DNA of 59,791 nt from Octopus bimaculoides (taxonomy: Eukaryota), in contig NC_068983.1 of NCBI RefSeq assembly GCF_001194135.2, forward strand, positions 77,655,266-77,715,056. The letters run 5' to 3'. Position 1 is the stretch's first letter; every line of letters starts with the position of its first letter. Of this stretch, positions 1 to 59,791 are shown piece after piece. The notes under the pieces are model-generated. The model was given only the letters and a program-made list of their open reading frames with translations, had not been told where the DNA came from and ran no database searches. The position numbers and the translations under genes are program-made.

Positions 1-32
<32 letters not shown>

Positions 33-1021
33 ATATACTTTGTACATATGTAATAGATGAACTGTTTAATATAATAAATGATAGGATCATATTTATTGCG
101 TGCCCATTCTTGTCTACGAACACTATATCTAACCTAATTCTTAGTGACGCAATACGCAACCCACAAGCGTAAGAATGCGTCATAATTTTTATACTATAGG
201 TTTCCAATCATCTTGTTTTTGTTTGAAAACCCTCAAGCTCTTTTCAGCTACTTTACAACAAAATGTATTGTATATATATCTAATTACGAGCATTATCATT
301 ATCTAATGTTGTAATCATAGCAACAAAAACAAAATAAAGGTAATAAAGTTTAATAACATTTATCATGATGATAAGATGAAAAATAAGGAGCAGTGGGAAG
401 AGGGGAAAAGATGAGAAGGGAGAATAGAAGAACGTTCGAAAGCGTGGTAGATAAATGAGCGCGGTAGTTAAATGAATGGTGATTGTTACGAATGATAATC
501 AAAATAAAGCTACAATTGATAATAATATTTCTGTTCGCTATCCGCATATCATGAGCTTATTTCACGTATATTGTCCCTAATACATTTATATGTAGGACTA
601 GAGGTATGAAATTTATATAATAGATCAGTGTTTCTTTCTGTGAATATGTTAATATCGTAAATGAACGGGTGACGTATGAAAAGCATTCTCACTCACACAC
701 ACACACATATATACAGAAGAAGAACCAGACAAATCTATCGTACAAGTATATAAAATGCATGTACACATGCATGTGTCTATATATGTATCTGTGAGTGAGA
801 AAAGAAGGAGAAAGAGAGTGAGAGTGAGAGTGAGAGTCTGCATAGTATATAAGATTTATAAATACATTGTGGTGTTACAAGAGTGAAATGCAGCATATTA
901 TTTGCATAATAAATGCACACTTGTGTATATTAATTAAAACATACAGAAACACACGCATCCATCATGGTTGTGTGTGCGTTTCTATATATGTATATATTCA
1001 TATATGTATATTTATACACAT

Positions 1022-1067
<46 letters not shown>

Positions 1068-1330
1068 NNNNNNNNNNNNNNNNNNNNNNNNNNNNNNNNN
1101 NNNNNNNNNNNNNNNNNNNNNNNNNNNNNNNNNNNNNNNNNNNNNNNNNNNNNNNNNNNNNNNNNNNNNNNNNNNNNNNNNNNNNNNNNNNNNNNNNNNN
1201 NNNNNNNNNNNNNNNNNNNNNNNNNNNNNNNNNNNNNNNNNNNNNNNNNNNNNNNNNNNNNNNNNNNNNNNNNNNNNNNNNNNNNNNNNNNNNNNNNNNN
1301 NNNNNNNNNNNNNNNNNNNNNNNNNNNNNN

Positions 1331-1385
<55 letters not shown>

Positions 1386-3346
1386 CATGTTCCTATATTT
1401 GTATGTATGCATGTAGACATGCATGTATGTATATAGAGATTTAAAGATGCACACTCCTCCACCGTTCCCAATCGAATCGCTTTTCCTAATTGCTATTTTT
1501 TCTTCCGAAATCTATTCTAAAAGACAAATTCCATCATATCTTGTGCTTGTATTCTTTGTTAACTGCAGGCAATATCCTCTTCACCAGCCATTAGCTGTCA
1601 AGTCAATACAGACACACTGTGAAGTCTTTCTTGATGGAGGAAGTTCGTTGCTTAATATGCACATTACAGTGTTGTTATCAGATCCATGCACCTTATATTC
1701 AATTATATGCATATAAAGTACATTTAGTTATGTACATAAAACATCCGGAGGTGGTTGATCGTAATGATTAAAGTAGTATTAGTGCTGGCCATATATGTGC
1801 TTTTGATTGCATAATCTCCATATTATGCCACGATTATGCAGCAGAATCATTCGTGCATTGATATATGCATGTGTTTTATTGATAATTGTATATGCATTCA
1901 ACCGTTGTCTCACTGTTATTATGAATATATATGTGCTATGCCAAAGGTATTTCGATACAGATCCCTGCGTAAGAAAGCTAACTTGTGTTGTGAGCTCGGA
2001 TGAAATATGAATAGTAGGTTATTTATATAGCATAGTTATTGCCCTTTGAAGATACTGCACAGACATAGATGCAGTAGAAATCAGGTGTATAATACTATTG
2101 CAATTCAGGAATTAGTGGTGAGATTGAACATTTCTAGATCGTAATATGTATAAAATGTGATAAATAGTTTGTATTTTACCAAATGTTATTCCCATAATTA
2201 TGCTTCAAAGTATACTTTTTATGGGAAACATAATTTCGAATTGGTAACATTCATTTAGAAAGTTATTCACATTATTTGTGTATCTTCCAAGTGGGAAATT
2301 AGTTTCTGTGCCATATCTAAGTATTCTTTTGGTGCTAGCGATGTAAAAGACGCAAGAATTTTTAAACACAGCGTTTAAATTATATCGAAGAATTTACTAA
2401 ATGGGAGCCATACTGTGCTTGCATGCTTATTGTCAAAACCTATACAGTATCTTAATACCTGTTGACAATATTAAAAGATAAAGGAGAGCTATTGCTTTGA
2501 TGTATTGAAGTAGCGCCATTTGAAATCTACTTCAGACACCTCGCTCATTATTTCCTGCTTATCTTATCTACGCAGAATGCGTATGAGAGTTCTCATTACA
2601 ATGTGATCTGCGATAGTTGTTTGTTTAACCCAATGGATATTTATCTATCATTAGGTTAATACCATGATATGGATGCCAAAATCCAACGGCCATTGTAAGC
2701 ATTGAAAACTTTAGAAGCCGACTGTGTCCACGGTTTGTTAAATCTATTGTATTGTAATGAAGACGTAAAATACTTGTTGATGTTTATAACTACGTCAATT
2801 CTGTTTCAATTATAAACATTCCGTATTTTATAAACGACTAATTTATGTAATATGTCCTTTCTTATTCTAGAAAGCTGTGTTGAATGTGAATGTTGTTTGC
2901 GTACACTTTCAAAAACATCGAGCAACCTTGTAAATTATCTTTGTTTCAAATAGCGTGATCATATCAATGTTATGTTACCTTCATTATTTCTATTCCTGGT
3001 GACTGTTATTTAATATTTCCGTTATTTACGTTTATTAGTATTTGATAGTATACATATAAGGAATTTAGCATTGCACCTCTAACATGTGGTATAATGACTT
3101 TACTATCTACCTCTAACATTTGATATTTAGAATATTTATAAATGTATATTAATATATTCTTTTCCGGATCTGTGCTGTGATATAAGTTCTAACTCAGCAT
3201 CTGATAAACATAACCTCTATCTCATGCCCAGAACCTTAAAATGCCAAAATATTCATTCCAAAATTTCGAATCAAAGTGCCAGTTTTCAAAAAGCTATCTC
3301 CGATTGCAGGTGACATATTTATAAACACACGCGCACGCAATTATAT

Positions 3347-3381
<35 letters not shown>

Positions 3382-4980
3382 NNNNNNNNNNNNNNNNNNN
3401 NNNNNNNNNNNNNNNNNNNNNNNNNNNNNNNNNNNNNNNNNNNNNNNNNNNNNNNNNNNNNNNNNNNNNNNNNNNNNNNNNNNNNNNNNNNNNNNNNNNN
3501 NNNNNNNNNNNNNNNNNNNNNNNNNNNNNNNNNNNNNNNNNNNNNNNNNNNNNNNNNNNNNNNNNNNNNNNNNNNNNNNNNNNNNNNNNNNATATATATA
3601 TTTACATATTGATACATATCTACATTTACATACACACTTGCACGCACACATATATATGTAAGTATGTATTTATGTATGTATGTATGTATGTATGTAATTG
3701 TCTGTAGAACCGTATACATGTTAGTACGTTTTTAGATATCTAAATGTATCACATTCTTCAAAATTTAACCGAGATAAAGTTTATGACCGATTATTTTGTC
3801 TGTACACGAACGTGATAATGTGCATGTCTGTGGATTATCAGCATAGGTAAAGCATCAGACTAAACAATATTTCGTTACATTTCTTTACATTATAATATCA
3901 ATGAATACTGAAATCAGCCTTCTTATCCATCCTTATGGAGCCGATAAAATAAATTATCATTGGATAGTGAGACCAATATAATAGAACTTCCCAGTCCATT
4001 AGCCTTGGTAGTGTTGCGTTAGTTTCATCAATTCATATATCTCTCTTCGTTGATTCTTTATATTCTTCTGTACTGATCAAAAAGCAATATAGCTATTTTG
4101 TCCTTCTATGTCTCTTACGTATAGTATTTTATCTTGGTTCCATTATGGCTGTAGTTCTATATATATATGTGACTATATATAATATACATGTCTAAACACC
4201 CGAGGCATGTTCCATAAATCATGAGAGCTCATTGTGATCATATAGTAAATTTTCGATGAATAGCAGTATGGTTAATTTGAAATTCAAAATATACAGGATT
4301 GTGTAATGTGAGAACATATGGGAATGAAATCAATTTCCTCAGGAAATGGGTCTCAGAATAAATAACTACATATAATGTTTGGTGTGTGCGTCACCCATTA
4401 CACATCATATCAGCATATATATATATATATATATATANNNNNNNNNNNNNNNNNNNNNNNNNNNNNNNNNNNNNNNNNNNNNNNNNNNNNNNNNNNNNNN
4501 NNNNNNNNNNNNNNNNNNNNNNNNNNNNNNNNNNNNNNNNNNNNNNNNNNNNNNNNNNNNNNNNNNNNNNNNNNNNNNNNNNNNNNNNNNNNNNNNNNNN
4601 NNNNNNNNNNNNNNNNNNNNNNNNNNNNNNNNNNNNNNNNNNNNNNNNNNNNNNNNNNNNNNNNNNNNNNNNNNNNNNNNNNNNNNNNNNNNNNNNNNNN
4701 NNNNNNNNNNNNNNNNNNNNNNNNNNNNNNNNNNNNNNNNNNNNNNNNNNNNNNNNNNNNNNNNNNNNNNNNNNNNNNNNNNNNNNNNNNNNNNNNNNNN
4801 NNNNNNNNNNNNNNNNNNNNNNNNNNNNNNNNNNNNNNNNNNNNNNNNNNNNNNNNNNNNNNNNNNNNNNNNNNNNNNNNNNNNNNNNNNNNNNNNNNNN
4901 NNNNNNNNNNNNNNNNNNNNNNNNNNNNNNNNNNNNNNNNNNNNNNNNNNNNNNNNNNNNNNNNNNNNNNNNNNNNNNNN

Positions 4981-5066
<86 letters not shown>

Positions 5067-5700
5067 GCATGCATAAAGAAACATACATTACAACCATACA
5101 ATCGAGGTACGCCCGAAAAGGAATGGATGATGTCAGAGAGAGGATAAATTGCAAGAAAACGGAGTAAGTTTGTAGGATTGGACAACGGCACATTTATTTG
5201 GTTCACAAGGCTCATTTGAGTAAAGGTGAGAACATCTAAATAATTCAGGAAATCAGTCTATTATTATGCTAACAGATGAGCTAGAAAGAGAAGTAACAAA
5301 ACGAAGTGCCTGCAAGGATTAAAGATTTTCATTAAGTGAAGTTGTAATCACCAGGCATAAGGCTTTGTTTGAAGATTAACTTCAGTTAATTGGATCCTGT
5401 AATTTGTGTCCGTATGTGTAAATGTGTCAGGTTTATGTATCGGTGTTTGTGTGCATGTGAGTATGCGAGCGTATGTGTGTGCGTGTGTGTGTGTACATGT
5501 GTGTATACGTGTGTGAGTATGTATCAGGTTATGTGCCTTCATTTGTGCGTTTGTGAATGGTTGCAGGCGTGTTAAACACTGAATAAAATCCAGCATTTAT
5601 ATTTGCAGTTTTATTCTTTAGATAATACTTTGTACCACATACTATTGTGCGATTAAATGAATATTCTCTTTCACTCTCTTTCACTGACTCTCTCCCACTG

Positions 5701-5740
<40 letters not shown>

Positions 5741-5793
5741 AGTATGTACATATATATATTCACACACACACACACATACACACACACACATTT

Positions 5794-5848
<55 letters not shown>

Positions 5849-5931
5849 CGCGCGTGTGTATTTGTACAAATGCATACATATAAAGCCTTATGAGTAGATT
5901 TGATTGACGGAAACTAAAAGATGCCCGTCGA

Positions 5932-5965
<34 letters not shown>

Positions 5966-5974
5966 ATCGTTGTA

Positions 5975-6165
5975 TATCCCCTCACCAACACTCGACAATC
6001 GATGCTTTTTTGTTTATGTCCCCGTAATTTAATGGTTCATCAAAGGTTATCGATAGAATAAATACTAGGTTTAACAACGAGTAAGTCTTGTGTCGATTTC
6101 TTCGATTAAAACCCTTTAAGTTGGTGCTCCAGCATGACCGCACTCAAATGACTGACACAAGTCAA
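5975..6165 (+). mobile_element. Degenerate SINE-type interspersed repeat (3' part)
   Basis: gatagaataaatactagg...gtcgatttcttcgattaaaaccc...ggtgctccagcatgaccgcactcaaatgactgacacaag. It shares the gat-aaataagtac/gtcgat core with the other SINE copies and resembles an abundant octopus SINE from recall. Confidence 0.65.
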
Positions 6166-6419
6166 ATATATATATACATACAAACGCACATACACATACA
6201 CACATATGCACATACAAATATACATATATAGATATAAGAAACTTCACGGCAAATTTTAGAGACTCCCAAATTATAGGTGAGGACGTTTTAATACACAGCG
6301 ATTTATATCTTCGATTATTTTTCCCTGCACTGATTAAGTGTAAACTCTGGTATAGAGAGAGAGCGACCTGAACGAATTTATATCTTATTACAGAGGTCTG
6401 CGACCAAAATATTGTTGTA

Positions 6420-7880
6420 CATTTATTTAGTGAAACTGATGAATTTTTACCTGCTGATTTTAAAATTTAGAAAGAAATTGTCTTATCACGTATTTCTTCC
6501 CAATATCGACATTTGCATTTTAGCATTACATCCAAATTTTACAACTGTCTTTTATTATTACTATTAATTACCGCTTTGAAACAGACTATGATATAATTGT
6601 GAAATATAAGTGTGAATTGAAAAATGGGAGCGACTTGAATGATCTAGTGATATACTTAGGATCCACATAGGAGACAGCAGAGCTTTTATGTTCCAGACTT
6701 AAATTCATGAAGCTTTAAGCTCCTCACGCATATTGAAACCGCGAAAAAGAATTTGTCCCTCATTTTGCTTAAGAAACTCATTTGGTTTATTTTGCAGATC
6801 TGTGAGGACTAAGAGGAACGTTTGGCCTAAATTACAGCCCTTATGAATAGAAGCTCTTTAATGACTCTTTACAGAAACATATTAACGCTGTTCTAATACA
6901 TGGTGGTAATAAATATGCTTCCGTCCCTGTTCGATACTCACTGATTATGAAGAAAACATATGAGAATTTGGTGTCATTCTTATGCAAGGTTAAGTTCAAA
7001 GCTTACAGGTAGTCGATTTGGTCTAAAGATAAATGACCAACTAGAATCATTCTTACTCTCGTAACAAAGAGTATATCCTTCAAAATTCCGAAAAGGGCTC
7101 TTTTGCTTCCTTTTAATATAAAACTTAGCCTCATGAAGCAATTAGTAAAAGCTTTGGCACAAGATGGAATGAGGTTCAAATATTTGCATAGTAAGTTTCC
7201 AGCCCAATCAGACGACAGTGTTGAGGAGTATATGTTTGTAGGACGACATATAAGGTAACTCGTTCAGGATGAAAATTTGTAAAACTCTCTTAGTTATTCT
7301 GAAAAACATATAGATATTTTTTTAAAGTGTCATTATTCTGAAAAAATACATAGTGATTAGTTTTCAAGACGTCATGGAAAACGTCGTAATTTATTACAAG
7401 GATCCAAAATACTAACACATAATGGGGAAAATGCTGGCAAAGCTCGTGGCCCTAGGTTGGAAAATCAGCTTTAAATTCAATTTCCCACATGCCCATTTAG
7501 ATTTTCTTCCGGAAAATCTTGGGGATGTGAATAAAGTGTACGAGCAAATGATTCAAGATATAAAGAATATGGAAAGAAGATATCAGGGAAGATCGAATAT
7601 CAATATAATGGCCGCCTAGTGTTGGCTGTTGCATCGTCAATGTCCATCAAATGCTCATAAACGAAAGAGTTCCTGGCGTAGTTTCCAAGACAAAAAGAAA
7701 GGATTTTTAAGTACCGAATCTAAAAATTGAATCAAACCATTGGAAAACGTATTTCCTCAGCTTTCCGCTGTCTTCGAGCCATTTTATTTCATTAAATGAA
7801 TTACTAAGTTCATTTTGTCGCACACTATATGGATTTACCTACGAGTTATGGTATATTTTCCCATTAAATTCTGAGAAAAT
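6420..7880 (+). mobile_element. Decayed CMC/Chapaev3-like DNA transposon (transposase pseudogene)
   Basis: Ordered motifs: NAVLIHGGNKYASVP (~6885); LLLPFNIKLSLMKQLVKAL..FKYLHSKFP..FVGRHIR (~7100-7260); HAHLDFLPENLGDV..IQDIKNMERRYQGRSNINIMAA*CWLLHR (7490-7640). These match the HSHLDFFPENLG..ERFHQDI..MERRYQG signature I associate with Chapaev3. Multiple stops and frameshifts. Confidence 0.75.
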
Positions 7881-8974
7881 GGGAAAGAGTTTTCTTTTTT
7901 TAATATTTCGAATTAGCACCACATATATTAAGTAATATGCAATTGTCAAAGCTATTTTCAAAAAGTTCCATTTCGCTAAACTGTGTTATCTGCACTAGCT
8001 TCCATACGACAACAAAAGGAAGTTTGTCTTTCTTATGTCTGATAGTAACAGATAATGCGATAATGTTGATAATGTGATACACTTTGAAATGCTTCATAGC
8101 TACCTTTGAAGATTTATTACAATGAAGGCTATCAACGTACAATAGTGTACTCCTTATAATAAATACTGCTTTTACCAATGCAGCAGCTGGTCTCTCTTCA
8201 CACCTAGCTTTTTTATTTTTTTATTTTTAGAATGCATTCCTCTCTCATACCCGATATTTTGGGTGGTGTGGTTGCCTTATTCATTAGAACAGAAACTTTT
8301 CAATTGAATGACTGCATGTATCTGACGTAAAAGACACTGGGTGGATATGGAAAATTGACAAAGTCACGAAACAGGCAGTCAGTGCTTCTTTTGAAACAGT
8401 TGTAGCACTCGACTACATCTTGGATTCTTTTTTTTTATTTAGAAATTTGATTGCATCATCTTGTGCGTGGGTGTGTTTGTGTGTGTTTGTGTGTGTGTGC
8501 GTGCTTGTGTGTGTCTTAATACATACACACCCACATACCCACACATAAATATACATATATTGAGAGAGAGTGTGAAAGGGATGATGTGTGTGTTTGTATG
8601 TTTATTAACACACATTTCCTAACTTTGTGCTGCTATGTTTTTTTAGCCCAGTGATTTAAACGGTGTTCAATATTTACTTAGGATGCAAACATGTTTTAAC
8701 TTGTATTAAAACTTTTAGATAGTGTTTTTAAACAAGTCAGTTTTATATCAATTTTATGAGTTAAATTCACTTTATTTTTCGAATTCTTCTTTCATGCGTA
8801 AATACGTCTGGCTTCTAGCCTGTAAGTATGCTTCTTTTGTTTACCATGTTTCTTTCATAGGTAAACTTTTTCAATTTATATAGAATACAGTTATTTTTAG
8901 AGGAAGGTCTAGAGTTAGTAAAATCAAGCGATAAATCAAAACAGGGTACTACCCACACGTATAATATACTTTTC

Positions 8975-9138
8975 TACTCTAGGCACAGGGCCCGAAATTT
9001 TGGGGGAGGAGGTCAGTCGATTGGATCGAACCAAGTACGTGACTGGTACTGAATTTATCGATCCCGAAAGGATGAAAGGCAAAGTCGATCTCGGCGGAAT
9101 TTCAACTCAGCTAACTTTTCTGCAGCTCGCTGCCTTCC
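8975..9138 (-). mobile_element. tRNA-derived SINE (internally deleted)
   Basis: The reverse complement begins aaggcagcgagctgcagaaaag, then gagttgaaattccgccgagatcgactttgcctttcatcctttcgggatcgataaattcagtaccagt (B-box plus core shared with 12562 and 33565). Confidence 0.85.
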
Positions 9139-9589
9139 GCACATATGGAATAGTGGAATATCGTATACCATATGAAAACAAAAATCAAGCAGGGAAAGAG
9201 TAAGACTGTTAGCATTGTTGAAAATAATGAATATCGGGAGCGACAAGAAACAATACAGATACATAACATCAATGATGATCAGAAAATGGTAATATTTTGA
9301 AATGCTGATAAATATTCTCTAATAACTGTACTTTAACTTGATAGAAAGAACGAGAAGACTATAAAGTTTGTCTCAATATGATTAAGTTAGTAGTTCAATA
9401 TGTTATGCACCGCGTAAAGTAAATCTAATTAGAACTAATTAAGCAATGAATACATTTATTATTAGTCAATGGCTCATGTTAATTATTCAAGTGATTACGT
9501 GAGACATGTTTGGACATGCTTCGATCTTCGTTTAGACTTCATGCTAGTTGCTATAGTAGTGAATAGATGACTATATAATACGGGATAAA

Positions 9590-10420
9590 CTGTTATTCGC
9601 ATTATTAATTTCAAAATTAGTTAGGTAAAATCATTGTTCACATATTGCTTCGGACATTAAAATGCTTAATAAGAGATACCCATGTAGGGAAGGAAGCTTT
9701 GGGGAAGGCTTTCTTTTCTGAATGCAGTATGTCTGCAATCTTTTCAGGTACTTGTCGAATAATTTAAGTAATATATGCATTTGACTACGATAGAGCTGGG
9801 ATGGATTGTCAGTATGAATATTGCTGTAGTCTATACAGGCAGCAGGGATTAAACATCGTGCTCTTGAGAATGCTAATGTCTTCAAGTTCAATAAGAGGGC
9901 GTACCTGTGATGAAAACAATGAGAGTTCATTCAACCTGTTGATGGGTGTTACAGGTTATCCGAATATAAGCAGTCTCATTCGGAGGCAGAGTTGGCAACT
10001 GTGTGTTCAAAGTGAGTGCGGAAGGACCCTGTCAGTGTAACACTATTCAATATTAGTAAAGTCACGGAATCTCCAGATAAGATGGGTCAGGGAAGTAGAG
10101 TTTTCCATACTCTTGCACCTCCTGTCCTAAATTATCTGGTATCGAATGGCGTATCATTGACAGAACAAGAAGAATGAACAACGTTACGGTTGCCATTAGA
10201 TGTACGCGCTTTTCATGAAGTTTCAAGTCAATGGCAGCAGGCAACCCAAATAAACCGACTTAGGATTTCCTGCTCCATACTGAAAGTCAGTTTACTCTGT
10301 CGCCCGTATATGCTACAGCTATATCCATGCTGACAATCCAAACTAGAACATGAAATTTTATTCCAGTTTCACCAAATATGGTTCATGCTTTGAAAATACT
10401 ATTGCCGTAAGAGTGAGAGT
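9590..10420 (-). mobile_element. Decayed hAT (hATm-like) transposase remnant
   Basis: Minus strand reads SMDIAVAYTGD, then after a frameshift MEQEILSRFIWVACCH*LE. This resembles FDTTxSNTG...LEQxLxRxLLWLACRHHxLE of hATm-type transposases. Downstream similarity is weak and the boundaries are guessed. Confidence 0.5.
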
Positions 10421-10990
10421 TTCCTCTAGCTCTCGACAACATACTCGCTCTGCCATGTGAACTAGCAAATGCAATAGAATAAATAAAACCATATCGCAAT
10501 TTCCAGACATATCCTCAACAGCAACCTACCGACATCCTGTCCGTCCACACACGCTTAAGACAAAGAAAATAAATGATAACCTTTCAGACTAATAATGTCA
10601 TATGACATTTGTTACCACTAGGGACATAACAACTGGAGACAATTTTGAATTTGTCTCATATACTGTATCTTGACATAGATGTCCGACGATTTAGGTTGTT
10701 GCAACGAACCATCGAAACTATTCATCAAGTATGAAATTTGTAGTAAGGTATATCATAAACTTTGACAGCTGTTCATTTTGCGCCATTATCATTTTTAGCT
10801 GCTATTTCTGAACTTCGGTATGTGGTGAAGCAACCTGTTGCTGATCCCTTAATTTTGTTTATAAATGTATAACTTTTTAATAAGTTCCACACCGATAATG
10901 GTGCTTACATATCGAAAGGCTTGGTAAAAATTATTAATTATTAATTTATTAATAAATTAATAAATTGATAATCCTTTACCCTTTTAATTG

Positions 10991-11036
<46 letters not shown>
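10991..11036. repeat. (GATA)n microsatellite
   Basis: About 11 tandem TAGA units. Confidence 0.97.
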
Positions 11037-12561
11037 CACATGCATCATTATATCCGTGTACGTATGTATGCAATTGTGTGTGGACAGGTGAATGCATTTA
11101 GATGCATAGAAACTCTCGGGATTGTATTCTCATAATTCAATGCTGAAATTTTGAATTATGAGATTTCGTTTGTGTATCCCCTCGCACATATTCATAGAAG
11201 CATATATAAGTGATTAAAAAAACCATTATGTTGCAGTTATGTACAGATTACGCAAAAAATATGAATTTTGAAACCTTTAGTAATGTTGATATTACGCATG
11301 AAAATATCCCTAAGTATGGAGATTTGGAATCCTTGTTAGCTGATTTAATGTCCAATATGGTGTGACGGCATAAATATCGCATGTCTACGAACTATAGAGT
11401 AAATATAGTTACAGTTATTTATGCACGTGTTACTTTTTCATTTGAAGTAGTTTGTCGGTAGGCTTGCTTTACTCTAATTAATTATCAATATCGGCAGCGT
11501 AATTCTTGTTTGTGTCAAAGCATTGTGCTTCCCCATTGTATAATAACTATCATTGTTAATTACGACATTATTTTAGGCAATTAACCTTTTGTGCGCTCAT
11601 TAATTTCTTGTGAACGCAATTTATATTCTACGTTGGTCACAAAATCTTAGCATGCGTACTATCGTGCAGTTTAGAAGAAATACTGGCAAGAATCTGTAAT
11701 TTAGTGTACAACGAAAAATTAGGCGTTGTATTTTGCGTTTCACTGTAATAAGTGGATACAGCTACATTCACCAACCTGTCAAGTTAGTGTTCGACCGACT
11801 GTTCCAGACATTTTACTTTTGATGATGATTATCTCGTGAATACTCAACTTTACGATATTCATGTCAGTAGTTCCGCCATTTATCCAGCTAATTTTTCAAA
11901 CAAGAATCGTGCGTGCGGAATGTATTGGGAATTAAATGTGCATTTATCACGTTGTGCTACCGTACTATATATGTATAATGTTAGCCAACATAAGAGGTTA
12001 AGCTCGAATAATCTGAGGAAAATACGGGAACAGCCGATGTTAACCGGAAACAAAATTATCCTTGAATTTATATTACATGCGTGGAGACAACTGTTCAGTG
12101 CAAACTAAATGTGCATATGGAAGCCACACTGTCCCTATATCTCTATCAGTATAGGTAACAACTACTGATATGTATGTGTGTCTGTGAAACAATCTCATTC
12201 ATTTATGCATTACTCATTTAAGGTTCCAAAATGTTTCCGGACTCATCATTAGAATGATGCGATGATAATATCGTCTTTGCATGCTTTGAAATAGGCTTCA
12301 AATGATCATGTGACTATTAAACATATCAACGCAGGATTAATAAAGTATATAATGGTAACCTCTAAGTTTCGTTTTTCATTCTACATATGTATTTGTGAGT
12401 TAATTTCAGATTTGTATTTAAAGTCTTAGCCAAGGCGGCGCGGGAAGTGTAATGTATAGGTAATACTTGTATGCAAGCAAACGGAAAGATCATTTTTATT
12501 TATCTTTTTTTTTTTAAATTAAATTATATTATAATTTTTTCTCATTTTTCGACATACCTTA

Positions 12562-12780
12562 GACGGAAAGCTAGCAGAATCGTCCATATGTCGAGCAAAA
12601 TTTTTGCGGCAGTTCATCCGTCTTTACGTTCTGGATTCAAATGCCGCCAAGGCCGACCTTGTCTTCCATCCTTTCGGAGTCAATTAAATAAATACCAGTT
12701 GAACACTGGGGTCGATGTAATTGATGTAGCCCTTCCTTCAAAATTACAGGCCTTGTACCAAAACCTGAAATCATTATAGG
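12562..12780 (+). mobile_element. tRNA-derived SINE, near full length
   Basis: Head agctagcagaatcg, B-box-like ggattcaaatgcc, core cttccatcctttcggagtcaattaaataaataccagttgaacactggggtcgatgtaattga. Confidence 0.85.
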
Positions 12781-13246
12781 CACACCATCTATATCAGTTC
12801 CACTTCAGCATATATCTGAAACATAAACTGAAGAAATTTTATAAACGAACACGAAACAAACTCTACCTCGACAAAACAGGAAGTTTAAAATCCTTCTATA
12901 ATAACCAAATTACTTATAGAGCAATGAACACCTAGAGAGAAACATATAAACATTCAACCTTTGCTCAAACAATTTTGTGAACATCAAAGAACAAGCAAAA
13001 AATTGTCTATACTAACAACGCCATGACATGCCTCACAAATAACCTTAACCTTACAAATCGAAACAGGAAATACACGAAATAACAACTACAACAAGTAAAG
13101 ACAAGACCAACTTAAACTTACGAATTACGTACATTATGCTATGAAGGAAAGGTGATACACCCAATTACTAAGGGTTTAAGTACTGAACTTTGTAACTTTA
13201 TGATTATGGAGAACCCACTTTCCATTGCTTGTGATGATTCTGTTCT

Positions 13247-13550
13247 TCAATGGCGAGCAGATAGGAATTTTTGATTAAGTTGAAGAGCAGTCAGATGATG
13301 AGAGACACAGTGACCAAGTTTCGACCATTTCCATAATTCCTGTAAAGCTTCTCCAGCTTGTTTTGGATTTCCCTCAATTACAGATTTCTGAAACCCAATA
13401 TTGGCAGTCTTCAGTCGTCCAGATCGAGTGGCGTCTGTGAGGGAAAACTTCCCGGAGAGCAACCGACACAGAGGACGAATATCTCTTGCCGTTTCCCTTG
13501 CTTAACTGCCCCTTTTGAATCCATACATCATGCAGTGTATAATACATAGG
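13247..13550 (-). mobile_element. mariner (Mos1/Hsmar-like) transposase N-terminal remnant
   Basis: HCMMYGFKRGS*ARETARDI...SGKFSLTDATRSGR...IEGNPKQ matches the mariner HTH region (HCMLYEF, F.SG.FSL.D.PRSGRP). No catalytic domain is seen. Confidence 0.75.
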
Positions 13551-14869
13551 TCATGTAAACTCATTTTAAATTTTGATATCGATAAAATTTGAACAACTAT
13601 CGTATAAAGTAATCAGTAAAGAGTATTACAATTATTTTACCGTAAGTGTTGGAAATTACTTCCAATGTGATCGTATCAAAAGTGCGACTGGACTTTCTTT
13701 CCAAGCTGATATATTTGCCTGTAGCAACACTTGTAATCTTATAGTAGCTATATACTTCCATTTGGCTGAATGAATAAACTGATATAAGCATGTAATTAAA
13801 CCCCTCAATTCTATAGAAATAGTGTACTGTGAAGAACAGACTAACGATCGTACAAAGCTCATTTTTATTGGTTTACATGTACATACACATATGCATACCA
13901 CACATATAAACCTATGCATAAAGACACTAATACACACACAGTTATGCACAGGTATAAGCACATGCATGTTGGTGAGCGTGTTTAAATAGCTATAAAAATG
14001 TACACACATATTGATACTTGTATGCAACCATATACTGATTGGTGAATGCATAAATGATACAAGTATTTGTTGCATCGTATTATTGCTAACATTTCTGTGT
14101 GAATTGTGTCTATGACATCAGAGTGTGTTATATGCAACCACTGGATGCTGCATGTGAACTGTCTATGCAGAGAGACTGCGGAGCATGTCAGTTGAAAAGA
14201 ATTATTAGGTATAATGTTCACTGTATAAAACATAGATATATCTATCACAGTAAGCACGTGATACGAAATATATTTGATATGACAACGATTCGGTAGGTGG
14301 TACTACAGACGATATATAATATTAAAAAAAATATATGTATTACATTAGAACGATTTTGCAAATCACGTTCATGAGAAGAAAAGCGTGGATATGTTACATG
14401 TAGAATTTTGACGGAAAATTGTTATTTACGTCTATCCTACCAATGATGTAATTGTATGGTGATTGCATCATATTTACAGTAGCCGAGGAATTTGTAGATA
14501 ACAGGAAAGACATTTTGTGTTATTAATAACTTTTTAACGATGTTATTAAGAGCTATACGTGTACAAATGTATATGTAGTAATTAATGATGCATACATATG
14601 GATGTGTAATTGTAAATGTTATATGTAGTTATTTGAAATAAATGGGCATTTGTCATGGTGTTCTGAAATAACATATTTACAACAGGTGTTCTTTCTGATA
14701 CAACCGATTTCATTGTTTTGCATACTATGATATACACAACATACGAAGCAATTTTAAGCCAACGCCCATTGCGTATAATACTAGTTTCGTAAAGGAAAAA
14801 AAGAAAATAGAAAGGTAAACAAATAAAATAAAGGGAGAAAACGAAAGAAAATTCACAGGGACAATATTA

Positions 14870-15862
14870 TTATTTTAGTGTATTTGCACAGCTTCTAATG
14901 CTGGGGGTGAACTATGGTTCAGATGTCCATTACCAGCGAACTAAGGCATCACCTGTTATTTTTCGAGCACCATCCGGAGTATTCGAGCGGTTCCAAACAG
15001 TACTGTTTTCTGCAAGTGCTCCACCCTTATTGTAGCCCCTATATGTTCCATGTACTTCTCAAGATTTTTACTCACTACTTCCAGGGATCCGAAAATTATT
15101 GGTAGTACTACCAGCTTTTTCATCGACCACAACTGCTTATACCCCCAAGCTAACCTGTCATATCTATCAACTTTTCTTTCTTCCTTATCGCACACCTTGT
15201 TGTCAGCTGGGCATGCTATATCTATGACCCATCATCGTTTGATTTTTTTTCTCAATTAACACTATGTCTGGTTTCTTATTCCCTATCTCATGGTCACACT
15301 GAATCATAAAATCGCACAGGACCTTTGCATTTTCATTGTTCATGAAGCCTTCGGGTTTATGTTCGTACCACATTTTTGTTCCGTCAAGTCCATACTTGTT
15401 GCAGAGTATCCAATGGATAATCCTTGCTATATTGTCTTGACGTCTCTTATACTCATTGTGAGCAGTGGCTGGTAATATGCCGTACGGTTTCACCATTTTA
15501 TCCACAAATTCTGCATTTATCACTTTCGATGTTTTGTCTTTTCTGTATTTTATGTAATTGGTTCTTAATGCTTGCTTCGTTTCCGGTTTTAAATCATTTT
15601 TAGTCATCCATAGCCATCTTTTTACTCTGTCTGTCTTATCTTCAATATCCGTATGCAATTGATCATGCATTCTTTTCTTTATCTGCCTGTTTTCAGTTTC
15701 ATTTATTCTCAATTCCCTGCACAGTGCTTTATCTTGGCAATCTTCCATCCTACACAAGCCTGATTTTTTTACTTCCAATAATAACGGTCCTGTGGCTTTT
15801 TGTTACATACCATGCTACGTTGTTTCCTTCTGCCTTAATGATGTGTTTGCATCCAATCAGTC
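14870..15862 (-). mobile_element. R4/Dong-clade non-LTR retrotransposon, 5'-truncated 3' fragment
   Basis: WLWMTKNDLKPET, EYKRRQDNIARIIHWILCNKYGL, KVLCDFMIQCDHEIGNKKPDIVLIEKK (RLE nuclease PD motif) and LQKTVLFGTARILRMVL. Ends next to a tta/taa tail at ~14865. Confidence 0.9.
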
Positions 15863-15945
15863 CTGGTTATGAAGTAGATAGAAGAGACGGACTATAAGTA
15901 CTTGGGAATAAATATTGGAAATGGATAAATTGATGGATAAAAAAT
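15863..15945 (+). mobile_element. R4/Dong RT fragment inverted relative to the adjacent copy
   Basis: LVMK*IEETDYKYLGI..ILEMDK is the YKYLG motif of the RT thumb region. Confidence 0.6.
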
Positions 15946-16029
15946 ATTAATATTATTATTGTTGCTGTTGTTGTTGTTTTGGTTTGGCTCAGGTTCGTTC
16001 ATATTCCTGCTAGTATTCATGTGGGTAGC

Positions 16030-16150
16030 GGGTTACTATGTGTAACTTTAGGTATTCAGAAATTTTGAGCAGTCTTACAAGTGCTTAGAACCCTCCAAAT
16101 AATCCTGGTTGTCCCTAAGAGACATACTTTCTGTAGGAGCTCTACCGGGC
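16030..16150 (-). mobile_element. R4/Dong 3' end fragment
   Basis: VELLQKVCLLGTTRIIWRVLST on the minus strand. Confidence 0.7.
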
Positions 16151-16394
16151 CTTTAGCCATTTGGTTATAAATTTGCTTCCTGTTCCCAACGCTCCTTTTA
16201 TTAGAGGCACGACCTTTACTTTTTGCATGCTCCAAATGTTTCCTATTTCAAATTTTAAAGGATTGTATTTTATTGTTTTTGTTTTTCGTCCTCTTTCTTC
16301 ACGATTCTGGAATCAAACGGGCATGATTCTAACGGCACAAAGCTCAAAATTCGATTACACTGACCTCGATATCCACCTCCCATTTATTATAACG

Positions 16395-16512
16395 ATCCGA
16401 AACTACGGAAGGCGAAGTCGACCTCAGTAGCATTTGGATTCAGAGCGTAAGACAGACGAAATGCCGCTTAGTACTTTGTCCGGCGTTTTATTGTTTCTAC
16501 CAGCTAGTCGCA
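16395..16512 (-). mobile_element. tRNA-derived SINE, 5' half
   Basis: Reverse complement: cgactagctggtagaaac...ctaagcggcatttcgtctgtcttacgctctgaatccaaatgctactgaggtcgacttcgccttc. Confidence 0.75.
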
Positions 16513-16514
16513 TT

Positions 16515-16810
16515 TAAAACAATGATAATCATCTTTACAATAGGCCTAAACCCTGAAATTTGTTGGGGAAGAGGAAAGCCAATTACATCGAACCCAATCT
16601 TCCACTGGTACCTAACATATGAATAGCGAAAGGAGTTCATATGTTAAGTACAACGAGGGAGGAGTTCAGTCGACCTCAGTACTCAACGAGTACTAATTTT
16701 TTCGAGCGTGAAACGATGCAAAGGGAAATCAACCTTACAGAATTTTAATTCGAAACGCAATGAATCGGAAGAAATTCCGCTAAGCATTTTATCCGCCAAG
16801 CATTCTGACA
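16515..16810 (-). mobile_element. Degenerate tRNA-derived SINE(s)
   Basis: Diverged matches to the tail and core (tactcaacgagtact, ttacatcga..ccactggtac) and head (ttccgctaagcattttatccg) of the same family. Confidence 0.6.
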
Positions 16811-18433
16811 GTTCGTTGCCTTAAGAACAATGATAATTATGAATCCTAATATAAGCAGAGTGCGATCAAATTCGTCAGCTTGTTTGAGTTGACGATGATA
16901 ATAGTCATTCCAGCTGTGATTATACAATTTATATTTCCAATCACATATTTTCAACAATTCATTCATTTTTAAGTAAGTTAGGATTTAAGAGTTTAAGCAA
17001 TTATTTCTAGGAATATAAGTATAGGTTATCCGGTCGGATTATGTAAAGAGGTTTCATTTATTAATAGAAAAATGTATTACATAACGCCATAAAACTTTTA
17101 CCCGTTTTAATATGTGAAATGATGTCTGTATTTGTCCTTTCATGTGATATATCACCATGCAAGTTTCCGATGGCCAAGCTATGACAAATAATATAAAAAA
17201 ATCTTAATCGTTTTACTTTGCAGCAAATTATAGTTCACATTGATTTTATATGAAAGTCAATTAACTTGTAAAAGCGCCCGCAATGCCAGTATGCTCCAAT
17301 ATTGAGAGAGTTGCACATTTATTATCAGCAACCCGAGAATAATCACTATGTGGTAACTCGATCTGTATGAAATATCAAACACATCCACTTCAAATCACAT
17401 CTTAGCGTCTTTAAAAAGAATAACCTAGCCCGATGTTTATTAGGCCAATGAAAACAATGGATCGTATCTGATCAATCGCAACCGATATGGAATTAAACAA
17501 GAAGAACAAACAACATTTAATATCTGCGTTACAATGCAGGAGTGAGAATACCTGCTTTATAATTTATGAAGTCTAATTATTTTTCGACCTGACATTATCC
17601 TTACTCGTGGATGTTTTCTCATAAAATTCATATTTTTCATCAAAACTTCATTGGAATTCCTTTATCAGATGCATAATGCAATCATTCTGCATGCCACAAA
17701 GCAGTAGTTTCCTGTTCATGATAGAAAAGAAAAATTGACTATAGGCCAGCATTTTTTTTTTTTTTTCAAACTGATATTTGTAAACAACCAGTTTTTGCAA
17801 AGATATCATAATTAATATAAACATAACACTTTGTACAATCAACTATATTACAGCTGGTGGCGAACGAGTGAACGGCTATAAATTAATAAATCAAAATGAG
17901 TACCACGTAGATTGGATTTGTCAAATATACATCCTTTCGATAACAGTAATTGCACCGTCATGGATACAGAGCCATGGAGAAAGAGGATTTATTAATCAAA
18001 GGACTTTGCATACTCTTTACTGTGACACACTGCAATCAACTTTCTACTCGCTCTGCAAACGATACAAAAAAAAAAAATGAAAGCAGTACGCTGAGAATAA
18101 TTCAAGCAATGATCCCCACTATTTCTTCTTGTGATGCCCAAAAATAAAACCTTCAACGAAATTATGGTAAGTTCAGACAATTGGATTAAAATATGAACAA
18201 TGTAGTTCTCATAGAATAAATATCTTACAATTATCGAGTTTCCTTATTTATATATTTTTATATTTAGTATGTCTGTGCTGTAGAATTTATATAGCTTCTT
18301 AAGTTTTAATGAAGCAATAAATACATTGCTCTTTCTCCTCCATTTTGTGTATTATGTATGTGTGTGTGTGTGTGCATGTGTGCGATGTGTGTGCATGTGT
18401 GTTTGTGTGCTGTGTGCTTGTATAGGTGTATGC

Positions 18434-18502
<69 letters not shown>

Positions 18503-20889
18503 TAGAATCATTATCCTATAGTTCTGTATCCCGTTTACTAGTAAAACCTAATACCCCAGCATCATGTACCAACTAGAATGATTTTATATCATACACACAC
18601 ATACACAGACACATAAACGCACACACACACACATACATAANNNNNNNNNNNNNNNNNNNNNNNNNNNNNNNNNNNNNNNNNNNNNNNNNNNNNNNNNNNN
18701 NNNNNNNNNNNNNNNNNNNNNNNNNNNNNNNNNNNNNNNNNNNNNNNNNNNNNNNNNNNNNNNNNNNNNNNNNNNNNNNNNNNNNNNNNNNNNNNNNNNN
18801 NNNNNNNNNNNNNNNNNNNNNNNNNNNNNNNTATACATATTTATATATACTTTAGTAGCTTTTGAAATTCACACACATAGACACACGCGCAGGCACACAA
18901 ACATAAACACGTATATAAATGTATATATCACACACAAACATCAGAAATTCAAATATCCTTTTGATATACCTTTGTCAAGATCCCAACATTTGACTCTGCT
19001 GGGGGCTTAATTACATATATCAAAATCAATATATAAAAACAGATATTATTTGATATTCAGAAATATTCAAATATTACCAACATTTATGAAAGTTCTGATC
19101 ACCATCATCACCACCACCATTGTCACTATAAATTAAAAAGATAAAAAGAATTTGAAAACCCCGGTTAAACAATAAATTTATTCCTGTTTATCATTGACTT
19201 CATGTTTTGCTATCATTTTTTTTCTATACCATCTGTCATTATCTGATCTAGACTGACATGCTTGACCTAAACAGAATAATTTGTCTTTCTAGTGAAATAT
19301 GTCAATAAATTTTGTTTACACATGAAATATCAAAGAACGTATTCAACCAAAGAGTTCATGTCAAACCTATTATATTCTCTTTCGATAAGAACATATTCCT
19401 TGGACTCCAATTCTTTAACATCCATTTGATTTACACAATATTTTTCCATCTCCCCATCGTTTTAAAAATTTCGTTTTAATTGTTTCTTTTAGCCTTTGTG
19501 TTACCAAGACCAAAACTTTTCCTATGCTCATGAGCTTTATTTCATATAAACATTTTCCCCTACTTCGATCAGGTAAAGAGAAGAACATGATGCAATACAA
19601 AACTGAATGCATATTCTATGCATTTTGACTATCAATACCAGCACAATAGTCCAAAGAGATAATATAATCTGCAAGTATTTAAGCAGCCACAATGACCACG
19701 TCTACAGTATTGTGCACGGCCTATACAACCATTTAGAAAAGTGAAGATGGCGATAATGCGGAGAAACAACTATGACACCAGGGAATACTTTTCATGGCTT
19801 CCTCTAAATTCATTCCAAAACCTTTACAAATCTAACATAAATCTCTGCATGTTCATACTTAAAATGGATAGGTCAGCTGATAGGTTTTCTCCTTACGTTA
19901 AAGGTTATACTGAGGAAGCTTGCAGAATATGACAAATCTGGAGTCTATACTAATATGTTATGATATAATGAAAAAAACCATTGCGATGAGAAACTTTAGA
20001 TAATCTCTACGCGTTACACAACTTGTCAAAATTAAAAACAGAATATTGTTCAAATCACACCAAGTTGCACATAACCTATCAGAAAAACAGGCTAGTTGTA
20101 ATTAGAACAACTCTCGTTAGATGACCTTTGGATTAGGAAGGATGTGCTAACATAAATTTAACATTAACGACAAAAGCAAAAATTATCAATACGCCAACGT
20201 TGGCGTGTAAGTATACGTTGGACTACTGTAGGAAATAGCAGATATATCGCATTGGAACCATCTTAGAAATACGTTAGATCATGTATTTCGAGATATATTA
20301 TTCCTGAAATAAAACAAGAAAGCTGAAAATAATTTGACCATAGCTGTGCGCAATCAAGGAAGAACGAAGTAGTTAAACAATGTCAATAATATATAAAAAC
20401 TAGACAGAAGCTAATAATATTAACAAATGCTGTCAAATAATTTCTCTCTCATATCGATGGCATTCACAAAAGAAAGGAACATAGTGCATATTCAACAGGT
20501 ACCATTTTAAATTTATTGTTTAAATCACATAAAAATCGCATAGTGCAAAATAGGGAAATTAACTAAAAATAGATAATAATAGCTATTATTATAAAACGAC
20601 AAAACTATCCCCTAGGAAAAGCTTAAGGACAGCAATATAATTGCATTCTTAACTCCTTTATAGGCTTCATTGTGAATTCCTTAAGTAGTATATTATAACA
20701 CTGTAGCAATCAGAGGAGTAAAAGCCCTTCTCTTGCCAGTTTGGTATTACTAAAGAAAGGCAATGTAGAATATACTACAGAGAGGCGTACGAAAAAATAT
20801 TTCGGGTTCTGTAGCATAGTGTAAACAGAGAAATAAATTTACATACACCAAAATAAGCCTCAGACTTTCGTTTGAAAGTATCATTGTAT

Positions 20890-21540
20890 TATTTCAACCG
20901 CTTGTAACTGTTGTTCAGAAGCCATGTGTAGTAATTTACATGTTTGCTGATGAATCCAACGTTTAATTGTTGTACACATGTGAAATGATATAGTTTCAAC
21001 TTTAGACTTTTCAACACCCGTTAACATGGCTTCCTGCTTATATGAGAACGCTGTGTCAATTCACGTGTTGACTTCTTTGGACTTCGAGTAATCTTTTGGC
21101 GAATGTCCTGACAAACTTCCGACGTTCGAACTGTAGGGTCTCTGTTTTGGGATGTGTACACTGACCCCGTAGCGCGCCACTTCTTAACTAACATTTGTAT
21201 CGTTCACTTTGCCGGTAAACATTTACCTGGAAACCTGACTTCAAAAATTTCACGCGTTTGCTTAACAAAATATATCTTCACATACGCTTCTGCAATCTCC
21301 TCTCTTTCCGCTACTGAGTATGTCATTTTGCAGAGAAGGTAAGAAATGTTTATTCAACGCAATCTTACAATCCACAAATGTGGTGAAGTTGCATTGAGGA
21401 TAACATAGCAAATGGTGCACCATCTTTGTTCAGCAGTTACAACCGGTGTAAATAACACATTAGCACTTGCAAACGAAAGGTGCTTTTTCGTGTGTAAATT
21501 TACTTCTGTGCTTACACTTTGCTACGGAACACGGGCTACT
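20890..21540 (-). mobile_element. Tc1/mariner (DD41D/Visitor-rosa-like) transposon, 5' part
   Basis: From ATG at 21326: MTYSVAEREEIAEAY...FEVRFPGKCLPAK*TIQMLVKKWRATGSV...TRSPKKSTRELTQRSHISRKPC*RVLKSLKLKLYHFTCVQQL. This is the typical N-terminal HTH pair of that group. Two stops, truncated before the DDD domain. Confidence 0.75.
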
Positions 21541-22394
21541 TTTTTTGTGTGCCACCCTTTAGAATCAAGCATTTAGTTCATAAGGGATTAGTTAACTTTA
21601 AAATATTACAAATTATAACATGCAATGTAATTTCTGTAAATAGCGGATATTCAATGTCCTTCTATTAATTCACTTTACAAAATGAAATTCTTAAGTAAAT
21701 CTATATCTATCAACTTATATACATCTTTAAATACCAAGAATGAAGTATCGTTGTGGTCAATTGATCATTAGATCATACCATCTAAATATGCAAACAAGCA
21801 TATATGCATCAACTCACGATATAGTTGTATAAAATACCAAGTTACATTGGATGACATAGTCTTAGATAACTTGCCAGATATCACATACTACACGCTTGAA
21901 CAGGACTGATCACAACTGTACACGATCTGCGCAGACATTGCCGTAAAGCAGCAAGAGCGATAAAATTTCTAAAGGTAAATCTAAAGCAAATAAACCGGTG
22001 CAGTTATTGACATGAAATACGTGATAAGACACTATTCCATATAACAACTTGCACCTTTATTATGCAGAAATTGAATCTTTAAGATCGCATATTATATAAA
22101 CATGGAAAAGCTATCAGTGGTATATTGTGTTGGGTAAATGCACTTATAATGTTTGTTTCAGACTCGTTATTGAAGAAGAATTTGTGTCCTTTAATCTGGA
22201 ATCGTCTTGCGTGATCGCAGGTACGTTCATTGTATGCTGATATTCATTCGTACATACATACGTACATACAAACACACACACACACACACATATATACATA
22301 TACACATACACACACACACGCACACACACACATATATATTTATATATATATATATATTATATTATTGTGGTAACAACACTAGTAGTAACAACAA

Positions 22395-22610
22395 GGTAAA
22401 GTTACCTTCTCGAGTCATGCCGTCTCATAGATGCGGGTCTTTCAGTTTCATAGCGTATAAGTTCCCCACCTGGATGGGCCGCCAGTCCGTCTCACGATAC
22501 CTCATTTTTGCTAGCTTAGTAGATTGGAGCAATGGGAAAGGAATAGAAACTACAACCTTAGAATAATGAGTCCAATACCCTATTCAGTAAGCTACGCGCC
22601 TCCACTATAA
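22395..22610 (-). mobile_element. tRNA-derived SINE of a second family
   Basis: The reverse complement starts gtggaggcgcgtagcttactgaatagggtattggactcat (tRNA-like A-box head), followed by a body with ctccaatctactaagctagcaaaaatgag. Confidence 0.7.
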
Positions 22611-23561
22611 CAGTAACGACGACTAGAGGAGACGATACATATGATTAAATAACTGTTGTCTCAGGTGGTTATACTTAAAATTGTCAACAAGTTTGAAACC
22701 TTAATAAGAAGGAAATAATGTAAGAGCCCTTATCGATAGTTAATTCAGTATTCATGTGGGTAAAATATTGAGAAGTATGATGAGCAGATTCGAAATTGCT
22801 ACAAGGCATTTTCTAGATAAATATGTACAAATTTAATACTTTTTTGTTTCCTGGAGCTAATAAGTTTCAATCTATAATTCTTCATCTTGAAATTTCATTG
22901 CACTTAACTTATAAAATATCCCTCTAGGCTTCATTTCCCTGAAATATGAATGCAAGAAGAATAAGAGAGTAAATATTCATAACCCTTTCAGAGGTTCGTA
23001 TTGACATTTTCTGTGAAGTGACAAGTAAAAAATAATGTTGAACCTTAAGTAGAGGACAAAAATGCAAAACTTTCTGTTTTTTTCTTATAGATTTCATATA
23101 AAATTTACTAAAGCCAGCAAACATTTAGTAAAATATATATATAATTTTAACATGCCGGAAAGAAGAAATTATCTCCCACTTTCCTTTTCTGAACAACTCT
23201 CATCAATCCCTGATTATATAACGACTTATTTCACACTTCACAAAAATGATTTTGGAATTACTGAAGCAAAATTCACACCAGTCTCTTACCATTGTTTCTT
23301 CAATCACATTTCCATAAGCTTTAACACTTTTTAACAAAAACACTCTAACATGTGTTTTGCTTCTTGAAATTTACTGTTTAATTCAACATAAACTAACTCA
23401 ATTATAGGAATATGTTTTAGTAAACATTGTATGGACTGTGAAATTCCTGGAACTAAATATTCCCTAACTCTAGAAAAACAATTTCACATATAAAAGTCTA
23501 GACATATGTATCCCCTTATATACAAAGATCATACAGACACACACAACCCATGCACGCACAG

Positions 23562-23566
<5 letters not shown>

Positions 23567-23638
<72 letters not shown>
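23567..23638. repeat. (CA)n microsatellite
   Basis: About 36 perfect CA units. Confidence 0.98.
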
Positions 23639-23640
<2 letters not shown>

Positions 23641-24181
23641 TACACATTCATGCACCTGCAAAATCACATGCGCGTCAATTATCTGTTCGCAGGTCAGTTC
23701 GACCGGAACAACTCTGCAACAACTACAAGAATCTCACTAAACAGTTTGACAGTCCTTCTATCTTTAACAAATTTCAAGTACTTAAATACTTAATCTAGCA
23801 AAGAACACTCTTGAAATTTATGCTTGAAATTTACCAATAGATGTGAAATCGATATTGGTTTGGATTGGTCTTTGTAAAATGTCTTAAATAATACATTAAT
23901 CGATATGTATTTTGATATCCTACTTCAAACAGCCCCAAGGCCAGCAAAGAAATCGTAATCATTAATGTTGTCATCTTCCTCCTCACCACCACAGTCAACA
24001 CCAATACAATCGGCGCCACCAATACATTCAACCTCAAAAATTATCAGACAGCAGCACCACCACCAACATCACCATCACCAGCGGCATTGCCACCGTCCCA
24101 ACCTACATTTCTGCTAATGACACTGAACTATTGCAGATTTAATCAACGATAATTGAAACAGTATTAAATGACACACCAAAC

Positions 24182-24193
24182 GTAGTAGTAGTG

Positions 24194-24240
<47 letters not shown>

Positions 24241-24247
24241 AGCAGAA

Positions 24248-24278
<31 letters not shown>

Positions 24279-24301
24279 AAGCAGAAGCAGCGGCAGAAGC
24301 G

Positions 24302-24362
<61 letters not shown>

Positions 24363-24385
24363 CAGTAGTAGTAGTAGTAGTAGTA
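24182..24385. repeat. Compound trinucleotide repeat (GTA)n-(GCA/GAA/GCG)n-(GTA)n
   Basis: Direct reading. It explains the poly-V/A, poly-L and poly-Y/C ORFs. Confidence 0.97.
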
Positions 24386-24830
24386 AACTGGAAACATTAC
24401 TACAGACTGTGCATGGATTTACCAAAGAAATAAACATGAAATTCAACTTCGAAAAATGTGCCAAATCAAATTTCAAAAGAGGAAGTTTAGCTTAGAGTAA
24501 TTATATCACACTACATAAAGCGAATGAAATAAGAAAATTAGACCAAAGGCAGACCTACAAATACTTAGGATTCAATAAACTAAATACGGAACAACACACA
24601 CAAGTGAAAACGAAATTGAGAAAGGAAAACTATACACGAATTAGATTAGTACAAAAAATAGACTTCAATGCGATAAACAAGATAATAGGTATCAACACTC
24701 TAGTCTTCCCAGTTGTAACTTACAGCTACAATATTCTTAATTAGATTCTACATGAATTAACGAAACTAGACAGGAAAACAAGAAAAATAATGAATTTGGA
24801 CACACCACCCAAAAGCTGTCATAGAAATGG
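24386..24830 (+). mobile_element. R4/Dong-clade RT internal fragment
   Basis: KLETLLQTVHGFTKEINMKFNFEKCAK...TYKYLGF...NKIIGINTLVFPVVTYSY...LTKLDRKTRKIMN..HHPK. Confidence 0.85.
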
Positions 24831-24989
24831 CTGATTTAAGTTCAAATTTCTGAAAAAGATTCCAATCCACGTTTCCGTATTCCAACTTCTACTGTTATGC
24901 AATCATTTGTTACTTTTGACTCAGCATCTGAATTGTGGCCTCATTACTGCTTAAGATTCTGCACCTTAATTATGGCAAATGCTGTGCCT

Positions 24990-25395
24990 GACCAGGGCAA
25001 GACTCAAATTCTTTTAACAAATCAAGCAGTTACCATTTATAAACAACTGGCGAATATGGCTACTTAACAGAGTCCACCAAAGGATATTAATGAGCTGACA
25101 ACGGAAGAAATTGTCAAATTTAGGAAGGAACAATTTAACGCAAAACATTTCATTGTGCAAGAAGGTTTCAAGTTCTAGGATGACATGCAACGGAAGCCAC
25201 GCGAAACTCTCCAGGAACTGATAGCGTGTAAACGACAAGATGATGCTACCTGTGACTTTCATTCTATCACAGATCCTGAAGGTGAAGCCCTTACACAGAG
25301 ATACATATGTTCTGTCAACAATAAAGCTATCGTAAAGGCTCTTTTTAAGATCAAGGACACAGAGCTGGAATTTGTCCATGCTCTCTAAGTCGCTG
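24990..25395 (+). mobile_element. Ty3/Gypsy gag-like fragment
   Basis: LTNQAVTIYKQLANMAT*QSPPKDINEL...EQFNAKHFIVQEGFKF*DDMQRKPRETLQEL..RQDDATCDF..DPEGEALTQRYICSVNNKAIVKALFKIKDTELEF resembles K02A2.6-type Gypsy gag. No LTR or pol is seen. Confidence 0.7.
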
Positions 25396-26029
25396 AGTTA
25401 CTACCTTGAAATTATTTAGTCAATAATATCATCCCCCAATACAGTTCTTTGCACATGGTCAGAAGCATGTTACATTATCAAAAGCGTCAAGAAAAGAAAA
25501 TATTAAAATATTAACCGAGATAAATGAAAAGGGTACATTTGCTGACAATTGTGTCTGCAAAAAAATTCTACAGTGATGTGAGACATTCTTTTAATTGAAA
25601 TGTATTTAAGTTTCTCTTTTATTGCTAAGAAAGGGACACTAGAAACAGTTAAGGCGTCTATAAGTGAATATAATGAAACAACAATATAGCAAAACTTAAC
25701 TTTTCACATTGGTAAATGCGATTCATTAAACGCCAGCAGAGTATCTATTTTCAAATTCACTCAAGTGAAGATTCATGAAAATTTTCCCTTGACAGTCTCA
25801 GCTCCTTTCCAATTTTCATTATCGTCTTTTTTAAATGCGTCATGGATCATTTTACTGATTACAGAATAAACTATAACAGAGTCTTTATTCAATCCATGAG
25901 CATATTGTCAATTTACTCTATAAGTTATGCATCATATCTATATGTATACATTACATCAATATGCACAACATCCGGGGGCAATGCACAGAAGAAAACCACC
26001 CGGGGGTGGTTTTTCTGCTAGTAATAATA

Positions 26030-26480
26030 ACAGCTGCATCAATGAGCAGAACACTCTACATGGCAAAATATGTGATCCATAGCAAACAAGTTGATGCTGA
26101 CCAGAAGCACACCCATAAATGACTACGGAGCTCAAGGCTAAAAGCAGAGAGAGAAGGCCTCATCTGAGCTGCTCAAAATCAAAGCTTATTAACCTGGAAC
26201 TACCAATATTATGTGATGAATAATCGAGTAGATTTTTCATTACATCTCGGCAAAATAACCTCGCAAGCTCACAAAATAAAAAGATTTGTTCATTGCAATC
26301 AAAAGATATGTAAGATCTCAAGGTGGTAAATACCAGTGATAGTAGGATGACACGGAATTATTAAACAATGAACTGAGGATCATTTGAAAATGATATCTGG
26401 TTCACTCTCCTTGCAAGAAGTGCAAAAGATTTTTTAACAGGTACGTCACACATATTGAGAAGAGCATTGTGACTGTAAGA
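26030..26480 (+). mobile_element. R4/Dong-clade 3' fragment with internal deletion
   Basis: Frameshifted LHGK...LKA..EGLI*AAQNQSLLT.NY, then IPVIVG*HGII..SLQEVQKI.LTGTSHILRRAL. Confidence 0.7.
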
Positions 26481-28437
26481 AAGATTACCACTCATGTAAT
26501 TTTTTCACATACCTTATTTGAATATATATGTGTTTATTTTAATGGCTTATCAATGTATACAATGAGTTTTCTTTGCCCTAAGTATTGCGAAGACACTCAG
26601 CAAGAAATAGAATCAACATTGAAAGAAGGAATGGTAATGACAATAATAATATTGCTAATAACATTAATGTTTATCGTTGTTGTCGGTTAAGTTTGGTACA
26701 AGAGGTGAAAATTAGACAAGTATCTAGTAACGAAAGAACCAAATAAATATTTGTTTTCAAGTTCCTTCGATCATTTATGCCTTTATCTTTGGCAGTAATA
26801 TTTTATCTCATTTTCTATCATGATAAGGTTCCATGTTTGTAATCAGTGTTGTTGTTGTTTCTGTCATTATTATTATTATTAGCATTATTATTATCATCAT
26901 CATTATCATCATCATCATTATATACATATATATGTAAAACATTTCGCATGCGTGTGAGACTGTGAATGTGTGTAGATGTGTGGAGTTGTAGAATTAAGTG
27001 AAGACGATTAAAAATTAAAGACTCGAGAAGGATTATATGTGCGTGCGTGTATATGTGTGGTAAGAAGTAAGAAAGCAAACCAATGAAAGTGAATGCGAGC
27101 ACAACTTACAGGAACAAACACACACAACCACACACTTATATATATGTATATATATGCATGTACATGTATGTATGTATGTATGTATGTTCAAATGAATGTA
27201 TGTACGCATGTATGTATATTATATGAGAATTTGCTACAGTGGAGAGATAGGAAGATAATGTTGGATAAAGACAATAACTAACAGGTTTTGAGATTAATGA
27301 AGGAAAATAATAAAAACAATAATGAAAAGAAATGAAAAAGTGAAGGGAGCTAAAATACCGTAAAACAAACTAAAAAGTAAAGTTAAAGAAAATGAAAAAG
27401 AGAGTGAATTTGAAAGATGGTCTGCTACAAAAATGCGATAGAACTGTGAAATTTCGATGAGGAAAGCCAAGAAACAAAACAGGAAAGGAGAGAACAAGAT
27501 ATTGGAATAAAAGGAAAAGACAATTATAGGAAACTGTTGTTGTTGAAAACGTGCAATTTTGAATATGTTTGTTGTTGTTATATTTGTTGTTATTCGTATT
27601 GATATTGACCCTTTCAAAAACCTAGTTGAAATATGGGAAAACTAAAGGTTGATATAAGAAAGAATGAAGAGAGGGGAAAAGTGTGTGTTACAGCGAGAAA
27701 GATAAATATAGGGACTATATATTGCAGATTAGAGTTCAAATGTCAGTTATAAATCTAAATGATCAAAGATGGTGTAACCTATGTTTACAGACAGAGAAGA
27801 AGGCCTCAATAGCAAAGCTTATCGTTAACAGTTAATCAAAGTGTCTCTAGCTCCATTGATGAATTATTAGTTCTACTGACAGCAACCATATATCAAATAC
27901 AAATGTTTCCAAAGATATTCCATGCTTCTTTTTATTTTTTCAGAAATATCTCGAGCAATAAATTAACTAACTATCATGACGTATATATTCAGGTGACTTC
28001 CGAACGAATATAATTAATTAATGATACAAATAAACGAGTTATAATGAGGATCAAACAAATACTTTATCATATTTGAGAAGAGGTGCCGACTACGACCAAC
28101 GAATATAACATGTAGTCAAGGTCACGTCAAATAATTGCTATTTCTTTTTAGGGCATGAAAATACTTTAGAGTAAATAGCTTCGTATTCTATGCAAATGAA
28201 AATTTTTTTCCAACTTAAGTATCATCTGACGATATTCAGAATAATCTATTCCTACCCAAGTAATAAATACACGATCTCTGCAACAATGTCAGTCAGTTTC
28301 TTATGCAACTGTTACAATGGCGTATGCTCGCATGAACTTAGGCTATGCGATATTACTAACACTAACCCAATCCCCACAGTACCGATAATTGAGTGACAGG
28401 TCTTCTATAAGGTCACTCGAATTTGAGACAACGCAAC

Positions 28438-28480
<43 letters not shown>

Positions 28481-29145
28481 GTATGCATGTATATGTATAT
28501 ATACATATGTATATATATAAATATATATATATGTATATATATATATACATACATATACATATACATACACACATATACATACATACATATATACATAAAT
28601 ATACCTATACATACATATACATGCATATATAATATATGTGTGTGTATACTTTATATAACATCCCTTCCATTTAAATGAAACAGCGCGAGGAACATTTCAA
28701 AGGCCATTTCGCCTTATACAGTGTGAGTTTGCAACTAAAGGCACATCTAGATTAGTTTTTGCCAGCTCAATGAAAGATGATTTGGAATCAATCAACACGT
28801 TCTTCACTGTTTCTTCTTATTCTGCTAACCCTAATCTCAACACTAATTATCTTTCTAACTCTAATCTAGACCCACGTGTGAATTTTCTTAGATTACTCTA
28901 CCAACCACGAACACATATAAAGGATTAATTTAACCATTTATTTCATTAGGAAAGCTATTAAAATATTTGAATCTACAATTTAAATTGCTTGCTGAACAGG
29001 CATGTCAACAGCTGCCCCAGTAAACTCTCTATATTGGAGAATAGATTATTGGATAATTTCAACTGTGAAAGAAACAATAATGGATTATGACAAAATAATA
29101 ATAACTCCAGATTAGGATATACATTTTGAGTTTTTCATGTGGGCT

Positions 29146-29228
29146 CCCCACTCTATGTGTGTACCCCACTCTATGTGTGTACCCCACTCTATGTGTGTAC
29201 CCCACTCTATGTGTGTACCCCACTCTAT
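29146..29228. repeat. Perfect 18-bp minisatellite (ccccactctatgtgtgta) x4.6
   Basis: Four identical units plus an 11-nt partial unit. Confidence 0.97.
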
Positions 29229-31226
29229 TGCGCTCTGCACATATAGACAAAGCAACTCATCTTTTTCTAATCCATCTTTTAACTCTGTGAAATGCACTCA
29301 AGTTATATTTTCAATCTAAATTTAACTTATTTCATATACAGGTATGTTGTTTGTATGTCGTTCTTTTTATTGTTCTGGTCTTCTTCACATTTGATTCCAA
29401 AAATTTTCCCAGTTCATGTTTGTGTAAGAGCTGTACAATGATATGATTTGAAAATTCATTTCTCAACTACTGCATAAAATCTTGGATAAAAATGTGTAAA
29501 GTTCTTACCTGAATCCTATAGAATGAGCTATTCAAGGACTAGGAAATACTAGAAGTTATTAACGGGAGGGTGCACTTAGGAGCGGGGTGAACGTGTTAAA
29601 GAAATAAGTTGTCCAGAAGCTCCATGTAATAAAATACATAATCATCAAATGTCAAAACCTTGTTAACGGAGTAACCGTAAGTAAAGTTAAACGGTTAACG
29701 TAGGTTACTGAATAAAAAATTTACTCACAAGAAATTAATACGAAGAATCTCGCCTATGGTACACAATGGAGGAAGTCTAAGTCCAGAGGTCTCTAAATTA
29801 GTCAGTAACAATTTAAAATAATTCACTAGTTAAAGCCGTTACAAAGGGTTTGTTTATAGATAAACAAGAAAATGAAATGAAGGAATAAAAGGTAAGGGAG
29901 ATAAGACAATGAGTAGGATTTAAGGACTGCATATGTCGTTCAGTCTCATAACTGTAGAACATATGAGAGGAGAACATAGAGACAAACAATTTAGTGGTTA
30001 AGGGGAGGCAACACGTCCCGATAGGCCAACAGCGCAATGAAGACTAAGGAAAAATGGCTAAATTTCGTATATAGTGAATTCTAGTAAAACTTAAGTATAT
30101 ACCGGTATGTAAGAAGAACATATTAAACAGGTGCTCTACAGGGCATAGCTAAAATGGCACTGATAGTTAGGTAGATGTTATTTAAGGACAAGTTACGTGT
30201 TAAAATAATATCAATCCTACAAAAGCGTTAAATAAATATAAAAGTAAATAATTTATGTTAATATAAAAAAAAAACAAATATAGAGACAATAACGGGTACA
30301 ATAGATGGGTACAATAAATTGGGAGACCTCCGGCCAGCTAATCCTATGAGAAAAGTAACCTTACGATAAGCATTTTACTAAGTGAGCCTCAAAAGCAAAA
30401 ATAAAAATAAAATGTGAAAGAAAATAAAATGCCGAAAGGCACGATAGAAAAATACTAATTAAATCTAATCATTAAAGTTATAAATAAAAGTATAATAACT
30501 CCTAGAGGGTATAAGGAATATTAATGGACATAGTGTACAATAAAGTAAAGGAAAGACTATAAAATAAATTATAAAATAAAATAAAATGAAACGGCAGAAG
30601 GAATCAAATATGTAGGGGGTATACTAACACAAATATACGTAGGGCTAATAATGTGGTAGAAAACCAAAGGTCACTAGTCTTCCTAGATCACTAATAATAG
30701 CGATAAAATGCAAAAGGCAAAAGGCAATGTGTTAATAAGGTGGAGGAAATGTTAACTGGTGTAAGAGATAGGTAATTCGTATCGGTGGTTGATTACATTT
30801 AAACACTTAGGAGAAGGGGAAGGGTTTGCTATTAGACACACTAGGAGAGCCTCGGTCATTCCTAAGAGTATGATAGTTGTTTGAGCTCGGATGGTAAATG
30901 GTAAAGAATTATGTGCACTTTACATGTTGGGTTTTTAGAATATTTGTCTAAACCATGCTTTCTCATCTATTTCTTCTTCCTTTTGTTTATATTGTATGCT
31001 CTTGTTTTTTACTCTGATGAAGATCGGTTGCCTTAATTCAAATGCCTTATAACGATGACAAATTTTATTCTCGCATATATGTATAGAATGTATTATGGGA
31101 ATCTGATCAGAAAGAGCTGTTAGCTCTTTTATGTCTTGATCTGTATAAAACAAGCTTTAAATGTGGTCCAATTGATGTGCTGGTTAATCTATATTTTGCT
31201 CCGTTTTCTAATTATATATATAATTA

Positions 31227-31261
<35 letters not shown>

Positions 31262-31944
31262 NNNNNNNNNNNNNNNNNNNNNNNNNNNNNNNNNNNNNNN
31301 NNNNNNNNNNNNNNNNNNNNNNNNNNNNNNNNNNNNNNNNNNNNNNNNNNNNNNNNNNNNNNNNNNNNNNNNNNNNNNNNNNNNNNNNNNNNNNNNNNNN
31401 NNNNNNNNNNNNNNNNNNNNNNNNNNNNNNNNNNNNNNNNNNNNNNNNNNNNNNNNNNNNNNNNNNNNNNNNNNNNNNNNNNNNNNNNNNNNNNNNNNNN
31501 NNNNNNNNNNNNNNNNNNNNNNNNNNNNNNNNNNNNNNNNNNNNNNNNNNNNNNNNNNTTTATTTATTTATTTATTTAGTTATTGACACTCCTTAAAAAG
31601 ACCATTTCAATACAATTGCTTTCATTGGTTTGATTGCGTAATGAGATTTGCTTCACACATATATGTATAATATGCATACATATCATCGGCAGAAGTTAGA
31701 GAGTAAGTCAAAACCTGAGAGTATCGAATATTGACACTTTTTAAACACAAATGTGTCCTTTGTCACTGTAACGTATGACTAAATAACTTCTAAAATACAA
31801 AATTTTGTCAAAATGTTAAGAGTAAGCCCTGTTGTGTGTGACACATTGTACCAGTATCGGAAGTTTCAAAGTGTTTTTAGTTAAAAAAAAAAATTAATTA
31901 AATAATCTGTATGTCAAATTGAATAGCTCGGAAATGGATAAAAA

Positions 31945-32036
31945 GGAAAAATCGACCTCGGCGGAATTTAAACACAGGCGAAATAACACTGAATATTTCG
32001 CCCGGCGCGATAACGTTTCTGCCAGCTCGCTGCTTT
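31945..32036 (-). mobile_element. tRNA-derived SINE, 5' part with deletion
   Basis: Reverse complement: aaagcagcgagctggcagaaacgttatcgcgccgggcgaaatattcagtg...tttaaattccgccgaggtcgattt. Confidence 0.85.
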
Positions 32037-32499
32037 AGTACGTAATCATTCATTTTAGCAATATATTCTTTATCTTTACTGCTAAGCGTTACTCCCTTAC
32101 TCTCTTACTTACACGAAATTTCGTCGTATTTCACCCCATAACTTTTCTCCTAATTTTTGTTCAATCCAACTAACGACTCTGAACTCCTCATACATTTTTT
32201 CTATCATTTAAATCTAAGAAAAGTATACTTCAATTTCAAAATTAAAAATTTATGTTAATTGAAGGTGAATAGGTGCCTTACTGCTCCCCTTGAGGCCGCA
32301 GATATTTTGATGTAACTTTTTTTTCTACTGAACCAAATCTCAAACTATTTGTGCCAAAGTGTAACGGAGATGTCCTCTTTAGTTGCAATTTAGTTGAGAA
32401 CTGAATTAGTTGTGAAGATTCGACGCTGATGCGATTGACGAAATGGTGGTTGAATGATATATATATATATGTGTGTATGTGTGTGTGTGTGTGTGTGTG

Positions 32500-33404
32500 T
32501 ATAAACTTCATAAAAGAAAATGGAGAAGACAAAACATAATAGATGCTTGGTTCATCTTATTTGTATCACGATGGAAAAGTAAAAGAAATAGCTGTAAGAA
32601 TTATTATAAAAGGAACCGTATGAACAAAACAACCAAATAATAGCCAAACGATCTTACACACGTTTCAATCCGACAGTATATTTGAATCATCATTATTCTA
32701 ACTGTTATAAATGTAATAAGCCATATATTGGCTTCAGGGAAAGGTAAGTATATTTTTCCGGTCTTGAATTACATAATAACTTATTTGAGGACTAGGTTTA
32801 GAAATTTTGAAATGTAAATAACAACATATTAGGATGCGGAGTTTATGTTATTAAAAACTCTTCATCCTTTTTAACATTTCTCAATCTAATTTTTTGTGTA
32901 TTAAACAAATTCTTTGTGTATTACACATAATTATAAATATAATTATAAACATAGTTATAAATGTATTTTTCAAATTCATGTGATGTTTTAGCAACATTTC
33001 CAAGTTCAATATTAGCTAAATTTAAACGATCAATTTCTAATAACATGAATTCCGCATCCTAATAAGTTGTTACGTTTGAAAATTTCTAAACCTAGTCCTC
33101 AAATAAGTTATTTTGTAATTCAGGACCAGGAAATATACTTACTTTTCCATGAAGATAAATGGCAATATATGGTTTATTACATTTATAACAGTTAGAATGT
33201 CGATGATTCAAGCATACTGTCGGATTGAAAAATGTGTAGGAATTTTTTGGCTATTATTTGGTTGTTTTGTTCATACGGCTCCTTTTATAATAATTCTTAC
33301 ATGTATCTCTTTTACTTTGCATTACTCTTCCATTGGAATACAAATAAAACGAACCAAGCATCTATTATTTTTTTCTTCTCCATTTTCCTGTATGAAGTTT
33401 ATAA
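32500..33404. mobile_element. Foldback/MITE-like element with ~360-bp terminal inverted repeats
   Basis: 32500-32857 is the diverged reverse complement of 33034-33404 (tataaacttcata...tatgaagtttata). AT-rich ~175-bp spacer, TA-rich flanks. Confidence 0.85.
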
Positions 33405-33564
33405 TTTATGAAACAGTTTATATATATATATTTATTTATTTATTTATTTATGTGTTTCAGCCAAGTGGCTACGGTAGGAACTTCCTTTCAATATATTTGA
33501 TAAAGCCAGTTGGCATATGGATTGTTATTAAGAATCCCTTAATGTGAAATTGCATCCTCAAATT

Positions 33565-33765
33565 GTGGGCAAAAAGCTTAGCGGTATTTCGTCTGACGTT
33601 ACGTTCCGAGTTCAATTCCCGCCGAGGTCAACTTTGACTCTCATCCTTTCGAGGTCGATTAAATAAGTACTAGTTACGCACTCAGGTCAACGTAATCGAC
33701 TTAATCCCTTCGTCCGTCTTTGTTTGCCCTCTCTATGTTTAGCCCCCTGTGAGCAATAAAATATT
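33565..33765 (+). mobile_element. tRNA-derived SINE (5'-truncated)
   Basis: gcttagcggtatttcgtctgacgttacgttccgagttcaattcccgccgaggtcaactttgactctcatcctttcgaggtcgattaaataagtactagttacgcactcaggtcaacgtaatcgac. Confidence 0.9.
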
Positions 33766-36700
33766 TAAAAAATAAATATAAATATATAGCGTATCTTATA
33801 TATATATATTCTTATATATATCCTTATATATACTCCTATTATATATATTAAGTATATATATTTTTTCATCGTTGTCCTTATCGATACAATTATTATTACC
33901 ATCATCTGTAGCACCACCAGTACCACTATCATCATAATCATCATTAAAACTCTCATCATCATCATCATAGTTTTAATATATTTTGTACAAGTTCTTCATC
34001 CATATATTATTTACCTCCTCTACGTTTTTGCCTCATCTTGAAATTCAACTTTCCGATGCCTTTCTTGGGTATATTCTGCTGCAGGTCATTCTTCCTGCTT
34101 TGCATTCGCTTTCTTTTCACGTAACAGCTGTTATATATTTGCTTGATATGTCAAAACTAGTTAAAATGCTTTCTTGTTGTGTCACTGCATCTTCCTTTCA
34201 ATAAATAATCTATATCCTGTAACAATTTGCAGTTCGAACAGGAGATTAGTAAGCAAATGAAAATACATATAAAAGAAAAACGACAGTATTGTTTCGTTCG
34301 TTTTGGCAATATACTCAAGAAAGCGAATTATTAAAATGCACCTACTAACAGCAAGAGAGATCTTTGCTTTAATTATCTTTTAACTAAAGTACTATAGATA
34401 GATAAAATTTAGATTTATTTTATTCTTAGCATTTTGATTACTTTATAAACGAAAGAAAGAAGCTGATCCATCAGGTTATTGTAAAAGGCAATAATTCATG
34501 TTGATTTACTAATAATATAATATGGCTTCTGAAGTATTTTAACGCACAACACTTTAACAATATAATCATGATGCTTCTTCTAACAATACTCAAGATGTTG
34601 AGTTGGAAAAAGAAGAAATTCATTAGATCTAGCATTTAAATTATTGATAACTCATTTTTGTCTGTAAGGAAACTGCGGGTTCTTTATTATTCATCAAACA
34701 TGACGTTGGTTAGATTATGGTAAATGTTATTAACTAGCATTCTGTTGTGTAAGAAATTCGGCTTTAAAATTCTCTTAACGTTTGAGGAATTTAGAAGTTG
34801 AATAGATTTTGTGATCGATTAACACAGACATTAAATGTTTAAGCAGGTTAAAATAATTGTTACTTTAAAGAGATCAGTAGCTCACATGATACAGAATATA
34901 TTTCGATGGGTGAAGACGTTGCTGATAAGACTCGAGACATCTTTACAACATAGGAACATAAGTTTAAACCCAGTTGATTGATAACATTTGACTATACTTG
35001 GAATTCTTCTTATCTGCTTGTAAAGTTTAGTTAGACAATGTATTGATTTCTTTTCACTAGAAACAACTAACTTTAATAAAAATGCAGATGATTGCACCAA
35101 CTGTCGTACATGACACGTACTAAGGAAAGTCTACTCTGGTAGAATTTGAACTTAAAAAGTTATGGTAAATAGCGTATTACATTTGGTAGGTTACACTACA
35201 CTCTCTTATGTAGTCACTGCCATCGTGTGAGTGAAAATATAATTTTTTAATAAAATGATTGGGTATTGGTAGAAAGTAGGGAGAGTTAGCAAATTTACCA
35301 GGTCACGTAATAAAAAACATTTGATGATTATTCATTTTTTCTTCCAGTGTCGTGCTGATATACCCTTGGGATCGATCTAACATGTTATTCTTCCATAATG
35401 AATGGCATTATTAAAGGTCATGTATTGGGTTTAATATATTCGATGATACCTCTCATGTGACATGAAAATAAAATGAAGTATTAACAGTATCTATATGAAG
35501 TTATTGTTTTAAGCCATGATTAATATTGTAATTTGCTAGTATTCAAATAACTAGAAAATCAATCATTTTTTATCGAATTTAGTTGGTGTACACTAAACTT
35601 CTATCAGATACATATCGTATCACATTGATCTATGCTACTTTGTGAAGAAATGTGCGAATACACTTTAGAGAAAAGTTATTATTTTGTAATTATAAACATA
35701 TATTTTCAAATTTGTACACATTAAAGGTGCCATATGTTTGCACATTAAATATGTTATAGACTATACGATCTATTCATCTACTTATTCATCATTCTTCGAA
35801 AACTATTTGTTTGGATTCATATTTTATTTCATTAGCCTTTTAGATTAGCAGTAGATAGTTTATGATGTGTACCCTAGGAAAGAGAGGTACTTGTAAAGAA
35901 AAAAATATTAATGCATTTAGCATAAAAGTATTCACACAACCGAATGTGTGAATAAGAATATTCAGACGTTCTATGATGTAAGCTACTGTTGTTTTCCTGT
36001 TTTAAATTCCTTATCACAGTACCTACTAGTATCATTTCCGATAAAACATCAAGCGTTAATTAATGTGTTGTATTTGTTCGGTCATTATTTTATAAACTAA
36101 TACCAAGTATTAATGTAAAAATCATCGGTCAAACAAAGAAATATAATTTGTATACATAAATATGCCGGCTGAATACAAGAAATTACATTCCCGCCTTAGG
36201 TCAGCAGTCACAAATTGTTAGTCTTCAAATTGCTCATGCCTTTTTTTTTTTGTCACTTTCATTACATTTGAAGTTTCATTCAAATTACATATTATAACTT
36301 TTCCATGAATATATAATATAACATATAAATGGCAGTGTATATATACATTAAATGCATTTACCAAAAATATTTAACATATGAGAGGTAGTTTTTCAATATA
36401 TTAATAATGTTTACAGTGCCATATGAATTTAGTACGTCTCCACTATAGATAAAAGAGAATTATACAACGGTTACAACAGGTATTTTCCACATGAAGATTT
36501 CATTCCAAAACTGAGAACAAAGAAAAATGTTGATTGTAGGGATAATAATTTTTTCATTTATTAGTAACTAGTAATATTTACTGAAATCAACAAAAAGTGA
36601 CTGGGGATTGTCCAACGTTTCAAACAGAGTCCTTCTGTAGGAAAACGTTGGCAAGAGTAGAAGGGAAAAAATGGAGCAGAGTTCTATAAACTTATATTAG

Positions 36701-37672
36701 AAAAAATTGGCTACAGCTGATGAGGAAAGCAAGACAACGTAAAGTAGGGCTTAGTAGACGACAGAAACTTATTGAGAGAAGTAGACAGCAAGAGGAATGG
36801 AATGAGGAGGAGAAATGGGCGAAGGCGACAGTGAGGTACGAGAATACCAGAGGTCAGATTTAAGAGAGATTTTTATTTCCGAACAAAGTGATGTTTGAGT
36901 AGAGAGTAAAACGTTCATAGAGATCTATCTGTGACATTGTAGTGTATATATGTGTGTATAATGCCTACCGTCATGAATCTAAAGTTCTGAAGTAACTGTG
37001 AATTAGAAAGCATTCCCGTGCAAGAAATATAATGTTAACACGTTCCTTCTTTTGTTACACCTAGATAAAGAGAATCAGTCTCCCGGTAAACATGCGAATC
37101 AATACACACTGAATACGTTCGGGAAAATTGCATTCAGCGGTTTATTAAACGAGTGAAAGTATGACAAGGACGGATCTCTTTGGTTTAAAATAAAGGAGGC
37201 ATTGAATATTGATGCCGAGAGAAATATTGTTGCTACCTTGAATAATCCCCATTGCAAACTGAAACATGGGAACGGTAGATAATCGGGACTGTTTACCTGA
37301 ATGTAATATTTAGGGCGACAGAAATAGAAACGAAACAATAGCTTACATTTTCTCCAACGTTATGCCCAAATGTATTGAATACAGATACGTAAATATTCAC
37401 AGAAAAAATATCTATATATTGTAGGAATCGTGTTGTAAGTCCTCGAAAACAATAAAGTGAAGATTAATGCACAATAAAATAACACAACTCAATTGCACAC
37501 CATGCACAACTGGACAAGCTCCAAAATAAGAAGAGTCTATAATTTGAACCCCAACACAAGAAACTGAAACAGCACAGTAACAGTCCCAACAAAATAAGGA
37601 CATTTCTCATGATCACAGAGGTACACTGTAGTTGTGGTAGAATCTCCTATGAAACTACCGAAGAAATGACGT

Positions 37673-37723
<51 letters not shown>

Positions 37724-37742
37724 CGATGATGGTGATGATGAT
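37673..37742. repeat. (GAT)n microsatellite
   Basis: About 23 units with two variants. Confidence 0.96.
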
Positions 37743-40171
37743 CTTTTACTAATTATTCTTATATCTAAAAAAGCATTCTCAAATTACGTGAGTTGAAGTC
37801 ATAAGCATTTCAATGAAAGTCTATATTTTTGAGCGTGATAAGAAGATAGAGTAATAAGATTGTTAATATTTTTCAGGTTACATTGTCAAACATTGAAGAA
37901 ATCTTTCCAATTTTGAAATGGGTAATTTGAGTGCATTTTAGTTACTATTTCTTATAGTTCATATCGTCTCTTTTCGCTTAGAAGCTTCTTGTTGCTGTTC
38001 GGCCCAAGGCCAACTCTGATCTAGGCACCTAAGGCATCCGTAATCAGCCAACTGTGAGTGTTATTTAAAATCAAATTATATAAAATGTCTTTCACATATT
38101 CCAGATGATATATAATCATTCAGTTATTAGGTTGTTATTTGTAACATGTAAAACAACTGTATATTGATTTCATCACTCAGTTAATGTGACATGTTAGGTA
38201 GAAAGACAAAGACATGCAATTATATATATTTCCCTTTTTTAACAAGCGCTGTGTGTAAATTGATAACTTACAACATATCAGGGAGGCGTTGTAAACATTT
38301 AAAACAGAGAGAGAAGGCAGGGAGAAAGAGGGGGAGAAGGAAGGAAAGAAAGGAATAATTGAGAGTATCCAAAAATGAATTCAAGAGATGCTTCGACAAA
38401 TATAGATTTAGAATTTAGTAATGAGTTTTTTGTGTGTTACGTACCTGGAAATCATCCCTGACTAAGCTGATTAACTGTGCGTATATCGCATTTTAATTGT
38501 TACCAGGACTATATCATCCAGTGTTTCCTGTTCTTTCTTAGAATAATAGATTGTGATTGGAAAGAGACTTGGATGTATTTTCAAGCACGTCATGTGATCA
38601 CGTAGGGAGTCACTCATTGAAATTATGCTGAGGAAACAATGGAAAGGGTACTTATAAATGCGTATGTCCAAGGATGGAAACAAAAGAAACTTTTAATTCC
38701 TTAATGTAATACATTCTATAATTTCAGCCATTGACATTAAAATAAAATATCCTGAAATATGTATTATATTTGTTTGAAAACAATATATAAATATCACCTC
38801 AAATCAATACCCTCGCTCAAACACTTCTATTTCAAACGTTTATTAGTTTGCACTATATTATATTTTGCAGAAATATAACAGACATAGTGCCAGTTTACAT
38901 TATTTGATACCTTCACCTTGATTGTCTGCCAGTATTTTTTTTCTTTTCTCTTTTGTGTTGATAAGAAAGTTAAGATTTTAATATTATTCACTTCCTTATA
39001 CATCTACCGCTATATGGTGATATAGGAAACAAATAATTATATTAACACAAGCCCAGATTTATAGATGATAACAAATATAACCGAACAAATTTGTTTACAA
39101 CAAAATTCGTTTGTATACCAGGAACTCAGTTCGACAGGTCCTTGCATTTATTATTTGCTACATATTTATTATATTTAACTGGGCAGAAGGATAAGCTTTA
39201 TACTTAAAATGTATACTCGTTTAAAATTATTTCAGTTATTAACGTAAATAATTTTATCATCACACATGTGATATGCATTTCCAAATTACTCCTTACTGAT
39301 GGACAAAGGTTGTATTTATATTAGCAAAATAATTACTGGTGAATTTGACTTTTTAGCAAATAGATTTATGGAAAAACACAAATAGATATTTATCACGAAA
39401 AGTTTGAAACTTGCTTAATACAGGCTCAAGAGGATAAAATATACACGATGACAGTGGTAGGAGAAACATGTTAACTAGAGTAGGGTATTTAGTCGGGGTT
39501 GTGTTCAGTGAGTTATTTCGTAAACCAAGTGGAATTCGCGCAGCTGATTTGACAATTGTGTGCTAATATTGCCTTGGGGTGACGAAATATGATGTTCAAT
39601 AGTCAAATTAAAAGAAGTCATGGAGTAACTTAATGACGAGCAATAACGTGTAATTAATTGTATTATGATTTGGAATAAAGATTTATATAGTAAAACAATA
39701 ACAGTTTTATATCTTCATATATTCCATGCGTTGTACCTATAGATTCAGAGCACAACCAAACAAAGTAGAATATGAACACATAACTCAATGGTGAAAATCA
39801 TATACTGTAAGGAATCAAGTGTACTACATTAAGAGGTTGAATCTCATTATACTTAGCTTCAATTTTTAAATATAAATAACTAGAATATTGTATGATTTAG
39901 TAATTATTTATAGCAAAGGCATAGTTTAAAAACATCAAATTATACTTCAACAAATTTCGTTGCAGTAGGTATTAGGGAAAGCATAATCAATAAATTCAAT
40001 CAATAAATCAATATATCTTCATTTTCGGATAAAACAATATTAAGTCATTTCATGATTATCGCATGAAATGTATATAGGCACAATCGCATATATCGAGATG
40101 GACATCTCAACGTGCAGATGCAGTTACAAATATTCACATAAATATATGTGTGTATATGTATATGTAAATAT

Positions 40172-40220
<49 letters not shown>

Positions 40221-40739
40221 CAAAATGGGACAACAAAACATCCAGATAGACACGATACAAAGAAAACAAGGACGTGTCATTCGAAGTCTTCTTTCATCAG
40301 TCCCGTACCAAATTATCTTCGCAATTTTGGCTAATTATACCCGAGATTGCTCCAATCTGGCCAGCCCCAAGGAAAGACTAACCTAAGAGCATTAGATTTC
40401 TTCGAAGAAAGCAGCGAATGTATACAAAAGCAAGGACGGAAAAAACGAACAATATTACGCAAATACAATAAAAATAATAACAGGACATTACAACAGGTGT
40501 CTTTCGACTAAGGACGAATTAAATTAAGCAAGCGAGTATGGAAATGAAGCCTTACGGCAGGGTTATCGAGGATGCGCACACAACGGCTGGCCAAGAAAGA
40601 AAGCCTGACCTTTCTTTCTTGGCCAAGAAAGAAAGATCAGGCTTGGCCGAACGGTGGTCATGTGGGAAGAGAGAGAGAGTTAGAGGCAAGGGGACAAAAG
40701 AATTAAGGAGGGGCACACATAATTCATGTCCAATGTTCC

Positions 40740-41495
40740 CTGTTGATTTCAGTTGCAATTGTTCCTTTGAAACAGGACCTTTTAAACTCAGAGTGCTGAA
40801 TCATCTTTTCCTCTCAGGAATTGCAACCAGTCCTAACGGTGCCTCTCCACTTGATCCGATCTAGAACGCGAATTTCTCAATCACTTTTGTTCGTATCTAG
40901 TTTCTTTAGGTTTTCTTTTACGCAGCTGTTATACCTTTTCCTCGGATTATGTTGTAGTCGCTTACCAGAGTTGGTTTCACCATAAAACGACACTAGCTAT
41001 TGCTCGTCTTTAATTTTTATAATAGGTTCAGCCCATCTCATTTGAGCCAAGATAACATGTTGTTCAATTGAGTTACAACGTGCCATAGGCAAAACCTCTG
41101 TATATGGTATGAAAAAATACCTCTTGACTCCCAAGATACGATTAAAAGTGCAACCAAATGCCCAAAATATTATTCTGATTCCCCTGTTGCAATCCTTGAA
41201 AGCATACCTAAGCAATGCATTAAAATAAATAGAGAAGAGTATAGGAACAGGAGTATCTCCCTGTTTGATACCATTGTCCATCGAAATTCATGTGATAGCT
41301 CACCATTAAAGAATACCTGAGCAACCAAGTTTGCACAAAACAATCCGCAACGCTTCCCGGTTTACCGTGTCCAATGCCTTAGTTAGATCTACGAAGACCT
41401 GTTATAGTGGCATTTGTTCCACTAATCATTTCTCCTAAACCTGCCTCGCAGAAAAATATCATGTCCATTGTACCTCGCTCAGGTCTGAAACAACA
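40740..41495 (-). mobile_element. RTE-clade LINE, internally deleted RT-to-3' fragment
   Basis: CCFRPERGTMDMIF, NGIKQGDTPVPILFSIYFNALLRYAFKDCNRGIRI, SIEQHVILAQMRWAEPI, FYGETNSGKR..PRKRYNSCVKENLK..DRIKWRGTV. Confidence 0.85.
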
Positions 41496-41509
41496 CTGCT
41501 CACATTTGA

Positions 41510-41720
41510 CACAGCAGCTGTGGGCTGGAAGATGCTTCGTAGATGGCTCCACACCAAATGGTTGGATGTGATCCAGAGGTTCAATGTCACCTTGGAGAAT
41601 GCAGAAGAGCTTGTATAGGACAGCCAGCGATGGAGCGCACTGGTTAACCTGGTCGGCTCTATGCATGATAAAGCCTCTGGGACAACTAACTTGGATTAAG
41701 CTCAGCCACATCAAGCAAGG
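41510..41720 (+). mobile_element. RTE-clade LINE 3' end fragment (opposite orientation)
   Basis: GWKMLRRWLHTKWLDVIQ..TLENAEELV*DSQRWSALVNLVGSMH resembles the RTE C-terminus (GRP.TRW.D...A.DR..WR.LV). It is followed by a caagcaag tail remnant. Confidence 0.6.
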
Positions 41721-43120
41721 GTAGCAAACCAAGCCACATACCACCTGATTTCTCTTGAACGTGTGACATTACTCAGACTAATTAACTTTTGTATTAGATT
41801 TCACTTTACATATATTGCACATATAATATCATATGTTTACATATATGACTTCAAATATTTTTGTTATCTTAAAGATCGAATTTACCCAATTTAATAACAA
41901 AGGCAATTTGCCCAAGTGGATGTCCACCAAAAGTAATATATAGCTAAATTCAGACTAACATTGTTTATATGATGAGCTCAAAACAAATGTTAAGCAATTG
42001 AACAGAAGCTTATAATGATGATACGATTTATTGCTGGTAACAATATTTTTTGTCAACGAAGGCCACGGAGAGAAGTAGAAATTAATATAACTCAAGGATT
42101 AAATTAAGTCATGTAACAGGGAATGTTACTGATCTTCGTTAAATACACTAAAAACAACGTCATTATTTCGGTCTTAATGGATATCAAGAAATTGTCACCC
42201 AAGAAGCACACATCAGATCAAACAACGATTGAGATTATAAATTTTTAATGTCAATCTCGTCACGTTTTAAAGTTTTAATCAATTGAAATTTCTTAGATTT
42301 TCCCTTTGCTTTCATTATCCTCAGTGCAGATAACTTTTCATCTTAATATTGCATTCATTTCAATTTATTACACTTCTTTCCAGATCACTACATTGGATAC
42401 CTTTTATATGCTGCGGAAGATTTTGGCAAAAATTTCAGTGTCATTATTTTAGATTGCCAACACTTTGATTAATATTCACAAACACAAAACGTACGTACAG
42501 CCTTTTGGTAAGTATGCATCAATACTAAAAAAACGCGCGTTGATAAACTGTATACCGGATGTGTCGCAGCAATCTTCAAAGAAAATGTACATTCTCGAAG
42601 GCATGCCTCCACCTAAAGCTTCAAATTTAATCAACTTCAGTTTTTCTCATCTCCTTGACAAAGAAATGGAATTAAGGCAAACAAGATTTTCTTCATGCTG
42701 TGGTTATAATTTCAATTAAGAATTACTTTTTGATCAATGCCTAAACATTAACTTACTGTATATTCCTAGAATATTATATATCTAACCTTATTTTCTAGCA
42801 TATAATTGTATATGTGTGTGTGTCAGTGTTTGCATGCGTGTATATGAAACACACACTCCCACACATATGTATATTAACTGTGTAGGTGATAAATACAAGA
42901 GCTTTCTCTCTACTTTTGAAGCCAAACCAAAGAGAGAATTGAGAAATAGTTTTTGAAATATTGTAACTAAGGTGCATTTTATTAAATCTGTATCTTAATT
43001 ATACAGACATCCAGATATAACTGAAAATTGTATAACTGCAAATATTATTTGAATGAAGTAATTAATTGAATGTATGGGTCATATGAAAATAAGTACACTA
43101 TCGAATTGACACAAACACAT

Positions 43121-43163
<43 letters not shown>

Positions 43164-43166
<3 letters not shown>

Positions 43167-43830
43167 GGTGTTTCAAAAACTTTGATATCTTTTGAGATAT
43201 AAGTATCACAGAAACCTTATGGTCAAAGCAAATGAAACTAAACAGGCCTAATGTTGAGCAACATAAAATTTATTCCTCCAAATTTGAATGAGAAATTCAA
43301 AAGTGTGTGGATTCCATGAATACAAAAGCTCAATATGGGCACCGCCTGAGACACGGCACATGTCAAATCAGTAGTACAGCTCCTTCCAAACACACTGCAG
43401 CATGTCTTGGATAACAGTCTTCAGTGTGATAGTGATTCTCTGCTTGAGTTCCTCTAAGTTTGCAGGAATAGGGGGACCTAGACCAGGCCCTTCACATAGC
43501 TCCAGAGAAAAATAAAATTGCAAGGTGTTATGTCACAAGAACGTGGCGGCCATTTCAACAGCACATTGTCCTCATACGAGCAAGCCCGATCCGTCTCCCA
43601 CGCAGATTGTCATAGAGTTAAGCCCGCACAGTGAATTTCCATTGGGGTAGAGCCCCGTCCTATTTAAAAATGAACTTCATGGTCATTTGAAATGAGCTTA
43701 TTCATTAGCCAGTTCTGAATTGTTTGCAGATTTACATCACCGCTCATATTTCCCTCAAAGAAAAACGGGCCATGAAGATGCTTCTTGGTGATAGCGCAGA
43801 ACATATTCACTTTTGGTGAGACAGATGAAA
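43164..43830 (-). mobile_element. Tc1/mariner (DD41D/Visitor-like) transposon, 3' half with TIR
   Basis: PFFFEG...*DGALPQW...RIG...KWPPRSCDITPCNF..WSYVKGLV on the minus strand. The element end ta|cagggtgtttcaaaa is embedded in a (TA)n run. Confidence 0.85.
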
Positions 43831-43834
43831 TACC

Positions 43835-43885
43835 CCTAAATATTTCGCCCGACGTGCTAACGCTTGTGCCAGCTCGCAGCTTTTG
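43835..43885 (-). mobile_element. SINE head fragment
   Basis: Reverse complement aagctgcgagctggcacaagcgttagcacgtcgggcgaaatattt matches the SINE heads elsewhere in the window. Confidence 0.75.
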
Positions 43886-44340
43886 TCACATAGAGATATT
43901 ACAATAAGTCTGTCGCTCCTCATTAACAGAAGGTTGGCACAAGTAGTTCATATAATGTTAGAAATCTAAATGGTTGAAACGGGAGAGAAGGAAGTGGAAG
44001 AACAAAAGGCAAGAGGCGGAGAAGAATATATGGGACGTAGGAAGGAGTAACAGAAGTAGAATAGAAATTAAAAGTAAGGATTTGGTGAATTTCTATGACA
44101 TGAAGCCATCGACAGAGAGAGAAACAGAGAGAAGAGGGGAGAAGGTAAAGCTAAGGTTAGTACGGTGAAAAGGAAGTCTAGTGGTAGTCAAGGGAAAGCA
44201 GACAATAAATCAGTTAGTGTCTGTGTGGAACGTAATTGTGATTAACTCCATTGTTAACACTATATATAGAAGGGTTGAGATGTCTTAGAAAGTTGAAGAA
44301 GTGATTTTAAATTCTCAAACGCAGGATAATGCTAAAAATA

Positions 44341-44510
44341 TAGCCTGAACAGGATAAACTACCCCTATTTTGCAGAAATAGAAAAAAGTGTGGGTGGCTA
44401 GCCATGAGAGCACCGCGACGCGTAATCATGGAGCTGTGAGTTCGTGTGTCTCATGGCTGGCCGCCCACACTTTTTCTGCAAAATAGGAGTAGTTTATCCT
44501 GTTCAGGTTA
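44341..44510. mobile_element. 170-bp MITE with ~65-bp TIRs and TA flanks
   Basis: tagcctgaacaggataaactac..ctattttgcagaaa..aaaagtgtgggtggctagccatgaga versus tctcatggctggccgcccacactttttctgcaaaataggagtagtttatcctgttcaggtta. Confidence 0.9.
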
Positions 44511-46944
44511 TATATATATAACATATATACAAACATATAAAACTATTTATCTATGAGCCTATTTAGAAATTGGCTTATTATGTTTGACAGATCTGGATTG
44601 ATCGTTCGATTGAAAGGTTAGGTACACCAGCATGCCACCCTGGTCAAGATTTTTTTTACTCTCGTCATAATGCCATCTCAATCATGAAAACTCTGGAGAA
44701 GATTTGTTTGAGGAATTTAAATGTATGTAACATTACGTATGTCCTGTTGCCGTCCAGTGTACTTTTTCATCGGATACATACGACAATTTAGGTCAAACCA
44801 AGCTGCCGTAACGACCATTAAGGTGAACTATTGTCAACGAACATCTATAATATTATGTAAGTTGCAACCGATATAATTGTAAAAAAAAATTGTAGTAGCT
44901 TAGGTCTCTTCCATCTGTTATTTACAGATCTGATAATCACATCATAAGCGATGTTTATAGCGTCTGAAATAGACTTATACAACACCTGTCATCCTATCGG
45001 AATTTTCCGTCTAATCTTCATAGAAGACGAACGGCATTGATGAATAAATTTCATTGATCACTTTTCGAGTCATCTGTATTTTCCATACAAGCTGCATTCA
45101 TGCCTGTGACAAACCAACTGCGTTTTGCCATGATCCCGCGATTGATACTATTATATATGTATGTATGCATGTATATATATATATATATNNNNNNNNNNNN
45201 NNNNNNNNNNNNNNNNNNNNNNNNNNNNNNNNNNNNNNNNNNNNNNNNNNNNNNNNNNNNNNNNNNNNNNNNNNNNNNNNNNNNNNNNNNNNNNNNNNNN
45301 NNNNNNNNNNNNNNNNNNNNNNNNNNNNNNNNNNNNNNNNNNNNNNNNNNNNNNNNNNNNNNNNNNNNNNNNNNNNNNNNNNNNNNNNNNNNNNNNNNNN
45401 NNNNNNNNNNNNNNNNNNNNNNNNNNNNNNNNNNNNNNNNNNNNNNNNNNNNNNNNNNNNNNNNNNNNNNNNNNNNNNNNNNNNNNNNNNNNNNNNNNNN
45501 NNNNNNNNNNNNNNNNNNNNNNNNNNNNNNNNNNNNNNNNNNNNNNNNNNNNNNNNNNNNNNNNNNNNNNNNNNNNNNNNNNNNNNNNNNNNNNNNNNNN
45601 NNNNNNNNNNNNNNNNNNNNNNNNNNNNNNNNNNNNNNNNNNNNNNNNNNNNNNNNNNNNNNNNNATATATATATATATACACATACATATACATATGTG
45701 TGTGTATGTGTATGTGCGTATGTATATATACATACATATTTATATATATTGATAGTTATTCATATATACTCACATGGAACTATATGTGTATATAAATATG
45801 CGTGCGGGTGGTATGCAAGTGTTATATGTATATGACGGTATTTATAATGATTGCGTATAGCATTTTTCTGAGGGTGTGTGCTTGGGTTGTAATGAATAAA
45901 CAAAATCAATTAAATAGTATAAAGAATTATACAAAGAAAATTATACAAAAATAAAATTAAATCGGATCAATCAATGCAAAAGAATTGAAGATTGTATTTC
46001 CTATCGATATGACAAAACCCCTATTTCAATTGACAGATTATCAATGAAAACAACCGTGAAATATGAATTCTCTTTCTAATTGACAAAATACCTGTCACCA
46101 ATCATAGAGGGCGGATCATAAAGTGAATGATCAAATATTTTCAATTGCATGATAATCAAAACTAATCACTTGAATCCAAAAACATTAAAACTGGTCTATA
46201 CTGTCAACATACAACTGAGTAAGATGGAAAATATTCTGGTGTTCCCTGGTTTTTTTGTTTTTTTTTTGTCTTGTAGTATCTACTTTGTATTTCAGAGAGA
46301 GGATGAAAGAATTTCCTATACTATAATCAATAAAAGAGATGCAATATTATCAGATTGAAGCAGTAAAGTAATGAAAGGGTGAAGGAGTGTATTTCTATAA
46401 CTTTGCGTTTTTGATTATCACATCTATACCGTTATTGTTTAATCCAATTTCAGCACCTCACATCCAGGAAATGAGGGCGAAGGCTTTTTAATTGCAATCA
46501 TCATATACTATGTTTGACGAACAGAATCGACGGAAAAGTTATTTAACATATAGCTAAGTTTCTAGCACGCCATAGTCTTTTTTTTTACTACTAATTTTCT
46601 TGGAGGTCCAGTGGGCAACGGAAATATTGACAGTGAATGATAACCATCAAATACATATGTGTGTGTTTTCCTTCGTTTCTTTGCCATGTTTTCTGCTAAA
46701 TAACCTTACTGTCGTATCTTTATCTTCCTGTTTCTTTTGTAGTAATTAAGTTACCATGCTCCGTAACATCATCAGTATTACATGTACCACGCTGAGGCAG
46801 TGCAGGTTTTTGCAGATAAATTGAGACCAATTTAAGCAGTTAACTAGTTTAACATTTCATTGTTTGAACAACACCGTGCTTGAAAATCTAATCCCCATCT
46901 TTATTTTTCTTGTAAATAGCGAACTTATTAGACAACGGTAAGTT

Positions 46945-47900
46945 ATGGAACAACAGATTTGCTCCGCCATTGTTGTTTTGTCGCGCGCCGGAAACACTGC
47001 CAAACGAAATTGTTAAGTTGACGAAACTTCCAAAAGCCACAGTTTATAGTGGGTATAAACAATTTAAATAGGAAAAGATTGATAGAAAAGAACACAAGAC
47101 TCGAAGTTATTCCAAGAACAATCCAAAATTTCTCGCTGGCCTCAAATGCTCCATTGAAACCAACCCATCCCCTTCCATGACAGCTCTTGCAAAGAAAAGC
47201 AATGTGCTCTTTTCCACGGTGTCCAGAGCTTTGATCAAGAACCTTGATATGACTAGCTATGTTCGGCAATGCCATCACCACTTAAGAGCCAAAGCCAAAG
47301 CAGTCAGAACCGAGCGATGCCCTAAGCTTCTGTCTTTCATGAAGCGTCAAGGTGCAGGAAAAGCTCTCGTATTTGTGGACGAGAAGAAGTTCACTGTGGA
47401 CGCTGAAGTGTATCACAGAAATTCCCGAGTGATGACATACAAACCTTCTGTTATCCCCACAATGTTTGAGATTAAAAATCATGTCTCTGTGATGGTATTT
47501 GGAGCCATGTCGAGTGATGGAAGTGTCATGGATCCACATTTCCTTGAGTCTGGCTTCAAGATCGGCAAAAAGGAGTATTTGGACATCCTGAAGACCTCCC
47601 TGTTACCTTGGATGGATTAAGTTTGGGCTTGTCAACGTGGGGCATATCAAGAGGTCTGCACAATTCCATGGGTAAAAAGCAACAATGGCCTTCCTTGCTG
47701 AGAGGGTGCCATTTTTGTGAGGGCCAACATCTGGTCCAGTAATAGCCCAGATCTCAAACTTCTCGATTACTATTTTATGGGGCATACTTCAAGCAATGAT
47801 CGATGCTTCACCACACTAGAGTGTCAACAGTTTGAAGACCTTCATCGTGTGTGCGACACGCCAAATCAAAAAGGTTGAGGTTGTGGAAGCTGCAAAAAAT
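46945..47900 (+). pseudogene. DD37D (maT-type) Tc1/mariner transposase pseudogene
   Basis: ATG at 46945 gives MEQQICSAIV..LPKATVY. Then VFVDEKKFTVD, VMVFGAMSSDG, EYLDILKTSLLPW and, after frameshifts, SAQFHG...IWSSNSPDLKLLDY with ~37 residues between the last two acidic positions. TIRs not identified. Confidence 0.88.
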
Positions 47901-48105
47901 TTCTTTCTCGTGTGGAGCAGTAATTGACCAAATGGGCAGCCATATTGAGTTATAAATGTTTTTGATGTGATAAATGATACATTAATATTATATAAGTCTA
48001 CGACCATTATTTTATTACAGTTCTATATTTAAGAGATGAGGAATTATGTACATTATTTACATTATTTGCATTTGACGGATATTTTTCCTCCTCTTGCTTG
48101 TTGTT

Positions 48106-48151
48106 AACACAGGGTTTCGGCTGATATACCCTCCAGTATTCATCAGGTGCC
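48106..48151 (-). ncRNA. Degenerate minimal type I hammerhead ribozyme in the left terminal repeat
   Basis: Minus strand: GGCAC-CUGAUGA-auaCUG-gaggguauau-CAGcc-GAAA-cccu-GUGUU. The core boxes and stem I are present, stem II is partly mispaired and the NUH site is lost. Confidence 0.65.
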
Positions 48152-48229
48152 TTGGGGAAATTTCGAACCTGTGTCCTCATTCCTAAGGTGGTATATTATT
48201 ATCACATCTAGACGTATCACATCTAGACT

Positions 48230-49816
48230 CACCATCTGGTTGGATTCAATGGGGGTATCCTTGATCAATTCTGTGAAGTGGGTGGAATTCTTTACTGTGG
48301 TGTTGAATCAGTTGGCAAGTCTTATAAGTGATGGTAGCCACAACAAAGAAAAAAAAGACCCAACTCTGAAAACAGAGAGGAAGTTGTCACAGGTCTTGAT
48401 CAAGAACAAGGATGTCTTTACACCAATCGAGTACAGACAACTGACTCAACATCACAGTAAACCACCACACATGTACGTTCTCCCTAAGGTACACAAGGAT
48501 GGTATTCCATTAAGACGTATAGTGAGCTGTACAGGTTCAGCATGTCATCCACTTAGCCGCTTTCTTGTGGATATAATCAGTCTATTAGCAGGAAAGTCGA
48601 CATCGTGCGTGAAAAATTCCACCCACTACACAGAATTGAGCGAGGATACCCTCATTGTATCGAACTAGATGGTAAGTCTAGATATGATGTCTATTCCCCG
48701 ACGTCCCAACTGGTGAAGCACTATCGGTGATACAAGAAAAAAACTAGTGACAGACACCCATCTAAAAGAACGCACTAGTACACCAATAAGATATTTGATG
48801 GAAATGCTGTGTAGACCAGTGGAGGGATTAGCTATCGGTTCACCATTATTACTGGTAATAGCCAATATATACATGGCATACTTTGAGAATTTGGCTTTGG
48901 GATCAATACCACTAAATCTAACCCTATAGCTACAATATGTTGATGACACCTTTATACTCTGGCCCCACCAGGAAGATGTCCAAGTGCTGTTAGATCATGT
49001 GAACTCAATAAAGCCATCCATACAGTTCACATGGAAAAGGAATAAAGACAATCAGCTGGCATTCCTGGACGTATTAATAACACCCACCAAGTATGAATTC
49101 AGGACATCCGTATACTGCAACCAAACCTTTATTAGACGATACCTCAGCTTCAACTCCCACCACTCATACACTGTAAAGAGAGAGATCCCTCAGTGCCTAA
49201 AACATTGTGCAAAGAATATAAGTAGCGATCATAATACACACCACGAAGAAATGATCTGTGAAGCAAAAACTACCATAAAAGTATATTATCCACTCCAATT
49301 ATGAAGAAGAGAGAGGATGAGGCCAATAAACTGTCCACAGTCTGTCTATGTGAAAGGCCTGTTCGAAAAGATATAAAATATATGCAGCCCATTTGGCATC
49401 AGGAGAGTATTCAAAAGTAATACAACATATCGCAAATATCTCCTTCGAATAAAACCATAATAGAAGAGAATATGACCAAAGACTGCGTGTACTCCATGCC
49501 AGGGAGCTGAGGTGGGTTATACAAAGGCGAAACATTCCGCATCCTCAAAATAAAGGTAGACGAACATCGCAAAGCTGTGACACGAGGAAATATTGATAAA
49601 TCGGGTATAGCTCATCATGTATGGAAAAATGGAGACCACCTCCCCCTGTGGGATGAAGTTAAAATAATAGACAGAGAGCACCACTGGAAAATACGAAATC
49701 TAAAAGAAGCAGTACATATTCTAGGGCACAACAACCTCCTAAGCAGACCGAGTGCAGATATGAGCAGCATACGGGAACCGGTATTAAGGAAGTGCAGAAA
49801 AATATTAGATTTATAA
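48230..49816 (+). pseudogene. PLE RT/GIY-YIG ORF broken by stops and frameshifts
   Basis: ORF pieces 48147-48668, 48747-48929, 48984-49304 and 49577-49816 are collinear parts of one PLE protein. It is 5'-truncated. Confidence 0.9.
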
Positions 49817-49842
49817 GCCCTAAAATTCACTCTACCATTGCC

Positions 49843-49905
49843 CACGGGTATATGGCGCAGTGCTCACCCCAAGATTCCGAGTTCAATTCTAGTCACTGCA
49901 CTGAA
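49843..49905 (+). promoter_or_regulatory. tRNA-like Pol III internal promoter (A and B box) just after the PLE stop codon
   Basis: A-box-like tggcgcagtg (49852-49861) and B-box-like gagttcaattc (49879-49889). The spacing is short, which suggests an internal deletion. Confidence 0.6.
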
Positions 49906-50296
49906 TAGTAATAATAATAATAACATCGAAAAATACCTTAGGAATGTGAACCCAGGTTCGAAATTTACTCAAGACACCTGATGAGGACAAAATATCCGTT
50001 AAATATAAATAATGTAAATAATGTACTTTATTTAAGTATTTATAATCAGTTTTATGCATCGTAAAAATTCTCTGAAGACCTTGTACATTGAATAAATAAT
50101 CTCCCGGTGTGCATCTCATAAATACAGTTGGAGAAACTATTATCAGAAAATATGGTATTCGCTAAATACAGATTGTGTGATCTTGGGGGCTCTGCGTATT
50201 AAGGAACAGTTTTGTATTAAACGCAAAATATATTCAGATGTTCCATTATATTCCTCCACCAGGCAGCATATTGTGCTCTCCCTCTCTCACGTACAC

Positions 50297-50327
<31 letters not shown>

Positions 50328-50615
50328 CATACACACACATATATATANNNNNNNNNNNNNNNNNNNNNNNNNNNNNNNNNNNNNNNNNNNNNNNNNNNNN
50401 NNNNNNNNNNNNNNNNNNNNNNNNNNNNNNNNNNNNNNNNNNNNNNNNNNNNNNNNNNNNNNNNNNNNNNNNNNNNNNNNNNNNNNNNNNNNNNNNNNNN
50501 NNNNNNNNNNNNNNNNNNNNNNNNNNNNNNNNNNNNNNNNNNNNNNNNNNNNNNNNNNNNNNNNNNNNNNNNNNNNNNNNNNNNNNNNNNNNNNNNNNNN
50601 NNNNNNNNNNNNNNN

Positions 50616-50661
<46 letters not shown>

Positions 50662-53600
50662 CACGTGTGTGTGAACGTGCATGAATGTTATTTTATATTT
50701 TTTTTAAAGAAAGAAATAAAGGAAGCTACAAAAACAAAATTAAAATAAAATGAAATGTGATCAAATAAATCAATATAGAAATTGGTCATGCATGTAAAAT
50801 ATAATAAAATCAAAAAAAATATTAACCTTATTTCGTTGTCATGGTAACTCCAAGACAATACTTGATAGCTCACCCATGAAAGTGAGGTGTTTTTGCTGTT
50901 TTTCATAGCACGCCATCAAAGGGGAAAAGCATTGAATTGAATTTAGTATGATAAAGAAACGTTTGTCAATGATATATCCTTTGTACTTTTCACTACAGAG
51001 AACTGTAACCTTATTTGCAGCTTATGAGATATTTGTGGATATATATATCATGAATAGAGACTCAATATTGTTGAGTGTGAAACTGCAAAATTCGATCGGT
51101 AAACTGGAAGCTTCAAACTTCTAGGGAAGGATTAATAAGTGTTATACTCAGTAATAAGTGGAATGTAATCATAACGGGAGGAAAATGAGAAGGAAATGTA
51201 ATGTGTGTATAATGATATGTGAGTGTACGTGTGCGTATGTGCGTGTGCGCTCGTTAAAGCAATAGCATGGACCTTTAAAATTATCCTTAAAATGAATTGC
51301 GTTAGAGTCGTTCATTTGAGTCATTTTTGTTTCATTGGAAATTATGTGCAAACAGTAATGTGATTTGATGAATTATATTACCATGTTTTGGTGTAACAAA
51401 TATTGAACTTGAGTGAGCTAAAGCGAGAAATTAAGATATGTGTCTACTACATACCATATCAGTCACTACTGACATAATACAGGGTTTCTGGTTCACAAAG
51501 GACTTTATGTATTATTTTGATTTCGCATACTTATTTTACCTTCTTTCTGTAATGAAATCGAATTGAATCATTCTCATTGAATTGAATTTAGTATATGACT
51601 TTAGTTAAATATCCTAACTAATATAGTAGACAATATTTGCGCTATGTAAATCGCATTTCACGGTTGTGCACTATTCCTTCTATTGATAGCACTGTATGAA
51701 CAGATTTAGACGAGAAAATTTGGTAACTAATCAATTTATCAGCGATTTTTGTTGACAGGCGATTGTAAAGATAATGTTAAATCATACAAAGTTGAAAAAA
51801 CTAGAAATAGTTTCAACAGAGTGCAAAAGCATGGGGGTGAATGTGAGAGTGAGTTTAAGGATAGGGATTGTGTGTAGAGAACGTATGCAACAAGCTGGCT
51901 GTGGAAATTGTTTTACAAAATTTCATCTGGTTGAAGTACTATTATATATATGGTGAAAAGGGAAAAAGATTATAAAGACTGTATTAGCGCTTGGATTTAA
52001 AAAGAGCAACAATAGCTGGAATGGGTTGACTGAACGATGTAGTTCGGATACAATATGTCAGGAGATCATTTGAGTTTTTACTTGTTAATATAGGACTTGA
52101 AAAGCAACATATTGTATTCATTTAGAGGGGCGATGACCTTGTATAATGCCATTATATTCCTATAAATGTATATAGGAACCTTGTTTTTGTGGTATCCATT
52201 CTTAATATTTTTCTTTCACTTTCTTTACACAGAACTATATCTGAAGCGTTGTTATGGATTTTTTTCTCCTTTTTCATACAGTGTAATGTACAGAGGTTAT
52301 ATTTCGGATATAATTTTCTTCAAGTCAATGAATGTGCAACACATTTCAATCATGTTCCTACCAGTTTAAGTGTTGGCCTACAGAATAGCTAAACAGAAAT
52401 GGATAAATGCTTGGAGTGAGTTTAACTACATTCACAGTGTTTAACTGTGCAAATGGCCAGACTTTTGGTTTTTATTGAACAGTGAAAGCTGGCAGGTCTA
52501 TGTCAACAAACATTTTTTTTATTGGACTGAATAATTGGACAGTACTCTCTTCAGGGCCGTTTTGATCATGTAGACAAGAGATTATATTTCAGTCAGCTAC
52601 ATGTTTTTATCGATACCACGTTGTCAGAGGTTTAAGCTAAGGATTCAAAGACAACATCAACATATCAGTGGATTTGATCGATTGAAACATGGAGGCAAGA
52701 ACAGTAGTACACATACTCACACGCACATTTAGATAGACAAACAGATAGACAGACAGACGGCCGGACGAACAGACAGACAAACAAACTGGCAGATAAATAG
52801 ATTAATAGATAGATAGATAGATAAAGACAAAAAGAAATTACGCACGGAGTCAGTGTATGAAATTCTACTCCCGAAGTACTATTCAAAACCGATATTACAA
52901 CATTTATATATNNNNNNNNNNATATATATATCACCAAAGTCACTACACAGAGACACCGGACACTAGTCACGTTATTGCAATCCAGGTACTGAAGTATACT
53001 GCTATTTTCAAATGTATGCTGCGTATTTGAAGTCATAATTTTGTGGACAGCCTAAATATACTAAAGATAAGTTAGTGATGGTTATGCAGGTTGTTTTTTT
53101 TATAAACAGTATGTTAGCTATTTGTTCTCCATATCTATAAAAAAGTAACTGAATAGGCCTACTCATCAGCATTAGCGGAAACGTTTGTTATAATATCATA
53201 ACCAGAAGCAACACAACTGCTGAAACACCACATCAGTAAGATCATAGCAGCGCTTCAATTACAGCAACGTCAAAAATTACTGTAATACAAACAATCACAA
53301 CAGACGATAACTCCTCTAAATTTCATCCAATTTTTCGTCATATACGTAACTAAAGCAGAAAACCTGAAACACAGAAGATCTTCAACATTAACTACGATAA
53401 GTAAGGTATCCAAGTTAGCTTTCTGCAACAACAGAAATTATCAAAAAAGTTGATTCTGAATAAGCATGGATATAATTTGTCCTTAATCATTTGCCAGGAA
53501 GGCGTTCGATTTCATTATAAATTATATATGATACAATGTATAAGCTAATGACAACCCGGTATACCTAGCAAAATGATTTCGCCTGTTTATTCATTACAAA

Positions 53601-54174
53601 TATATTTTATATTTACAATTGTTCAATATTTTCATATTTCTACTTGCACCCTTTTCCCCTAGACGCTGGGCTGTGTGAAACAGTTTCCAAAAGTAGTAAC
53701 TTCGAATCGTTTCTCTTACCGTATTAAACGTCTAAACATTATGTAGTTGTTGATTTTGTCCTACATATCAATCCTGATTGAAATGATTTGTCAGCAAAAT
53801 CATTCTAATTGTGATGACTGCGACTGTGTACATAAGCAGGATTTTATTTTCCAATAAATCATTCTATTTGGAGGTGTCAATTCAGGCTGAGGCCTCTCAT
53901 TATTAGCAGGCCGTGTCTCTCATAGAAGTCTCTTCGCATTGGTTCAATAATACTATCAGACGTGTGGAAATGGCAGTGCAAAAGCACCAATGTGTTTTAT
54001 GAAATGTTTTAAGTATTTGCCTTCATCTTTCTTACTTTTGTATTTGTTCATGGTGGGATACTAAAATACTACGTTGATGTATTGGTAAACAGTCAACGGC
54101 GTTATACAGCATAAATATTAAAGTTGTAGAGGAGAAAAAAAAAACTAACGGAGAGGACTAGAAGACATCTGAAT

Positions 54175-54740
54175 ATTGGAAAAAAGTTTATTTGCATCAT
54201 GGTGATTCACGCTGAGTTTCAAAGTGCCGGCATCATGACTGCTTCTCAATGTTCTGTAAACACTGTAAAAGCTGCAAGAGGTGACATTGAAAAAGGCAAC
54301 AGAGACCACGAAGCCGTCGTCAGTAGTAAGGTTCAGAACAGGCTTTCTGACTGCATCCTGTACGTCTGAACACATTCCCTCGTCATTGAGTCTCACTTCA
54401 GGTGGAAATATTAAGCTGCTAGAGACAAGTCAATCCCTGGCTGGAGAAGGTTGCTGATAAGGAGAACATACGTGGAGCAGCAGGATTTTGGCTTTTACCT
54501 ACAACCCTCGAAAGAGTTAGAAGTGATTGTCGGAGAATTTCTACCACTTCGCCAGCCGCAATTTCTATCCTCCTAATTTCTTCGATTCTGATTCCATGGA
54601 TTAATAAGTGTGGAACACGGTACACACCAATCTGGTAAACAAGATCAACGCAGCATGCTAAGACCTTCCCAGGAAGACAGCATGTGCCAGGATTCGGAGC
54701 CGTAAAGAGGCCGTAGTGTATGGTGACGGCAACTACTTAT
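54175..54740 (+). mobile_element. Second DD37D (maT-type) transposase remnant, internally deleted
   Basis: PWLEKVA..TYVEQQD, then after a 1-nt insertion 37 codons ending NFYPPNFFDSDSM-D**VW. The C-terminus is CARIRSRKEAVVYGDGNY. It runs into a gap. Confidence 0.8.
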
Positions 54741-57456
54741 GTATATNNNNNNNNNNNNNNNNNNNNNNNNNNNNNNNNNNNNNNNNNNNNNNNNNNNNNN
54801 NNNNNNNNNNNNNNNNNNNNNNNNNNNNNNNNNNNNNNNNNNNNNNNNNNNNNNNNNNNNNNNNNNNNNNNNNNNNNNNNNNNNNNNNNNNNNNNNNNNN
54901 NNNNNNNNNNNNNNNNNNNNATATATATATATATATATATATATAAATATATATATATTCATTAGAAAGAGAGAGAGAGAGAGGGTGGAGAGACAGACAG
55001 AGATATTTTTACTGACTCTACACTGCAATAAAAGTAAATATCGTTCCTAACCAAATGAAATGGAATATTGGCAAACACAGTGATATATGTTGTTTTTTTT
55101 TTATTTTCGCTGAATAGAACTATTCGACTCAGTTTTGATTTAAAGTTAATAATTTTCGCCACAGACGTCGCTACTAATTCTTTAGAAAGTCATACATTTT
55201 AGGCATGATATCTAAACTGAGTCCCTAATCAAAGAATCAATAGAATATTTTCTGTATTGAGTTTTATGCTTTTCAGTAATAATACATAACCAAAACTAAA
55301 GTCCTTTCAGTTATGTCTTCAGATTTCTAACTTTTAAATACAAATCTTGCTGCATAATTAACTTTGCTTTTCGACCCATTGATGTTAATAACAACAAGTA
55401 AAACCTGATATTTATGTTCATACAATTCATTAAACATATCTCAACATACGTTTGTTATTTGCTATTACCAGAAAGCATTATTATGAATGAGTAAGGATGT
55501 CTCTAAATTTGGGTTATGGTGTTCACCTAAAAGATCAACTTTGTAACCGAAGAATAGAATAAATATTACACCGTTCTTTCATTACTTGAAACAACAATCA
55601 AATTTATCTTGGATCTTCGTATATTATCTGAAAGATGATAGTATTTAAATTATATTGGATTATGTGTATACACGAAACAAAAATGTAACTACTTTGAGGC
55701 CTTGCAAAAGCACACATCAAATCCTCTTTCCATTTCTTTCTGTCTCTCTCTCCCCTTGTCTCTCTCCATATCTTCTGTCTCTCCCTCTTTATCTATTTAT
55801 CTCTCTTTCTATCTCTCAGTCTGCCCACTAATCTGCCTATCTCTTCATCTGTCTCTCTGTCTACCTGTCTATCTATATCTACATTGCCATCATTGAAACC
55901 GAAGAGAAATAAAAAATGTATGTTAGATATAACATTCGGTGCTAATATGGTTAAACTCACAACATTTGAACTAGAATCATCGAATTCATCAATCTAACTA
56001 TCAAATAATAATGGCGACTATGATGACGATGGCAATGAGGCAAATGATATTATAGTCTCGACAGGTGGCTCTGCAAATTGTAAGCAGTATCAATAGTAAT
56101 CATAATCGTAAAAGGAAGAAAAATAAAAGTGAATATAAACGTATGAAAATAATTTATGTTTCATTTCCTGCAACCAAACATAGTAAGACTAGGCGACTCA
56201 AAGTTGTTACTATTCATAAGCTGGATGTGTTTGGAAGAAAGTTTCCAGACTGGATGAAAATAGTATTTGATTCCTGATCAGTCTCTCAAAATGATTTTGA
56301 AAGACATTGTTGTTCGTTTTGTAATGATTTCTTTAGTTATTCTATCGTGCAACGTCTCTGTCAATAGACAAGCAGAGTTCTACTGTTGTTTTTACATACG
56401 TCAATATGACACTGGTCACACCCAGGCATTCAGAAAATAACGATCAATCAATGATGTATATAATACAACCATTTTTCCAGATAGTTTGGCATCATATAAA
56501 CAAGAAATATATCAATCATTGGCAGATGGAAAAGAATAGGAAATTAAACAGATAGACAGACATATAACATTTTATAGTTATAAATTTTTTAAAAAGTAAC
56601 AAAGGGAATGGGTGTATATGTGTATGTGCAGAGATATACGAGTGACTCTGTACGCGCGCGCGTGTGTTAATTAAACGTAGATGAAAATAAGAAAGAGAAG
56701 AATGAGAATCAGAAACGAATCTGATTGAAATAAATTGTATCTTTAAACTGCTCAACGTATTGACACCAAGTGATCTAACTATACTAACAGATGAAGATAA
56801 TGGCCAATGTTCAAACAAATAATCCCCGTTCCTACGTCTTTAAATTGATTTTATTCCTCAATACAATTTATGGAATGACTCGGTCAATAAATAATCATAC
56901 GGCTGAAGTATTTCATTATTTGAAATGTTGTCTCATGTATTTAATATAACGAATCTCTAAGAAATATTATTTATATCCATTTGATATTAAGCATTTAGAT
57001 TCTGACAACAAACAACTGGTTCATTAGTTGAGTAATTGAGCAGTAATCAAACTGGTTTTCCCTTTGCGCATTGCTGTTTACATTACTATACACAAATGGA
57101 GCATAAACAGCCAAAGGTAAATATCTTTGAATGGCAATTGTAGCATGTAGCGTAAATAATATTCATATAAAATAATCAACTATCGCTTCTCAACTTATCT
57201 AGAACTATCTAAGGTCTCTCTTTCCACTTTAAAAATGTGCATCATTTACTTGTGCAACAGTCTATAGGTTCAAATCGTCCCATAGCACGTTAACCCCTGT
57301 CTTTTCACATTCTATGAAGATGAAGCCATACATTATACTTGCTCCTAGTGACACGGCTATCCATATATATGAATTACATATGAATTATACACAAACAGCG
57401 CGCGCGTACACACAAACACCCACGAACAAATACACACACGCACATTCACACATATA

Positions 57457-57542
<86 letters not shown>

Positions 57543-58134
57543 GTGCGTGCACGTGCGTGCACGTGCGTTGTGTGAACATAGGCGCATGCGTGGCTGTGTG
57601 CGAAGAAAAATGCATATATTTCGTTTTGGGATTTGGTTTGCAAGATTTTTTATGTGATTTCGTGTGTTGAAGCATATTCTGTTGTCTGGAGAGAGTCATT
57701 TTCTTATCGTGCCTTAAAATTTAACTCACTCACCGTTAAAATTTCCACTTATTGTTTAAAAATAATAAGTGGAAACAGGGTTTGATATGATAGTCTATAT
57801 ATCTAAACTAAAAAAAAACAAATAAAATCAGTAACAGGCAGAGTCTTCTTTGACATTTTATTTATAAGTTTCCATGGTGTGGCTAAAGCAATATGTTCTC
57901 TGTCTGTCTCCCTAAACTCTGGGAGATTTTACGTATTATCATACTAATGTGTCCATCTGTTCTAATTTGATTAAATTCTATGTCTTTGTGCAGCTGAAGA
58001 CTGCTCTGCATTTTAAATTAATCTAATGAGTACGTTGTTCAATTAAATGGAGTTGCATGAAACGATGAAACGATGAAACGATCGTACTGCATTACCTCTG
58101 GATATCCTTGTTGCTTATTTTGATTTACACACAC

Positions 58135-58182
<48 letters not shown>

Positions 58183-58962
58183 GTATATGTGCGTGTATAT
58201 ATGTATANNNNNNNNNNNNNNNNNNNNNNNNNNNNNNNNNNNNNNNNNNNNNNNNNNNNNNNNNNNNNNNNNNNNNNNNNNNNNNNNNNNNNNNNNNNNN
58301 NNNNNNNNNNNNNNNNNNNNNNNNNNNNNNNNNNNNNNNNNNNNNNNNNNNNNNNNNNNNNNNNNNNNNNNNNNNNNNNNNNNNNNNNNNNNNNNNNNNN
58401 NNNNNNNNNNNNNNNNNNNNNNNNNNNNNNNNNNNNNNNNNNNNNNNNNNNNNNNNNNNNNNNNNNNNNNNNNNNNNNNNNNNNNNNNNNNNNNNNNNNN
58501 NNNNNNNNNNNNNNNNNNNNNNNNNNNNNNNNNNNNNNNNNNNNNNNNNNNNNNNNNNNNNNNNNNNNNNNNNNNNNNNNNNNNNNNNNNNNNNNNNNNN
58601 NNNNNNNNNNNNNNNNNNNNNNNNNNNNNNNNNNNNNNNNNNNNNNNNNNNNNNNNNNNNNNNNNNNNNNNNNNNNNNNNNNNNNNNNNNNNNNNNNNNN
58701 NNNNNNNNNNNNNNNNNNNNNNNNNNNNNNNNNNNNNNNNNNNNNNNNNNNNNNNNNNNNNNNNNNNNNNNNNNNNNNNNNNNNNNNNNNNNNNNNNNNN
58801 NNNNNNNNNNNNNNNNNNNNNNNNNNNNNNNNNNNNNNNNNNNNNNNNNNNNNNNNNNNNNNNNNNNNNNNNNNNNNNNNNNNNNNNNNNNNNNNNNNNN
58901 NNNNNNNNNNNNNNNNNNNNNNNNNNNNNNNNNNNNNNNNNNNNNNNNNNNNNNNNNNNNNN

Positions 58963-59035
58963 TTCATTCATAATTTTTTCATTCATAATTTTTTCATTCA
59001 TAATTTTTTCATCCATAATTTTTTCATTCATATTT
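58963..59035. repeat. 15-bp tandem repeat (ttttttcattcataa)n entering the 755-N gap
   Basis: At least four units are visible. They read MNEKI repeats on the minus strand. Confidence 0.92.
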
Positions 59036-59791
59036 TTATTCTTACGTTTGTAGAAATAAATATTCTTGTATTTTTCTATTATTCAATTGATTTTTAGTGA
59101 TAATTAAATAATCGTGTTTAGCTTTAAATAGTATAGCTTTAACTATTACACCGGTTAAATATGTACTAATTTTATCTTCATTATTATTTTAAACTTAAAC
59201 TTCGTTCAAATTGTATATAAAACAAAGATAATTTAAAACAATGATAATTAATGTAAGTTGTTTTTTGTATATAATATACATGTTATTATAATGGAGGAAG
59301 GGAGGATTATTGAATGGTTATTATTTTGATATTTTTAATAATTTTTCTATCTTGATAAAAATAATTATTTCATATTAATTCATTTGGTACTTATTGTTGG
59401 TTGAGATATATATATCTAATTATTGTTCTACTTAAGATCTGACGATTAGCTATATTTTTGAATAGAATTTAATTTTCTATAATTTCAATTGATTTTAATC
59501 GATTTAGATTTCCTTTCTATTTGATAATTAGTTATGAAACACGTATAATGATCTTATTATATTTATCTTATGATATTTACTTTGCTTTTTATTATACTCA
59601 TTTATTGTGTTTTTAATTGTTAATTTTTCTATATGTGATAGTGGATTTTCATCGATGAGTTCTTGAAACTTGGTTATTTTCCCTAAAACTATATATTTTA
59701 TATATATATTATCTATAAAGCTCAATTTAATTTTTTATAAATTGATTTTAATTGAGTTTTTACCTGTAATTTTGGATTTTGTCGCTAATAT

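Follow-up and report, generated by a model that had tools for sequence, protein, structure and literature searches.

A non-coding, high-complexity block of 1389 nt (29520-30908) in the window, by which we mean the whole 59.8-kb stretch of DNA analysed, carries a direction signal that is mirrored at the expected size, and its strand skew switches at those same boundaries. The direction anomaly is confirmed as real, rare and beyond chance at the scale of the window, and the skew is a second, independent line of evidence beside it. The simplest explanation, which we put forward tentatively, is that the block may be an assembly artefact of the complement-only or reverse-only type; on present evidence, biological readings are less likely. 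The block and its flanks are as follows.

29100-29519, no strand assigned: left flank, pyrimidine-rich (purine 0.40), direction signal normal

29520-30908, no strand assigned: anomalous block, delimited by purine change points and containing the reversed-like segment 29535-30869

30909-31261, no strand assigned: right flank, pyrimidine-rich, direction signal normal

The window consists of eukaryotic DNA that is rich in repeats and microsatellites and is interrupted by ten N gaps. It contains remnants of transposable elements of the LINE, mariner-like and Penelope-like types, the last with reverse-transcriptase and GIY-YIG-like parts. The block sits within a gap-free contig, and 353 nt separate its end from the N run that begins at 31262. 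An 18-nt tandem repeat, CCCCACTCTATGTGTGTA, is present in about five copies in the left flank (approx. 29142-29230), whereas the right flank, in which the purine fraction is 0.32 between 30911 and 31020 and 0.42 up to 31200, closes with a (TA)n run directly adjoining the N gap 31262-31558.

On its plus strand the block is 63% purine (0.632; A 42.5, G 20.7, T 24.3 and C 12.4%), which is the maximum for the window (controls 0.510 +/- 0.033, range 0.388-0.590), and the magnitude of this skew is extreme in both orientations (0.632 or 0.368). The G+C content is 0.332, compared with 0.337 in the rest of the window. Composition is uniform across 60-nt bins and the edges are sharp: the maximum-likelihood purine change points, 29520 and 30908 (support intervals 29421-29542 and 30824-30931), coincide with the boundaries of the direction signal. 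The initial annotation had described a high-complexity, A/G-rich segment with no long ORF and no repeat, all of which is correct. Strand skew, which it did not use, jumps at the same boundaries.

The mirror-image dinucleotide bias that had been read from the sequence by hand is borne out, since the direction statistics are flipped over 29520-30908 (-29 bits against +25 +/- 10). Recounting 29641-30120 gave TA 52 and AT 39, CA+TG 45 and AC+GT 63, and CG 13 and GC 8, nearly identical to the hand counts (51 for TA and 62 for AC+GT). Over 29530-30930, TA/AT is 1.27 and (CA+TG)/(AC+GT) is 0.80, compared with 0.87 and 1.21 for the whole window. TA equals or exceeds AT in all 23 of the 60-nt lines from 29521 to 30900, as had been stated for further lines up to 30900, whereas this holds for 380 of 907 lines elsewhere (41.9%; binomial P 2e-9). 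The sliding-window dinucleotide ratios that had been proposed as a check were computed in 500-nt windows, and both ratios stay inverted over one sustained run only, 29501-30750. Less of the claim that three ratios run opposite to ordinary animal DNA survives: TA/AT and (CA+TG)/(AC+GT) are inverted for the block as a whole, whereas the excess of CG over GC is confined to a sub-range (30 vs 33 in the whole block). Nor are the three ratios separate facts, because the four strand-symmetric dinucleotide indices are bound by flow conservation and thus have two degrees of freedom only (our own derivation, with which the counts agree).

To quantify direction, strand-symmetric Markov models were trained on the rest of the window, and segments were scored forwards and backwards. 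The forward-minus-reversed likelihood of the block is -21, -29 and -27 bits at orders 1, 2 and 3, respectively. In the comparison with ordinary 1335-nt windows, the values are -29.6 bits at order 2, where such windows give +25.2 +/- 10.1 (minimum +6.8), and -25.3 bits at order 4, where they give +24.6 +/- 10.5; at order 2 this corresponds to a z of about -5.4. The distance from the exact mirror value is only 0.44 SD at order 2 and 0.07 SD at order 4, and it stays within 0.6 SD across orders 1-4. The cumulative direction score rises until about 29550 and falls thereafter, and the best reversed-like segment is 29535-30869 (extending to 30953 in one scoring variant, the conditional-likelihood ratio), with 29-31.5 bits. 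The runner-up reversed-like segments in the window reach 10-14 bits, and the E-value is about 1e-4 for a 60-kb search. The dinucleotide chi-square gives a similar picture: the difference between the forward and reversed fits is +28.3, compared with -28.0 +/- 12.3 (maximum -5.1) for 137 controls. Read backwards, the block has a chi-square of 37.5, at the 95th percentile and within the normal range, and read forwards it has one of 65.8, at the 98.5th percentile.

The inversion extends to longer words. When words were compared with their reversals, every significant class had the sign opposite to that in the rest of the window (6 of 6 at k=3 and 12 of 12 at k=4); for example, GTTA occurs 18 times in the block and ATTG once, and CTAG eight times and GATC once. 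The single-strand flows form a cycle (T->A +38, A->G +33, G->T +31). As for the dinucleotide rho values, GA (0.70) and TG (0.77) are depleted, whereas TA (1.20), GT (1.23) and GG (1.41) are in excess.

Rarity was assessed with 104 kb of long-read contigs from five loci that were reached via transposable-element proteins, or approx. 160 kb including the window. None of the 220 windows in the 104 kb of contigs is negative, and neither is any of the 67-208 control windows within the window itself. The largest natural reversed-like segments in the 160 kb score 8-14.4 bits and span at most 630 nt, and the block is the sole one of its kind in the approx. 160 kb examined. Two smaller segments of the window show related behaviour: a SINE-like copy (33579-33899) has a reversed-like score of 14 bits in 320 nt, and 22380-22742 has the same flows per base as the block (TA-AT +11, (CA+TG)-(AC+GT) -11), with a score at noise level.

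The strand skew adds information on the kind of strand operation that might be involved. The purine contrast between the block and its flanks is +0.208, a value reached by none of 186 controls (SD 0.049, maximum 0.148). When the block is complemented in place, the contrast changes to -0.056, which is exceeded by 27% of controls, and the purine fraction of 0.37 then lies next to flanks of 0.40 and 0.32-0.42. Plain reversal leaves the purine contrast unremedied, whereas complementing gives continuity with the flanks. Thus, because the skew is continuous after complementing, a complement-only form or a natural inversion is favoured over plain reversal. As complementing without reversing removes two anomalies that share their boundaries, it tips the balance towards an artefact.

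Such an artefact would have arisen if ordinary local non-coding DNA had entered the assembly under the wrong strand operation. Complementing the block without reversing it would amount to reversing the opposite strand without complementing it; a minus-strand piece, e.g., a gap-filling read or contig, might therefore have been pasted after 'reverse' instead of 'reverse-complement'. The true sequence of the locus would then be the complement of the printed one, and a software or handling error would be the presumed cause. The otherwise plain intergenic character of the block (no ORF, Pfam, Rfam or tRNA match, transposable-element termini or period) is consistent with this reading, and every feature of such an error that the sequence alone can reveal is present in the block. 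Several observations nonetheless count against it. The block has no contact with a gap, and the window contains no second example, no high-complexity mirror duplicate and no duplicated junction. Even the reversed block is only a fair fit, with GG still over-represented (81 observed, 54 expected) and GA still under-represented (82 observed, 108 expected; expected counts by our own arithmetic). Words free of CA, TG and TA are not mirrored, strictly filtered long k-mers score near 0, and under a loose filter the forward orientation has more 10-12-mers in common with the window than mirrored DNA would. The skew is extreme either way, although LINE fragments in the window reach 0.35-0.40. Finally, the composition is accounted for just as well by a CpA->TpA model.

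The last point deserves closer attention, as the initial annotation had offered a reversed or complement-only copy and CpA->TpA hypermutation as its two explanations. These are the two best-fitting simple models and fit equally well; no homologue was found for the block in either orientation in the window or the collections searched. With zero free parameters, the gain from reversal is 21.0, 29.1 and 26.6 bits for orders 1, 2 and 3, and CpA->TpA change on both strands at a rate of approx. 0.3, for which the forward block was scored on window DNA mutated in silico, gains 21.3, 28.3 and 30.0 bits. Because these gains are equal, composition alone cannot choose between the two. Of the 64 single-context transition models tried, CpA->TpA ranks first (28.7 bits) and is alone in approaching reversal; the next independent ones reach 14 bits. 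Attempts to separate the models by other word sets were of limited resolution. For words free of CA, TG and TA, the block scores about 0, where the forward expectation is +7.9 +/- 5.4, the mirrored one -7.9 +/- 5.4 and that of mutated controls +2.8 +/- 5.1; the power is low, and it is also low for the transition-invariant purine/pyrimidine recoding, since the ratio of mean to SD is about 0.4. Under a loose filter, the 9-13-mers shared with the window speak for the forward orientation (P 0.04-0.09 vs the mirror expectation), a signal driven by A-rich low-complexity words, and under a strict complexity filter the sharing of long k-mers is near 0, its sign depending on the filter. The excess of a deep back-off model over order 2 averages about 0 in controls, and the model is hence blind to orientation.

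Hypermutation of CpA->TpA and TpG->TpA on both strands, which would have converted about 30% of the sites in a purine-rich precursor by roughly 50 transitions, is in our judgement improbable, whether the process was RIP-like or a deamination linked to non-CpG methylation; that a cephalopod locus specifically underwent RIP-like CpA->TpA change on both strands appears distinctly improbable. Besides its in silico gain of 21-30 bits, equal to that of reversal, the model accounts for the joint depletion of CA and TG and the raised TA, and both untouchable words and strictly filtered k-mers match mutated controls (z -0.4 to -0.8, percentile 0.26-0.62). Fungal RIP indices are taken as positive when TpA/ApT is at least 0.89 and (CpA+TpG)/(ApC+GpT) at most 1.03. 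The initial annotation was right that the block passes them (1.30 and 0.76, composite +0.54), and none of 98 ordinary 1335-nt windows passes both thresholds; at 500 nt, however, 11% of ordinary windows do. Against the model, its rate must be tuned, and two dinucleotides deviate from its predictions: AT is low (127 observed vs about 145 or more expected, by our own arithmetic), where no change or a gain is predicted, and GG is high, where a loss is predicted. The block shows no G+C deficit (0.332 vs 0.337), although this is a weak test, as the fitted rate costs about 4 points only. Moreover, the jump in skew at the same boundaries is left unexplained, and the putative substitutions are read from composition. 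No such process has been described in animals, and a literature search returned RIP in fungi only.

A different biological reading, which we regard as unlikely but as a serious contender, is that the block is a genuine natural element with a composition of its own, inserted or inverted in pyrimidine-rich surroundings, e.g., the non-coding part of a decayed retroelement or foreign DNA. The flipped signal would then belong to the consensus of a family, which we likewise consider unlikely. The skew of 0.63 does match the sense strand of a LINE fragment at 15.0-15.8 kb (antisense purine 0.35-0.40), and sharp boundaries with uniform composition in each 60-nt bin are in keeping with a discrete element. 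Repeats can also carry a reversed-like signal, as in the SINE-like copy 33579-33899 (14 bits), and the flows of 22380-22742 equal those of the block per base, albeit with a score at noise level. However, the SINE signal is driven by CpG (CG 14, GC 6), whereas that of the block is not (CG 29, GC 31), and 160 kb of natural DNA tops out at 14.4 bits and 630 nt. To our knowledge, a TA excess such as that of the block (rho 1.20) is rare in any genome, which also weighs against an element with this composition. By the time an element has decayed beyond all its hallmarks, its composition should have approached that of its host. An inserted foreign element would account for both anomalies in a generic way only, with the exact mirror size and the equal and opposite skew as two coincidences.

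Such hallmarks were looked for widely. No ORF longer than 88 amino acids occurs in the 12 frames of the forward and reversed block, and long frames are equally absent under translation tables 2, 4, 5, 9 and 13. Pfam searches with six frames of each orientation gave zero matches, as did Rfam and tRNA scans of both orientations. At the block there is no target-site duplication or terminal repeat of at least 9 nt, no poly-A, and no tandem or hidden internal period (no lag is prominent in self-identity); the junction sequence is not duplicated in any of the four orientations tried. Compared by BLAST with the remainder of the window, the block gave A-rich low-complexity matches only, whether read forwards or reversed, and a mirror-repeat scan of the whole window found microsatellites and no high-complexity mirror duplicate. 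No copy in either orientation occurs in the 104 kb of contigs from loci related through their transposable elements. Outside these sequences, exact 31-mers of both orientations are absent from JGI metagenome contigs, blastn against plasmids and phages gave no match for the forward or reversed block, and an exact look-up of ten ORFs of the window found none on record. A protein search with concatenated open frames of the reversed and forward block likewise gave no match; flank ORFs used as a positive control were missed too, and this search is therefore uninformative. The transposable-element ORFs of the window match proteins at no more than 54% identity, and the five fetched loci share transposable-element homology only. 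Given this low identity and the unmatched flank ORFs, the empty searches are silent on the true orientation of the block.

Several more specific identities were rejected. For a mitochondrial insert, the universal 16S/12S primer sites were sought in all four orientations and did not occur at the mismatch levels allowed (a weak test), and there are no convincing mitochondrial tRNAs or long ORFs in mitochondrial codes. In the block, each of the six trinucleotides in the TTAGGG cycle is more frequent than its reversal; a degenerate telomere-like (TTAGGG)n tract was nonetheless dismissed, as the purine pattern shows no autocorrelation at any lag (values of about 0) and no self-identity lag is prominent. 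A satellite was dismissed on the lack of a tandem or hidden period, and a Helitron or other transposable element on its termini (no terminal repeat or target-site duplication). APOBEC-type editing (TC->TT/GA->AA) gains 7-11 bits vs 29, and both CA and TG are depleted. ADAR-type A->G change would lower TA, and all A->G context models reach at most 14 bits.

Chance is a very improbable explanation, either as a fluctuation in ordinary DNA or as a fortuitous direction signal in a natural inversion, where the inversion would account for the skew. By our own calculation, a homogeneous model of a genome of a few Gb would yield a 29-bit ratio several times by chance, and real genomes are heterogeneous; an inversion also accounts for the continuity of the skew as well as complementing does. 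It fails, however, to explain the direction signal, for which the E-value in the window is about 1e-4 and z is about -5, and which is uniform over 23 of 23 lines and coincides with the boundaries of the skew. Whatever probability remains falls to some other cause.

If the block is indeed a strand-handling artefact, the underlying complement-only bug would probably have struck the assembly at many further sites, e.g., every minus-strand fill, and gene models, repeat libraries and alignments would be silently corrupted. A forward-vs-reversed likelihood scan, as applied here, detects such blocks without reads. Were hypermutation the true cause, the block would give a first indication that animal DNA can undergo CpA-directed hypermutation, which would imply a DNA deamination with a 3'-neighbour preference so far described in fungi only. 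A natural element, in turn, would represent a family of repeats whose direction signal runs counter to that of almost all known DNA.

A literature search for reverse-not-complement errors in assemblies returned nothing relevant. Judged from the printed sequence, the block is what a strand-handling error might be expected to leave, in that it is mirrored in direction-dependent word statistics, featureless and sharp-edged, with a skew that is mended by complementing; it differs in lying inside a contig, away from a gap edge. With regard to fungal RIP, CpA->TpA change on both strands is the best mutational model for the block, and the block indices (1.30 and 0.76) pass the thresholds, as do those of 11% of ordinary 500-nt windows. 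However, the affected stretch is short (about 1.4 kb) and belongs to an animal genome, is not enriched in AT, and departs from the prediction in its AT and GG counts. Moreover, RIP targets duplicated sequence, and the block has no copy within the 59.8-kb window. The parallel with fungal RIP is therefore weak, given that G+C does not drop, that the window contains no duplicate and that the indices lack specificity over short lengths.

AID/APOBEC-like deaminases, which have been reported across metazoan lineages (PMC5889660), offer a metazoan example of a localised, context-dependent C->T/G->A process. Nonetheless, their 5'-TC context gains 7-11 bits for the block vs 29, the depletion affects both strands and is not strand-coordinated, and the block lacks retroelement hallmarks. 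Closer at hand, CpG-rich young SINE copies within the window itself (33579-33770, 8982-9108 and 12636-12759) have a negative forward-minus-reversed score with no artefact involved. In these copies, the signal comes from undecayed CpG (CG 14, GC 6) over about 200-300 nt, whereas in the block it comes from TA/AT, GT/TG and AG/GA and extends over 1.4 kb.

In the window, only the main block (29520-30908) has a stronger reversed-like score (the gain in likelihood when a segment is read backwards) than the SINE-like copy at 33.6 kb, which scores 14 bits and contains CG 14 times vs. GC 6 times; this copy demonstrates that a weak direction flip can be imitated by repeats that are young and rich in CpG. 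The repeats and transposable-element remnants discussed here are as follows.

Repeats and transposable-element remnants in the window
33579-33770, 8982-9108 and 12636-12759: CpG-rich SINE-like repeat copies (motif example GGTCGATTAAATAAGTAC)
24165-24411: long microsatellite arrays, (GTA)n / (TAG)n
24496-24741, + strand: C-terminal fragment of a LINE reverse transcriptase, following the (GTA)n / (TAG)n arrays
14933-15865, - strand: LINE fragment in which a frame stays open for 199 aa
48108-49813: Penelope-like retroelement remnant containing reverse-transcriptase frames plus, at 49511-49813, a GIY-YIG-like one
47072-47617: putative mariner/Tc1-like transposase fragment, translation read by eye
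13250-13501 and 21024-21203, both - strand: putative mariner/Tc1-like transposase fragments, translations read by eye

A further segment, 22380-22742 (363 nt), adjoins a (CA)n/(TA)n run, and its flows, i.e., differences between dinucleotide and mirror-dinucleotide counts, match those of the main block per base (TA-AT +11, (CA+TG)-(AC+GT) -11, and (GA+TC)-(AG+CT) -9). Its reversed-like score is 9-12 bits, which is at noise level, and both purine skew and a skew contrast with its own flanks are absent from this segment. The T->A->G->T cycle of the main block is also found in the (GTA)n / (TAG)n arrays. Approximately 300 nt upstream of the main block, at 29142-29230, lies an 18-nt tandem repeat, CCCCACTCTATGTGTGTA, in about five copies, and positions 32500-33403 form a large imperfect palindrome with 78% identity to its own reverse complement over approximately 950 nt.

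Among the transposable-element remnants, the LINE fragment at 14933-15865 shares 70% DNA identity with L002, and the Penelope-like remnant shares 65% with L001, both loci having been fetched via matches to the transposable-element proteins of the window. No ordinary stretch of the window is richer in pyrimidines than the antisense strand of the former (purine fraction 0.35-0.40). Near the Penelope-like remnant, inverted repeats of 50-90 nt pair 48042-48295 with 48609-48693 and 49935-50032.

Several microRNA families in Rfam, mir-297 and mir-466 among them, match 28503-28650 below threshold; these matches lie on a TA/CA microsatellite and are spurious and of low complexity. Microsatellites (TA, CA, or similar) also flank, on one side or more, at least eight of the ten N runs, which lie at 1068, 3382, 4438, 18641, 31262, 45189, 50348, 52912, 54747, and 58208 and range in length from 10 to 755 N. 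Such a gap pattern is usual for a scaffold assembly that was built from short reads and whose gap sizes are estimates.
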